Shown: in pieces, positions 1 through 64,000 of the stretch | Numbering within the stretch: the first letter of the stretch is position 1 | Layout: each line of letters begins with the position of its first letter | Assembly: GCF_000143415.4 (NCBI RefSeq) | Contig: NW_003314283.1 | Coordinates: 1,047,734-1,111,733, forward strand | Source of the DNA: Selaginella moellendorffii | Lineage: Eukaryota; Plantae; Lycopodiophyta | Reading direction: 5' to 3' | DNA: 64,000 nt | The notes under the pieces: model-generated | The model's database searches: none | Seen by the model: only the letters and a program-made list of their open reading frames with translations | What the model was told of the DNA's origin: nothing | Position numbers and translations under genes: made by a program

Positions 1-1126
1 CATTTCCATCCGAGTCATGCATGTGTGGTTAGGTGTGGTATGCGTCAGGATGGGGTTTGACCATAGGGAGAAGGCGTTCATGTCCAGCCAGAGGGCCTTG
101 ATACTTAAGCCGGACGAGAAGTAACTGTGGGACTTGGCTGCTTGTGTTGCAGTTCTAGCTAGTGATAGCTGTGAAGGTGAAATGCTCTGGCAAAAGGCAG
201 GCAAACTCCACTTGTATGAATTGGGTACAAGGTGATCTACCATAGTAGCTATAAATTATAAAGAAAGAATAATCTTAATCCTTGTTTGTATAAACAATTG
301 ACATACTTTACTATTAGTAAAATATTGATTGCTTACTCAATTTCCTACCATAAAGGAAAATTAAAATTAAAAACCAATCCTCAAAATACAAACCTCATTT
401 TCAGTCTCTCTTGTGTCATTAAGATCAATTGTGTATTTTTGAAAGAAAAAAAGGAATCTCTCTCCTCTAAAAATAAAAAAAGAAATATCTTGAGTTTCAT
501 ATAAGTGCAACTTAAGTTGGCCATTTACAATGCTACACCAAAACATTTACCTCTAACAAGAATCATGAATGATGCACCTCATTGTAACCTAATAGTAACT
601 CAATCTAGCTATTTCTACATAAGTGTTGAGAAGATGAGGACTAGAAAACAAATTCTTTTTGCAACTTTGCACAGTAGAGGAAAAAGAATGGATTTAACTC
701 TAGAATGCAAAAAACACTAAACTTGTTTTTGAATGAAGTTTCTTAAACATGTTTGAAATTATCTGATGAAAAGAAGTATAAAACAAATATTTCCTGTCAA
801 GAATACATTTTTCCCACCAAAAGTTTTTCCCATCAAGAACATTCATCTCTTATTAAGAAATTCATCTATCTGGAAAATGTGTATTTATTAGGGTATTCAC
901 ACAATCTTATCCACGGATCATATAATAAATGTTGCTTATTTATAGGCTATTCATTCTTTATGACTTGCCATAAATTCCACTTGGGAACTCCCTCACAGTG
1001 TCCCATTCTTGTCCAGTGCTTTCTCCCAAGTAATCCAATTGTCTCCGGTATAGCCACTGTCATGATCTTATTCCTCTCTGCTGCGGTTTTTATTGCTCTC
1101 AAGTGATTCACAATGATTCATGATAG

Positions 1127-2616
1127 CTACTGCCAGCCACATGGTATGTGCAAATGCGATTCGTGCACCATCTCTCTACACCAATGATCAATTGCAGTGT
1201 AGGGAGCTTCCGACACGACACTTGCTTGCCAAGATCGCCACAGCATGCCGCAGTAGATCCAGGGCACCCATTGCAGGGGCTGCAGCTTAACACGTCCTGG
1301 GTGCTCTCGTGCAAACTCCTTGAGCAACGCAGGGATCTGTGGAGTAGCATCGTTGCTAGTGTAGACACACTTCAGCTCCACATCTGTGTCACTGCTTCTC
1401 TTCACCAGCTCACGAAGGAACTCCAGTTCCGGACCTGTTCTTTCCCAGATGTGCTTGCTGTAGACAAACTCGACTCTAACTGTCAAGGGGCTCTTCCTGC
1501 TGTTCCAATTTGCAACGTTGAGTTGCTGCATTTCGTCACACACACCGTGAGGCACTGGAACAAGAAAGCAAAAGCTTCACCTTGATACTTATGAAAGAGA
1601 CAATGAACTCCTCAAGCCCCTGGAACGGCTCCAGCAGGGCCACAAGATCAATAGAGCAGGGTGGAATGCCATCGTCAAAGATGCAGAAGTAGAACTTCTT
1701 CAGGCTCGACGTTCTACACAACGCTGCCTTGTCCATTACTTGGGTGGGGTTGCTAAACGGATTGAGGAAGATGATCTTTTTGAGCCTGGTGTAGCCCAGC
1801 CCCTGGATGTTCCACATGCTCTCTCTCACCCGGATCCACTCTACGTTGCATGTAACTCGATGTGCGGAGCAAAGAAGAACATCCACCGGAGCTTTGGTGT
1901 GTCAAGGGCAAGTGTAAAGTTGTCCACTCCACCACCCTCGCAGTGTTCCGACTGGCAGCTGTCGAGGCTGCGGCTCTTGAGCACGTAGGTACCTGCATAA
2001 ACATAAAATCACATATATGTGAGAAACAACAACAAATGCCCAGACTCGGTGAATCGGGCCAGCTCTACATACCGGGCGAGCTCACCACTATTGTATTCAT
2101 TCTCGCTGCAAGAAGCGAAGGGCAGAGCTCGAGCAGCTGCTGCAGCACACTCACGTTGACCGGTATGTGAAAGGTGAGGAAGAGGAGATTAGGCAGCAGC
2201 GGTGAAGGCAAGGCTGCATTGCCGAGCGTGGAGCCGAGTTGTGTGACGTAGACGTGGAGACAGCGGAGCTCCTGGCACGCAGAGATGTTGAACCAGAGGC
2301 CCTCGAACTTTTGCTGCGGACCTCCGTAGATGGTCACCGAGTGGAGCCCCTTCCCGATCTGGTGCAGCCAGCGAGTGCATTCTTGCTGGAACCGGATGGA
2401 TAACTGGCGAAGATTGTTGTGGCCAAACCAGCGGATGAGCCCCTGCTCCACATCATGACTCCTCGATTCCAAGCAATAGTGCGTGACAAGCCTTGCCAGG
2501 TGCGCAAACCTCTTGCTTACCAGAGACGAGGGATTCAAGTCGCGGGACCAGGCGAGGAGAGACATGATCCGAATGAGGACCTCATCCGGAAGATCGTCAA
2601 GGTACTGCCTTCGCAT
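1127..2616 (-). CDS. F-box/LRR-like protein (multi-exon; 3' end may be degraded)
   Basis: N-terminal F-box motif YLDDLPDEVLIRIMSLL..DLNPSSLVSKRF followed by LRR-like segments (ACQELRCLHV, LPNLLFLTF, FQGLEEFIV). GT..AG intron at about 2070-1995. Coding-like sequence continues past the stop toward about 950 with stops/frameshifts. Confidence 0.7.
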
Positions 2617-3344
2617 CACCAAAGTCTAGACCGAACTTTTCGATGTTTACTTGAGAAGGTCGCGCGCTCTTTAGGAGCGGCAAACGCGCGATAGAGAGGC
2701 GGGGAGGAGAGCGCGGGAGGCTGTTTCTCGTTTGATGATCGAGTCTTTTCCAGCTCCATAGCCACGGAGAAGATGCCAAGGCTCCAATCGACCACGTACG
2801 ATCTGGTGGGATCTCTACTCTTCTGGAGCGTTAACACGGCGTCGACTTTCATTTCTATCAAAACAATTCTAGCAAAACACAGATGATCACCAGTCCAGGT
2901 CCTTGTAGAAAAGGATCCAGTAGCTACTGTCACCACCGTCGGGCGCACCGCCACCATTGCCCCCACTGTCCGCGAGGGCGTGTCCCAGGACGACATTGGC
3001 GATCCGGTGGCCGATGACGATGAGGACGTGTTCCAGTCCCACGAAGACATCGGAGATGGAGGGGCGCTACCATGAGCAGCAGGAGGAGCGCCACCTTCCG
3101 CAGCAGTGGCCGATGGAGGAGCGCCACCGTGAGCAGCAGGAGAAACACCACCGTCCGCAGCAGTGGCCGATGGAGGAGTGCCACCCTGATGAGCGCCAAC
3201 AGCAGGAGCACCACCACCAGCAGCAAGAGGAGCGCCACCGTGGTTGGCATCTGGGGCCGCCTGCTGTGTAATGACCAGGGTCTGGCTATGCCAGATCCTC
3301 TGTTCTTGGCCTCCCTGGATCACAGCGTGCTCCGACTGCTCCAC
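2616..3344 (-). CDS. Unknown ORF with Ala/Gly/Pro-rich repeats (AHGGAPPSATAA) and a non-repetitive C-terminal part; start uncertain
   Basis: 242-codon open frame preceded by a likely intron (GTATGT at about 3558 to TTCTCAG at about 3347). Its TGA overlaps the F-box ATG. Confidence 0.4.
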   Translation of the reverse strand: MEQSEHAVIQGGQEQRIWHSQTLVITQQAAPDANHGGAPLAAGGGAPAVGAHQGGTPPSATAADGGVSPAAHGGAPPSATAAEGGAPPAAHGSAPPSPMSSWDWNTSSSSSATGSPMSSWDTPSRTVGAMVAVRPTVVTVATGSFSTRTWTGDHLCFARIVLIEMKVDAVLTLQKSRDPTRSYVVDWSLGIFSVAMELEKTRSSNEKQPPALSSPPLYRAFAAPKERATFSSKHRKVRSRLW

Positions 3345-3980
3345 ATCTGAGAATACAAACCCCAGGATCTATGAGAAAGGAAGAAGCAACAAAGACAAAT
3401 CAACAAACGAGTGAAGCTTGTTTCCCATCCCCGCGATCCGAAGTTCCTGGCAAAACCAAAGCCGAGGGAAGGGCGGAAGAGCCGAGAGAAAGCCATAGCC
3501 AAGCCAAGAAAACCAGAACGAGAGACAACCGGGAGAGAAAAAACCGAGAGGATACATACCTTTTATTCTTGATAAACAATAATGAGTAGTAACCCTAAAG
3601 CCTCTCACCCCAGCTGTTCATATCTTGATTCATGATTATCCTTGCGAGCAAGAAGTTTCTAGCTGTGTGACAGTGCCTTTTCTCTGGATCACCGCACCAT
3701 GCAGCGATCCATCTCAATATCATGATTGCATTGAAACAAATTTGATCGATCGACGCAGAACGGGAAATCTGACCTTGCGAACGTACTCAAATATATTTTC
3801 CCAATCCTATAGTCCTACTACGCCGTTAAATCGTTTGAAAATGGGACTATTTGGTCTTGCGAATATTCTACGTTCTTTTGAAAACCATTGGTTCTTCGGC
3901 TATGAGATACCCGCATATTCTTCTTTCTTCTTCCTTTAAAAGCGAAGAGCTTGCGCAATCGATCGCTATCGAATCGTCGA

Positions 3981-4495
3981 TTAGAGCAAGAACATTCCAA
4001 ACACGACGCCGACACCAAAGACATTGCCATCGTTGTAGGTCGCCTCCGCGTAATCGTCAGTCTCGAGATCCCAGAAGCATCGCGACGCCATTTGCATGCT
4101 CTGCCCTCTCACCTCGCCGATCACCACCTGGACGACGAGCTTGTACCTCTCGAATTCCAGATCTGGCTGAATTCTTATCGAATTACTCTTGATCAGCTCT
4201 GAAGAGATACCTTTGAGGTCCGATTTGATGGAATCGGCGAGATCCCTGGCAACGCCCGGAGATGTCTCAGGATCATACACCAGGCCCTTCAATTTCTCTT
4301 TCAGCACTGCTGCGATCGTGTCTCTCACCTGTCCAACACGGAACTTCTTCTTTGGCGCGTAGGGAAGAGGGCTTTCGATAATGACCTGCAGAGGATGATC
4401 ACGCAAGAATCAGTTGCGATGGAGATGATCTGGAAGATCGATTTCACCCGTTTCTTCTTGTCGGCGTCCTCGGGGAGTGTCTCCAATGCCGCCAT
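3981..4495 (-). CDS. Tctex-1 family dynein light chain
   Basis: Exons 4495-4448, 4385-4211, 4162-3981 with GT-AG introns. Tctex signature ERYKLVVQVVIGEVRGQSMQMASRCFWDLETDDYAEATYNDGNVFGVGVVFG. Confidence 0.92.
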
Positions 4496-4613
4496 TTTGA
4501 TCGCCCAAGAACCCTAGATTCCCAGTTAAGTGCCACGTCATTCACTACCCGTTCGTATCGTCCTAGTCAGCAGGCGAGGTTTAGGGTTCAGGGCTTTTGA
4601 AAATCTTCTTGCG

Positions 4614-6363
4614 ATGTCGCTGCTCGAGGCGTCCATTCTCGAGAAGCTGGAGCTAGGGCGCGATCTCCCGATCGCGGAATGGGAGCGCCTCGACGGCGAG
4701 CGCTGCGCTCAGGAGCAAGCGATGCTCGCGGCGGAGCGCGATCGGCTTCGCTTGTCGCTTCAATCCGCGGATCCGGCGCTTGCCCTGGCCGCCGACAAGA
4801 ATCTGGAGTTCTGCGCGAATGCCGTGGCGCAGGTAACGATATTTCTAGCTAGATATTTGCTGATCTGCGAGTTCTTTCTCTAAAATTCCTCTCAAGATGA
4901 GGAGAGACGATGTCGAGCTTAGAAGGCTTCTCGAGGTCGCCAAAACTTACTCGAAGCAACTTAACGATGTGGAGACGCTGAAGAAGGCAAATGTGCTGCT
5001 TGAAACCTCTCAGGTATCCAAAACTTTCCTTTGTGTGTGGGAGAAAGAAAAAAAACTACGTCTTTCTCATACCTGGCAGGCAAGCATGGCTTCGCAAATC
5101 CAAGCCTTGAAGCTCGAAGTGCGTGGACTGAAAGCCAGGGCTGTGGGAAAATCGGCGAACTTGGCCAGTCCACAGATATTTGTCATGGGTGGCTACGATG
5201 ATACTGCTCTCGTGACAGCTGCGGAAGTATACTCGTTTAAATCATCGCAGTTCACGCCATCTTGCTCCATGCTCTTCCCGCGATCTTCCGCCGCGTCGAG
5301 CGTTTTGGACGATCGCATTTACGTGTTTGGTGGTGGAGATGGGAAGAACTGGTTCGACACAAGTAAGAATGCTCCTTTCATTGAATCTCTGGTCTTCTCA
5401 TGCGATGGTATCTTGTACTAACTCAGCTGAGCGTTACGACTCTATCAGTAATAGCTGGAGCAAATGCAGCTCGATGAAATACAAGCGTGGTAACTTAGCA
5501 GGAGCAACAGTCGGTGGTAAAGTGTATGCTCTTGGCGGCGGTAACGGTAAAGCCCAGTTTTCTCAAGTGGAATGTTACGACGCCCACCTTGGTGCTTGGA
5601 CGTCTTCTCCGAGCATGCTCGAAAAGGTAACGACGTTATTTTCTTTCTCGTTTTGTTTTTTTTTTGCATTTACTCTCTGCATTGCAGCGTTACATGGTAG
5701 CAGCTGCTGAGATTGGTGGAGCTTTGTATGCTCTGGGCGGCTTTGACGGTAGACATTATCTCAGGTATACTCGTAGTCTTTTCTAAGCTTTTGGTTGCTA
5801 AAGATGGTGCATTGATTAGGACTATGGAGCGCTTTGATCCTCGTGAATCTGTCTGGACGAAGATGCCATCGATGACGTCCAAGAGAGGCAGCTTATCCGC
5901 GGCTGTCTTAAATGGGAGACTGTGAGTATTTGTCCACCTCGTCCAGCTTCTAGTCAGAATTAGAAGACATGTTTCTGCAGGTATGCGCTAGGAGGTTTCG
6001 ATGGTTCTGTATTTCTTTCGACCGTCGAGGCTTTTGATCCCCGTGCCGACCGCTGGGAAACGGTAAGTCACTGAATCATGTTTCGTTTTATCGTTTATCT
6101 GACAACGTCGAAACAGGTTCGACCCATGGGGTGCGCAAGAGCTTACGGTACTGCAGTCACTGTCAATGGCGCCATCCACGTTATCGGTGGACTGCAAACA
6201 ATGAATGTTCTTTGTGATACTGTATGATTTTCTTGATTCTCTTACAATGTACTACCAAGCTATTTTTTTGTTGCAGTGCTACGTGTACGGAGAGGAATCG
6301 GGCTGGAAGAAGTTCGGACCATCCGGATGGAAGCGCAGCTTTCTCACCGCAGCAGTACTATAG
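4614..6363 (+). CDS. Coiled-coil + Kelch-repeat protein
   Basis: Repeated Kelch motifs (IFVMGGYD, IYVFGGGDG, VYALGGGNG, LYALGGFDG, MERFDPRESVW..MPSMTSKRG) after an N-terminal helical region. Short GT-AG introns; TAG at 6361-6363. Confidence 0.88.
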
Positions 6364-6697
6364 GCAAGATTGATGCCATGCATCTCTGGTACATAACTTA
6401 CATAATCTAAATGATGGTTTTAAAACGTTTGTCTGGTTTCTCATGCACGAGGTCCAGGCAGGGCGATAAGTCTGGGCGAGTTGGTGAAAGTGTTATGATG
6501 ATCCTGTAAGCAAACAAAAGAACAGTTTCGTTGAAACGAATCCAGCTGGGGCATAGCTATGAGAATCCGAGTACAAGCAGATGCTCCGAAAGTCGCATTG
6601 CGTTCTCTCGATTCAGCGCGAGCGAGCTATAAATTTCGGTCAGGCTTTCACTTCTTTCTCATCACTAACTCGCATCCCTGCAGCTCTTGCCACCACC

Positions 6698-7642
6698 ATG
6701 GCTGCCACCCGTTCGGCGACGATGATCCTCAGCGCTGTTCTATTAGCAGCATTGCTCTTCACCTCCTCCGTGTGCGCTCACCACCATCACCACCGAAAGT
6801 TTAAAGCATCCGGCTTCTTTTCCGCTCCGACAAAAGACTATCAAGGTGGTGGCTCAGGATACGCAGGCTTTGGTGATGGCTCTGGTTCCGGCTCTGGAGA
6901 AGGAAGCGGATCCGGCTCTGGATCATCGTCACCGGTATATGGAGGAATTCCAGGTGGTGCTGGCTCTGGTTCTGGAGCTGGCTCGGGCTCTGGGATGGGG
7001 AGTGGCTCCGGCTCTGGGAGCGGCTATGGAAGTGGTGGCCCAGCGAGTGGAGGCGGCACGGGTTCTGGCTCTGGCTCCGGTTCTGGAAGTGGCTCGGGTT
7101 CTGGCTCTGGAAGTGGTGGAAGTCCGGGATATGGTTCTTCGCCTGGCAGTGGCTCCGGCTCTGGACAAGGCAGCGGCTCGGGCTCGGGCTCTGGAATGGG
7201 ATCGGGATCCGGGAGTGGTGGCTCGTATGGAAGTGGCTCTGGACAAGGTAGTGGGAGTGGTTCTGGCTCCGGCTCTGGAAGTGGCTCTGGAGGAAGTGGA
7301 GGTGGAAGTCCATACTATGGAGGAATTCCTGGAAGTGGCTCGGGCTCGGGCTCGGGCTCCGGCTCCGGCTCTGGTTCTGGTTCTGGCTCTGGAAGCGGTT
7401 CTGGAGGAAGTGGAAGTCCATACTATGGTGGAATTCCTGGAAGTGGCACTGGAAGTGGTAGTGGAAGTGGAAGCGGGAATGGAAGTGGCGCAGGATCTTC
7501 TCCAAGTGGAACTCTTCCATGCAGTCCACCACCTTATTACGGTAGCACTCCAGGTTCTGGAGAAGGGAGTGGGGGTGGAAGTGGCTCAGGATCTGGGTCT
7601 GGCTATGTGCCCAGTCCTCCATATTATGGTGGTGGCTATTAG
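6698..7642 (+). CDS. Secreted Gly/Ser-rich cell-wall structural protein
   Basis: Signal peptide [27 protein letters not shown], His5, (GS)n runs and SPYYGG/PPYYG motifs. TATA-like CTATAAAT at about 6627. Confidence 0.85.
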
Positions 7643-7649
7643 ATTTTGA

Positions 7650-10600
7650 CCACTACTATAAAATAATTTGTATCTATAAATTTGAATTTGAATATAACCA
7701 TTTCTAATTTATATAAAATAAAATAGTAAGTCACTTAAAACCAAGCAAATTTTGCAGCTATAATAAATATTATTTAAGACACCAGAATTTTAAATTATCC
7801 ATTAAGATAATGTATTAAAAAAAATACTATATACATAGATTAGTTTTAGTTTTAAAATAACAATATTCAGCTATATATTAATTAGCTATCTTGTACCATA
7901 TTGACCTTATATATAGTTTATTCTATTGATTCAACAAGTTCAACTAGAAAGTTCCACCTTTGACATCCTCCACACTACAATGACAATTGTAAAGACAATC
8001 ACATAAAAATAAACAATGGCTCCAAATAAACAAAATGGTAGACCATTTAGAGATGCCCTAGAATACTAGATGCCTAGACAATCTTCTAGCTACTGTAGAA
8101 GCTACAAAATCTTCATCATCTCCTTGAGGTCATTTCTCTTCAAAAGATATCATAAAATGAGTACTTGAGATAAATATGTAAAAGGAAACTAATTACATTA
8201 TGGACTTGTTGTTGCTATAAGAAAGAGATTAAGGTAAAGTAGCATTGAAAGATCCTTGGCAGGCAACACTAACAAAAGCTAGACAAACAAAAACCATAAT
8301 GCACTTTGATCATTGCTTGTTGTTATTTAATTGAGGATTTAATTCTTAATTTTCTTCCAGCAACAACATGTTGTTGCATTATATATTACTAACTTTGGTA
8401 AAAAAGTATTAAGTATAAGTAAATTAAAAGTTATTTATTGTAAAACAGCACCATAATAATAAAATCTGAAGCACAGTATTTTTAAAGTTCATTATTTTCT
8501 TGCCAAAAATTAGATTGATAAGTAAATTAATGATTCATATTTTAGCAATCAAATCATTTCAAGATGAACTTAACTTGTTCACCGAGTTTAAATAGTGTGT
8601 TCCCTAACTATTTATGGTAGGTCTGATATTATTTTATCAAAACTTATAAAATGTTTCTTAAATTTTCTATACTCCAACACACTCTGCTAGTTGCTAAAAG
8701 GTATCATAGTGAAATAAAATTTTAAATTTATGACTAGCTAATTGTAAGAAATAATGAACAAATTATTATATTTTTAGCATATATTATTATACAATTCCCT
8801 CTCCTGTACATCAAAAGGAATTAAAATTTTAAAAAGGAGAACATAAAAGAACAAATGGCCTTTATATATGAGTTTTACGAACTTGATATATTTTAATTCT
8901 ATTTCAAGTCAAGTGTAAAAAATACTTTAGTATAAATGTATGATAGTTTATATTATAAACCAAAACATTGTTCTCTACACTTGTTTGTTTTTTCACAATA
9001 TCTCTAAAATGTGATATTTTTATATTAGTAAGAATATTAGTTTTAATGGTGCAAGGTGGACTTAAAACTATGTGTGGGTGTTAGTTGTAGTATTAGAGGC
9101 ACTAAAACTATCCTTTCAGAATTCCATGTGATAATAAATCCTCTTGAATTTGTAGGAGAATAGATAGAAAAATATAATAAAAGCTTAATAATAAATTGTT
9201 CACTCCTATTTAATTCAGCGTATTTTTATTTAAAATTAAATGAGATTGTTTTTTTTATATAAAAGATTCCACCAAAAATCCAGTTAATATTCCAGAGATT
9301 TTTATTAAGCTATTATTTTACAGCTATTAAGTTTTAAGTTTTAGTTTTAAGCTATTATTTCTTTTAGGAAACTCATACTCAATTGACACTTATTACTCCC
9401 AGAGGATTTTGAAGTCAGTCAACACCCATAAGAGTACTCCCCAAACTGAAAAGGATTCCACTCATGACCAATGATTGCAAACAAGTCCGTAGCCCCAATC
9501 TCTCTTGCCTTGGGAAAACCAACACAGCTAACCATGCTCTTTAGCAACATCATTTTCATGACTGATGCATGCATACATGGCAGCAAAGTGATAGTAGTGT
9601 GCTGTCTGTTCACACTTGTTATCAAGATGACGAAGGAGATATCTGTTAGGATTCTATCCCTTACACAATTAGTTAAAGGGGTGATCATTTGATTATAAGG
9701 CCCTTTGTTTATCCTATTATCTTGACTTAGTGCCTAACAATCCTTCTTTCGTCAAAGAATAATCGTCCGCGATCATACTTAAGCCATAGTCCTTCTTTTA
9801 GGGTCTACCAGACTTTGTATCCACCATATTGAATATTCCTTTAGAATATTCTTACCCCACTTGTCAGCAACAAGAATTGAACTGCTCTAATACTAATGTT
9901 AGGATTGTTAGGTTTTTTTCCCTTGCCCTAACATGCCTTAATATACCTTTATACATTCTTTTGACCGATGTTGACCACGTGGTCAAAGCTAATGCCTAAC
10001 AATACCTGGGATTTTCTTCCTCTTCCTCCTCTTGCACTTCATTCCCTTCCAGATCACTCGCTTCCTTCGTAATTTCACCCTTGGATATGAAGATTGATAG
10101 TTCTCATCGTTACATTTCTCAAACATGTAAAAAATGTGATAGAGATTATAAGTGAGGTTTAAGACACTTGACAACCAATTTAGCAATCCACTATCATGAA
10201 TGAGTTATCAAAGAATTAGGGCAGAATGAGAGAAATGACGTTGACTGTAAAGGACATCTATGATTTAGTTGATTTTGAAGAACACTTAAGCCCACACAGA
10301 AGGGAATTCCAGATTAGAAGAAGCAATAATGAATTTGCAAAAGCAATTAGGATTAAGGCTTATCTCCACATAAGAATATAATTCTCACTTTTTATCTTAA
10401 CTTTTATAATGTGTTGTCTTTGTAAGTGTATAATAAGCACCTCTATGACTTTGAGGTGACTTGGGAACTTATGAAAAAAAATTATGCTAAAATTGTTCAC
10501 AAGAAGGAGGTTGATTACCAAATTCTAAGGGCATAAACAACAATTTTTGCTAATTATAACAAAAAACAACTTCTGGTCAATGAGGAGAAGATGCCTCTCT

Positions 10601-12250
10601 CAATGGCCAAATTAGTGGTATTCAAGCCCAAGGCAAAGTGCTTTGCAATTCCCACCAAGTGGGAAATTCCTCATGGCTTGTTTCATAGTCATGAAATCAT
10701 CATGATTATAGTTGTGGACCTCTTATATCTCAATCTACCACTAGGCATGCCATAGGGATTATAAACAAAGTTTGGAAGGACAACACAGTCCAAAAGGAGT
10801 GTGCTAAGAAGGTGGTATTTACCTTGAGAGATCTTATATGAGACATAGTGATGGAAGGTAGTGGCATGTCTTATAAAATGCAAGCACTAAAGAGCATTAC
10901 CAAACTTGCTTACAATTTTTATGAACTTGTGTTCTTCCCTAACTACACACCATTTACTAGAATTCTTCATTTGAACAAAACTAAGGAAACCATTATTTTG
11001 TTTATCTATGACAAGACAAACCATTATTCTGTTTATCTATGATGAGACATAGTGATGGAAGGCAGTGGTATATATTGTGTGTTGTCTTTATAATGTGACC
11101 TTGTTTAGTGGTTGTAAATGAAAATATGATGTTACAATTTTACAAAATTTCTTATTTTATATTTATACTATTGTAACATTGTTCAATTTTTATTCTCACA
11201 TCAATTTTATTTCACTGTTTTCAAATGTTACTTCAAGTTTCCATTCATAATTTTACTCAAAAATATTGGAAGGAACCATAAGGATCTTATATTCTTTTGC
11301 TTTGTAACTTTTGAAAGAACCAATAAGTAAACAAAAGCAAAACTTGATATACACATTTAATGTCCATGCTTAAAAAAGCTTGGAAATGATAAATTCATAT
11401 CTTAAATTACCACTTCTAATATGGAAGAGAGTTTGTCATTGCTTTTGAGGTAGTAAAAACCTTTTGAAATATATTAAAACATAGTGTATACATCACATAA
11501 AAACAAAATACAAGGCCATATCAGACTTGAAAATGAACTTAGTTGAAACATTCAAAGGAGAAAATGACAAAGGCATCACACCTGTACAAATGATAAACCT
11601 CCAAGAAACATAAACAAATGTTCTAGCAAACATGGGATTTTGAAAGAAGTGTCCAGGAGTAAATATGCAAAATCATAAAATCAACAAGAAATTACTTCTT
11701 TCTATTGAACAAATGTCTCCAATCTAGAGATTTCTGGTGCCACCTTATGGAAAAATGGGTAGATATGCTTACAAAGAGAGCAATAAATTGGTAGTCTATA
11801 AATCTGTTTTACTGTTGTACTTGTCTTTGTTTAAGATTTTCTCATTAGACTTAAAACCCTCCCTCCACAAACATTGCAAATGGTGGCAATATATCCTCAA
11901 ATTTCTCAAGAAACTGAAATAAGAGTAGTCAAATGCCACCATGTTAGCCTTTGCATACTACAAATTGAGCAAACCTCAGCACCATCAAATTGATTTTTAT
12001 CACCTTCACATAGACTTCACCTGACTAGTTCATTCAGTCCAAACCTCCTTGAAAAAACAAAGAGAACTCTGTCCCTTGTGCCTGGTTGGCCCCACTCTCT
12101 CCTTCATCCCCAGACCCTGGTTCATGCTTGATTCTTCTTGAAATATTGATCAATTTGCCTCAGATTCTTCCACTATCAATTGATCTACCTTGCATTCTCC
12201 CACGGCCTCCAAGTACCATGGCCTAGGTGCTTGAATTCTATCCAACTCTC
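7650..12250. other. AT-rich, gene-poor tract, probably decayed repeats
   Basis: Abrupt GC drop, no credible ORF, short local direct repeats (ATGAGACATAGTGATGGAAGG at about 10838 and about 11042). Confidence 0.5.
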
Positions 12251-12978
12251 TAGATTCACATTTATGCAAGGCGACCACTCTCTCCTCTCTTCTATTTACC
12301 TTTCTCATTGTGATCCGATGATCGGCGCCTTGCTCCACGCCCTTCTTCCAATAGTTTTCCACAACATACCCAACCTTGGAAATGCGCCAGGCCCCCTATG
12401 GGGTGAACGATGCAAGCCACGGACACGGTGAAAGGACTGGTAGAAAGAAGCAGCAACAACGAGACCGGGTTTGAAAAGAGGAAAGACGTTTAGAGATGGC
12501 ACCACTGAAGCCTGCCATTGATGAGAACCGCGGTGTTGAAGAATGTGGCACTGATGCAAATTGCTAGACACACCTGCAAAAAAACAGTATAGAAACGTCT
12601 CAGCAAAAGAAGAAGGAAGGACTTTCAAGCTCAAAAAACACTCTTTTGTGGACCAACTGAACGAAACGCGAGAAAATGAAACTACACTTGAAAAAAAAAC
12701 TGATTTTTACCTCAGGAAATGAGAAAAGAACCTGGAAAGAACCTGCAACGCAAACTTATCTCTAGACGAGCCAAAGAACTCCATATCCGAGGAATGAAGA
12801 GGATGACCCATGCATGGAGGGAGCTCGTTGGAGGATAGCCAGTGATGAGCCCCACATTCTCGTCGATGTCCTTGACCACGCCCAGATTGTTGAGCTCAAT
12901 CGGCGAGTAGTGGAGGACCGCCGAACGCGTAGTGACTGACGTGGGGGGTTCTTTGGTAATCGCGAAGAATCGATCAAA

Positions 12979-13396
12979 ATGGCGGCATTGGAGACACTCC
13001 CCGAAGACGCCGACACGAAGAAACGGGTGAAATCAATCGTTCCAGATCAGCTGATTCTTGCGTGATCATTCAGGATTCCTCTGCGGGTCATTGATCGAAA
13101 GCCCTCTTCTCTACGCGCCAAAGAAGAAGTTCCGTATTGAGGGACACGTTCGTGGCAGTGCTCACAGAGAACTTGAGGGGCCTGGTGTGTGTTCCAGAGA
13201 CGTCTCCGGGCATTGCCAGGGAATCGGCCAATTCTCAGCCAGATCTGGAATTCGAGAGGTACAAGCTCGTGGTGAGGGGGCAGAGCATGCAAATGGAGTC
13301 GCGACGCTTCTCGAGACTGAGGATTACACGGAGGCGACCTACAACGATGGCAATGTCTTTGGCGTCGGCGTCGTGCTTGGAATATTCTTGCTCTAA
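12979..13396 (+). pseudogene. Inverted, deleted duplicate of the Tctex-1 gene
   Basis: Colinear with the reverse complement of about 3900-4505, including intron 1 and 3' UTR. Acceptor CAG changed to CGG, plus several internal deletions and frameshifts. Confidence 0.88.
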
Positions 13397-13771
13397 TCGA
13401 CGACTCAACAGCGATCGATTGGGCAAGCTCTTCGTTATCGAAAGAGAGAGGAAGAAGACAGACGAATATGCGGGTATCTCATATGCGGACAAAGATACTA
13501 GGCGCGTGGAGAGCACGTGTTTATCATCCCCTACCTAGGGCAAACATTTCTTTAAGAAAATTCTCCTCTCATTGCTCCGGACTCTCGGCTATGGCGATAA
13601 TATTTCTAGTCCACGAGCGCCAAATCTTCGATCCAAGAAGCTGCCGCTGCGAGATCGAGCAAGATTAGCTCGCCGCGGCTGAGGTATAGAGATCGGCATT
13701 CTAGGATTGAGGAGGATCGACAAATCGGGATCGGAATTTCTCGCATCGATCGATAGCGCGGCGCTGCGGCG

Positions 13772-15343
13772 ATGTATTTCGTCACGGATCGAGGATGGGC
13801 AATCCTCCTGATGCTCTGCTCCTTGTGGTGCCTCGGGACCTGGCCGATCTTCTTCAACATCGCCGAGAGGAGAGGAAGGCTGCCACAGCACACCTACATT
13901 GATTACGCCATCAGCACCTTCGCGGTGGCAGTGATCTTTGCGTTGACCCTGGGGCAGATCGGGGATAGCGATCCAAGCGCTCCCAATTTCATCCAGCAGC
14001 TCTCTCAGGTATATGGCTTTTTCTTTCCCGGCATGAATTCTAAGGATGTACGACAGGATAATCTTCCTTGTGTGCTTATAGCTATGGCTGGAGGCATCGC
14101 CCTCTGCCTGGGCAATATTTGTATGCAATACTCGCTGGTGTTCGTGGGGATCTCTATCACGGAAGTCATATCCGCGAGCTTGGCAGTCATCTTTGGTAAG
14201 CTAGCTCCATCGACTTTCTTTTCTTCCCTGTGATGGTTTTGTGTGATTTATTTTGCTTGTCTTCTTCGATCAAAGACGTTTTTGGTTGCGTTCTTCAAAT
14301 ATGTGTGATTTATTTTTCTTGCGTTCTTCGAAGATTGAAGTACTGACTTATTTCTAGGAACGACTGCGAACTACTATCTGGACAATTGCTTGAACTCTGC
14401 TAGAGTTCTCTTCCCGGGAGTTGGGTGCTTCGTGATCGCTGTTCTGCTAGGATCTTTCTGTCACGCATCAAATGCAAATGATAGAACGGCGAGGTTGGGC
14501 CCAAGCAATCCCAGGTGAGATTAAAGTCACTTTCCAGTTAAGCGACATTTACATATTGTATGTGGACTTTTTAGGTGCGAGGCTGAGCAAGATCTTCACA
14601 CGAACCTTCTAAAGAGCTGTAAGCTTTTCTCGTTCTTACTATTTCGATTTTGATAACGATATCTAGCATGTTAATTTGATTCAGCTCTGGTGGACCTCAT
14701 TGCGACAGAAACATCAAGCTCTTTTATGGACTTGGAAGAGCAAAGAGCAGTGAAGGTATGTACTATGACTTCTAAAACTGTCAAACTTGATCAAAATGGA
14801 TTTTTTCCCTTCATCAAGGTCAGAGATTCCAGCGTCATGTTTGGACTCGTCCTGGCCTTCATCACCGGGATGTGCTACGGCTTCTTCTCGCCGCTGTTCA
14901 ACATCGCCACCAACGATCAGTTCCACTTGCTCAATCCTCAAGTCCCACACCTGGTAATCTACACAAGTTTCTTCTACTTCTCCACGGCATTCCTGGTGCT
15001 CGGAGTGCTCATCAACGTCTACTTGCTCTACTATCCGGTGCTCGGCCTACCTAAGTCCTCACTCTCGGCCTACCTCTCGGACTGGAAAGGCCGGGAGCTG
15101 GCGATCCTGGCAGGATTGGTGTGTGGTTTCGGGAATGGTTTCCAGTTTATGGGAGGACAGGCAGCAGGATACGCCGCCGCCGATGCTGTCCAGGCGTTAC
15201 CACTGGTGGGAACGCTGTGGGGAGTGCTCCTCTTTGGTGAATACCGTGGTAGCTCACACAGGACGCTGGCGTTACTAGTGTCCATGCTGGTGATGTTCTC
15301 GGTGGCAGTGGCTCTTCTCATTGCATCCGCGAGAGAAAGGTGA
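13772..15343 (+). CDS. UPS: Ureide permease (UPS family)
   Basis: LGTWP..ERRGRLPQHTYIDY, NFIQQLSQ|DN, FSPLFNIATNDQFHLL, GFGNGFQFMGGQAAGYAAADAVQALPLV motifs; multi-exon. Confidence 0.93.
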
Positions 15344-15712
15344 TTAAGTGGCCTGAAAATAACTCTATGGATTTGGTTCATTCTTTAGCTTCCCAGGTGG
15401 GAAGAACACTGTATCGTATCACACATTCTTGCCGATGTAAGAAAGCTCGATCTCCTCGAATTTAAGTAAAACCAGGAGTTTACTCCCGGTCGATTCTTAT
15501 ATATCATTTCCAAGCTTGATTTTTCGTATAAAAATTGATTTTTTATCAATAAAAAGTCAAGATTTAGCTTAGTAAAACTTGATTTTTCATACAAACTTTG
15601 AGTTTTACCAAAAAAAAAACTCAAGCTTTTTGTTTAAAAACTTGAATTTTTACCAGTAAAAAGTGAAAGATTGATACAAATGTAGCTCTTGCGATCCCGC
15701 TTTCATCAGCTT

Positions 15713-15786
15713 GCTTTCATAGCTCAGTTGGTTAGAGCACCCGTTTAGTAAGCGGGAGGTCCTGAGTTCAACTCTCAGTGAAAGCA
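15713..15786 (+). tRNA. trnT-AGT: tRNA-Thr(AGT)
   Basis: Cloverleaf with GCTTTCA/TGAAAGC acceptor, anticodon arm CCCGT-TTAGTAA-GCGGG, T-loop GTTCAAC; T-run terminator follows. Confidence 0.96.
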
Positions 15787-16215
15787 TGTTTTTTTCGCTC
15801 GCATTGTGGGCCGGCATTATTGGTGCAGTGGTTATTCTTTTTTTTTTTTCCTTCGCAACAGTTGAATATTCCTCCTCATCCGGTGGCAGTAGCTCCCATT
15901 TTTGCCATTGTGTGGAGGCGAGGGCATCTAGGGCTTGGGCGCGGCGCTGCCGCTTCATCGATCATCCACTCCGCGATCACAGATCTGGTAGAGTACTGCA
16001 CATTCTCGTCGATTTCGCTGCTTTGGCCTTGATTTCTTGCAAAGGTTCCTCCAAAATCTCCCTGTTTGAGCTTTGTCGGCGTGTTTGCGTGGTCACTGTT
16101 GTGGATTTTGGCTGTTGCTCGCTAGCAATTAGAAATTCTCATCGATCTTGCCGTCTTGCTCATCTCAAAACCTGTTTTGTCTCGGTTCTTTGCAGGCGAT
16201 TTTCTCGTGGCGAGC

Positions 16216-17268
16216 ATGGAAATCTGCGCAAGAAATCTTAGCACTGTCCAACAGCCCTTGGCGGCGCTCAGTAGCATGGAGACTAACGAAAGGAGGAGGT
16301 TTAGACCAGGAATTTTTGTAGACAAGCTGGAAGACGAGGTCTTTTGTCCAAAGCCTCGCCGTCCTTGTAACTCGGGTCGTCGGCAAAAGAGGTAAGACTT
16401 CTTGTGTTTTCTTTGTTCTTTCTTACTCAGTTCTTTCTGTTTTCCTTGATCCAGCTCAACACCTCGTAGTAGTGACGCGGGATTCGAAATCCTGGACATT
16501 TTTTTGAGTAAGGTACTTGATTTCTTCCTCTTCTTCTTCTTTGTTCGTAAGTCTGTTCTTCCTTCTCTTGATCGCTGAAAGTTTCTGTTTTTTTTTCTTG
16601 TTCTCTTGCTCTTAGACGAACAAATTCACAGATTTGAAAGCATGTTTCCTTCTGTCAAGTTTTTCTCCACTGCCGGCTTTCATTTTCCTAAGCTCGGTTT
16701 TCATGAGTCTTCGATTTCTTCGTATGCCGAGTCTTTTCCGCTACTAAAACTTTTGGTTGATCGCTGAAAGTTCCGTTTTTTTCTTGTTCTCTTGCTCTTA
16801 GACAACCAAATTCATGAATTTGAGAGCATGTTAATGTGAAAGCATTTTTGCTTCTCATACCATGTCAAGTTCTTTCGTCTTTCATTTTCTGAAGCTTTCA
16901 TGACATTTTTGAGTCTTCGGTTTCTTCGGAGTCTTTTCCGCTACTAAAGCTTCTTCCAGCGTTTTGTTTCTAACCAGCGCCGTGCTCGTTTACAGAGTAG
17001 CTATGGCGAGCCATCGAACTTTGGTTGCTCTCCACCTTATTTTTCCGGCTCACCACCGACGCGAGCAGGCAATCCCCTGGTTCGCGATGTACAGTTTGGT
17101 CGCCAAAGGCCACCGCCCGCCATAACTCCGTCGTCAACAACACCATCAACAGGAGGCCGTTCACAGCAGACTGCTCACGCTCGAGAGGCTTCTCGTGGAT
17201 CCAGCCCCTGCATCCGAGTGGAAGGTTTTGCTTCCACTGGTGCGGACATCGTCTCAGCCATCGCTTGA
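16216..17268 (+). CDS. Conserved plant protein of unknown function (CPKPRR / GSPP.RA.NPL / RVEGF family)
   Basis: Three-exon model gives VFCPKPRR..AGFEILDIFLSK|..SPPYFSGSPPTRAGNPLVRDVQF..CIRVEGF, motifs I recall from an uncharacterised land-plant family. Confidence 0.75.
16567..16950 (+). repeat. About 190-bp diverged tandem duplication inside intron 2
   Basis: TTGATCGCTGAAAGTT..CTTGTTCTCTTGCTCTTAGAC and GAGTCTTTTCCGCTACTAAA each occur twice about 190 bp apart. Confidence 0.8.
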
Positions 17269-17889
17269 GCGAAAACAATTCTTTCGGATCGATCGTCGCC
17301 GAAACTCCATCGACTACTTATACAGGTGTGTGTCCTGGTCGAGAGGTGTGAGAAGCTGTTTTTTTCTTCCTCTTTTTTTTCACTTCCATTTTTCTTCTTC
17401 CAGTTTGTTTTTTGCTTTGTTTTTCCTTGCTTCCTTCCGGGCAGGAACAGGCAGTGAGAGAGATCATCCAGATTGAGAAGCAGCACAATCAAAGACCATC
17501 GTGCTGTGCTCGGCGAGAAAAAATTTTGGCCGGAACTTTGCCAGAGAGAGAATTGAGAGAACAATCCTTTTTTTTTTTGCTTTCTAGTGTACAAAGAAGT
17601 GAGTGGTTTTGACAGATTTTTCGTTTTTCCCGTTATTTCTTCTGCTGATGTACATGAAATTCTATGTAATTAAACTGACTTGTGGTACTTGTGATCAAGA
17701 CTATCTTGTACAGTTGTTTGTATTAAAGTTAAACTTGCTTAGATATAATTAATCTTTTTATTTAGACTAAACAGCCAATGCAATGCGAGGGTGCCACGTG
17801 TCACGACACTGTCAGCAAAATGTAGCTAGCTTTGGAAGGAAATAGGGTTCTTGCGCGGTGGATTCTTGTTTTGTTGTTTATTTGCTGCG

Positions 17890-19483
<1,594 letters not shown>

Positions 19484-19659
19484 CTCCCAAGTAAGATGCA
19501 CATATTTGACAGTACTGGACTCACGCTCATTTAGTCGTGTACAGCCTCGTGCAATCACGCTATTAGAGTGCCACAAAAATTGGATTACATAAGGAAGACT
19601 CGAAACATGGTCATTCAGGTTATTGGGCTCCTTTTGTTTTTTCTAATATACTTTCCAGG

Positions 19660-20400
19660 ATGACACTTAGTTTCTTCCATGCAATGCTGGTTATCTCCTT
19701 ACTTTCTCTCTTCTTTCCAGACCATTTTCCTTCTAAATGCTATTCATCGCCAACCCCAGCTCCAAGTCCATCTCCAGTTTTTCCAGCTCCATCTCCTATC
19801 TATCCATCTCCATCTCCAGTCTCCCCAGCTCCAGCTCCAGTATCTGCATCTCCATCTCCACTCTCTCTGGCTCCAGCTCCTATCTCTCCCTCTCCAGTCT
19901 CTCCCGCTCCAGCTCCAGTCTCTCCGGCTCCAGCTCCTATCTCTCCAATTCCATCTCCACTCTCTCCGGCTCCAGCCTCTCCATCTCCATCTCCACTTTA
20001 TCCGGCTCCAGCTTCTCCAGCTCCAGTCTCTCCAGCTCCACTCTCTCCAGCTCCAGCCTCTCCAGCTCCATTTTCTCCATCTCCGCTTTCTCCAGCTCCA
20101 GGTCCAGTCACTCCATCTCCATCTCCTGCTCCAGTCTCTCCAGCACCATCTCCAACTTCTCTAGCAGCCTCCCCGGTTCCATGTCCGACCTCTCCAGTTC
20201 CATCTCCAACATCTCCAAAGTCGATGTCGAAGACATCATTTCCTTGGAGAGATTGGCCCAAGGAGATGGTGAGACGTCAACGCACTTGGGCTGTTCCATC
20301 TCCAGCTCCAGCCATCACTCCAGCACCCTTCACTGTTCCACCTCGTCGAGATGGTCGCGGAGGATGGAGACGTACCCTTGGACAGCCACTACGTATGTAA
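19660..20400 (+). CDS. Secreted Pro/Ser/Ala-rich arabinogalactan-protein-like HRGP
   Basis: Hydrophobic N-terminus, then SPAPAP/SPSP repeats and a basic C-terminal tail. Confidence 0.75.
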   Translation: MTLSFFHAMLVISLLSLFFPDHFPSKCYSSPTPAPSPSPVFPAPSPIYPSPSPVSPAPAPVSASPSPLSLAPAPISPSPVSPAPAPVSPAPAPISPIPSPLSPAPASPSPSPLYPAPASPAPVSPAPLSPAPASPAPFSPSPLSPAPGPVTPSPSPAPVSPAPSPTSLAASPVPCPTSPVPSPTSPKSMSKTSFPWRDWPKEMVRRQRTWAVPSPAPAITPAPFTVPPRRDGRGGWRRTLGQPLRM

Positions 20401-20537
20401 AGACACTTTTGACTGAAAAGTTGGCAAAAAAGAACGCATGAAAGCCCCAGGGTTGCTTCAAGCACAATCCCTTGTGAGCCAAGGAAGAAAACCAAGCACC
20501 AAAAACAAAACATAAAAAAAAACAAACTTTCCTCCCG

Positions 20538-23509
<2,972 letters not shown>

Positions 23510-25161
23510 TCAGCCAAGGTTGCAAACTTATATATTGGAAATCTTTTCCCCCGTGTTTCGCAAGCAACGAACATGTTACGTTTAAAGCTCGCTGCTGTTT
23601 GCTGTTTGATTGTCTCCTTTTACTTTTCCTCTGTGATTTTTTTTTCCTTTTTTGCTCGGAAAACATATATAAAAACGATAGAGAGACAAATTTGCATGTC
23701 AATAACTGTGGCATGATCAAAGCAAATCGCCCATCGAGATTTCAGGATTAGTTGCTACCGTTACCAAAGCGCGAAAAAGAAAAAACTTGATATTTTGGTT
23801 TTCTGGTGGAAAGCCTCGCGTCACAGGTGGTATAGTTTTTCCCCCGCCGCCCCCGCGCGTGTTCTTTGCGTTGATCGAGATCACGGGGCCGTACAGAGAG
23901 CCTGAGAGCCTTTTCCTGCGAGACCCCTCGTACGGAGGCCAGAACATGGCGGGCATGTGACACAAGGTTGAAAATTTTGGAAGTTTCGCTCAGACTTTGG
24001 CCACCGTCGGGCAGACAAAACAGACGAGATCATTTCACGACGCTCGCAGCTTTCACACCTCTTTTATTTTTATAATTCTATTTTGTTTTCTTTATTTACG
24101 GTTGACTTTATGTGTTTGACTTATTGTTGTTGTAAAAAAATAGATATAAATTGTAACTTGGTCAGCAACACACTAAAAAGCCAACGCATTCAAGAGCCAT
24201 GGTAATTTTCGAGAATTATTCAAATGAAATAATATGAAATAAAAATGTTATTTTTTCTAAGCACCACCGTACCACCACACAATGTTTTAGATCGTGCATT
24301 GGTTTGACATTTTTGTAAGGCATTAAGTGCCACCATGTGTTTTGATTCGGTCTATAATATTCTAGATTTTAAATTCTCCTGTGCTCGCCAATGCACACCC
24401 CACTGATCAGACAAAGATGCAAGCAAAGTTTACGTAGAGCAAAAATTCGAGGAAAGAATTAAAAGGATGAAAGAGCAAAAGCCACAGCGGTGTCTTTGAA
24501 GACAAAGGAAGCAAGCACACTGACATGGGAATATCTCAGAAACAAAGAAAAGATTCGTAGCGTAGCATCGTGTTGGACGCTATAATTTCTTTGGCGCACG
24601 GTAGCGACCGGCTTTGTCAAAAGATGCACGCCTTGGAGCAGTGAAAATGGAGAAGTTTCCACTGTGATCTCAATCGACCGAGTCGACCGATACAATTCAA
24701 ACCGGAGCTCTGGCAAAGGCTGACGCATCTTGACTTGGGCGATCGATCTACATCGGTGGAAACTCGCGAGCCCGACTGTAGAAGCACGATGAATAGATCT
24801 GGGATTAGTTTAAGCCGCTTAGGAAGCTTCCCGGATTAGAGAAAAGGAAGAAACTCGATGAATCTAAAAAGCAACAAAAACCAGACCTTCGGCAGCAACG
24901 CAAGTTCACACAACTTTGATCGTTTGATGGAAACGGTACTTTATCTCTCTTTTCTCTTCTTTTTTTTTCTTCTGTAAAGCGAGACTTAGATCGGCACCGA
25001 TCTGCAAAGCAGCTTTCAAACAGAGAGAGAGAGCCAACATAAAAAATAAAATAAAAACTCAAGAACTCTACTTAGAAGAAACATATACAGCAAGCTTTTC
25101 TTCTTCACCTTTGTCTATCAGACCTGATTGACGCGATCGTCGAGATTATAGCGGATGATCT

Positions 25162-25999
25162 TCACGAGCAGCCGAAGCAGTTGCAGGAAACCGGAGTGAA
25201 GGAGCAAAGGCCGAATGGGACCCTTCTCAGCGAGCAATTGATGTTGTAACAGCATCCTGTTAGAAAGCAATACTTCCTTGTCTGGTCCGTGCAGCACGTA
25301 CATGGCGCGCACTCACGAAAATCTCCCAGCCTCCTCCTCCTGGCACTGCTGTTATTGAAAGCCTCATAACGAATGCCTGACGCTGGAAACGTATCACCCG
25401 GGGCACTTTGATTGGAAGCTAGCGGAATTTGGCTAGAGCTAGACTCGCACTGCAGAGAACAAAGAGAAAAGATCGAAAACGAGAAAGTGTGAGTGACAAA
25501 AAATGGGTGGTTTTTTAATGCGAGACACAGTCAACCAACAACAACAGAGATCATAGCTAAACACCTGTGTCAATCGATAGGAAAAAATACAAAAGAAAGA
25601 GAGAAAGCAAACGAATAAAAGCATGTAACATCTCCTAGCTACCTCTGACCAACAGCGCAACCTCTTTATGGCGTGAAAGCCCAGCAATTCTAAACAAAGC
25701 TTAAGAACTATTAGAATATAGCATGCGACGCGAGCAAGAAATCCAGTCAATCCAGGCGGAGAAAAGCGAGAAATCCAAGGAAGAACACAAGGCAAACACA
25801 CAGATCATACTATAATTTAGTACTCTACCTGTGCGATTCCTTGCGATTGCGCTCCATCTAGCCGCATCGGGAAACCAATCGGTGAAATATTCACGAAATG
25901 TAGCTTAGATTTCTTACCTGTGAGAGCGGGACTCGCGAGCGCGATCGAAATCACAATGGCCGGCAGCAGCAGCTGCCGCCACAGCAAGCACCGCGCCAT
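25162..25999 (-). CDS. Secreted Cys-rich protein (RRRL + CxxCxCC..CCYxINC..PFGxCSFTPxxCNCFGC family)
   Basis: Phase-consistent exons 25999-25918, 25857-25829, 25449-25162. Signal peptide; C-terminus RRRRLGDFRECAPCTCCTDQTRKYCFLTGCCYNINCSLRRVPFGLCSFTPVSCNCFGCS. Confidence 0.85.
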
Positions 26000-26377
26000 A
26001 CAATCGCCGCGAGCGCGCCGCGAAACCTAGAAATCCTCGAGCGCCGCTGCCAATGCTGCCAATAGCTTTCCAAGAATCTGCCAGTGCATTGAACTGAGCA
26101 TTGCCGGAGGTGGAATCTACACAAAGAATGGCGCACCGAGGGAAGAAATCGCGCTGTGGATGGAAGCCGCCTTGCCGCGCCTCACCTCTCTTTCCCTCTC
26201 GAGAACGAAAAACAAGCAAGTGAGATCCAACGTCATCCAGGCATGACACGCACACTAAAAGTAAAATGACGTGGCTCAACAGAGAGCGTCCGATGAGGCC
26301 AATTAATACAGGTAGGAAACATTTACTCTGCATTTATCAAAGTCATCTACGTAATGCTTGCTTTCTTAGCACAAGCT

Positions 26378-26421
26378 GACGGTTTGGCCGAGTGGTCTAA
26401 GGCGTTGGATTTAGGCTCCAA

Positions 26422-26452
<31 letters not shown>

Positions 26453-26457
26453 CGTCA
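26378..26457 (+). tRNA. trnL-TAG: tRNA-Leu(TAG)
   Basis: GACGGTT/AGCCGTC acceptor, TGGCCGAGTGGTCTAAGGCG D-arm, TTGGA-TTTAGGC-TCCAA anticodon arm, long variable arm, GTTCAAATC T-loop. Confidence 0.96.
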
Positions 26458-26589
26458 CTCCCAATTGGTTATTATTATTTTTTCAAGTTCTTCTCGTGGT
26501 GTCACGTGAAATCTCTTCCTGGTATAAAACAAACCATTTGTAGTCCATCCCATTTATATGGTGACTTTACGACTCAAATCCCAGCAGCT

Positions 26590-27075
26590 ATGGCGATCTT
26601 TAAACCTTTGTTTGTGCTGTCGATCCTTACGCTGCTAGTCGCAGGTTCTCTCTTTTTTAGTTTTCCAATTATCTTACTCGATTTGCTTCGTGTTCTTCCC
26701 AGACACCACGGCAAAGATCTGGTTTCTAGATCACTTTGAAAGAACAAACAATTACCGAGAGGAGCGGCCGGTGAGTATCGAAAACCACGCGATCTCTGTT
26801 GATAAAACTTCGATCCAGAACCGGAAGCTAGCAGGGACGGACCAGTTAAGAGACTGTAAGTAGCAAACACTCACTTTTGAGTTGGCTAGAGATTTTCTCC
26901 GCTTGCTGTAGTTTGCTCTATCCGGCCAAAATGTATACCTACAGGAGCATACGTCGAGTGCATCAATGGAGGACGACTTGGATGCAAGTGTACCTGGATT
27001 TCACGTTGCGTCCCCGCTGCTTCCGAGTGCTACTTCCACACCAGTAAGAAAAACTTCACGTCCTGCGGGTTCTAG
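26590..27075 (+). CDS. Four-exon secreted 8-Cys peptide precursor
   Basis: Exons about 26590-26644, 26703-26770, 26819-26855, 26912-27075, all GT-AG and phase-consistent. Product MAIFKPLFVLSILTLLVADTTAK..ERPNRKLAGTDQLRDFCSIRPKCIPTGAYVECINGGRLGCKCTWISRCVPAASECYFHTSKKNFTSCGF. Confidence 0.78.
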
Positions 27076-27110
27076 CCTCGAGAAAACGAAGCTCTCTGGC
27101 TGATGACTCC

Positions 27111-27912
27111 TTAGTTTGGATGGAGCTTGTTGGAAAACTTGACATCGGGTCCATATTTCTTGAGCAGCGTGTTGTAAGCCTTGAGCTGGCTAGCCTCGTA
27201 TTCTTGAGTCTTGGGATCTGCCATTAGCGTCAGGGAGAACGATATACCTCGCAGTGATATGAACTGGATGATGTAGTATGGAACTCCCAAAACTTTGTCT
27301 TGCTTAAACGACGCCGTCGCAACTCTCCTGACGTACATGGTCATTTCTTGCTTGCCATCGTCGTGTACCAGGCAAGCGTCCCAGGCGTCCTCTTCGGCGT
27401 CGCTGTAGCGAAACATCTCCATCGGGGTCCTCGTTTTCCACTGCCCAGTGTGTGTATTAATGTAAAGGTGGACCTACAATCACGAAAAAAAGAGAGCTTT
27501 TAGAAAACAACATCGCTGATCCCCAAGAAAAAGAGAATCAAAGGATCAGCCTCAGTAAAGGACTTTGTTAGCTCCATCGCTAGAGCTAGATTATCAGGAT
27601 AGATCATCAAGAGAGATCTTTTTTGTCGTCATGGGCAGATTCTAGTGGGCCAAAATCAAACAGCGACAGCCATACCTTTCCGAGTTCTCTCGCTTCCTCG
27701 AGAAAGTCCTGGACGCTGACCTCCGCGCCGGCATTTACCCTAGCGCTCATCGAAATCGCGGCATTCACCGCCGGAATCGCCCGACGCGAGAGCGCAAGAC
27801 ATTCAGCACGCCGATGGAGCAGCGCCGCTGATCCTGGCCTCGCGCAAGACAGAAACCCCTGGTGCGGCGCCGCAATGGGGGAAGCAAGCGCCAAGCCGCT
27901 CAATGCCGCCAT
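27111..27912 (-). CDS. Plastid-targeted ChuX/HutX-like (heme-carrier fold) protein
   Basis: Exons 27912-27676 and 27473-27111. Ala/Ser/Arg-rich transit peptide. Mature part (VQDFLEEARELGKVHLYI..YIIQFIS..EYEASQLKAYNTLLKKYG) resembles cyanobacterial ChuX/HutX proteins as I recall them (LKEFLEACETLG.LRLIV..YAIRFLD..EYE.GQV.AW..L.EKYG). Confidence 0.72.
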
Positions 27913-28450
27913 CGCCACTGTTTAAATAACAAAGCCCTAACAGAATGTTCTCTTTTTTCCGCTTACTTGACAGAGGATATGAGAATATACTACTAACGAA
28001 GAGAATCTTGGGACATTGTGTAACGTAGTTTTTACCTCGTGTGATCCAGCCTGGCTGGCCTTCAAAAGAGCGAGGCTTATAGTAAATCTTTTATTCCAAT
28101 CCATTGTCCTTTCGGCTTCTCTATAGTGGACACACTTACACACAAAGTTCTTCTCTGGAAGAGAGCTATGGCGGTTTGCGGCCAAACTAGGTAGAAAGAA
28201 AATGCGGCTTCTTCTCGAGGTAATCTAATCCGCTAGAGTGTTGGCGCGGCAGCTATCGATTCTTGAGTGTCTCTCACGCCTGACATCGCTGGAATGAGCG
28301 CCATTCAGTGCTGATCTCGAGCGCATTGTGGTGGAACAGGGTATGGCTGCCGCGATCATCATGTAGTGCCTCCGATTTCCAGTGATTTTTCTCGGATTCT
28401 CGACGGCCAGGGGCTGCTAGCACGATATTTCGAGAGATTTCCGGGGCTGA

Positions 28451-31399
28451 ATGGCCACGCTACAGGATCTGGGCGTGGCGGCGGCCATCAACATCATCTC
28501 GGCCTTTATCTTCCTCCTCGTCTTCGCGTTCCTCAAGCTCCAGCCGGCCAACGCCAGGGTTTACTATCCCAAATGGTACCTCAAGGGAGTCCGCCAGGGC
28601 AGCTCCAGGAGCGACGAGCGAGGATCTTTGCTCCGGTTCGTGAACTTGAACTACAAATCTTATCTACATTTCTTGGATTGGATGAGGGACGCTCTGCGAA
28701 TGCCGGAAGGGGAGCTCATCGCTCACGCTGGGCTTGATTCCGTTGTCTACCTCAGGATATACCTTCTCGGGTAAAGTTTTCTTCTTTTTTTTTGTTTACA
28801 ATGTGTGCCATTCTTTGGCTGTGTTCTCACGGAACTTTGTTCCCATTTTTTCGTTTTGTGTGCCGTTCCTTTACAGGCTTAAGGTCTTCGTCCCTTTGAT
28901 GTTACTCGGGTTTTTGGTGCTGGTCCCTGTGAACGTGACCGACTCAAACATCCAAACTGGCAAAATTTTCGGTACCGACATCGATAAAATCTCACTCACC
29001 AACATCAGGGAGAAATCCCCAAGGTTTGACATTGTGAAATGTTTCTCTTTCCATGTGTTGAGGTTTGAAACGTTCTTGTTTTTTATCTTGTTTTCTCAAG
29101 GCTGTGGGCGCACGTTGTTATGACATATGTATTTACGGCATGGACGTGTTTTATGCTCTTCACGGAGTATAAGACGGTGGCACGTATGCGTTTCCAATTC
29201 CTTGCCGCCGAAGCCCGCCGCCCTGACCAATTCACTGTCAGTAATGTTTTCTGTTTTGAGATTCCAGGTCTGACTCTACCGTTGTTTGTAGGTACTTGTT
29301 CGGCAAGTGCCTTTGGATCCGGACGAACCCATTAGCACGCATATCGATCATTTCTTCCGCGTGAATCATCCTGACTACTATCTCTGCAATCAGGTGATAA
29401 AATGAAACTCTCCTGCCTTGGTTTTGAAATGCTAACTGTATTGAGTTTTTAAAGGTTATCTATAATGCAAACAAGCTAGCAAAGCTAGTCAAGAAGAGAG
29501 AGGGGCTGCAAAACTGGCTGGACTATTACCAGCTACAGTTCCAAAGAAAAAACACGGAGCGGCCTATGACCAAGGTATGCTCACTGTTTGATATTGAGTT
29601 CTGTTTAAAATAACTTGGTGTAATACAGACTGGCTTATGGGGTCTGTGGGGACAGAAAGTTGATGCAATCCAATACTATACCGACGGTATAAATCAGATC
29701 TCGAAGGAGGTAACTCTTTTACTTGTTATTTACGAACACTTCGAGGTGATTATTATTCTTTGCAGGCTGCAGCAGAGCGTGAACGTGTTCTCAACGACGA
29801 CAGTTCAAAGCTTCCTGTAGCTTTTGTATCTTTCAGGTCAAGATGGGGAGCGGCAGTCTGCGCACAGACACAGCAAACCAGGGATCCCACAGTATGGCTG
29901 ACGGAGTGGGCTCCTGAGCCTCGAGACGTATACTGGCGAAATCTTTCGGTTCCGTATCTACAGCTCACCATGAGAAAGCTGTTCATAACCGGAGCGGTTT
30001 TCCTGCTCATCTTTTTCTACATTATTCCCGTGACATTTGTGCAGTCGTTGGCCAACCTGGAAGGTATTGAGAAGAAGCTAACGTTCCTGAGGCCAATCAT
30101 TGAAGCGTAAGTTCTTGAATCTCATCCGTGGTTTTCGGGAAAAAGACGCTGATCCGTGATTTCCAGGAAGTTCATCAAGTCGTTCCTCCAAGGTTTCCTT
30201 CCCGGTCTGGCACTCAAGCTGTTTCTACACTTCCTTCCAAAGCTTTTGATGTTCATGTCCAAGATAGAAGGCCATCTGGCTTTGTCGCAGCTCGAAGTAT
30301 CTACATCAGCAAAGTACTACTACTTTATGGTCGTCAACGTTTTCTTTGCCAGTGTGATCGCTGGAGCAGCGTTTGAGCAACTTAAAACCTTCTTCCAGCA
30401 GTCTCCAAGCCAGTAAGTCTCTACCAGCGGGTGGCTCGTGACTGACCAGAACTTTGACAACAGGATTCCTGTGATCTTAGCTGGGAGTATCCCGCAAAAA
30501 GCAACATTCTTCATCACATATATCATGGTTGACGGCTGGGCCAGCATTGCAGCAGACATCATGCGTATAAAGCCGCTGATCGTTTATCACTTGAAAAACA
30601 TGTTCCTGGTTAAAACTGACAAAGACCGAGAGAACGCAATGAGTCCAGGGAGTGCAGGCTTTGACACTGTCTTCCCTCAGCTAGAACTCTATTTCTTACT
30701 TGGAACCGTCTATTCTATTATCACACCATTCATTCTCCCGTTTATAATCGTGTACTTGGCATTCGCGTACGTGGTCTATCGACATCAGGTACATTTTCTT
30801 TTACAGATGGTGGTAAAAACGTTTTAACGCTTTCTCGCCTTTTTCTTTCTTTGTTCTTTATATTTGTAGGTGATCAACGTGTACGACCCCGAGTACGAGA
30901 GTGCAGCAGCCTTCTGGCCGCATATCCACAACCGGATCATCGTCTCACTGCTCGTCGAGCAAATTACACTGTTTGGAGTTTTCGCCGGGAAGAGAGCCGC
31001 CGCCTCCACTCCTCTACTTATTGGTCTCCCGATCATGACGATAGTTTTCCACTACTACTGCAAGAATCGCTTCGAGCCGGCGTTCCGAAAGTATCCACTA
31101 GAAGTAAGTGAAAGTTGTTTTGCTCTTCCGCGTATCTAGCAAATCTCATTGTTTCTTTTCTTGCTTTGCAGGAGGCAATGTCGAAGGACATTGTCGACAG
31201 AGCTACACATCCAAACTGGAACATTAAGACATATCTCCAAAACTCATATATGCATCCAGTGTTTAAGGACAGTGAGGAGGAAATGGACGAGGAGGGATTT
31301 GACGCCGAGAGGTCAACGCTGGTTCCCACGAAGAGGAGCTCGCGCTCCAACACCCCAGCTCCCAGCGCCAATGGAGAAGAATCACCGTTTCACGGTTAA
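28451..31399 (+). CDS. OSCA: OSCA/CSC1 (ERD4/TMEM63 family) hyperosmolality-gated channel, OSCA1-like
   Basis: MATLQDLGVAAAINI..LQPANARVYYPKWYLKG, HAGLDSVVYLRIY, WAPEPRDVYW, KATFFITYIMVDGW, YESAAAFWPH. Confidence 0.96.
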
Positions 31400-33211
31400 A
31401 TGTATTTCCCTTCGATTAAGGTGTAATTGTAAACGCTGTGGACAAGAAGTTTTCTCTCTGAAGGATCAAAAGAGTTGATTGTCAATGAATTGTACAATGG
31501 AAGCAAGGTTTCAAGGTGGACAGTGGAGGGCTGCTGCAAGCTTGAGGGGCTTTAGCATCTGTGACTCAAACTCATGTTTGCCTCTCATCCAGGAGCTCTA
31601 CCTCTTAGATTCTCTGTAAGCACCTTTACCAAGGAAAGCTTTTGAGTTGTTGGAAGAGATTTAAATGTGGTTGTGAAAAGTTGGAGATAAATAATATTTT
31701 TATCTAGATTTTGCATTGTTTAAATCTTTTTTGTTTCTATAACTTTTTTCAGTTCAATCCTTTGCAACAGTCTTCTCCTTCTCTTACTCTAGAATAGCAA
31801 TGGTGCCACTGTTTGATGCTATATGATTGCAATTGAATAATCAAACTTAGTTAATGATGTTATTAATGACACATGGTGTAGCTTCTTCTATTCTTACTAT
31901 TAATCCTTACATCTAGCCAGATTTTGAGTTTTGCAATGTTCTTTCTTTAAGTGTTACTTATTTAAAAATTATAAAAATTAAGAGTTAGTGGAAATCCCTT
32001 TTTCTCTCTTTATCTCAAAACACAAAGCATGTAAAAATGGCATATTATAAGCCACTAGCTTCAAACACAACAACCTCATGACAATGTGAAGAAAGGCTAA
32101 AGAATTAATGAGATTTTCATTGATTTCTTTACCTAACATTTTCAAATATAACAACCTCATAATAGTGTGGAGAAAGGTTGAAGAATTAATAAAATCTTCA
32201 TTAACTCTTTCACCAAAAAATCTACTTTAACTACTTTTGATTCCAAATCCTCATGTGTAGATTGAAGTGTCTTCTTAAACATTTTAAAGTGCATATTTAA
32301 ACATATTAACAACTTGTAAGTTTCTAAATTTAATCATAAGAGGTCACCCAACTCAGTAAGCCTAAAGACATTTAACCTCAAATATCCTAATATCCTTAAT
32401 TGATTGGAAAAGAAGATGCACTTTTATTCATGTACCTTTCCCTTTATATTTGAACTTTTATTAATTGTTTCTCAAAGACATTCTGTGGTTTCTTACATGA
32501 TTATGATGTTGCTTTTTACCAATTATATTGTCTTATCAAAATCCATCTAAGTTAATTATGCAATTTAGTATTTACTTTTGAAGCCTTTTTACTTTTTGTG
32601 GAGTTGAATATGTTATCATAGATCAAATTAGATATGTTGTGGCCAACATTTTATCAAAATTTTGTAAGACTTATGTATGCACTTACCCTAACTACCCTTA
32701 ATGACTTTTCAACTAACATAATATTATGAGGTATCACTTAGCTTCACATGTTTTACCTCCACTTTATATGAGAGATCTAGGCTTTCATCGTAGTCCTAAA
32801 AGTTAGTCTTTTGAATAAATTTGAAAACTTATTAAATATAGAATAATGTTAGATCATGAATTGGGATGTAGGAATAACATCATGGTGTTCATGACATTCT
32901 TTACATTTTGTAAATATGCCCTACTAGCAGATTTAGGCATTTACCATAAATAGCATATAGAACCGAAATGGGACTAACACATAAAACATAATTCTATTTT
33001 TTAATTGGGGGAATCATACCATATGTTAAAATTAGTATTTAACAATCCAATTTAGATCTAAAGGGTAGGTAGATTCTATTCATAAGAGTGTGAACTTCTG
33101 AAGAATTGTGATGAATTATAAGTAATCAAAGAGAATGAATATAAAACAATCCATTAGGGTTCAAATGTAATAAAGTCTTCGTGGGTAAACAGAAGGAAGA
33201 ATAGAGGATAC

Positions 33212-33562
33212 ATGGGTGCTGCGAGCACAAAGGTCCAAATCACCAATGGCACTGACTATATTGTTGTTCTTCGTGACAGGTTCAGGATGATCTATGGTGT
33301 GAAGCTGGGAGTTGTCCCCCCAAAAGTTTCTAGAAGTTTGAGGATCAAGCTTCCCTCTCGAACTTACTTTCGAGTTGCTGTCATGGTGGCCCGTGAAAAT
33401 GATGAAATTCCCACTGGTTTGCATCTGGATGTCAGGGACTTGGAGCCCCAGGCAGCGTTCTATATCAGTGAAGAAAACGGCACTTTCTATTTGACAGATG
33501 CCAACGACCATACATTCAAGTCAAGTCGGATGCTGCCAGATGAAAAGCTTGTTGTCAAGTGA
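33212..33562 (+). CDS. Small beta-rich protein of unknown function with N-myristoylation-like start (copy 1)
   Basis: Intact 116-aa ORF MGAASTKVQITNGTD..; near-identical copy at 37135-37485. Confidence 0.55.
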   Translation: MGAASTKVQITNGTDYIVVLRDRFRMIYGVKLGVVPPKVSRSLRIKLPSRTYFRVAVMVARENDEIPTGLHLDVRDLEPQAAFYISEENGTFYLTDANDHTFKSSRMLPDEKLVVK

Positions 33563-33684
33563 TACTTAGTCCAAAAGGGAAGTAGTAACAAAAACTAAAC
33601 AGAGCGAGCGAGCTTTCCAACGCCTCTACATAAGAGTTGCAAATCCATGTATCTTTGCTTGATATGAGTTGAGTTGAGTGGAAA

Positions 33685-34069
33685 TCACTTGACCCGGATA
33701 TAAGTTCGACCATAAGGACGTCTGGAAGTGAAACAAAGACATCGTTTTTAGCTAGGTAGTCTAGAGAAAAAGAGAGACATTTTACCTGTAAGTAGTATTG
33801 TTTTTGCTCCTCGTGATATGGCATTGTCAGGGTGCTCATATCAACACCATACGCCTCGTTTAGCTCTTGAGCAAAGTAGCTCCAATCCGCCAGTGATTTC
33901 TGATACTCTTGATTCTTTTGCTCTACGAGTTTGGTCTTTATGGGAGCAAACCACATACGAGCATGGCTGGGATACCTGAGCAACAAAAAAGATTTTGAGT
34001 GAGCCAGTGTACAATGCTCACGAAAGTCACAAAACAGCCCTGGTATATAGTCGCATCGCATAACACACA

Positions 34070-34109
<40 letters not shown>

Positions 34110-34609
34110 CTCTTCAGCAAAGAGACGAAGAAACACAGACGAGAAGGAAAGAAAAACGCAAGGGAAAAGAAAACAACACTCACCTTTCTCGGGAATGGAA
34201 ACCTCCTCAATCGACCCCTCGATCACTTCCACAATGTGGCCCACTCCATTCGCGCTCGCCAAGCTCCGCGCGTGGCGAGCCATGTTTGTAGCTTCCACCG
34301 CGTACACCTTCTTAGCACCGGCTTGCGCCGACCAAATCGCCAAAATCCCACTCCCAGTCCCCACGTCCAAGACAGTCTGCTCGATCCAAAACCATCCATC
34401 GAAACACTAGAATGCGAAGAGTAAGAAGAGAGATCTCCTACCTTTCCCTGGAAATGGCGCTTGTTCTTAAACACGGCCGAGTGATAGGCATCCATTCTCA
34501 CCCGATCCGACAGCATATCCTTCTGGTGATAGAGATACGAGTAGGTGCAGAAGTAATTCGCGAAATCCACCGCCTTGTCGACGGGCGCGCCGCCTCTCAC
34601 GCTCTCCAT
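33685..34609 (-). pseudogene. PRMT10: Truncated protein arginine methyltransferase 10 (5' half)
   Basis: VDFANYFCTYSYLYHQKDMLSDRVRMDAY, VLDVGTGSGIL, YPSHARMW, TSLWSNLYPGQVI. The exon expected to carry the SEWMGYFLLRE double-E loop is absent, flanking exon phases clash, and the gene ends abruptly at about 33685. Confidence 0.85.
34063..34105. repeat. (CA)n microsatellite
   Basis: About 21 AC units with one AT interruption, in the PRMT10 intron where an exon is missing. Confidence 0.95.
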
Positions 34610-34990
34610 CCTTACCGGCCTGTAAAACCCTAGAAGGCATAGCCAAAAGATCCAAAACCTTAGACCCAGACCGTACAGACACGTCACAATGCCGTACTAA
34701 CACGTCACCATTGAGACTGACACATCTTTATTTTCAAACAAGCTTGAGAGTTTTTTATTATTACCAGTAGCGAATTGAACAGTACATGTCGTGGCTATCA
34801 AAGAAACAGCCACTAATGGACCAATTGCAAAGCGGAAAATGCACAAAACCGCATAGTTTTAGCACATGAAGACATTTGTTACTCCATTCTTCATATAACA
34901 TAGGTAGATCAAGTCGCCCATCTTCTGGGACACACAAATGCTTAGAGCTGAGTATAAAGAAACACGAGATAAGTTATGCATACCTCCAGA

Positions 34991-35287
34991 TTACAGCATC
35001 AGCTTGTTAATCCCAGGTTTGTCTGTGCAGAAGCACAGTGCAGGATAAGTGTAGGCACAGACCTTACACTCCTGGCCCTCTGATGGGCAGGGCTTGGATT
35101 CGGGGCAGCATTGAGAGTTCGGCATGCACTCCACCTCTTTCAGGCTCCTGAAGTATGAGAGAAGAGAAGAAGCTGGCACAAACTTTGTGTTGGGAGCTAT
35201 CTCAATAGCATTGGTGGACTCAAGTGAAGCAAATGCAATTGCAATAGTGAGTGTGAGAATAAAAGCAATCTTTGCTGCCTTCTCCAT
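34991..35287 (-). CDS. Secreted 8-Cys peptide precursor (knottin-like spacing)
   Basis: Signal peptide MEKAAKIAFILTLTIAIAFASLESTNA, pro-region, then CMPNSQCCPESKPCPSEGQECKVCAYTYPALCFC. Confidence 0.72.
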   Translation of the reverse strand: MEKAAKIAFILTLTIAIAFASLESTNAIEIAPNTKFVPASSLLSYFRSLKEVECMPNSQCCPESKPCPSEGQECKVCAYTYPALCFCTDKPGINKLML

Positions 35288-35479
35288 GGGATTTGCTACA
35301 CAAGGACTAAACTGTGCTGCTGCAAAAATAACTACAACCTGAGAGTGGTATGTATATGGTGTGGAGGAAGACATGTATTTATACTATTAGACAGGCCTTG
35401 CATGAATAACGTGGGCTAGGAGACGTGCAATGTGCTTGAGACACGTGCCAAGGCACAGTGGCGGATAAGATACAGTCAT

Positions 35480-36990
35480 ATGCCCACGTGGACTTAGCTG
35501 CTTCAGGGGTATTCCCAGGATGGGCATCTGGCATCGGCAAAAGGGATCGTTGATGCAATGAATGAGAGAACATTGTCTCTTGGAATGAGATGCTTAGAGC
35601 ATATTCCCATCCCCAGAATATAGAATTTTTGGACAGCACACTTAGAGAGATGCCACAGGCGGACTTGGTCTCGTACGTGGACGATTCTGCTCACAGCATA
35701 TGCCAAGGCTGGGAATCTCCATGACCAGATGACCTGGTATCTTGTATCAGGGGTATTGTGTTAAACATGACACACCCTCGCCTGGTTGACGACAAGGAAG
35801 CTGTTGGAATCGATGCCGTATTGCTACGGAGTGACGTGGAATGCCATGCTTGCCATCCTTAACTAACAGTTTTGACAAATCATAATGAATTTGATGCCCA
35901 CCAGAGACACAGCATATGCCCATTCGCGGCATCCAAGGCTCTCCTTTACATTCTCAATTTGGAGGGTGTTAGTCGGGACTAAGTAACATTTATGTGAGCA
36001 TTCTTACAACATTGAGCCACTCCGGCCTGGTTCAATGGAGTTTGATTATTTTGTGTTTTCAGACATGATTTATGTTCTTGGTAGACCTGGACTTGTGAAT
36101 GAACCTTTTTGATAGCATGCTAGGATCAGGGTAAGGTGGCGGTGGCGGCATTCCTGATATCCGAGTCAAGTGATTAGCGACCCGGTTGTAAGAGATCGAT
36201 GTCCAGGACATTGCTGCAGTGAAGTCGCGATTTTCGTTTACTCTTTTCGGAAGCAACAGGCTCTGCTGGCTGGTGTTCACGCTTTCATGATAAAATCCCG
36301 CTCTATCCCTCTCTCTTTCTTTTCGCTAACTCTACTAGTGTGGCTTTGGCCGAATCCAGCAGAGAAGGAAATCGAGTTGACACCAATTGTGGAGCACTCA
36401 TATGCCCGAAATGGACATGAAGCGATGCTAAGAAGCTCTTTGACGCTGCGTCGGTCGAAAGCATTGTGCTGTGGACTTCGCTGCTTCAGGGATATTCCCA
36501 GGATGCACATAGAGCCCCAAGACTCTCCTTTACATTCTCAATTGGAGGGTGTTAGTCGAACAAAAAAGAGCATTCTTACAGAGCGTTAAGCCACTCAGGT
36601 CATTTGAAAGAGGCCTGTCAATACTTTGAATCGATGGAGTTCGATTATTTTGTGGTTTCCAAGGAAGATCACAGTGGTAAAGCTGGACTTGTGAACGAGG
36701 CCAAGGACCTGTTTGATAGCATCGGGGTACGGCGGCATTCCTGATGGTCGAACTTATATCCGAGCCTGTTGTTGTGAAAGAGATCGATTGCTCCAATGCT
36801 GTTAAGTCGCGATTCTCGTTCACTCTTTAGGCTCTGTGGATTTGCCAGCTACTTTTGGTTCTTGCGGATCAGAAAATCTCTCCAGCTCTCTCTTTTCCTC
36901 TTCACTAACTCTATTAGTGTGTCTTTCCAGGGAAACTCGTCGAATCCAGCGGACAAGGAAGTCGAGTTGACAACAACTGGACAAGTAAGA
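35480..36990 (+). pseudogene. Two tandem chimeric relics: PLS-class PPR fragment joined to PRMT10 3' fragment
   Basis: PPR pieces (NIVSWNEMLRAYS, WTILLTAYAKAGNL, SHSGHLKEACQYFESMEFDY, GKAGLVNEAKDLFD) abut PRMT10 pieces (EPVVVKEIDC, VKSRFSFTL, RLCGFA, NPADKEVELTT) at about 36155-36400 and about 36745-36985. Confidence 0.75.
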
Positions 36991-37134
36991 TAGTGTTTGT
37001 ACAGTCCAAGTGACACTGACAACAGGTGCTTCAAAGCGTCTCTTTGATCTACTTCTAGTTTTTATCTCAACAAGTTTTCCTTCTCCAGCCTCCAGTGGTA
37101 ATCGAAGACGGTGATGTTATCCAATAGAGGATAC

Positions 37135-37485
37135 ATGGGTGCTGCGAGCACAAAGGTCCAAATCACCAATGGCACTGACTATATTGTTGTTCTTCGTGAC
37201 AGGTTCAGGATGATCTATGATGTGAAGCTGGGAGTTGTCCCCCCAAAAGTTTCTAGAAGTTTGAGGATCAAGCTTCCCTCTCAAACTTACTTTCGAGTTG
37301 CTGTCATGGTGGCCCGTGAAAATGATGAAATTCCCACTGGTTTGCATCTGGATGTCAGGGACTTGGAGCCCCAGGCAGCGTTCTATATCAGTGAAGAAAA
37401 TGGCACTTTCTATTTGACAGATGCCAACGACAATACATTCAAGTCAAGTCGGATGCTGCCAGATGAAAAGCTTGTTGTCAAGTGA
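37135..37485 (+). CDS. Small beta-rich protein of unknown function with N-myristoylation-like start (copy 2)
   Basis: Lies in a 487-bp direct repeat (33200-33686 vs 37123-37609); differs from copy 1 by G>D, R>Q, H>N and one silent change. Confidence 0.6.
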   Translation: MGAASTKVQITNGTDYIVVLRDRFRMIYDVKLGVVPPKVSRSLRIKLPSQTYFRVAVMVARENDEIPTGLHLDVRDLEPQAAFYISEENGTFYLTDANDNTFKSSRMLPDEKLVVK

Positions 37486-37798
37486 TACTTAGTCCAAAAG
37501 GGAAGTAGTAACAAAAACTAAACAGAGCGAGCGAGCTTTCCAACGCCTCTACATAAGAGCTGCAAATCCATGTATCTTTGCTTGATATGAGTTGAGTTGA
37601 GTGGAAATCCATGTATCTTTGCTTGATTTGAGTGGAAGAACAATTGTATGAGGTAAAATCTTCGATTCATGAACGCCTGTGACTCCTCAAGTATAGTTAA
37701 GATGTTTCCAAATTCCAATCAGGCATTAAATTGAAGCACTCAGATGCAGCTGAACTGAACTCCAGAGCAGCTCAAAAATTGTCAAAATAAAGAACCCA

Positions 37799-37870
37799 AG
37801 CATTTGCCCGGGAATCGAACCCGGGTCTGTACCGTGGCAGGGTACTATTCTACCACAAGACCAGCAGTGC
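37799..37870 (-). tRNA. trnG-GCC: tRNA-Gly(GCC), atypical acceptor stem (possible pseudo-tRNA)
   Basis: Core GTGGTAGAATAGTACCCTGCCACGGTACAGACCCGGGTTCGATTCCCGG matches plant tRNA-Gly(GCC). Acceptor GCACTGC/GCAAATGC has a mismatch and a bulge. Confidence 0.8.
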
Positions 37871-37966
37871 ATTTCATACTTAAGACTATACACACTTGAC
37901 CTAACACGTAATTACATTGCTGACTTGGATATCCACACGGGACAACGTGGCATGCCACGTGTCGCT

Positions 37967-38203
37967 CTAGGCGGTGCCCGAGACCCCGATATCGTCTTCC
38001 TTCTTGGCGTCCGGCTGGCCAAAGACGGGGCCTCCATGCCCGGCGGCCTCGTCCTTGTGCTGCTCGTCCGTGCCCATCTTCACAGGGATGCCATGGGCGT
38101 CTTCCTTGCTATCGACGCGCTCCTGGATCTTGGCGCCCTCCTGGCTCTCGTAGGTGGTGTCGGTGAAAGATCCCGGGGGAAGAGCTCCCTGCGCTCCAGA
38201 CAT
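37967..38203 (-). CDS. Small hydrophilic LEA-like protein (MSGAQGA.P..TTYES..GGPVFG family)
   Basis: 78-aa ORF with motifs recalled from a conserved uncharacterised plant family: MSGAQGALPP, TTYES, SKED, AAGHGGPVFG, DIGVSGT. Confidence 0.8.
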   Translation of the reverse strand: MSGAQGALPPGSFTDTTYESQEGAKIQERVDSKEDAHGIPVKMGTDEQHKDEAAGHGGPVFGQPDAKKEDDIGVSGTA

Positions 38204-38534
38204 CGCTACAAATCCACAAAATCACACCGATCCACACTCCAAAATCCCCTCCAGAGTGATTCTTCTTCCTCCCCTGGATCGGAAAAACAAACCCAAAAGC
38301 GTCGAGAACACGAAGAGCTTACTGATCGATCGATCGGGTCCAAGGCCTCTTCCACTCAGAGAGAGTTTATCCAGATTGGGGATTTATATGCGAGCTCGAT
38401 CGTGTCTCGCGGTGACCAGTGTCCTCCCAGGTGTCGAGAAACCATCCACCGGCAAAGCTATATGGAGAGACTAGAAAAAGAGGGAAAAAATTCCATGGTC
38501 AATTTCCTTGCAGAAACCTTACAAAAAACTCTCT

Positions 38535-38832
38535 CTAGCCCGATCCAACGATGATGTTGTTGATCGGGATGAAGATGAGCTTGACGAAGAATCCGATGAA
38601 TCCCATCACTACGAATCCCGCCGCTGTCCTCAGCGCAACCTTGGTATACTCTGCAAGAGCCCACGAATCGATCAATCCAATCAGAGATCTAGATCTATAA
38701 ACCCTAATTCTCGCGAGAGAGAGCGAGATCTCTCTTACCTTTGCGATCCGGCTTGTGGCAGCGCTTGACGAGCCGCAGGCTGTCCTTGGCGAATTCCTTC
38801 ATCGGCCGCACGACCACATCCACAGCCTCCAT
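38535..38832 (-). CDS. SEC61G: Protein transport protein Sec61 gamma subunit
   Basis: Two exons: [31 protein letters not shown]|[38 protein letters not shown]. Confidence 0.97.
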
Positions 38833-38989
38833 GTCTTCCTTTTCTCTTAGAACCCTAATTCTCCCCCTGGGCCCTCAAATAGCGCCACAGTTAAAAGAAC
38901 CCGTTTAAAAGGCCGATGTTGACCATTAGCCTTTTGGTTGATTTTTGTTGACTTACCATTCTTCGTTGACTTTAGTTGGCTATGGATGC

Positions 38990-40830
38990 TGGATGTAAGC
39001 TCGGCCTAGGGCGATAGCCAATCTAGCGCTTCTTTCCATCGAGAAGCTTGGGGGAGAGGATCTAATTAAAATCGCGATTCCGTCTGGGAGAAAGGGCATG
39101 AGCCAGCTCCTCCGTCGCCCCAGCAAATCCACGCTGTAGTGATGGAGCCCCGGAGAGATCCGTGGTCGCGCTGGAACTCCATCCCGAGGCCGTAGCCGAG
39201 CCGCCCACTGTGGCTGCTGCCCGCGATCAAGCTGAGGAAGATCGATCCGTCCCAGCATCTCCCGGAAGAAGAGGATATCCTCGCCGGCATAGCGATCGCG
39301 AGGATCGCCGGAGGAGAGGACCGAGATCCACGCCACGAGATCGGCCTTTGCCGATCTTTCTCGCGCTGGCCGTGTCGCCCACCCATCACTGAGGTGAAAG
39401 CCGCGAGATCTTTCGTAGGAGATCGCACAAGAACTTCCCGTGATTGGTGGAGCTCGCCACACTGCGAGAGCCCCGCGACCATCACTGTCCACAACACTGG
39501 ATTCCTCTCGCGCATCGATCACGCGGTGGCCACCTCGCCGGATCGAAGAGCTTGCGCGACGCCTGGAAATCGCCGTGCCGGGCGTTGACGATCGTGCTGG
39601 CTATCACGTTTTGTTCCAGCGTCTTGGATCGCGAGTAGAGCTCGCAGTGATTCCTTATATCGGCCAGCATCATCGAGAGTGCACGCTAGGCTTTGTCGAG
39701 AGAATCCTCTTGCTGTTCTTGAGCTTAAGCTTGCGTGATCGCCGTCCACATCACGGATCTCGCTGGGGGGATCGATCAAACAGCTCTTTGGATCGCTGCA
39801 CGATTCCATTCCCGCAGTAGGCCCCCAGGGGCAAGGCCGATCTCGTGGCGTGGATCTCGATCCTCTCCTCCGACGATCCTCGCGATCGAGATGAGGACGG
39901 GTTTTCAGAAAAGAGCGTCTTTGCATCGTCCAGGAACTCGTTCTCGTCGGTGATAGTCGACTCTTCCTTGTGAATCTTCTCAGCCAAATGTATGGAAAGT
40001 GTGGCTGCGTAGACGGTGCTAAGTTGTTTGATAGCCTGAGGCCACCTAATGTTTTCTCGTGGAATCTTTGTCACTGGACCTTGTGTTTCGGGCTGCTAGC
40101 TTGTATGGCGGACTGAGAGCACTTGGCACCAAACCAGACCTTGCATCTGATTAGCTTAATTCCCATGTCAACAAAGTTTATGCTTTTTGCACAATTTAGA
40201 TTTGACCCATCATCAAGGGCGTGTTCGACACCTGCAAACAAAAAAGTCCAGAAATCTTGCTTGCATGGGCATGTTTTGGAAGCTGGAGAGATGTTTCGGG
40301 ATGCCTGAAAGAAGTTTAGTTTCATGGGCGAGTTGATCTCAACTTACAGAAGAATGGTGATACTGAGAAGTTTGTGATTGATCTCCTTCTTGGAGTGTAA
40401 TTTCCTGTATGACACTACTTAGAGTTATGCCCATAATGGGCATTTGGAAACTTGCAAGACTGATCTAATGCCAGAAAGGAATGATATTTCATGGAATTCA
40501 CTCATCTCTGTGTTCGTTGGAAAGGATCAGGTTGAAAAGGTTTTGAGATCTAGCAGAGGAGAACTAGATATGTTCTAGAACTTCTAAGATTAACTTGAAG
40601 GAAGATGCCACAGCGGTCTAAAGTTTCGTGGAGCAGCCTCCTCTCGTTCTAACCTTTGAGTCGATGCCCAAGACCAATGTTTTCTCGTGGACTTCGTTCC
40701 TCTCCCCGCATTCCAGCGCCGAAGATCCCACACTTGCGCAGGAAATCTTCCCGGCGATCAACGAAGTTTCCGTGAATTCCATGATGAAAGCCTTCGCGAT
40801 GGCGACCGATGAGTTCCAATGAAAATCTTG
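38990..40830. pseudogene. Scrambled PLS-class PPR gene relics (both strands)
   Basis: Frameshifted fragments such as HGDFQASRKLFD, MRERNPVLWTVMVAGLSQCGEL, KADLVAWISVLSS (minus) and MPERNDISWNSLIS, FESMPKTNVFSWTS (plus). Confidence 0.7.
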
Positions 40831-40958
40831 GACCGCAAATGCCCGCGCTACGTGTTTTTGAAAAGGAATAGAACCAAACCTTTCACCTATCTAAAGTTTG
40901 GTAAATGGGGGAAATTTTGAGTAGGAGTATCTCCTAGTCTATTCTTCTCAACTGAGCC

Positions 40959-42719
40959 ATGGAATGGAGAATAAAGATTCGCAAAGCTCGCTCCAGGCTG
41001 CATTGGCTACTCTTGCTTGTTTTGATTGCTTACCTTTTTATTGGCCATAAACTAGAGAGAAGAATTGGCTCCAGGAAATGGTCACACCCACGAAGAAGAG
41101 TTCCAAGAAAGATAAAGGCCCTGGTGGATCTATGGAGCAAGGTTTTGGAGCGAGGTCACAACAGCACAAATCTTCCAAGAGCATTACTTCCACCTCACAT
41201 TCAAGACTGCAAAAGATGTGAAGAGCTCCACACCAAGATGGACAATCGTGGAAAGAATGGTGAATTGCCTCCTTGGAACCTATGGAAAGATCTTGTGGAT
41301 GACAATATTTCCTCAAATTCTTCTCTAGCCATACCATGGGCAAGTATATCCCTTTGGAAGTGTGAATTTGATTAACAAAGTATATGATCTAGCAGGTTCA
41401 TGGCGGTGATGACGATAATCTCCCTCTAACAAGGCTTGTCCAGCAGGATTTGTGGCTGCATCAACACCCCAAAAACTGCAGCAATGCAAGATTCCTCTTG
41501 GCCCACTGGCACAGCCAGACCGCACCTATTGGTGTTGGATCTCAGATGGTTTTTCTTTCAGCAATTCTTTCCTCAGCTGTGAGTGAGGGGAGAGTTTTTG
41601 TTACACTGCCCTTCTCTGGAGCAGATCATGAGGGATGCACTGGTTGGTTTTTTGAACTTAGAATTTCTCACTTTCAATGATATTTTTAAATCCATGTTGC
41701 AGGGTCAAATCACTTGAGGTGGTCTTGCTACTTTGCTCCAGAGGCCGCTAAGGAATGCATTCACAGAGTTTTGGAGCTTTATTCAGATGAGTCTGCTTGG
41801 AAATCAGGGATATTGAAACGCTCAGACAATGTTTTTGATCCATGGGCTGGTGTACCAAAGTTAAGTTCCATTTCTCTTTAATTCTATAAACTAAATCATA
41901 GTCAGTAGACATTGGGGAGAGCCTTGGAAGAAAATGCAACCAACAGAAGAGCTTGATGGAAATCTCATTGCAAACACCAATGAGACCAATGAACGAGTAT
42001 GGTGGAGAGCTCAGGTAACTAAACTATTGAATCTCGTTGATTATGCCAAAACACGTTAATGATCAGGCATATCGCTATCTTCTGCGCTTTCCCAGTGAAT
42101 ACTTATGCAACTTACTTAACCAAGCCAGGCATCGAGCATTCGGAGTAAATGCCGCTGAAAAGGTCATGTTGTCTATTACAAAAGATTGGCAGCTCAATTC
42201 ATCCCAGCCAGACGATGCAAAAGTGTGGGTTCCACGACCCATCGTGAGCGTGCATGTAAGGCAAGGGGATAAAAGCTACGAGATGACCCTCCATCCTTTG
42301 AAGGATTACATGAACCTCGCCAACGCTTTGCGAAGAAAGTTTCCGGAATTGCACAGCGTGTGGCTCTCCACGGAAATGCAGGTAAGAACAATCTCACTTC
42401 AAGCATTGCAATAAATCTTGATGATCTTGCCTTGATCAAGACTGTGGTTGACGAATCCGACGAGTTCACAGACTGGGAGTTCTACTTCACGGAAGTGAGG
42501 AGGCAATATGGCACAATGCACATGACCGAATATATGGAATCTCTAGGTACCAAGACAGCATTTGACAACAGCTTTATCAACTTGGTGATGGCTCTCGAGG
42601 CTGATTTCTTTGTGGGCGCTTTGGGATCAAGCTGGAGTTACGCCATCAATTGCTTGAGATTGACTGGTGGCAAACTCAAGGCTGGTTTTCTCACAGTCAA
42701 TATTAATACAGTATTATAG
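40959..42719 (+). CDS. Type II membrane alpha-(1,6)-fucosyltransferase-like glycosyltransferase
   Basis: N-terminal TM helix; PLTRLVQQDLWLHQHPKNC, WSCYFAPE, WWRAQ|AYRYLLRFPSEYLC, VSVHVRQGDK, EADFFVGALGSSW. Confidence 0.85.
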
Positions 42720-44460
42720 GTTTATGGTTTAAGGTTTGAAGTTATAAACCTTAATATCCCAAAACAGAGAATATACCACATTTTTTAAAATGTTAACTTA
42801 GAACCTTCTCCTTGCCTATACAAAGTGGGAAGTTTCCTTTTAGTGTAAAAACAACACGCTGCCAAATGTATCTTGGCCTTTAGTGCATCAGGAATTGAGA
42901 GGTGTGATAACATCTTTCCTTCCTCGAAACAACTTGAGGAGTAGAAGTTCAAAGCTCGTGAGAATCTCTGGCATTTTGTGCTTCGCTGAGTTGCAAGGAA
43001 CCTTTTGGATGGAGATTCTCAGCCAAAAGAGAGAAGAAACAATCTAGAAAAGTAGCTGTAATTGTACGATAAGCTATGATTTCAGGGTCTATAGACAATC
43101 TAAGTCTTGCATGGGTCTATTGGATCCATGTTTGTAATTGAGGGGCGAATGGATTTGATTTTGGGAATTTGAGGAGCGTTACATCGGTGGCACTAAAGAC
43201 AAGCAGCTCGTTTTTAATCGCGTTGCACCAAAATCAAGCACGGTGACATCAATCGTTTGTCTAGCGAATAGACAATTGCTGGGGTTCGTAGCTACAAAGA
43301 TGTAGTCAAACTTGTCATGTTTGTAGGCTCTCAAAGCAAAAACAAAAAAAAAAAAATAGAAAAGTCTTTTTTTTTCTCCCTTTAAAGGACAAGAAAAACG
43401 AAGGTTATACGATACAGTCAATCATCGCGGCCGCCGCATTACCACATAACTTCGCTGTGAATTTACAAAACTTTGTAAATCGTTTTCTTTAAGTAGCAGC
43501 CGCGCAGGCTTTAAATACCACACACCATCGCGGGCGGCCTCTAGCATTTTCTTCTTCTCTCTCTTTTTTCTAGTGCTTGTGGAAGCGAAGATTTCCTTGA
43601 TCTTGAGAACTTCAATCTGTTCATGCAGTCGACTTACAAGTTTCAAGCCAAGATCACATTCTAGAACTTTAAATTTTTTTTTTCTTATCTGGTCAAGGCT
43701 GGAGCAATGCTCCCACTGCACGAATGCAAATGCCAAGCACATGGGAGAGCTTTAATGTGTAGATGTTGATCTTTGATGAGCGTTTCATCTCCAGATCTTA
43801 TTAGTTCTTCCAATCGTCCTCGCTGCGAAAAAAAAAGAAGCTTGCGAAGTCTCTCTCGTTTTTTTCTTCATTACTTTCTCACCGTTGCTGGTGTGTTGAT
43901 TTCTCCCCTTTTTTTTTCGGCTGACATGTGTTGTTCATTCTTCATAAAAGGCTGCTGTTGCTGCAAGCTGAACATCGCGGCTGTGCAAATGGTGGTCTGC
44001 CAAGGAAAAAGAAAAAATAAATATCAAAATAAAATAAAACAAAGACTCAGCCAGTGATTGATTTTCCATTTTTTCTTTTTCCTTCCCTTCTTTTTCCCAG
44101 GAAAAGACCAAACCTGTGAGACCGACTCTTCATCCATCCCTCTCTTTTACCCTGTCCCCTCTTCTCTTTCTCATCTTCTCTTTCAGCTAACTCAAATCCG
44201 TCATTGCGTAGAAGGAGATAACTTCGCTCAAGTTTATGATCTCCAGACTCATCGACCTCTTCGTCTCAAAAATCGGAGATTTTTGACCGAGAGTGATAAC
44301 GAACAGCAGCACTCTCGACTCCCTCTCTCCAACTTGACAAACTCTCTCTATCGACTCAATGAAGAAATCCGGTTGAGAAGTTTTACTCACCTCGGTCGCA
44401 AGTTTCCAATCTTTGTTTTTGCGTTCTCCTTCCTCGTATTTCTTCGCGGTTGAATCGCCA

Positions 44461-45311
44461 ATGGAGGGAATCACCGACGAGCCACAGCGGCAGAGATTTG
44501 AGCAGGGCTACAGGCTCGTCGCTGGGTGAGAAGCATTGAATTTGAGCTCCTGGAATTTCAGTTCGTAAACGAAATCTCCTCTTTTTTTTTTCTGTCTAGC
44601 TGCATACCATATCGGCTCAAGAAAGGAGGCTCCACTCCCCACGCTGTTGTTGACAATGTCCGAATTCTCATGATCAGTTCGCTCAATGGCCATGGCCTCG
44701 TCTTTCCAAAGGTACGCGACTGTTTCTTTCTCGTCTGGTTCCTCACCGCGTTTCATTGTCTCTCGTTCGTCTCTCTTTCGTCTCTCTTTCGCGTCTTCTT
44801 CCAGGGAGGCTGGGAGTTTGATGAGACTGTCGAGGACGCAGCATGCCGAGAGGCTGCCGAAGAAGCCGGCGTTCGAGGCCAGATCAAGGTTCTCATAGTA
44901 GTACACGATGTTCTTGAAGTTTCTCACTCGATTCTTGTCTAAAATCTCCCAGGAAGAGCTCGGTCACTGGATCTTTGCGAGCAAACGCCACGACATGGTG
45001 TGCACCAAAGGCAACTGCAAGGCATACATGTTTGCATTAGAAGTGACTCAAGAGCTCGAGACCTGGCCCGAGCAGGAGGCTCGACGTCGTCAATGGGTAA
45101 ATGCCTGGAGAGAAGAGGAGGAATTTGGAATGAACTCAAACTTAGCTCTCTCTCTCTCGTTCTCTTTCAGTTCACAATTGCCACCGCCATTGAGAAAGTC
45201 CGTCACGCTTGGATGCGCGAAGCTCTGGAGAAGTGCCGGGAGTATTTGCAACAGCAAATCCGCGATCAACTGCAACCGACCCCGTGCGTGAGAGCGATAA
45301 ATCCTTTCTAG
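44461..45311 (+). CDS. Nudix hydrolase, DIPP/Ap6A-type (plant NUDT12/13/16/17-like)
   Basis: QRF..GYRLVAG|CIPYR, LVFPK|GGWEFDETVEDAACREAAEEAGVRG (Nudix box), WPEQ..RRRQW, WMREAL. Confidence 0.93.
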
Positions 45312-45699
45312 AAAAACATAGCTCGCACTTACCGGTCGGATGCTAACAGTGGTTTTTACTTCCAGGACAGAACGGGACGCCTCTAACAAGTGTAACATAA
45401 TGGAGCGTCTCAAGCAGGCAGGACACCCAGATCCTATGCTGGATCTTGTGGAAGTTGTAGCATGCATTGTCAACTAACGAACGTTTGAGAAGAAGAAGGT
45501 CACCCCCTTCCCCCCTTTTTTTTCTCCAAGATGGATCGATAAACTCAAGACAATAAGATGGATCACAGGCATGCAAGCAATGGAAGTCGTCCTGAGTCAA
45601 ACGAGAAAAAAACAAGAGTCATCAAAAGTCTGGTCTGAAAAGCTGTGAATCTATGTACTTACTTGTCGCGGAAGTTGCAAAGGGGTGCTGACAGCTACC

Positions 45700-48657
45700 T
45701 TAGGCTCTGAGCGGCGCCTTGAAGCAATCCGACAAGAACCCCTTCTCCTTCATGGCCTGTGTGAGCCTGTCAGCCTGGATGTGCCTCCCTTGCTTTCTCA
45801 GCCCATTCATGAGCGTGTTGTAGGCAACGTAGTCTGGAGCACAGCCCGAGCCTGTCATCTGCTGGAAGTAATCCACCGCTTGGTCGACTCTTCCGGCTTC
45901 GATCAGAGCATTCACCAGAGTAGTGTACGTCACCACGTCCGGGCTAAACTCTCCGTCCGACTTGACCATCGACTTGAAAAAGAGAAGGGCCTGCGCGAGC
46001 TTGCCTTCCCTGCACAGGCCTGCGAGGACGATGTTGTGGGGGAGGACGTCAGCCACAGTGCCTTTCTCCACCATGTACTGGAAAAGCCTCACAGCCTCGT
46101 CCGTTCTCTTGTCCCGGCACAGGCCGTGCATGAGCGTTGTGCAAGTCACTCCATCTGGAAGAACGTTGTGCTCGCTCATAACATCCAGAAGATCTTTGGC
46201 CTCGTCCAACTTCCCTGCCTTGCACAGCCCGTCCATCAAGATGTTGAAGGTGACAACGTCCGGAACCAACTTCCTCTCGATCATCCTGTCGAAGAGAACT
46301 CTGGCATCGTGCACCTTGTTTGTCTTGCACAGCCCGTTGAGGACAACGCTGTAGCTTACGATGTCTGGAGCGCAGCCGTTGTCCACCATGGTCGAGAACA
46401 GCTCGTGGGCCTTGTCCACCAAGTTGGTTTTGCACAGCCCGTCCAGAAGGATGTTATACGTAACCACATCCGGCACGGCTCCGATTTTGCTCATCTCTTC
46501 GAGAACCTTGTGCGCATCGTCCACCTTTTTGGCCTTGCAAAGCATATCGATGACGGCATTGCAGAGCAGGACATCGGGGCTGAACCGCTTCTCGGTCATT
46601 TCCTCGTAGAGTTCGAGGCATCTAGCCATGTTCCCCACTCTACAGTGACCCGAGAGAACGATGCTGTACGTTGCGCCATTTGGAGCACAGCCGCTATCCA
46701 CCATTTTCTTAAACATTTCCTCGGCCTCGTCCATGTTGCTTTTTCTTGCCAACCCCAGCAGTATCGAGTTGTAAGTCACAGTGTCTGGCATGTATCCCTT
46801 GGCGATGACGTCTTTGAACAGCTTCATAGCCTCGTCTGTCTTCTCAACGCGACAAAAGCCATCGATAAGTGTGTTGTACGTAATCAAGTCTGGAGCGACT
46901 TTCCTGTCCGCCATGTCTTCCAGCAGGCTGACGGCCAGATCAAACTTCTCGCATTTTCTAAGCCCGGAGAGAAGAGCGTTGTAAGTCACCACGTCCGGTT
47001 TGTATCCCCTGGCTTTCAGCGCTTCAAAGCAGGCCAAAGCATCATCAACCTTCTTCTCCTTGCAAAGGGTCGAGAGAAGTGCCGTTGCTGGGACAGTCTG
47101 TGGAACGTGTCCTTTCTCGAGCATCTCGTTGAGCATAGTGACAGCTTCGTCCACCTTCTTGGACTTGCAAAGGCCCTCTATCAGAAGTGAATACGTTGCC
47201 CCCTCGTGGCCAAACTTGCCGTCTCGTATGACCCCTTCAAAGAACTTGACAGCATCGTCCACTTTCTTCTCATTAAAGAGTCCTTGAAGCATAATGTAGC
47301 AAGTTAGCCTGTCCGGCCTCTCACCCATGGTCTTGAAAAGACCCCAAGCCTCTGCAACTTTGCCTTCCTTGTACAGAGCGTCCAGAAGACCGTTGTATGC
47401 CACAACGTCGGGACTGTATCCCCTGGAAGGCATACTGTCAAAAAACTGCTTGGCCTCACTCACCTTCCCCATCCTGCAAAGCCCGCTGAGAATTGTGTTG
47501 TAAGTGATGTTGTCAGGCTCGTATCCCTTGCTCGCCATCTCTTCAAGTAGCTTGTAAGCCCGTTCGATGTTCTCGTCCTTGCAGAGCCCGTTGATGAGCG
47601 CGTTGTAAGCAACAGTGTTTGCCGAGCAGCCCCGTTCAATCATCTTGTGAAACAGCTCGTCAGCTTCGTCAACTTTGCCCGCTCTACAGAGCCTGTCCAC
47701 GATGATAGTGTAAGTCGCAACGTCGGGATTCACACCCTTCTCGGTCATCTCCTCTACCATCTCCAAAGCTTCGGTCACCTTCCCCGTCTTACAAAGCCCC
47801 GAGATGATGGTGCTGTAAGTGACAACGTCCGGCTCGAAGCCTTTCTCGGCCATCGTCTTAAACAGCTCCATGGCTTCCTTCATCTTCGTCTCCTTGCAGA
47901 ACGCATTGAGCAAGGAGTTGTAAGTGTAGATGCTCGGCTCCAAGCCAACAGAAACCATCTCCTCGTACAACCTGTTGGCGTCGTCAACTCTCCCTTTCTT
48001 CGCGTATCCATCGATGAGAATGTTGTACTCGATCCCATCCGGACTTATCCCATTGTCTAGCATCTGCCCAAACAGCTTGTAACCATCCCGGAGCTTCCCT
48101 TGCTTGCAAAAGCTCTTGAGCACCACCCGGAAAGTATACCTGTTTGGAGAGCACTCTCTCATGGCCCTGAAAGTCGCGTAGACGTCCTGATAGAGCTTCA
48201 TCCGGAAGAGAAGATCCATGAGACAATTGTACGAGTAAGTACTGTGAGAAAATCCTGCCTGGTCCTGGCACCACTTGAAGAACTCGAGCGCTATCTTTCC
48301 ATCCTTGAAGCACCGCAACACTCGCCCAGCAAAGCTTCCGGTTAAGTACCTGTCCGTGTACGCTCGGACTTCCTCGAAACCAATCTCTCCACGCTCTATC
48401 CTTTCCACCAGAATTTCCAGCTCCAGGGGGCCATTGCTTGGCAGCTTGAATGTCTTCCTCACAAATCCGCTGGTGCTGTAGCTCCGGGACCTGTAAGGCG
48501 CCCCCGGATTTCGGGAGGAGATAGAGTCGCCGCCTTCCCTGGATTCGGATAATCTCGGCATTCTCACGGATTCCTCTCGGTTCGCATTGCCGCTGCCGCG
48601 CTTGTCCAGCGCCACAGCCAGTCGCAGCATGCTCTTGTCGACGCAGGAGATCTCCAT
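45700..48657 (-). CDS. P-class pentatricopeptide repeat protein
   Basis: Intronless frame of about 985 aa with more than 20 tandem 35-aa P motifs (PDVVTYSTIISGLCKTGKVTEA etc.). Confidence 0.95.
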   Translation of the reverse strand: MEISCVDKSMLRLAVALDKRGSGNANREESVRMPRLSESREGGDSISSRNPGAPYRSRSYSTSGFVRKTFKLPSNGPLELEILVERIERGEIGFEEVRAYTDRYLTGSFAGRVLRCFKDGKIALEFFKWCQDQAGFSHSTYSYNCLMDLLFRMKLYQDVYATFRAMRECSPNRYTFRVVLKSFCKQGKLRDGYKLFGQMLDNGISPDGIEYNILIDGYAKKGRVDDANRLYEEMVSVGLEPSIYTYNSLLNAFCKETKMKEAMELFKTMAEKGFEPDVVTYSTIISGLCKTGKVTEALEMVEEMTEKGVNPDVATYTIIVDRLCRAGKVDEADELFHKMIERGCSANTVAYNALINGLCKDENIERAYKLLEEMASKGYEPDNITYNTILSGLCRMGKVSEAKQFFDSMPSRGYSPDVVAYNGLLDALYKEGKVAEAWGLFKTMGERPDRLTCYIMLQGLFNEKKVDDAVKFFEGVIRDGKFGHEGATYSLLIEGLCKSKKVDEAVTMLNEMLEKGHVPQTVPATALLSTLCKEKKVDDALACFEALKARGYKPDVVTYNALLSGLRKCEKFDLAVSLLEDMADRKVAPDLITYNTLIDGFCRVEKTDEAMKLFKDVIAKGYMPDTVTYNSILLGLARKSNMDEAEEMFKKMVDSGCAPNGATYSIVLSGHCRVGNMARCLELYEEMTEKRFSPDVLLCNAVIDMLCKAKKVDDAHKVLEEMSKIGAVPDVVTYNILLDGLCKTNLVDKAHELFSTMVDNGCAPDIVSYSVVLNGLCKTNKVHDARVLFDRMIERKLVPDVVTFNILMDGLCKAGKLDEAKDLLDVMSEHNVLPDGVTCTTLMHGLCRDKRTDEAVRLFQYMVEKGTVADVLPHNIVLAGLCREGKLAQALLFFKSMVKSDGEFSPDVVTYTTLVNALIEAGRVDQAVDYFQQMTGSGCAPDYVAYNTLMNGLRKQGRHIQADRLTQAMKEKGFLSDCFKAPLRA

Positions 48658-49261
48658 GGGGGCAATCAAATTTGTCCGAGATTTTCACCTGCACTGACTA
48701 CATTCTACGCTCAATGCGGATTCGAGAGACACGATCGGCCAGAAATCCAAATCCTACCTCATAAGCACGTCCGCGCTCGCGAAATATCCCCTTCTACGGG
48801 CGCAAGAGCCCTAATTAAACCCTCTATCCTCAATTTAACTATGACCAATGAAAATATTGTTTTACACGTGTTACACAAAGAAAACGATTTTTAATTTATT
48901 AAAATTTAATTAATTATATTCTCATTGGAGCCCTGAAGGAAGTACGATCTCATTGGAGCCATGAAAGAAGCTGAAACATCAATAAGGTTTTCAAGTGAAT
49001 CCCAACTTACAGAGTTGTCTTCTCCAGAAGTTCTACCCCTTTGAGTTTGGGATGGATGCAGATAGGATCTACAAGGACCATGTATAGGGACAACTTAGCT
49101 ATCTAGAGAGCCATCGAAGATGCAGGAATTTCTAACATGTCTATATCAAGGGGCTCATGCTTGCCAGTTTTGTACAAATGGATGGTTTCTTGACTTTCAC
49201 TCCACCCAGAGACAAGGTTTGGATGGAGATCAGAAAGTACCAGTTTTGTTGTTTCTAGATT

Positions 49262-49660
49262 ATGCATTTGTCTCCTTTTACTTTTGCAGATTCACTATCA
49301 TGTATCTCTCCAAGGAGGACCTCGCAACTTAGAACACTTAACAAAGCTCTTTATATTTGCCCTCCTGAAAATGCCTTGACAATGAATGAGCAAGTAGTAT
49401 TGTGGGAAGAAATGATCAGGAGCACCCTTGAAAAGAGGTGGATGAGTGAGGAGGAGGTTCTTTTACACATCAACGGTGAGAGCTTTCATTTGCGAGGTCT
49501 ATTGATGGGATTACTTGGTTTTGCAAACACTCAAACTCCATTGCAGCTCAGAGAGGTGTGGATGCACATCTATCACAATGCCACTATGCACTTTGAGTTG
49601 GCTCCGGATGATGTTGAAGCCACTGATTTTTATCTCGAGGTAGAGGATCCACAAGTATAA
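49262..49660 (+). CDS. Unknown coding-like fragment
   Basis: Open frame with protein-like composition after a TTTTGCAG acceptor; no family recognised; abuts the TE nest. Confidence 0.25.
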   Translation: MHLSPFTFADSLSCISPRRTSQLRTLNKALYICPPENALTMNEQVVLWEEMIRSTLEKRWMSEEEVLLHINGESFHLRGLLMGLLGFANTQTPLQLREVWMHIYHNATMHFELAPDDVEATDFYLEVEDPQV

Positions 49661-49749
49661 TGTATGATTCCTTGATTAATATGAAGCTCCAACAATGAGC
49701 ACTAACTTATTTCACATATCCAACCAAAAGGAATGATTTATTAGAGTTT

Positions 49750-50636
49750 AGAACTACACTTTTGACAACTTAGAGGAGTCTCACTCACAATGTTCACAGG
49801 TCCTCATTCTAACTTGGGGGATTTACTAGCCTAAGAGGTGGCCTTAAAGCTATATTGCATTTTCATTTGGTCCAAGTGTTCTACATGTTCAATCTTATTA
49901 TAAACTTTCAAAGGTATTAGTGATAGATTAGCCCATTATGCTAAAGCTATGTCCATTTGTACTTGTTTTATTGATAGTCTAAAATCATTTGTATTATGGT
50001 TATATCTCCTAAAGATTGGGCCATTTATTCATAAGTGGTTATCCCATGACCACCCCTTAGCATCCCACCCTTAATATCACTTGTTCAATCTCTACTAAAT
50101 CCCTCTTCATTCATGGTAGTACTTGCTAACACCACCACTAGTTTAAAGCTTAAAGGCCCATCCATTAAATCCCATTAATCTCTGGGACTTCCTTACCACA
50201 TAACCATACCTTTAGTCAATAAACAAGAGGACCACACCTTTTCTTCTCCATAGTCTGGGATTTTGGAATGACATTTTGAAACACTACAGCCCAATACAAA
50301 CTTTGTGGGTATTGCCCCCACCTTTTGCATTTAAGGTGACTCAGCCATGTGGCTAAAACAAAGTTTTAATGAGCCACACAAGGTATCCAAGTAAGTAGTG
50401 CCACCCACATTTGGATTGGTTACGTAGTGCCACCCATATTTGAATTAGTCACGTTGGCCTTTCCTAACTAAATTGGTTCGATTAGAATCTAACCCCCACA
50501 CTCCCTACTATACTTTGCCCCCCCACCCCTATTCTAAGTTCTCACCCACATATTTATTTGCTAGAGTTCCATTTCAGCCACTACTATGTGGCATATTTTC
50601 AGCTCCACATTAAGGCTTAGGGATTTGTGTTTTACA
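49750..50636 (-). mobile_element. Old decayed LTR of family C (3' LTR), lacking the satellite array
   Basis: Colinear AT-shifted match to 55790-57503 (GAGGAGTCTCA, TTGGTCCAAGTG, GGTATCCAAGTA, TAGGGATTTGTGTTTTACA end); purine tract AAAGGGGG on the minus strand at about 50638-50645. Confidence 0.8.
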
Positions 50637-50960
50637 ACCCCCTTTACTAGTTGGCTAAAGCTCTTGGGATATATAAATTGGAAAAAAGTGTTAAGATATA
50701 TATTTGAGTAGTATTAGGCTAGATTACCTCTTGAGAAGTCTAAATTTAGAGGTTTATATTAATTTGTTATCACATTTTTTATTTATATTTACATCATGTA
50801 GTAGAGCCAGTCTTAACAACAACTATACACATATATGTATGCAAGATGAGGTAGACCTAATTATGCATGTGGGTGATTTTGAGATTGAATTATAACTATT
50901 GTGGGTGGTGCTTAGTCAAGCTTTTGACTTTTTCTTTAGTATAAATTGATTGTAACACAA

Positions 50961-52027
50961 TATAGTGCATGTGGTTTTCACCCTTTATCCTATGACGATT
51001 TACCATAGGATAACGATAGAGCGAAACCTAAACCCTCAATATGCCATGTGCCACATACTATGTGTCCAAAGATGGTAGAGCAAAACCCGAGTTTTAAAGC
51101 CTTTGGCCAATGAATAAATGAATGGAGCCAAACTTTTAAGTATGGAGCCAAGGAGTGAAGGTATTGGAGCACAAAGCGACTCCGAGTGTATACCCTAAAG
51201 AGCGAAAAGATAGAAGCACAGAGCAACTTAGAATGATTCTAGAGTAGTCAGCATCCCAATGTCAGGACTAATCCACAAAATGAAGCCAAATGAAGCCTAG
51301 CACTATTTCAATATACTGATGGCCTAATGTGAGGATATAAGTACTCTACCAGCTAGCATGGTGTGGAATTTGGGTTTATACCCAAACCAGACATAAAACA
51401 ACAATAAGCACACAAGTAAGAGCTAAACTATACCCTCAACCTACCCACTAACCCCCTCTAGGAACACACGTTTTGGGTTTTCACTTTTAGTCACCCTTAG
51501 TACTAGGAGTTAGTAACTCAAAACTTACTAAATATGGAATGACACTAAATTGAGAATTTGGGTATGGAATGAATACTATTATGTTCAAAACAATCTTTAC
51601 ATTCCATAAATATGCCAAATTAGCAAATTTAGATACTTTCTATAAATAACAATTAAGCATGGAACTAATGGAACTAACACAAGATGCATGATAATGAGGG
51701 TGTTTGCTAGATACAGTAACCTATCATTTTGTGAATATTGAGGGACTAAGCTCAATATCACAAAGGCTCTTAACACTTGTAAGTGCAAGTTAACAAATGA
51801 GTTTCTCTAACTAGGTAAAGTATGTTTGACTAATAGTACTTAGGAATTCCGTCTTTATGCTCTTTTGGTCAAGTGCACATGCAAAAATTAATTTCTCAAG
51901 TAGTCTAAGTGGAAACTAAAAAAGGGTCTAGCAATACCAACCTCTTACTATTGTGGCAATAAGGAAAGAATATATAAAAGAACTAGCTAACAAGTAACTT
52001 TCAATACCTATAGTCACATTTGTGACA
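50961..52027 (-). mobile_element. Old decayed 3' LTR of family B, uninterrupted
   Basis: Reverse complement matches 55017-55756 joined to 63422-63832 with a single GCTAG. Preceded on the minus strand by polypurine tract AAAAGGGGAAGAG (52040-52028). Confidence 0.85.
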
Positions 52028-52985
52028 CTCTTCCCCTTTTAAGAAAGATTGATATTTTTGTCGATGCATATTTTAGTTTAGATCACTGCCAAGGAAACAA
52101 CTTTAGAAAAAGTTCAAAGTGATCACATTATGTGAAAAATGCACCAACTTAAATGAGTTAAGGTAACCTTTCCATCTAACGTAAATATGCTACAACTTAA
52201 ACACATTCCTGCCGTTATTGACAAGGAAATGATCAACAGAGTTAGCCACCCTTGCTACTCTAGGTGTCACCCGGCTTATAAAAGAGTGATGCATCCTTGC
52301 TTACAGGTGATATAAAGAGAGAAGCTAAAAGCCCTAACCCTCATAAGCAAAGAAACCAAATCTATTAATAAAGTTTAGATATACTACTATAAACATATAG
52401 TTAGAGTTGTTTACACAGTCATGGAAAGGTGGGTGATATGACTAGTCGATAGTAGCTACCCCATGACTAGAAATTTCACTATGCACACAAAGTGTCAAAG
52501 CTAGTCTACTTATACTAGCTCAAATTGAAAGATCAAAAGATGGAAAATATTAAAGTAAAAAACAATAATAGCTTAGAGACTTAATTATCAGTGAATAAAG
52601 CTTATATTAGAACACGAAAGTATTCCAAGTAAGTTATTATTTGATAAACAAGAATTATTGTATAAGACCCACTAAGATTATCATAATTGGAAAATATAGA
52701 ATTCACTATCCAACAAAATTCAATAGCAAGTGTACCATAAAAAAAACTTAATGATAAAACTTAATTATCAAAGATTGTAGAAAAAACTTACAAAAGATAA
52801 CTAAAAGAACATAAAGTATCATCGACTAGTAAGTAAAATGTTTGTGAATGTATCACCTAAAGGAAATAATATCTAAACATATCAAAACCAACTGTAACAA
52901 TAATTAATAGAATAGAATGAATGTCATAAAGCAAACAAACACTTATTCATACCAATTATCGCACCAACTAATTTGAATAGATCTC

Positions 52986-55016
52986 AGTCAACCATACTAT
53001 TAGGAATCCCCCAATTCTTGCCACATTCTTGACTTTTGCCAGATTCCTGACCTGCAAACCACATTCCTGACTCTCGAGACACTTTTCTATTCCTCACCCT
53101 TTGATTTCCAGTACGATTCTTGAGTCTCGAGCCACATTCCTGATGATGATGTGGCGCCTCCTCGACCTTAGCTATATTTAAGCTGTCCTCGATCCAAGAG
53201 TGGTGGAGCTTCATCAACTTATAGTATATATAGGTTAGCCTTGTTCCATTTCTCACAATTTGAATCAACGCTAGTCTAAGGCCTCTTCTTTATTTCCACT
53301 AGTTTTTCTCTTTGTCTTCTGTATTTTCTAGTCTTGATCTTGTTGGGGGTCTTGACAGTTTAATTCAGATTATGCTTTTTTGTTTTTGCTTTAGCTCGTT
53401 TTGATTGTTTGACTGCCTTGCCTTTTTCCCCCTTTTCTTTCTTCTTTGCCAATGGAGTCTCCAAGCCATCCTGATTTATTTGCCGAAGTCCTTGCAAAAA
53501 TTTAGTTTGAGAATACCAAGCTAAAGGCGACCCTTCTTCACATGCAACAGGAGCTTGCTTCACTTTTCGCTCAAGGATCAAGCAAAGTTCCTGAACCGAA
53601 GGTGAGTTTCCCAGCGAAATTTTCAGGCAAGTGTTCGGAGCTTCGTGGATTCCTGAACCAAATGGAGTTGATCTTCGCATTTCAACATCGGCGGTACCCC
53701 ACTCCCAAGTCTCAAATCGGCATGATTGGGACATTGCTTGAAGGTGTAGCTTTGTCATGGCTTTCTTCTTTCCTGGAGAAGAGCATGAAAGGGGTTGTGG
53801 TTTCGGAGCTGATGGATCTTCAATTGTTCAAAGAGAAGCTCGAAGCATGTTTTGGCGAGACGGATCAGGTTCGGGTTGCCACCACAAAGATGAGACGTCT
53901 CTCTCAGGGGTTTTGTCCTGCCTCGATCTATGCTGCAAAGTTCCAACTCCTTGCCTTGGACACTCAGTGGGATGAGCAGCCCTGATTGATCAATTTCATT
54001 TTGGCCTCAACAACGGTGTCAAGGATTTATTGCTCACCATGGAGGATCCCACGGACCTGTCAAACGCCATCAACAAAGCTATTCGATGTGACATTCGTCT
54101 CTTTGAACACCGTCAAGAAAGTCACCGTGCCGCTGTTTTCCCATCCCAGACTCAGGAATCCCAGCTTGAGTCTTCGGGGCATACTCCTGAACCTACTACT
54201 CCAGTTCCGATGGATAGTTCTGGTACTCCTTGACTCATCACAGGGGAGTTGAGTCCTACTGAGAAGTAACATCGAATATCTCATAATCTTTGCCTCTACT
54301 ATGCTGATCCTAATCACAAAGCAATTGTGTGTCCCAAGAAGCCTCCCCGATTGCTCGAGTTCACTCTGCCTCAAGGTCCACCTCTGTTGTAGTCGGGAAA
54401 CGACCCTGTCCAAACAAAGTAGGAGCTGTCTGTTTGGACTCCCCAAATAAAAATCACTTTTCTTCTTTATCAAGCTCCTCACCACCTTTCATCAAAGCCA
54501 CCACCAATTCCCGCAACTTCTGCATCCTATGTCTCCTTTCTTTCACCAAATAATCAGGACTCAAGGCTCTGGTGTTATTGGACTCGGGTGCAACTTCCTG
54601 CTTCATGGACACGGACTTTGTTGCCCGACATCACGTTCCTCTTTTTCCTACCATACAGGATCTGAGGGTTGAAGGCATTAGTGGGCATTTTGTGTTTCCA
54701 TTTTCTGGACTTAGGGAAATGTTGCTCATTTGAGTACACATCAGGTCCACTGTCACCGATATCACCTTCAACATCATTAACATCAAGTCCTCCTCTATGG
54801 TGCTTGGCCTCCCTTGGTTCCAACTACACCAGCCTCAGATTTGTTGGAAGGAATTGCAGCTCATCTCTCCTATGTCACCATCTCCCACGGCTTCCCCTGC
54901 TGTTCATCGAGTCCGAATTAGGAAAAGTTCCCTAAACTCAAATTGGGGTTTTGTTCCTGACGTTACAAAGTTTTTACCCTCTTCTTTTTCCTCTTTTCCA
55001 TCTTACACTGGATAGT
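52986..55016 (+). mobile_element. Degenerate Ty3/gypsy element A: probable 5' LTR (to about 53358), gag and protease, interrupted at 55017
   Basis: Gag PAKFSG..ELRGFLNQMELIF..YPT..IGTLLEGVALSW; decayed zinc knuckle LCLYYADPNHKAIVCP; protease LLDSGATSCFMD at about 54575; stops and frameshifts. Confidence 0.85.
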
Positions 55017-56761
55017 TGTCGCGCATGTGACTTCGGGTATCAAAAGTTACCTGTCGACCTGTCCTTACGGACACTCTTACCTTATTGCCACGATGGCAGG
55101 AGGTCGGTATTGCTGGACCCGTTATTAGTCTCCGCCTAAGCTAGTTGAGAAACTGGTCATCACATGTGCACTTAGACCGGAAGGGCACTAAGGAAGGAAA
55201 TCCTAAGTTGTCATTTAGTCAAGCAGACTTGACACGGTGATGAGAAACTCATGATGTTGGCTTGCACTTGCTAGTGTTGGGAACCCCCGCGATATTGAGC
55301 TTGGTCCCTCAATATCGCTACATGATAGCTTACCGTGTCTGCCAAACACCCTCGCTATCATGTCCTTTGTGTTAGTCTCATTTTGGTCCCAAATGCTATT
55401 TATGGAAAGTGTCCAGATTTGCTCATTTGGCATATCTACGGAATGTAGAGATTGTCCTGAACACAATGGTGTTCGTCCCATGCCCAAATTCGCAATCTAG
55501 GGACATTCCATATTTAGTAAGTTTCGAGCTTGTCCCAGAGACTAACTCCTGATACTAAGGGAGGCTTGGGGTGAAAGCCCAAAGCGTGTGTTCCTCAAGG
55601 GGGGGGGGGGCTATGGGGGGTTCCAAATGTATAGTAGGGATAGTGGGTAGGTCGGGCATGGCCGACCAACCTGAGGCATAGTCTAGCTCCCGCTTGCGTG
55701 CCTGTCCTTGTTCTGCGTCCGGCTTGGGTCTAAGCCCAAGTTCCATTCCATGCTAGTGTAAGAGACTAAATTTTCCATTCTACTTTAGTCACTTAACCAC
55801 ACCACCGACCACTTGGAGGAGTCTCATTCACAACCTCCATAAGTCCAATCCAGGACTTGGGACTTGCTAGCCCCGAGAATGGCATCCATGCCACTCAACA
55901 TTTGCACTTGGTCCAAGTGCTCCACGTGTCCGATCCCATGACCGACACTCAAAGGTACCACCGACATGCCAGCCCGTTACGCTAAGGCCATGCCCAATCA
56001 CCTTTGCCACACTGGTAGTCCATTACCACTTGCATCACAGTCTTGGCTCTCCAAGACTAGGCAAACCATCCGTGAGTGGTCATCTGAGATCCACTCCTTA
56101 GCACCCTTAGGATGCCCACCGACATGGGGAATAGCCTTCCCCAATATCCCTCTGTCAGTCCCCACTAAGTCCCTTTCTGCCCCTGGCCGTGTTTGCCAAC
56201 ACTGCCACTTGATCGAGACCCACAGGCCCGACCACTAAGTCCCACGGTCCTCTGGGACTTCCTCACCACACAACTGTGTCCTTGGTCACTACCCCAGAGG
56301 ACTGCTCCTCTTCCTTTCCACAGTCTGGGCCTTTGGGGCAACATTTCGGAACACCGTGGCCTTACGCGAGCCACCTGGGTACTCTCCTCGCCTTCTGCCC
56401 TTAGGTGCTCTAGCCATGGGCTTAGAGCGAGGTTCCGTTGAGCCACGCCTGGTATCCAAGTAGGTAGTGCCACCCACACTTGGACTAGGAGCATCGGCCA
56501 GTCGATCTCCCGGGGGAACTAGAGCCGGCTCTTGAACACTTCACCAAGCTACCCCGCTTGTCAGTCCGTGTTCACTCTAGTCTTGGACTTCCCAGTGGGC
56601 AGCTCATCACCCAACACTGGGTCCGGCCTTCCTGGGCCAAACTGGCCTTTCCTTGCCAAACTGGCTCCACTGCAGTCCTCCCCCTACTATACTTTTGGAG
56701 CTCACCAAACCCCCCAGGGTCTGGGAGACGAACGCTTTGGGCTTTCACCCTCTCAGGCTCC

Positions 56762-56866
56762 GGACTCGGACTCGGACTCGGACTCGGACTCGGACTCGGA
56801 CTCGGACTCGGACTCGGGCTCGGTCTCGGCCTCGGCCTCGGCCTCGGCCTCGGTCTTTGGTCCCGA

Positions 56867-56898
<32 letters not shown>

Positions 56899-57275
56899 CC
56901 GGTCTCGGTCTCGACTTCGGACTCCATCTCGGACTCCATCTCGGACTCCATCTCGGACTCCATCTCGGACTCCATCTCGGGTCCATCTCGGACTCCATTT
57001 CGGGTCCATCTCGGGTCCACCTCGGACTCCATCTCGGACTCCATCTCGGACTCCATCTCGGGTCCATCTCGGACTCCACTTCGGACTCCAACTCGGGCTC
57101 CATCTCGGGTCCATCTCGGACTCCACTTCGGACACCAACTCGGGTCCATCTCGGGTCCACCTCGGACTCCACTTCGGACTCCTTCTCGGACTCCATCTCG
57201 GGTCCATCTCGGACTCCATCTCGGACTCCATTTCGGGTCCATCTCGGGTCCACCTCGGACTCCATCTCGGACTCT
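56762..57275. repeat. Composite satellite in left LTR of C: (GGACTC)9, GGCCTC/GGTCTC hexamers, then 11/12-mer GG(AC/G)TCCATCTC units
   Basis: Read directly from the sequence. Confidence 0.95.
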
Positions 57276-60200
57276 CCCACGTGTCATGTGTTGGCCCTTT
57301 TGGGTCCCTTTTTGGAGCCTCGCCTTTTGCTCGCTTCGTGCTCGTTCCTCGAGCACTTCGTTGGGAGTTCCACTCCCGCTCTTGACTTTTCAAGTCGGAG
57401 CTTTTGGTCCAAACGTGTTACACTCGTTCGGCTCTTGCTTCGGCCACTACCATGTGGCGCCCTTCCGGCTCCACTTTGGGGCCTAGGGATTTTGTGTCTC
57501 ACAACTCCACCACCCATAGACGAAGTTCGATGTCCTCATCGAACGGTAAACCATTTTATAAAGTAACGCCCGCACGTGTTACCATTTCCATCCTTGGCAC
57601 CTAGCCAATATTTGTCAAGGGTTTGACATTGAAGGCTCACCATGCCTTTTGCATATTCTTCAATGGTTTGACACCAAAGGCTCACCATGCCTTGCCCATC
57701 CTCTAAGGAGGGTAGTCTCTCCAACTTAGAGACTGATTGGACCATATGTAGTGGTTCTCTCCTTTTATTGGTTTAGTTCCCGCTAAACCTCTTAGAGACC
57801 CTTCTCTAAGTCAATCCCAATACTCCTTCTAGAGTAATCTCAATTTCCATCTATTGAGCATTTTGCACCTTGAAACTTTTACCCTTTTGACTTTTGGAAG
57901 TCAACTCCCTAGGTGTCTCCAACACCTTGCCTTGCACCTTTTGTGCAACTCCACTTCCCATCCTAGGAAGTTCTCTACTCGAGGGCACCATCATCCTCTC
58001 TTCTATTTCGTGCCAAAGTTCCAGTTATCATACTTTGTGCTAGGGCTGTTCATGGCCCTATCATTTGGCTACCTTACCGCTCCCTCCCTTGGAGCTTCCA
58101 CTTTCGCCAAATCGGAGCATTTTGGAATCCCTCCTTGGAAACACACTTCCTTTCCCGCAACTTGTTAGCGTCCAACACATTAGTGTTCCTCGCCTAACTT
58201 TGTCACTTGGATTCCTTCCAAGGGATTCCACGGCCCTATCTTGGCCACTCATCTTTTGCTCCTATCCGTTGATTGTTGCACCAAGCAACATCGAATCTCT
58301 ACCTCCCTCCTTGAGGTATTGTTTCGGTTCCATAGCAAAGACTCTTCTTTGCTAAGTCCGGAAGACGTTCACCCCTAGTAAGTCTCTTTTAGCATCTTCT
58401 GCTATGGGCTCTATCCACGGCCCAACTTCGTGACCCTCCCATGGGTCTTTTATAGAGACTACTTTCCTCGGACTCACTATGCCATCACACGGACATAGTT
58501 TGTTTCCCTTAGGTGCTCTTCCCACTTGGTCATCACGACCAAGCCACACCACCTTAAACAGTTCAATTTCAACATTTTGAACCAGGAACTTCATTCCTTA
58601 GCCAACCAAGGACCTTGTCCTTATCTGGCCATAAGATCACCTAGTGATCTCACCTTGGCACCTTAACAGGGTTGCCAAGAGGTACTTGGTCTTCTAGACC
58701 TCCAAGTTGTTGACTATAACCCCGGGGGCATCCCCCACACTTGGCGGTGCACCCAAGCTAGCCCTTACGGCCAAGGGTTCATAGCAACTGAGATTAGGTG
58801 TCCCCATCTCACTCACCACGACCTTGGTGCCACTTGCACCAAAGTGTTCAAGTTAGATATGCTGAGCTTTCACACTAAGCAATCTAACCGTGCATCACGA
58901 CTCCGAGGCATCCCTCGCTTGGCGGTGTGCCCAAACCAGTCTCCCCACTGAGAGTCCATGACCACCGAAATATGAGTGTCCTCATATTCCAAACCATCAC
59001 CACGCCCTAGTGATTTGGGACTCGAACCCAAGCACTAGAGGGTCGGGACTCGAACCCAACCTCCGTATATGCATCTACGGACGGCATCACACAAGATGCC
59101 TGGCGTGACTCCCCACGCCGGTGCACCAACTTATTTTTAAAGCGCGCTACAGATCACAGCTTAGGAACTTAGTTCCTCCACACTGCCAAGTCCTCTCACT
59201 TGACATGTCTGTGATCATGCATGGACTCCTCCATGCTCGGCCCCATGGCCCCCCCTTTTTGAAGTTATCACCTTCAACTAGGGTATTTGTTCCCCCGACG
59301 TGCCAATCTCGCTTGGCAAGTCCTCCGACCACTGTAACATGGTTCCTGCATAAGCATGAAAGTCCTTGACCATCGACTTCCGTTCAAAGCCCTCTCTTTG
59401 AACACTCGGGAACTACTTCCCTAACCTTGATAGCCTTGCCTCATGGCAAGCTTCAAGACCACGCTTCTACTGCGCCACTCTGATTTCGCGCGTTCCATGA
59501 ACCATTTACACTTGGCCTTTCTAGGTACTAAGCTACCTAGAATCGTCTTTGGGAACCTTAAAGGGACTCTGTCCCTCAGCTTGCTAAGGCCTCCCTTTTT
59601 GCAAGCCTTCCAAATGCCACATAGTCTAACATGGACAATTCCATATTTTAGACTCTCCATGGCATCACGGTTGCTAGCGGCAACACCCTCGAGCCCCCAC
59701 TTGATTCTCCACTCCCAGCTAGCATAACCAACCTTGGTTATGCCCTTTGATTTCTACGGTTCGGTTCTATCCCCTTACTTCTTGCTTTTTTTTGGCTTCA
59801 CACCTTTCCTTTGGTCATTCTCCTCAAGATCAGGAGGATAGTTTTGCACTTTCTATCATGCTTTAGCAAGTATTCTTAGGGATGAACCTACCCAATAGCC
59901 TAGGGAGTGGTTCCTCAATCCGGGTATGCTCACCTTATAATCCCACACACTGGGATTACATTGTTGCTTATGGGCCTTTACATGCCCATCACTAGCTTTG
60001 CCAAAATTCCATTTTTGGCTTTGTCCAACTCGGGTAGACAGTCTTCTCCTGTCTCCGCAACCTTGGACATTTGGATAGCACCTTCTATCCATCATTCGCT
60101 AGGGACTTAGTCCCTTGGGCTTTATCCATTGCCCTCGCGACATCAAACACCACCTTCTGGTGTTCTAGAGTGTTCGGGTGTCCCAATGATGGCTTTCTTG

Positions 60201-62615
60201 ACAATGAGTATTTCCTTTTATGACATTGACTTACTATATCGCAACACAAGCAACTTATCCCCCGTAAGGGTATATCCAACTTCCCTATGCTATTAAGAAG
60301 TCTTGGGTAGCTACCTTCTACCCATTTAACCAGTTATTTTGCACCTCTTGCTTAGTTGCCTCATAGTTGTCAAGTCCTACAACTCATTGCTTGGTGCTTT
60401 CACACCTCCATCATTATCTGGGTCACCACACTCCAACTGCATGTTCTGCAGCTTAGGCTATGCTATTCCCATTTCCATTGGGATTCCTTTGGCAAGGGGT
60501 TCTCATTAACCCACCAACATAGCCTCAAGGTATCACACCTTGGCACATTTGGTGTCTCCACACCATTGGCTCCACGAGCCTACTTCTATGACATTTCCCC
60601 TTCGTGTCTAAGTCTTTGCCAAGACCAACACCGCTCTTTCTCATGCCAACCATCCGTTAGCACTGCACCATAGAGGTCACATACAACTTTATGTCAAAGT
60701 TGTTTTCTTCTGGGAACACCTTTCCCATAACTTTAGCATGGCACATTTTGCCATCGATGAGATACCCTCTATTCTCATCCTTGGATCCTATGATCCCCCC
60801 CCCCATCCTTCGTGGGGTACAACACACCTCAGTCCAAATGCTTCCATCAGTCCTTTTAGGACCATCCGTTGACTCTACTTGAGTCATCCAGCAGTTTTGG
60901 ACTTGGTTAATCCACAGACCCGTAAGGTCCTACTTGTGAGGCACTAGCTCACTGGAATACACTTCTTGCATTCCTGTCCTACTCAAAAGGACTATTTTCA
61001 CAAGTGTTACTCCGACACTTGATTTTGTTCTCTGGGGGCAACCTTTGCCCCTTAGGACTACTTGTCCATGTGATGAGAACACCAACTCATCCACTTAATA
61101 CACCCCCAACTCCTTGGGTTGTTCCAGCATTTATTAGAGGTAGCCCCGGCTACCTTTTCAAGGACTTGAGTCCTCTTCCGTATTTGACCTCCCACGGTCA
61201 TTACTTCTGGTCTCACATTCATGAGCACCAACCTCAACTATATGAGGGAAATCTTGTGACTCCTTTATTGCTTTGGAGTCTTTATCTTTCCCGTGATCCC
61301 AACTGTAGTTGTTTACCACAACTACATTAGCCAGTTTGCTAAGTCAAACGCTCATCTGGATCACATCCTCAACTCTCTGAGGAAAACCATATATTGTTCC
61401 CAAGATCCCAAAGTCGTTCCATTATTGGCCCTTTTCTATCCACCATCTCGCCTACAAGTTCACACATGAACTGTAGTGGAGAGCCATGTCTTCCCGACCT
61501 GCTACTCCTCAAGGATAGGCCCACTCCTAGGACCTTTCAATGCCAACACCCGTGGTGATATACTTGAGCACCAATAAAAGTCGGACTAAGGAACTGCTCC
61601 GATACCAAATTGTAAGAGACTAAATTTTCCATTCTACTTTAGTCACTTAACCACACCACCGACCACTTGGAGGAGTCTCATTCACAACCTCCATAAGTCC
61701 AATCCAGGACTTGGGACTTGCTAGCCCCGAGAATGGCATCCATGCCACTCAACATTTGCACTTGGTCCAAGTGCTCCACGTGTCCGATCCCATGACCGAC
61801 ACTCAAAGGTACCACCGACATGCCAGCCCGTTACGCTAAGGCCATGCCCAATCACCTTTGCCACACTGGTAGTCCATTACCACTTGCATCACAGTCTTGG
61901 CTCTCCAAGACTAGGCAAACCATCCGTGAGTGGTCATCTGAGATCCACTCCTTAGCACCCTTAGGATGCCCACCGACATGGGGAATAGCCTTCCCCAATA
62001 TCCCTTTGTCAGTCCCCACTAAGTCCCTTTCTGCCCCTGGCCGTGTTTGCCAACACTGCCACTTGATCGAGACCCACAGGCCCGACCACTAAGTCCCACG
62101 GTCCTCTGGGACTTCCTCACCACACAACTGTGTCCTTGGTCACTACCCCAGAGGACTGCTCCTCTTCCTTTCCACAGTCTGGGCCTTTGGGGCAACATTT
62201 CGGAACACCGTGGCCTTACGCGAGCCACCTGGGTACTCTCCTCGCCTTCTGCCCTTAGGTGCTCTAGCCATGGGCTTAGAGCGAGGTTCCGTTGAGCCAC
62301 GCCTGGTATCCAAGTAGGTAGTGCCACCCACACTTGGACTGGGAGCATCGGCCAGTCGATCTCCCGGGGGAACTAGAGCCGGCTCTTGAACACTTCACCA
62401 AGCTACCCCGCTTGTCAGTCCGTGTTCACTCTAGTCTTGGACTTCCCAGTGGGCAGCTCATCACCCAACACTGGGTCCGGCCTTCCTGGGCCAAACTGGC
62501 CTTTCCTTGCCAAACTGGCTCCACTGCAGTCCTCCCCCTACTATACTTTTGGAGCTCACCAAACCCCCCAGGGTCTGGGAGACGAACGCTTTGGGCTTTC
62601 ACCCTCTCAGGCTCC

Positions 62616-62744
62616 GGACTCGGACTCGGACTCGGACTCGGACTCGGACTCGGACTCGGACTCGGACTCGGACTCGGACTCGGACTCGGGCTCGGGCTCG
62701 GTCTCGGCCTCGGCCTCGGCCTCGGTCTCGGTCTTTGGTCCCGA

Positions 62745-62776
<32 letters not shown>

Positions 62777-63188
62777 CCGGTCTCGGTCTCGACTTCGGAC
62801 TCCATCTCGGACTCCATCTCGGACTCCATCTCGGACTCCATCTCGGGTCCATCTCGGACTCCATCTCGGACTCCATTTCGGGTCCATCTCGGGTCCACCT
62901 CGGACTCCATCTCGGACTCCATCTCGGGTCCATCTCGGACTCCACTTCGGACTCCAACTCGGGCTCCATCTCGGGTCCATCTCGGACTCCACTTCGGACA
63001 CCAACTCGGGCTCCATCTCGGGTCCATCTCGGACTCCACTTCGGACACCAACTCGGGTCCATCTCGGGTCCACCTCGGACTCCACTTCGGACTCCTTCTC
63101 GGACTCCATCTCGGGTCCATCTCGGACTCCATCTCGGACTCCATTTCGGGTCCATCTCGGGTCCACCTCGGACTCCATCTCGGACTCT
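62616..63188. repeat. Composite satellite in right LTR of C: (GGACTC)12 plus a differently arranged 11/12-mer array
   Basis: Read directly from the sequence. Confidence 0.95.
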
Positions 63189-63834
63189 CCCACGTGTCAT
63201 GTGTTGGCCCTTTTGGGTCCCTTTTTGGAGCCTCGCCTTTTGCTCGCTTCGTGCTCGTTCCTCGAGCACTTCGTTGGGAGTTCCACTCCTGCTCTTGACT
63301 TTTCAAGTCGGAGCTTTTGGTCCAAACGTGTTACACTCGTTCGGCTCTTGCTTCGGCCACTACCATGTAGCGCCCTTCCGGCTCCACTTTGGGGCCTAGG
63401 GATTTTGTGTCTCACAGCTAGTTGGTGGAGTACCCATATCCTCGCGTTAGGCCACCGGTATGCCGAAATAGCGCCAGACTCCGTTTGGCTCCGTTTTGCG
63501 TGTTGGTCCTGGCATTGGGATGCTGGTTGCTCCAGGACTGTTCCAAGTCGCTCCGGACTCCCGTCCCTTCGCTCCTTGGGCTTCATGCTCGGGAGTTGCT
63601 CCGTGGTTCGGTTTTGTCACTCCTCGGCTCCATGCTTGGGAGTTTGGCACCGTTCCTTCGTTCAGTGGCCCAAGGCCCTGAACCTCGGGTTCCTGTGGAC
63701 ACGTGGCATGGACACGTGGCATGTGACACATGGCATCTGTCACGTGGCACAAAGAGGGTTTAGGTTCCGCTTCGTGGTGTTATCCTATGGTAAATCACCA
63801 TAGGATAAAGGGTCAAAACCACGTGCGCTACATT

Positions 63835-63845
63835 TGGTATCAGAG
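63835..63845 (+). promoter_or_regulatory. tRNA-iMet primer-binding site of element B
   Basis: TGGTATCAGAG two bases after the LTR CA end. Confidence 0.9.
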
Positions 63846-64000
63846 GATGAGTCTCAGCGAGTACTATTCAATGAGATTGGGCAACTAGTCTCGTTGCATA
63901 CGCAGAGATGAAAACGATGATCCAAGTGGGTACACGTTTGGTGCAAAGGGTTCACATTTGTTCCTTGGGTATGGATTTGGTTACCTTGTTGTACCTTATG

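Follow-up and report, generated by a model that had tools for sequence, protein, structure and literature searches.

A highly diverged, putatively plastid-targeted protein with a predicted ChuX/HutX fold in Selaginella moellendorffii

Introduction

Plant biology has long lacked a clear account of how heme and other tetrapyrroles are buffered in plastids and moved within and out of them, and to our knowledge very few soluble plastid tetrapyrrole carriers are known. A small gene in the window, by which we mean the whole 64-kb stretch of Selaginella moellendorffii DNA that was analysed, had been predicted from its letters alone to encode a plastid-targeted protein of the ChuX/HutX type with a probable cyanobacterial origin and a replaced heme-ligand histidine. 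The locus raises the question of what this protein is: a plastid heme carrier with an unusual ligand, a working protein whose ligand has changed, or a relic that is still transcribed.

Gene structure and expression

The locus is a functional nuclear gene, which is transcribed and spliced as modelled (Table 1). The two-exon structure of the original prediction was borne out by the GT..AG gene model and by RNA, as the exact splice joint is present in contigs of four transcriptome-sized public assemblies from four studies, in which exon 2 is unbroken. The RNA contigs carry both alleles of the Selaginella gene. The allelic protein SELMODRAFT_442932 (199 aa) has the same gene structure, and a tblastn search of the window with this protein recovered both exons and found no second gene copy there. 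Matches to exon 2 were also obtained by tblastn from Taxus (8.6e-11), Ceratodon and Psilotum. The neighbouring genes in Selaginella encode an RSN1/OSCA-type channel and a DUF7866 protein.

The RefSeq model XP_024534261.1 is exactly reconstructed when 62 nt (27186-27247) are removed as an extra intron. No joint at this site was found in the RNA contigs, which run continuously over 27136-27471. Every RNA contig seen retains the 62-nt segment, which is therefore coding sequence here, and the RefSeq gene model is corrected by the RNA evidence.

Table 1. Positions, in the numbering of the window, of the features of the Selaginella gene and its transcripts.
Feature	Position	Strand	Remarks
Whole coding span, ATG to TAA	27111..27912	-	199-aa protein with a predicted ChuX/HutX fold; allele of SELMODRAFT_442932 / LOC9642630
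Start codon ATG	27912-27910	-	
Exon 1	27912-27676	-	79 codons
Sole coding-region intron	27474..27675	-	202 nt, GT..AG, phase 0; spliced out in 4/4 RNA assemblies
Exon 2	27111..27473	-	Codons 80-199 (120) and TAA; beta-sheet body and C-terminal helix
Short 5' UTR	27913..27936	-	RNA contigs end at 27936 (one assembly, followed by adapter) and 27927 (two others)
3' UTR	26875..27110	-	RNA contigs; contains a 55-nt intron, 26936-26990, spliced in one run
Predicted presequence, codons 1-60	27733..27912	-	Composition, low pLDDT, absent in cyanobacterial homologues
N-terminal helix of the mature domain, codons 64-79, EVSVQDFLEEARELGK	27676..27723	-	DSSP helix 67-77; aligns with DFLEACETLG of 3fm2
NTHTG, codons 85-89	27444..27458	-	Degenerated form of NTG.(G/A)VLES.T, a motif of the family
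Thr124, codon ACC	27339..27341	-	Replaces the family-invariant His of '(V/I)DFHL'
C-terminal helix motif, codons 170-187, EYEASQLKAYNTLLKKYG	27150..27203	-	Conserved in the family, kept in Selaginella
62-nt segment, extra intron in RefSeq model XP_024534261.1 (215 aa)	27186..27247	-	Coding; retained in all RNA contigs seen

Structural homology

The AF2 model, which leans on an alignment of canonical family members, is confident over residues 61-195 (mostly pLDDT 81-97). According to AF2 and DSSP, the mature part is a single 135-residue domain with an N-terminal helix (67-77), an antiparallel sheet of about eight strands (79-162) and a C-terminal helix (173-186). The original prediction expected this structure to resemble HutX and ChuX, which agreed with our comparisons. 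Foldseek matched the model to 3fm2, the Anabaena protein Ava_4353 (E 3.6e-10, TM 0.81-0.83), to ChuX (3e-6) and to HutX (3e-5), and the corresponding VIA Z-scores were 17.8, 14.4 and 12.3. The top structural matches comprised only 3fm2, ChuX, 2hqv, 2ph0, HutX, PhuS, 3na2, ChuS and HemS, with Z from 17.8 to 8.2, and the next unrelated fold reached Z 5.9 (Foldseek/VIA).

At the level of sequence, phmmer against the PDB found 3fm2 at E 1.4e-4 (residues 65-188 against 4-126), with DFLEEARELGKVHL of Selaginella paired with DFLEACETLGTLRL near the start and EYEASQLK.YNTLLKKYG paired with EYEPGQVEAWHTLKEKYG at the end. The end-to-end alignment with a cyanobacterial protein, which had been stated from recall, was thus confirmed. 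A phmmer search of 1.84 billion representatives returned Taxus (3.2e-8) and five more green-lineage proteins. A match to a Clostridium septicum triple-tyrosine repeat protein (phmmer 7.9e-8) is spurious, as it consists of five repeat stretches that lie partly over the presequence. The family profile finds 3fm2 at E 3e-34. Circularity was avoided by building an hhalign profile from fern and gymnosperm proteins only, without the Selaginella protein, and this profile aligned with residues 60-199 at 98.3% probability (E 1.4e-14, 132 columns).

The expected membership in Pfam ChuX_HutX (PF06228, gathering cut-off 25 bits) held for the orthologues and failed for the Selaginella protein itself. The Pfam model was matched by 6/7 of its relatives, and the scores were 43.5 bits for Taxus, 39.3 for Psilotum, 36.6 for Mesostigma, 28.5 for Synechococcus PCC 7502 and a borderline 24.9 for Ceratodon. 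For the Selaginella protein, neither the full length nor the mature part nor the exon pieces gave a match at E <=10. NCBIfam scans gave no relevant match for it, and a Virul_Fac match in the domain scans (E 0.18) is attributed to chance. A word-indexed homologue search with exon 2 returned only the Selaginella protein itself. Homology of the ChuX/HutX type is supported by phmmer, Foldseek, VIA and hhalign, and the Selaginella protein is assigned the ChuX/HutX/HemS fold.

Changes in the putative ligand face

Judged by its sequence, the Selaginella copy is an extreme outlier of the family. Its terminal branch is 6.7 substitutions/site, compared with a median of 0.11, which is about 60 times longer. 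Seven columns show 100% conservation across 36 other members, and the Selaginella protein departs from every one of them (R81H, V90Q, E92K, N113C, H124T, L125M and W164A). Among 42 columns conserved at >=85%, 16 are kept and 26 are changed, mostly on the strands of the sheet. The family signature R.(I/L)(I/V)VNTG.(G/A)VLES.T, ..AN, (V/I)DFHL and an invariant Trp does not occur in the Selaginella protein. In the 'EFHL/VDFHL' strand, Thr124 stands in place of the His, as had been noticed originally, and the six further invariant residues that are replaced extend that observation. Its failure in the Pfam search and the loss of 7/7 invariant residues make the Selaginella protein the least suitable member for inferring heme carriage.

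The ChuX sequence has His at positions 65 and 98, which Suits et al. reportedly described in 2009 as the heme-binding residues. In the alignment with ChuX, which has a probability of only 57.5%, the family His falls opposite His98 and the Asn of VNTG opposite His65. The residue of Selaginella that aligns with ChuX His65 is Asn85, and His87 is newly acquired.

These changes bear on the possibility that the Selaginella protein is a plastid heme/tetrapyrrole carrier of the HutX/ChuX kind that uses another axial ligand (His87, His116, Tyr126 or Met123/Met125). Heme-binding proteins tolerate ligand swaps, the ChuX/HutX fold is preserved in the model, and the mature domain is under purifying selection. 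Moreover, His87 lies at i+2 from Asn85, the ChuX-His65 position, and would thus point to the same side of the strand. However, the replacement of every invariant and 26/42 highly conserved residues goes far beyond a ligand swap, the branch is extremely long, and the Pfam and NCBIfam scans gave no profile match to heme-binding families. Heme binding by the canonical members is itself a prediction. We consider this explanation rather unlikely, and the residues that are lost make heme binding by the Selaginella copy doubtful.

Organelle targeting

The original prediction described the N-terminus as similar to a transit peptide, and the properties of residues 1-60 agreed with this. This stretch is rich in Ala (16), Leu (8), Ser (7) and Arg (6), contains a single Glu and has no Asp, Thr or Lys, and AF2 predicted it to be disordered (pLDDT 46-55). 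The cyanobacterial homologues have no such extension and start about 5 residues ahead of the KDFLE helix. Between the haplotypes, the presequence shows 7 nonsynonymous and 2 synonymous changes (pN/pS 1.33). Codons 1-60 are predicted to encode an organellar presequence resembling a transit peptide, and we infer a plastid location of the protein.

The protein might instead be targeted to mitochondria, or to both organelles. An Arg/Ala/Leu-rich presequence with no Thr, no Lys and only one acidic residue in 60 fits the mitochondrial type no worse than the chloroplast transit peptide. On the other hand, cyanobacterial ancestry speaks against mitochondrial targeting, and the extensions of the orthologues, for example in Psilotum and Riccia, are longer and Ser-rich, like chloroplast transit peptides. 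A destination other than the plastid alone seems improbable to us.

Constraint on the mature domain

The mature domain is under purifying selection. The two haplotypes differ in it by 1 nonsynonymous and 4 synonymous changes (pN/pS 0.068, binomial p 0.008, from five substitutions only), and their divergence is 1.1% in exon 2, 2.5% in the intron and 3.6-12.6% in the flanks. It suggested that the gene encodes a working protein with a remodelled pocket.

A decaying relic, which has lost its ancestral role and is transcribed under relaxed selection with no function, would fit the loss of every family-invariant residue, the extreme branch length and the missing Pfam match, and an orthologue from other Selaginella species was not recovered. 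However, the gene still has an intact frame, and in four studies, where RNA of both alleles is present, the conserved intron is removed with precision. The low pN/pS of the mature domain is found while the presequence evolves freely, and exon 2 has diverged less than the intron and the flanks. AF2 is confident on the fold, and 6.7 substitutions/site with no stop or frameshift are not expected of neutral drift. Decay is thus a very unlikely account of this gene.

Orthology and origin

The members of the family were found in chlorophyte-type and streptophyte algae, liverworts, mosses, ferns and gymnosperms, the last represented by Taxus and Cryptomeria. No angiosperm member was found in two word-indexed profile searches of predicted proteins. 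The original suggestion that the gene is retained in seed-free plants was therefore too narrow, since these two gymnosperms have members, and the angiosperms are the group with no match. The same profile searches returned no canonical, His-bearing copy from Selaginella.

The intron position and its phase 0 are common to Ceratodon (moss), Riccia (liverwort) and Selaginella. The intron lies after ...G(R/K) at the junctions ELGK|VHLY of Selaginella, PVGR|TRLI of Ceratodon and TFGR|VRLI of Riccia. The identical position and phase mark the Selaginella gene as orthologous to the moss and liverwort genes. A separate origin, by horizontal transfer or from an ancient paralogue within another ChuX-like lineage, could be read from the identity of only 20-33% to plant members and from the unsupported placement of the Selaginella protein in the tree, and this has next to no probability given the shared intron, on which we reject it, the eukaryotic presequence, the lack of a canonical Selaginella copy in the searches, and best matches among 1.84 billion representatives that are plant members, with nothing closer elsewhere.

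The cyanobacterial affinity that had been proposed was upheld in 185,579 species genomes, in which tblastn confirmed 354 prokaryotic stretches. The best 80 of these are cyanobacterial except for one unclassified uncultured bacterium and one mis-binned 'Tatlockia' contig. In the tree, the cyanobacteria form a single clade (support 100/99) that adjoins the algal members; the tree has no proteobacterial outgroup, and the direction of transfer is inferred. As the only close prokaryotic relatives are cyanobacterial proteins of the Ava_4353 type, endosymbiotic gene transfer is the most likely route by which the family entered the nucleus.

The cyanobacterial orthologues sit in a conserved ffh-rpsP-khpA-phoH-X-DUF6816-ABC block, where X is the family gene. 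No heme uptake or degradation locus of the chuW-X-Y or hutW-X-Z type was found around them, and no HutZ or HutW partner gene lies beside them. This neighbourhood is of a housekeeping character and not one of heme uptake. The most constant cyanobacterial neighbour of the family gene is DUF6816. It was considered as a co-inherited partner and rejected, as the look-alike clusters were all cyanobacterial and a link to plants was not found.

Possible function

In line with the original statement that no land-plant member has been characterised, we found no described plant member of the ChuX/HutX type in the literature searched. By analogy with bacterial ChuX and HutX, heme binding by the family is a reasonable guess. 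The mature family protein would dimerise in the stroma, and each subunit would bind one heme-like tetrapyrrole on the concave face of the sheet. The ligand would be the invariant 'DFHL' His, the counterpart of ChuX His98 in the alignment. The tetrapyrrole might then be buffered or passed to a partner. In the Selaginella copy, the scaffold of hydrophobic core and two terminal helices is preserved, and the face of the sheet is rewritten.

As the gene is expressed, spliced and under purifying selection, its product is most likely a working protein with a changed ligand or ligation mode. On the whole, we think that the Selaginella protein is probably a working orthologue of the family, and neither a relic nor a canonical His-ligated heme carrier. 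More tentatively, the orthologue may have been neofunctionalised, its ligand face having been rebuilt by a burst of substitutions so that it binds something other than His-ligated heme, and the family as a whole may be an unrecognised plastid factor for tetrapyrrole handling that flowering plants discarded. The new binding partner could be a tetrapyrrole, either metal-free or open-chain, or a chlorophyll catabolite, or else a protein or a ligand outside the tetrapyrroles. Such a loss would resemble that of other plastid functions not known from angiosperms, such as flavodiiron proteins.

This analysis defines a putatively cyanobacterium-derived family with a predicted ChuX/HutX fold and organellar presequence, which extends from green algae to conifers. 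The canonical members in Marchantia, Ceratodon/Physcomitrium and Ceratopteris are directly testable candidates, and if angiosperms have lost the family, as appears, this would account for its having been missed by Arabidopsis genetics. The Selaginella copy is a natural experiment in which the predicted fold is kept and each invariant pocket residue is replaced, still under selection. It could reveal which residues ligand binding depends on, and whether such a scaffold lends itself to a new use.

Relation to known heme proteins

In a language-model comparison, the LFE_1968-like proteins (PDB 3na2; PF22684) and DUF7676 lie close to the Selaginella domain (cosine 0.88-0.90). The structural match to 3na2 is weaker (Z 10.0), and no HMM match to the PF22684 or DUF7676 families was found for any member tested. 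These proteins are more distant from the Selaginella domain than 3fm2 and ChuX.

HemS, ChuS and PhuS are cytoplasmic heme chaperones or degraders of about 340 aa, built from two repeats that each have the Selaginella-type fold (Z 8-10). The family profile aligns with the N-terminal ChuS repeat at 84% probability. In contrast, the plant protein is a single repeat and would need dimerisation to mimic them.

HutX of Vibrio cholerae (PDB 5exv) also shares the predicted fold (Z 12.3, Foldseek E 3e-5). Against the HutX equivalog model TIGR04108, which has a cut-off of 110 bits, Psilotum scored 22.9 and Synechococcus PCC 7502 17.9 bits, and the Selaginella protein had no match. These weak scores and the housekeeping gene neighbourhood leave a HutX-like hand-off mechanism for the family as only an analogy.

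ChuX of E. coli O157:H7 (PDB 2ovi, 6u9j) binds heme in the cytoplasm and belongs to the chu heme-utilisation locus, where it is encoded between chuW and chuY. It has been documented that ChuX, ChuS and HutX have a common fold and bind ferric heme 1:1 (PMC10404700). The Selaginella model superposes on ChuX with Z 14.4 and rmsd 2.0 Å over 115 residues. The canonical plant members pass PF06228, the Pfam model that they share with ChuX, whereas the Selaginella protein fails it. ChuX is about 10-14% identical to the Selaginella protein, extends about 30 residues further at its N-terminal end, and has His98 at the position of the Selaginella Thr.

The closest known system is Ava_4353 of Anabaena variabilis, which the JCSG deposited under the title 'putative heme-binding protein' (PDB 3fm2). 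Its cyanobacterial orthologues, such as WP_015168471.1, carry the NCBI name 'ChuX/HutX family heme-like substrate-binding protein'. It aligns end to end, at E 1.4e-4 with the Selaginella protein alone and 3e-34 with the plant family profile, and leads the structural matches (Z 17.8, rmsd 2.5 Å, 130 residues). Domain length, the terminal helices and the EY..GQ......L..KYG motif are shared. Unlike the Selaginella protein, proteins of the Ava_4353 type lack a presequence and retain the motifs NTG..VLE and FHL.

Gene Structure and Expression

The two-exon structure first predicted for this gene was upheld on the minus strand of the window, and the product is a protein of 199 aa. The allelic protein SELMODRAFT_442932 (P0001, 199 aa), found by a word-indexed search with exon 2, is likewise encoded by two exons.

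Features of the ChuX/HutX-fold gene of S. moellendorffii
Feature	Position	Strand	Details
Exon 1	27912-27676	minus	79 codons; opens with ATG at 27912
Intron	27675-27474	minus	GT..AG, 202 nt, phase 0
Exon 2	27473-27111	minus	120 codons; TAA at 27113-27111
3'-UTR intron	26936-26990	minus	55 nt; so assigned because the contig with this joint (RNA run X6) runs on into the coding sequence

RNA contigs were taken from four public assemblies of transcriptome size, each from a different study, and aligned to 26700-28300. In all four, the splice joint of the 199-aa model was exact and the contigs were continuous over 27136-27471, with 5' ends at 27927-27936. As the splice joint is present, these contigs represent RNA, which means that the gene is transcribed and that the 199-aa model is its expressed form. 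Judging from two variant contigs at 27030-27165, the RNA includes transcripts of both haplotype alleles. The RefSeq model of the window's own allele, XP_024534261.1 (P0002, 215 aa), additionally removes a 62-nt GT..AG segment (27186-27247, minus strand), which causes a frameshift with a stop ending at 27001 and the loss of the conserved C-terminal helix. This joint was found in none of the four RNA assemblies, which speaks for the older 199-aa model and suggests that the RefSeq model is in error. A second spliced segment downstream of the stop codon (26828-26874, 47 nt) was joined in the RNA runs X2, X5, and X6.

The head-to-head neighbour is an RSN1/OSCA-type membrane channel gene (PF13967, PF14703, PF02714) on the plus strand from about 28179, whose RNA contigs begin at about 28179-28191. 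The promoter shared by the two genes is only about 250 bp (about 27937-28190), and it is the most diverged region between the haplotypes (12.6%, indels included). The downstream neighbour encodes a 132-aa DUF7866 protein (about 24976-25998, minus strand, projected from the other haplotype, L081:4915-5937).

Assignment to the ChuX/HutX Family

Three independent lines, namely sequence, structure, and gene structure, place the Selaginella protein in the ChuX/HutX/HemS superfamily. A profile comparison had been proposed as a check, and its outcome was divided: the protein gave no Pfam or NCBIfam match as exon pieces, as a whole, or as its mature part, while a profile of fern and gymnosperm sequences only aligned end to end with the mature domain (98.3% probability, E 1.4e-14). 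The Pfam ChuX_HutX family was passed or approached by six of seven family members, and a profile of family members matched the PDB entry 3fm2 at E 3e-34. This structure is Ava_4353 of Anabaena variabilis, labelled by structural genomics as a "putative heme-binding protein", and it was also reached by phmmer against PDB sequences (E 1.4e-4, residues 65-188 versus 4-126) in an alignment that reproduced the cyanobacterial motifs of the original prediction. When 1.84 billion representatives were searched exhaustively with phmmer, only nine matches came back, two of them the Selaginella alleles; the other genuine ones were from Taxus, Psilotum, Riccia, Mesostigma, a Leptophrys transcript, and an unnamed contig. 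A Clostridium repeat protein was set aside as spurious. The transcript of the alga-eating amoeba Leptophrys vorax (P0005, EukProt) groups with Closterium (100/98 support), so it is probably derived from prey rather than being an amoebal gene.

AlphaFold2 modelled residues 61-195 with confidence. The best PDB match was again 3fm2 (Foldseek E 3.6e-10, TM 0.81-0.83, VIA Z 17.8), and the model matched both proteins named in the original prediction, ChuX (Z 14.4) and HutX (Z 12.3), as well as AGR_C_4470, 2ph0, PhuS, LFE_1968, ChuS, and HemS; unrelated folds appeared only below Z 6.

In both the moss Ceratodon and the liverwort Riccia, a single phase 0 intron interrupts the gene precisely at the codon boundary homologous to that in Selaginella (PVGR/TRLIVNTG and TFGR/VRLIVNTG, compared with ELGK/VHLYINTH in Selaginella, "/" marking the intron). 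Because intron position and phase are common to the three genes, their orthology is established despite an identity of only 20-33%.

Origin and Distribution

A prokaryotic scan with one genome per species yielded 354 confirmed relatives, of which the best 80 were cyanobacterial except for one unclassified uncultured bacterium and one contig of a "Tatlockia sp." Legionellales MAG (L008, JACCVJ010000365.1). The latter carries the full cyanobacterial rpsP-khpA-phoH-ChuX-like-DUF6816-ABC order, and its match shares 69% identity with the cyanobacterial query; mis-binning of a cyanobacterial contig is almost certain. A maximum-likelihood tree was built from columns of the mature domain, and in it one clade (100/99) of cyanobacteria adjoined the algal members. 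These results support the cyanobacterial origin first suggested as probable, for which endosymbiotic gene transfer would be the simplest route on this tree of cyanobacterial and green-lineage members. NCBI names the cyanobacterial protein a "ChuX/HutX family heme-like substrate-binding protein". Its gene lies in the order ffh-rpsP-khpA-phoH-[ChuX-like]-DUF6816-MsbA-like ABC exporter in at least eight cyanobacterial orders (L005, L006, L018, L054, L066, and others), in some genomes beginning 3 nt after phoH; Pseudanabaena and Synechococcus PCC 7502 lack the block. DUF6816, its most constant neighbour, looks specific to cyanobacteria.

Searching 5.8 billion proteins twice with profiles revealed members in streptophyte algae (Mesostigma, Klebsormidium, Closterium, Netrium, Spirogloea), liverworts (Riccia, Calypogeia, Marchantia), the moss Ceratodon, ferns (Adiantum, Ceratopteris, Psilotum), and gymnosperms (Taxus, Cryptomeria), and no angiosperm protein. 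The second search was weighted to euphyllophyte sequences and retrieved all other members at 45-85% identity. As gymnosperms have members, the family reaches beyond the seed-free plants to which it had been thought possibly limited; the group in which these searches did not find it is the flowering plants. An intronless 205-aa member with an N-terminal extension (L085/P0066) lies on a compact, gene-dense, eukaryotic ENA contig of 190 kb with WRKY, WLM, protein-kinase, and TIR genes. It points to a green alga of chlorophyte type with a small genome, sampled in an environmental metagenome, and this clade would carry the family beyond streptophytes.

Divergence, Targeting, and Constraint

By its sequence, the Selaginella copy is an extreme outlier of the family. 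Its terminal branch in the mature-domain tree (6.7 substitutions per site versus a median of 0.11) exceeds the entire cyanobacterium-to-plant depth. When conservation was scored over 36 other members, 16 of the 42 columns conserved at ≥85% were kept in Selaginella, chiefly in the helices at the two ends (F70, L71, G78, Y171, Q175, L182, K185, G187, F192). All seven columns of 100% conservation were replaced (R81H, V90Q, E92K, N113C, H124T, L125M, W164A), the family motif NTG.(G/A)VLES.T reading NTHTGQWKTRT and (V/I)DFHL reading KQEMTMY. The His-to-Thr change noticed earlier was thus correct, yet the sheet has undergone many others. In a profile-based alignment with E. coli ChuX (Sakai genome; 57.5% probability), His98 fell on the family His and His65 on the Asn of VNTG; both of these ChuX residues have reportedly been implicated in heme binding by Suits et al. 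in 2009. It is rather doubtful that the Selaginella copy performs canonical His-type heme carriage, and it most likely represents a kept scaffold with a remodelled ligand face.

The predicted N-terminal presequence agrees with the AlphaFold2 model, in which residues 1-60 are disordered. We infer a plastid location from the ancestry and from the extensions of the orthologues, which are rich in Ser. In Selaginella, the presequence is rich in Arg, Ala, and Leu and contains no Thr, which would suit a mitochondrial or dual location; we consider this unlikely.

Between the haplotypes, the difference counts are small: the mature domain (codons 61-199) has one nonsynonymous and four synonymous differences (pN/pS 0.068, binomial p 0.008 versus neutrality), and the presequence seven and two (pN/pS 1.33). 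Divergence is 1.1% in exon 2, 2.5% in the intron, and 3.6-12.6% in the flanks. Viewed together with an unbroken reading frame, exact splicing, and a confidently modelled fold, these small counts argue for a working protein, and a non-functional relic is very improbable.

Discussion

The fold family is already known, and its canonical plant members are already tagged PF06228 by automated pipelines. Our literature search found no paper on a plant, algal, or cyanobacterial member, in agreement with the original view that no characterised land-plant member is known. What is new is a eukaryotic, presequence-bearing ChuX/HutX subfamily of cyanobacterial origin, not found in angiosperms, together with a Selaginella member that has lost every invariant residue. 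The family is a testable, putative candidate for plastid tetrapyrrole handling, of which the Selaginella gene is the least canonical member.

ChuX, ChuS, and HutX have a common fold and bind ferric heme 1:1 (PMC10404700), and HutX hands heme to HutZ and HutW (PMC12670364). By analogy, a green-lineage member may be a soluble stromal dimer that would use the invariant His to bind a heme-like tetrapyrrole, either buffering it or handing it on. The canonical members differ from these systems: they score 23 bits against the HutX equivalog cut-off of 110, and the cyanobacterial gene sits in the ffh-to-ABC exporter block, not in a heme locus. For these reasons, a heme role like that of HutX should be proposed with caution.
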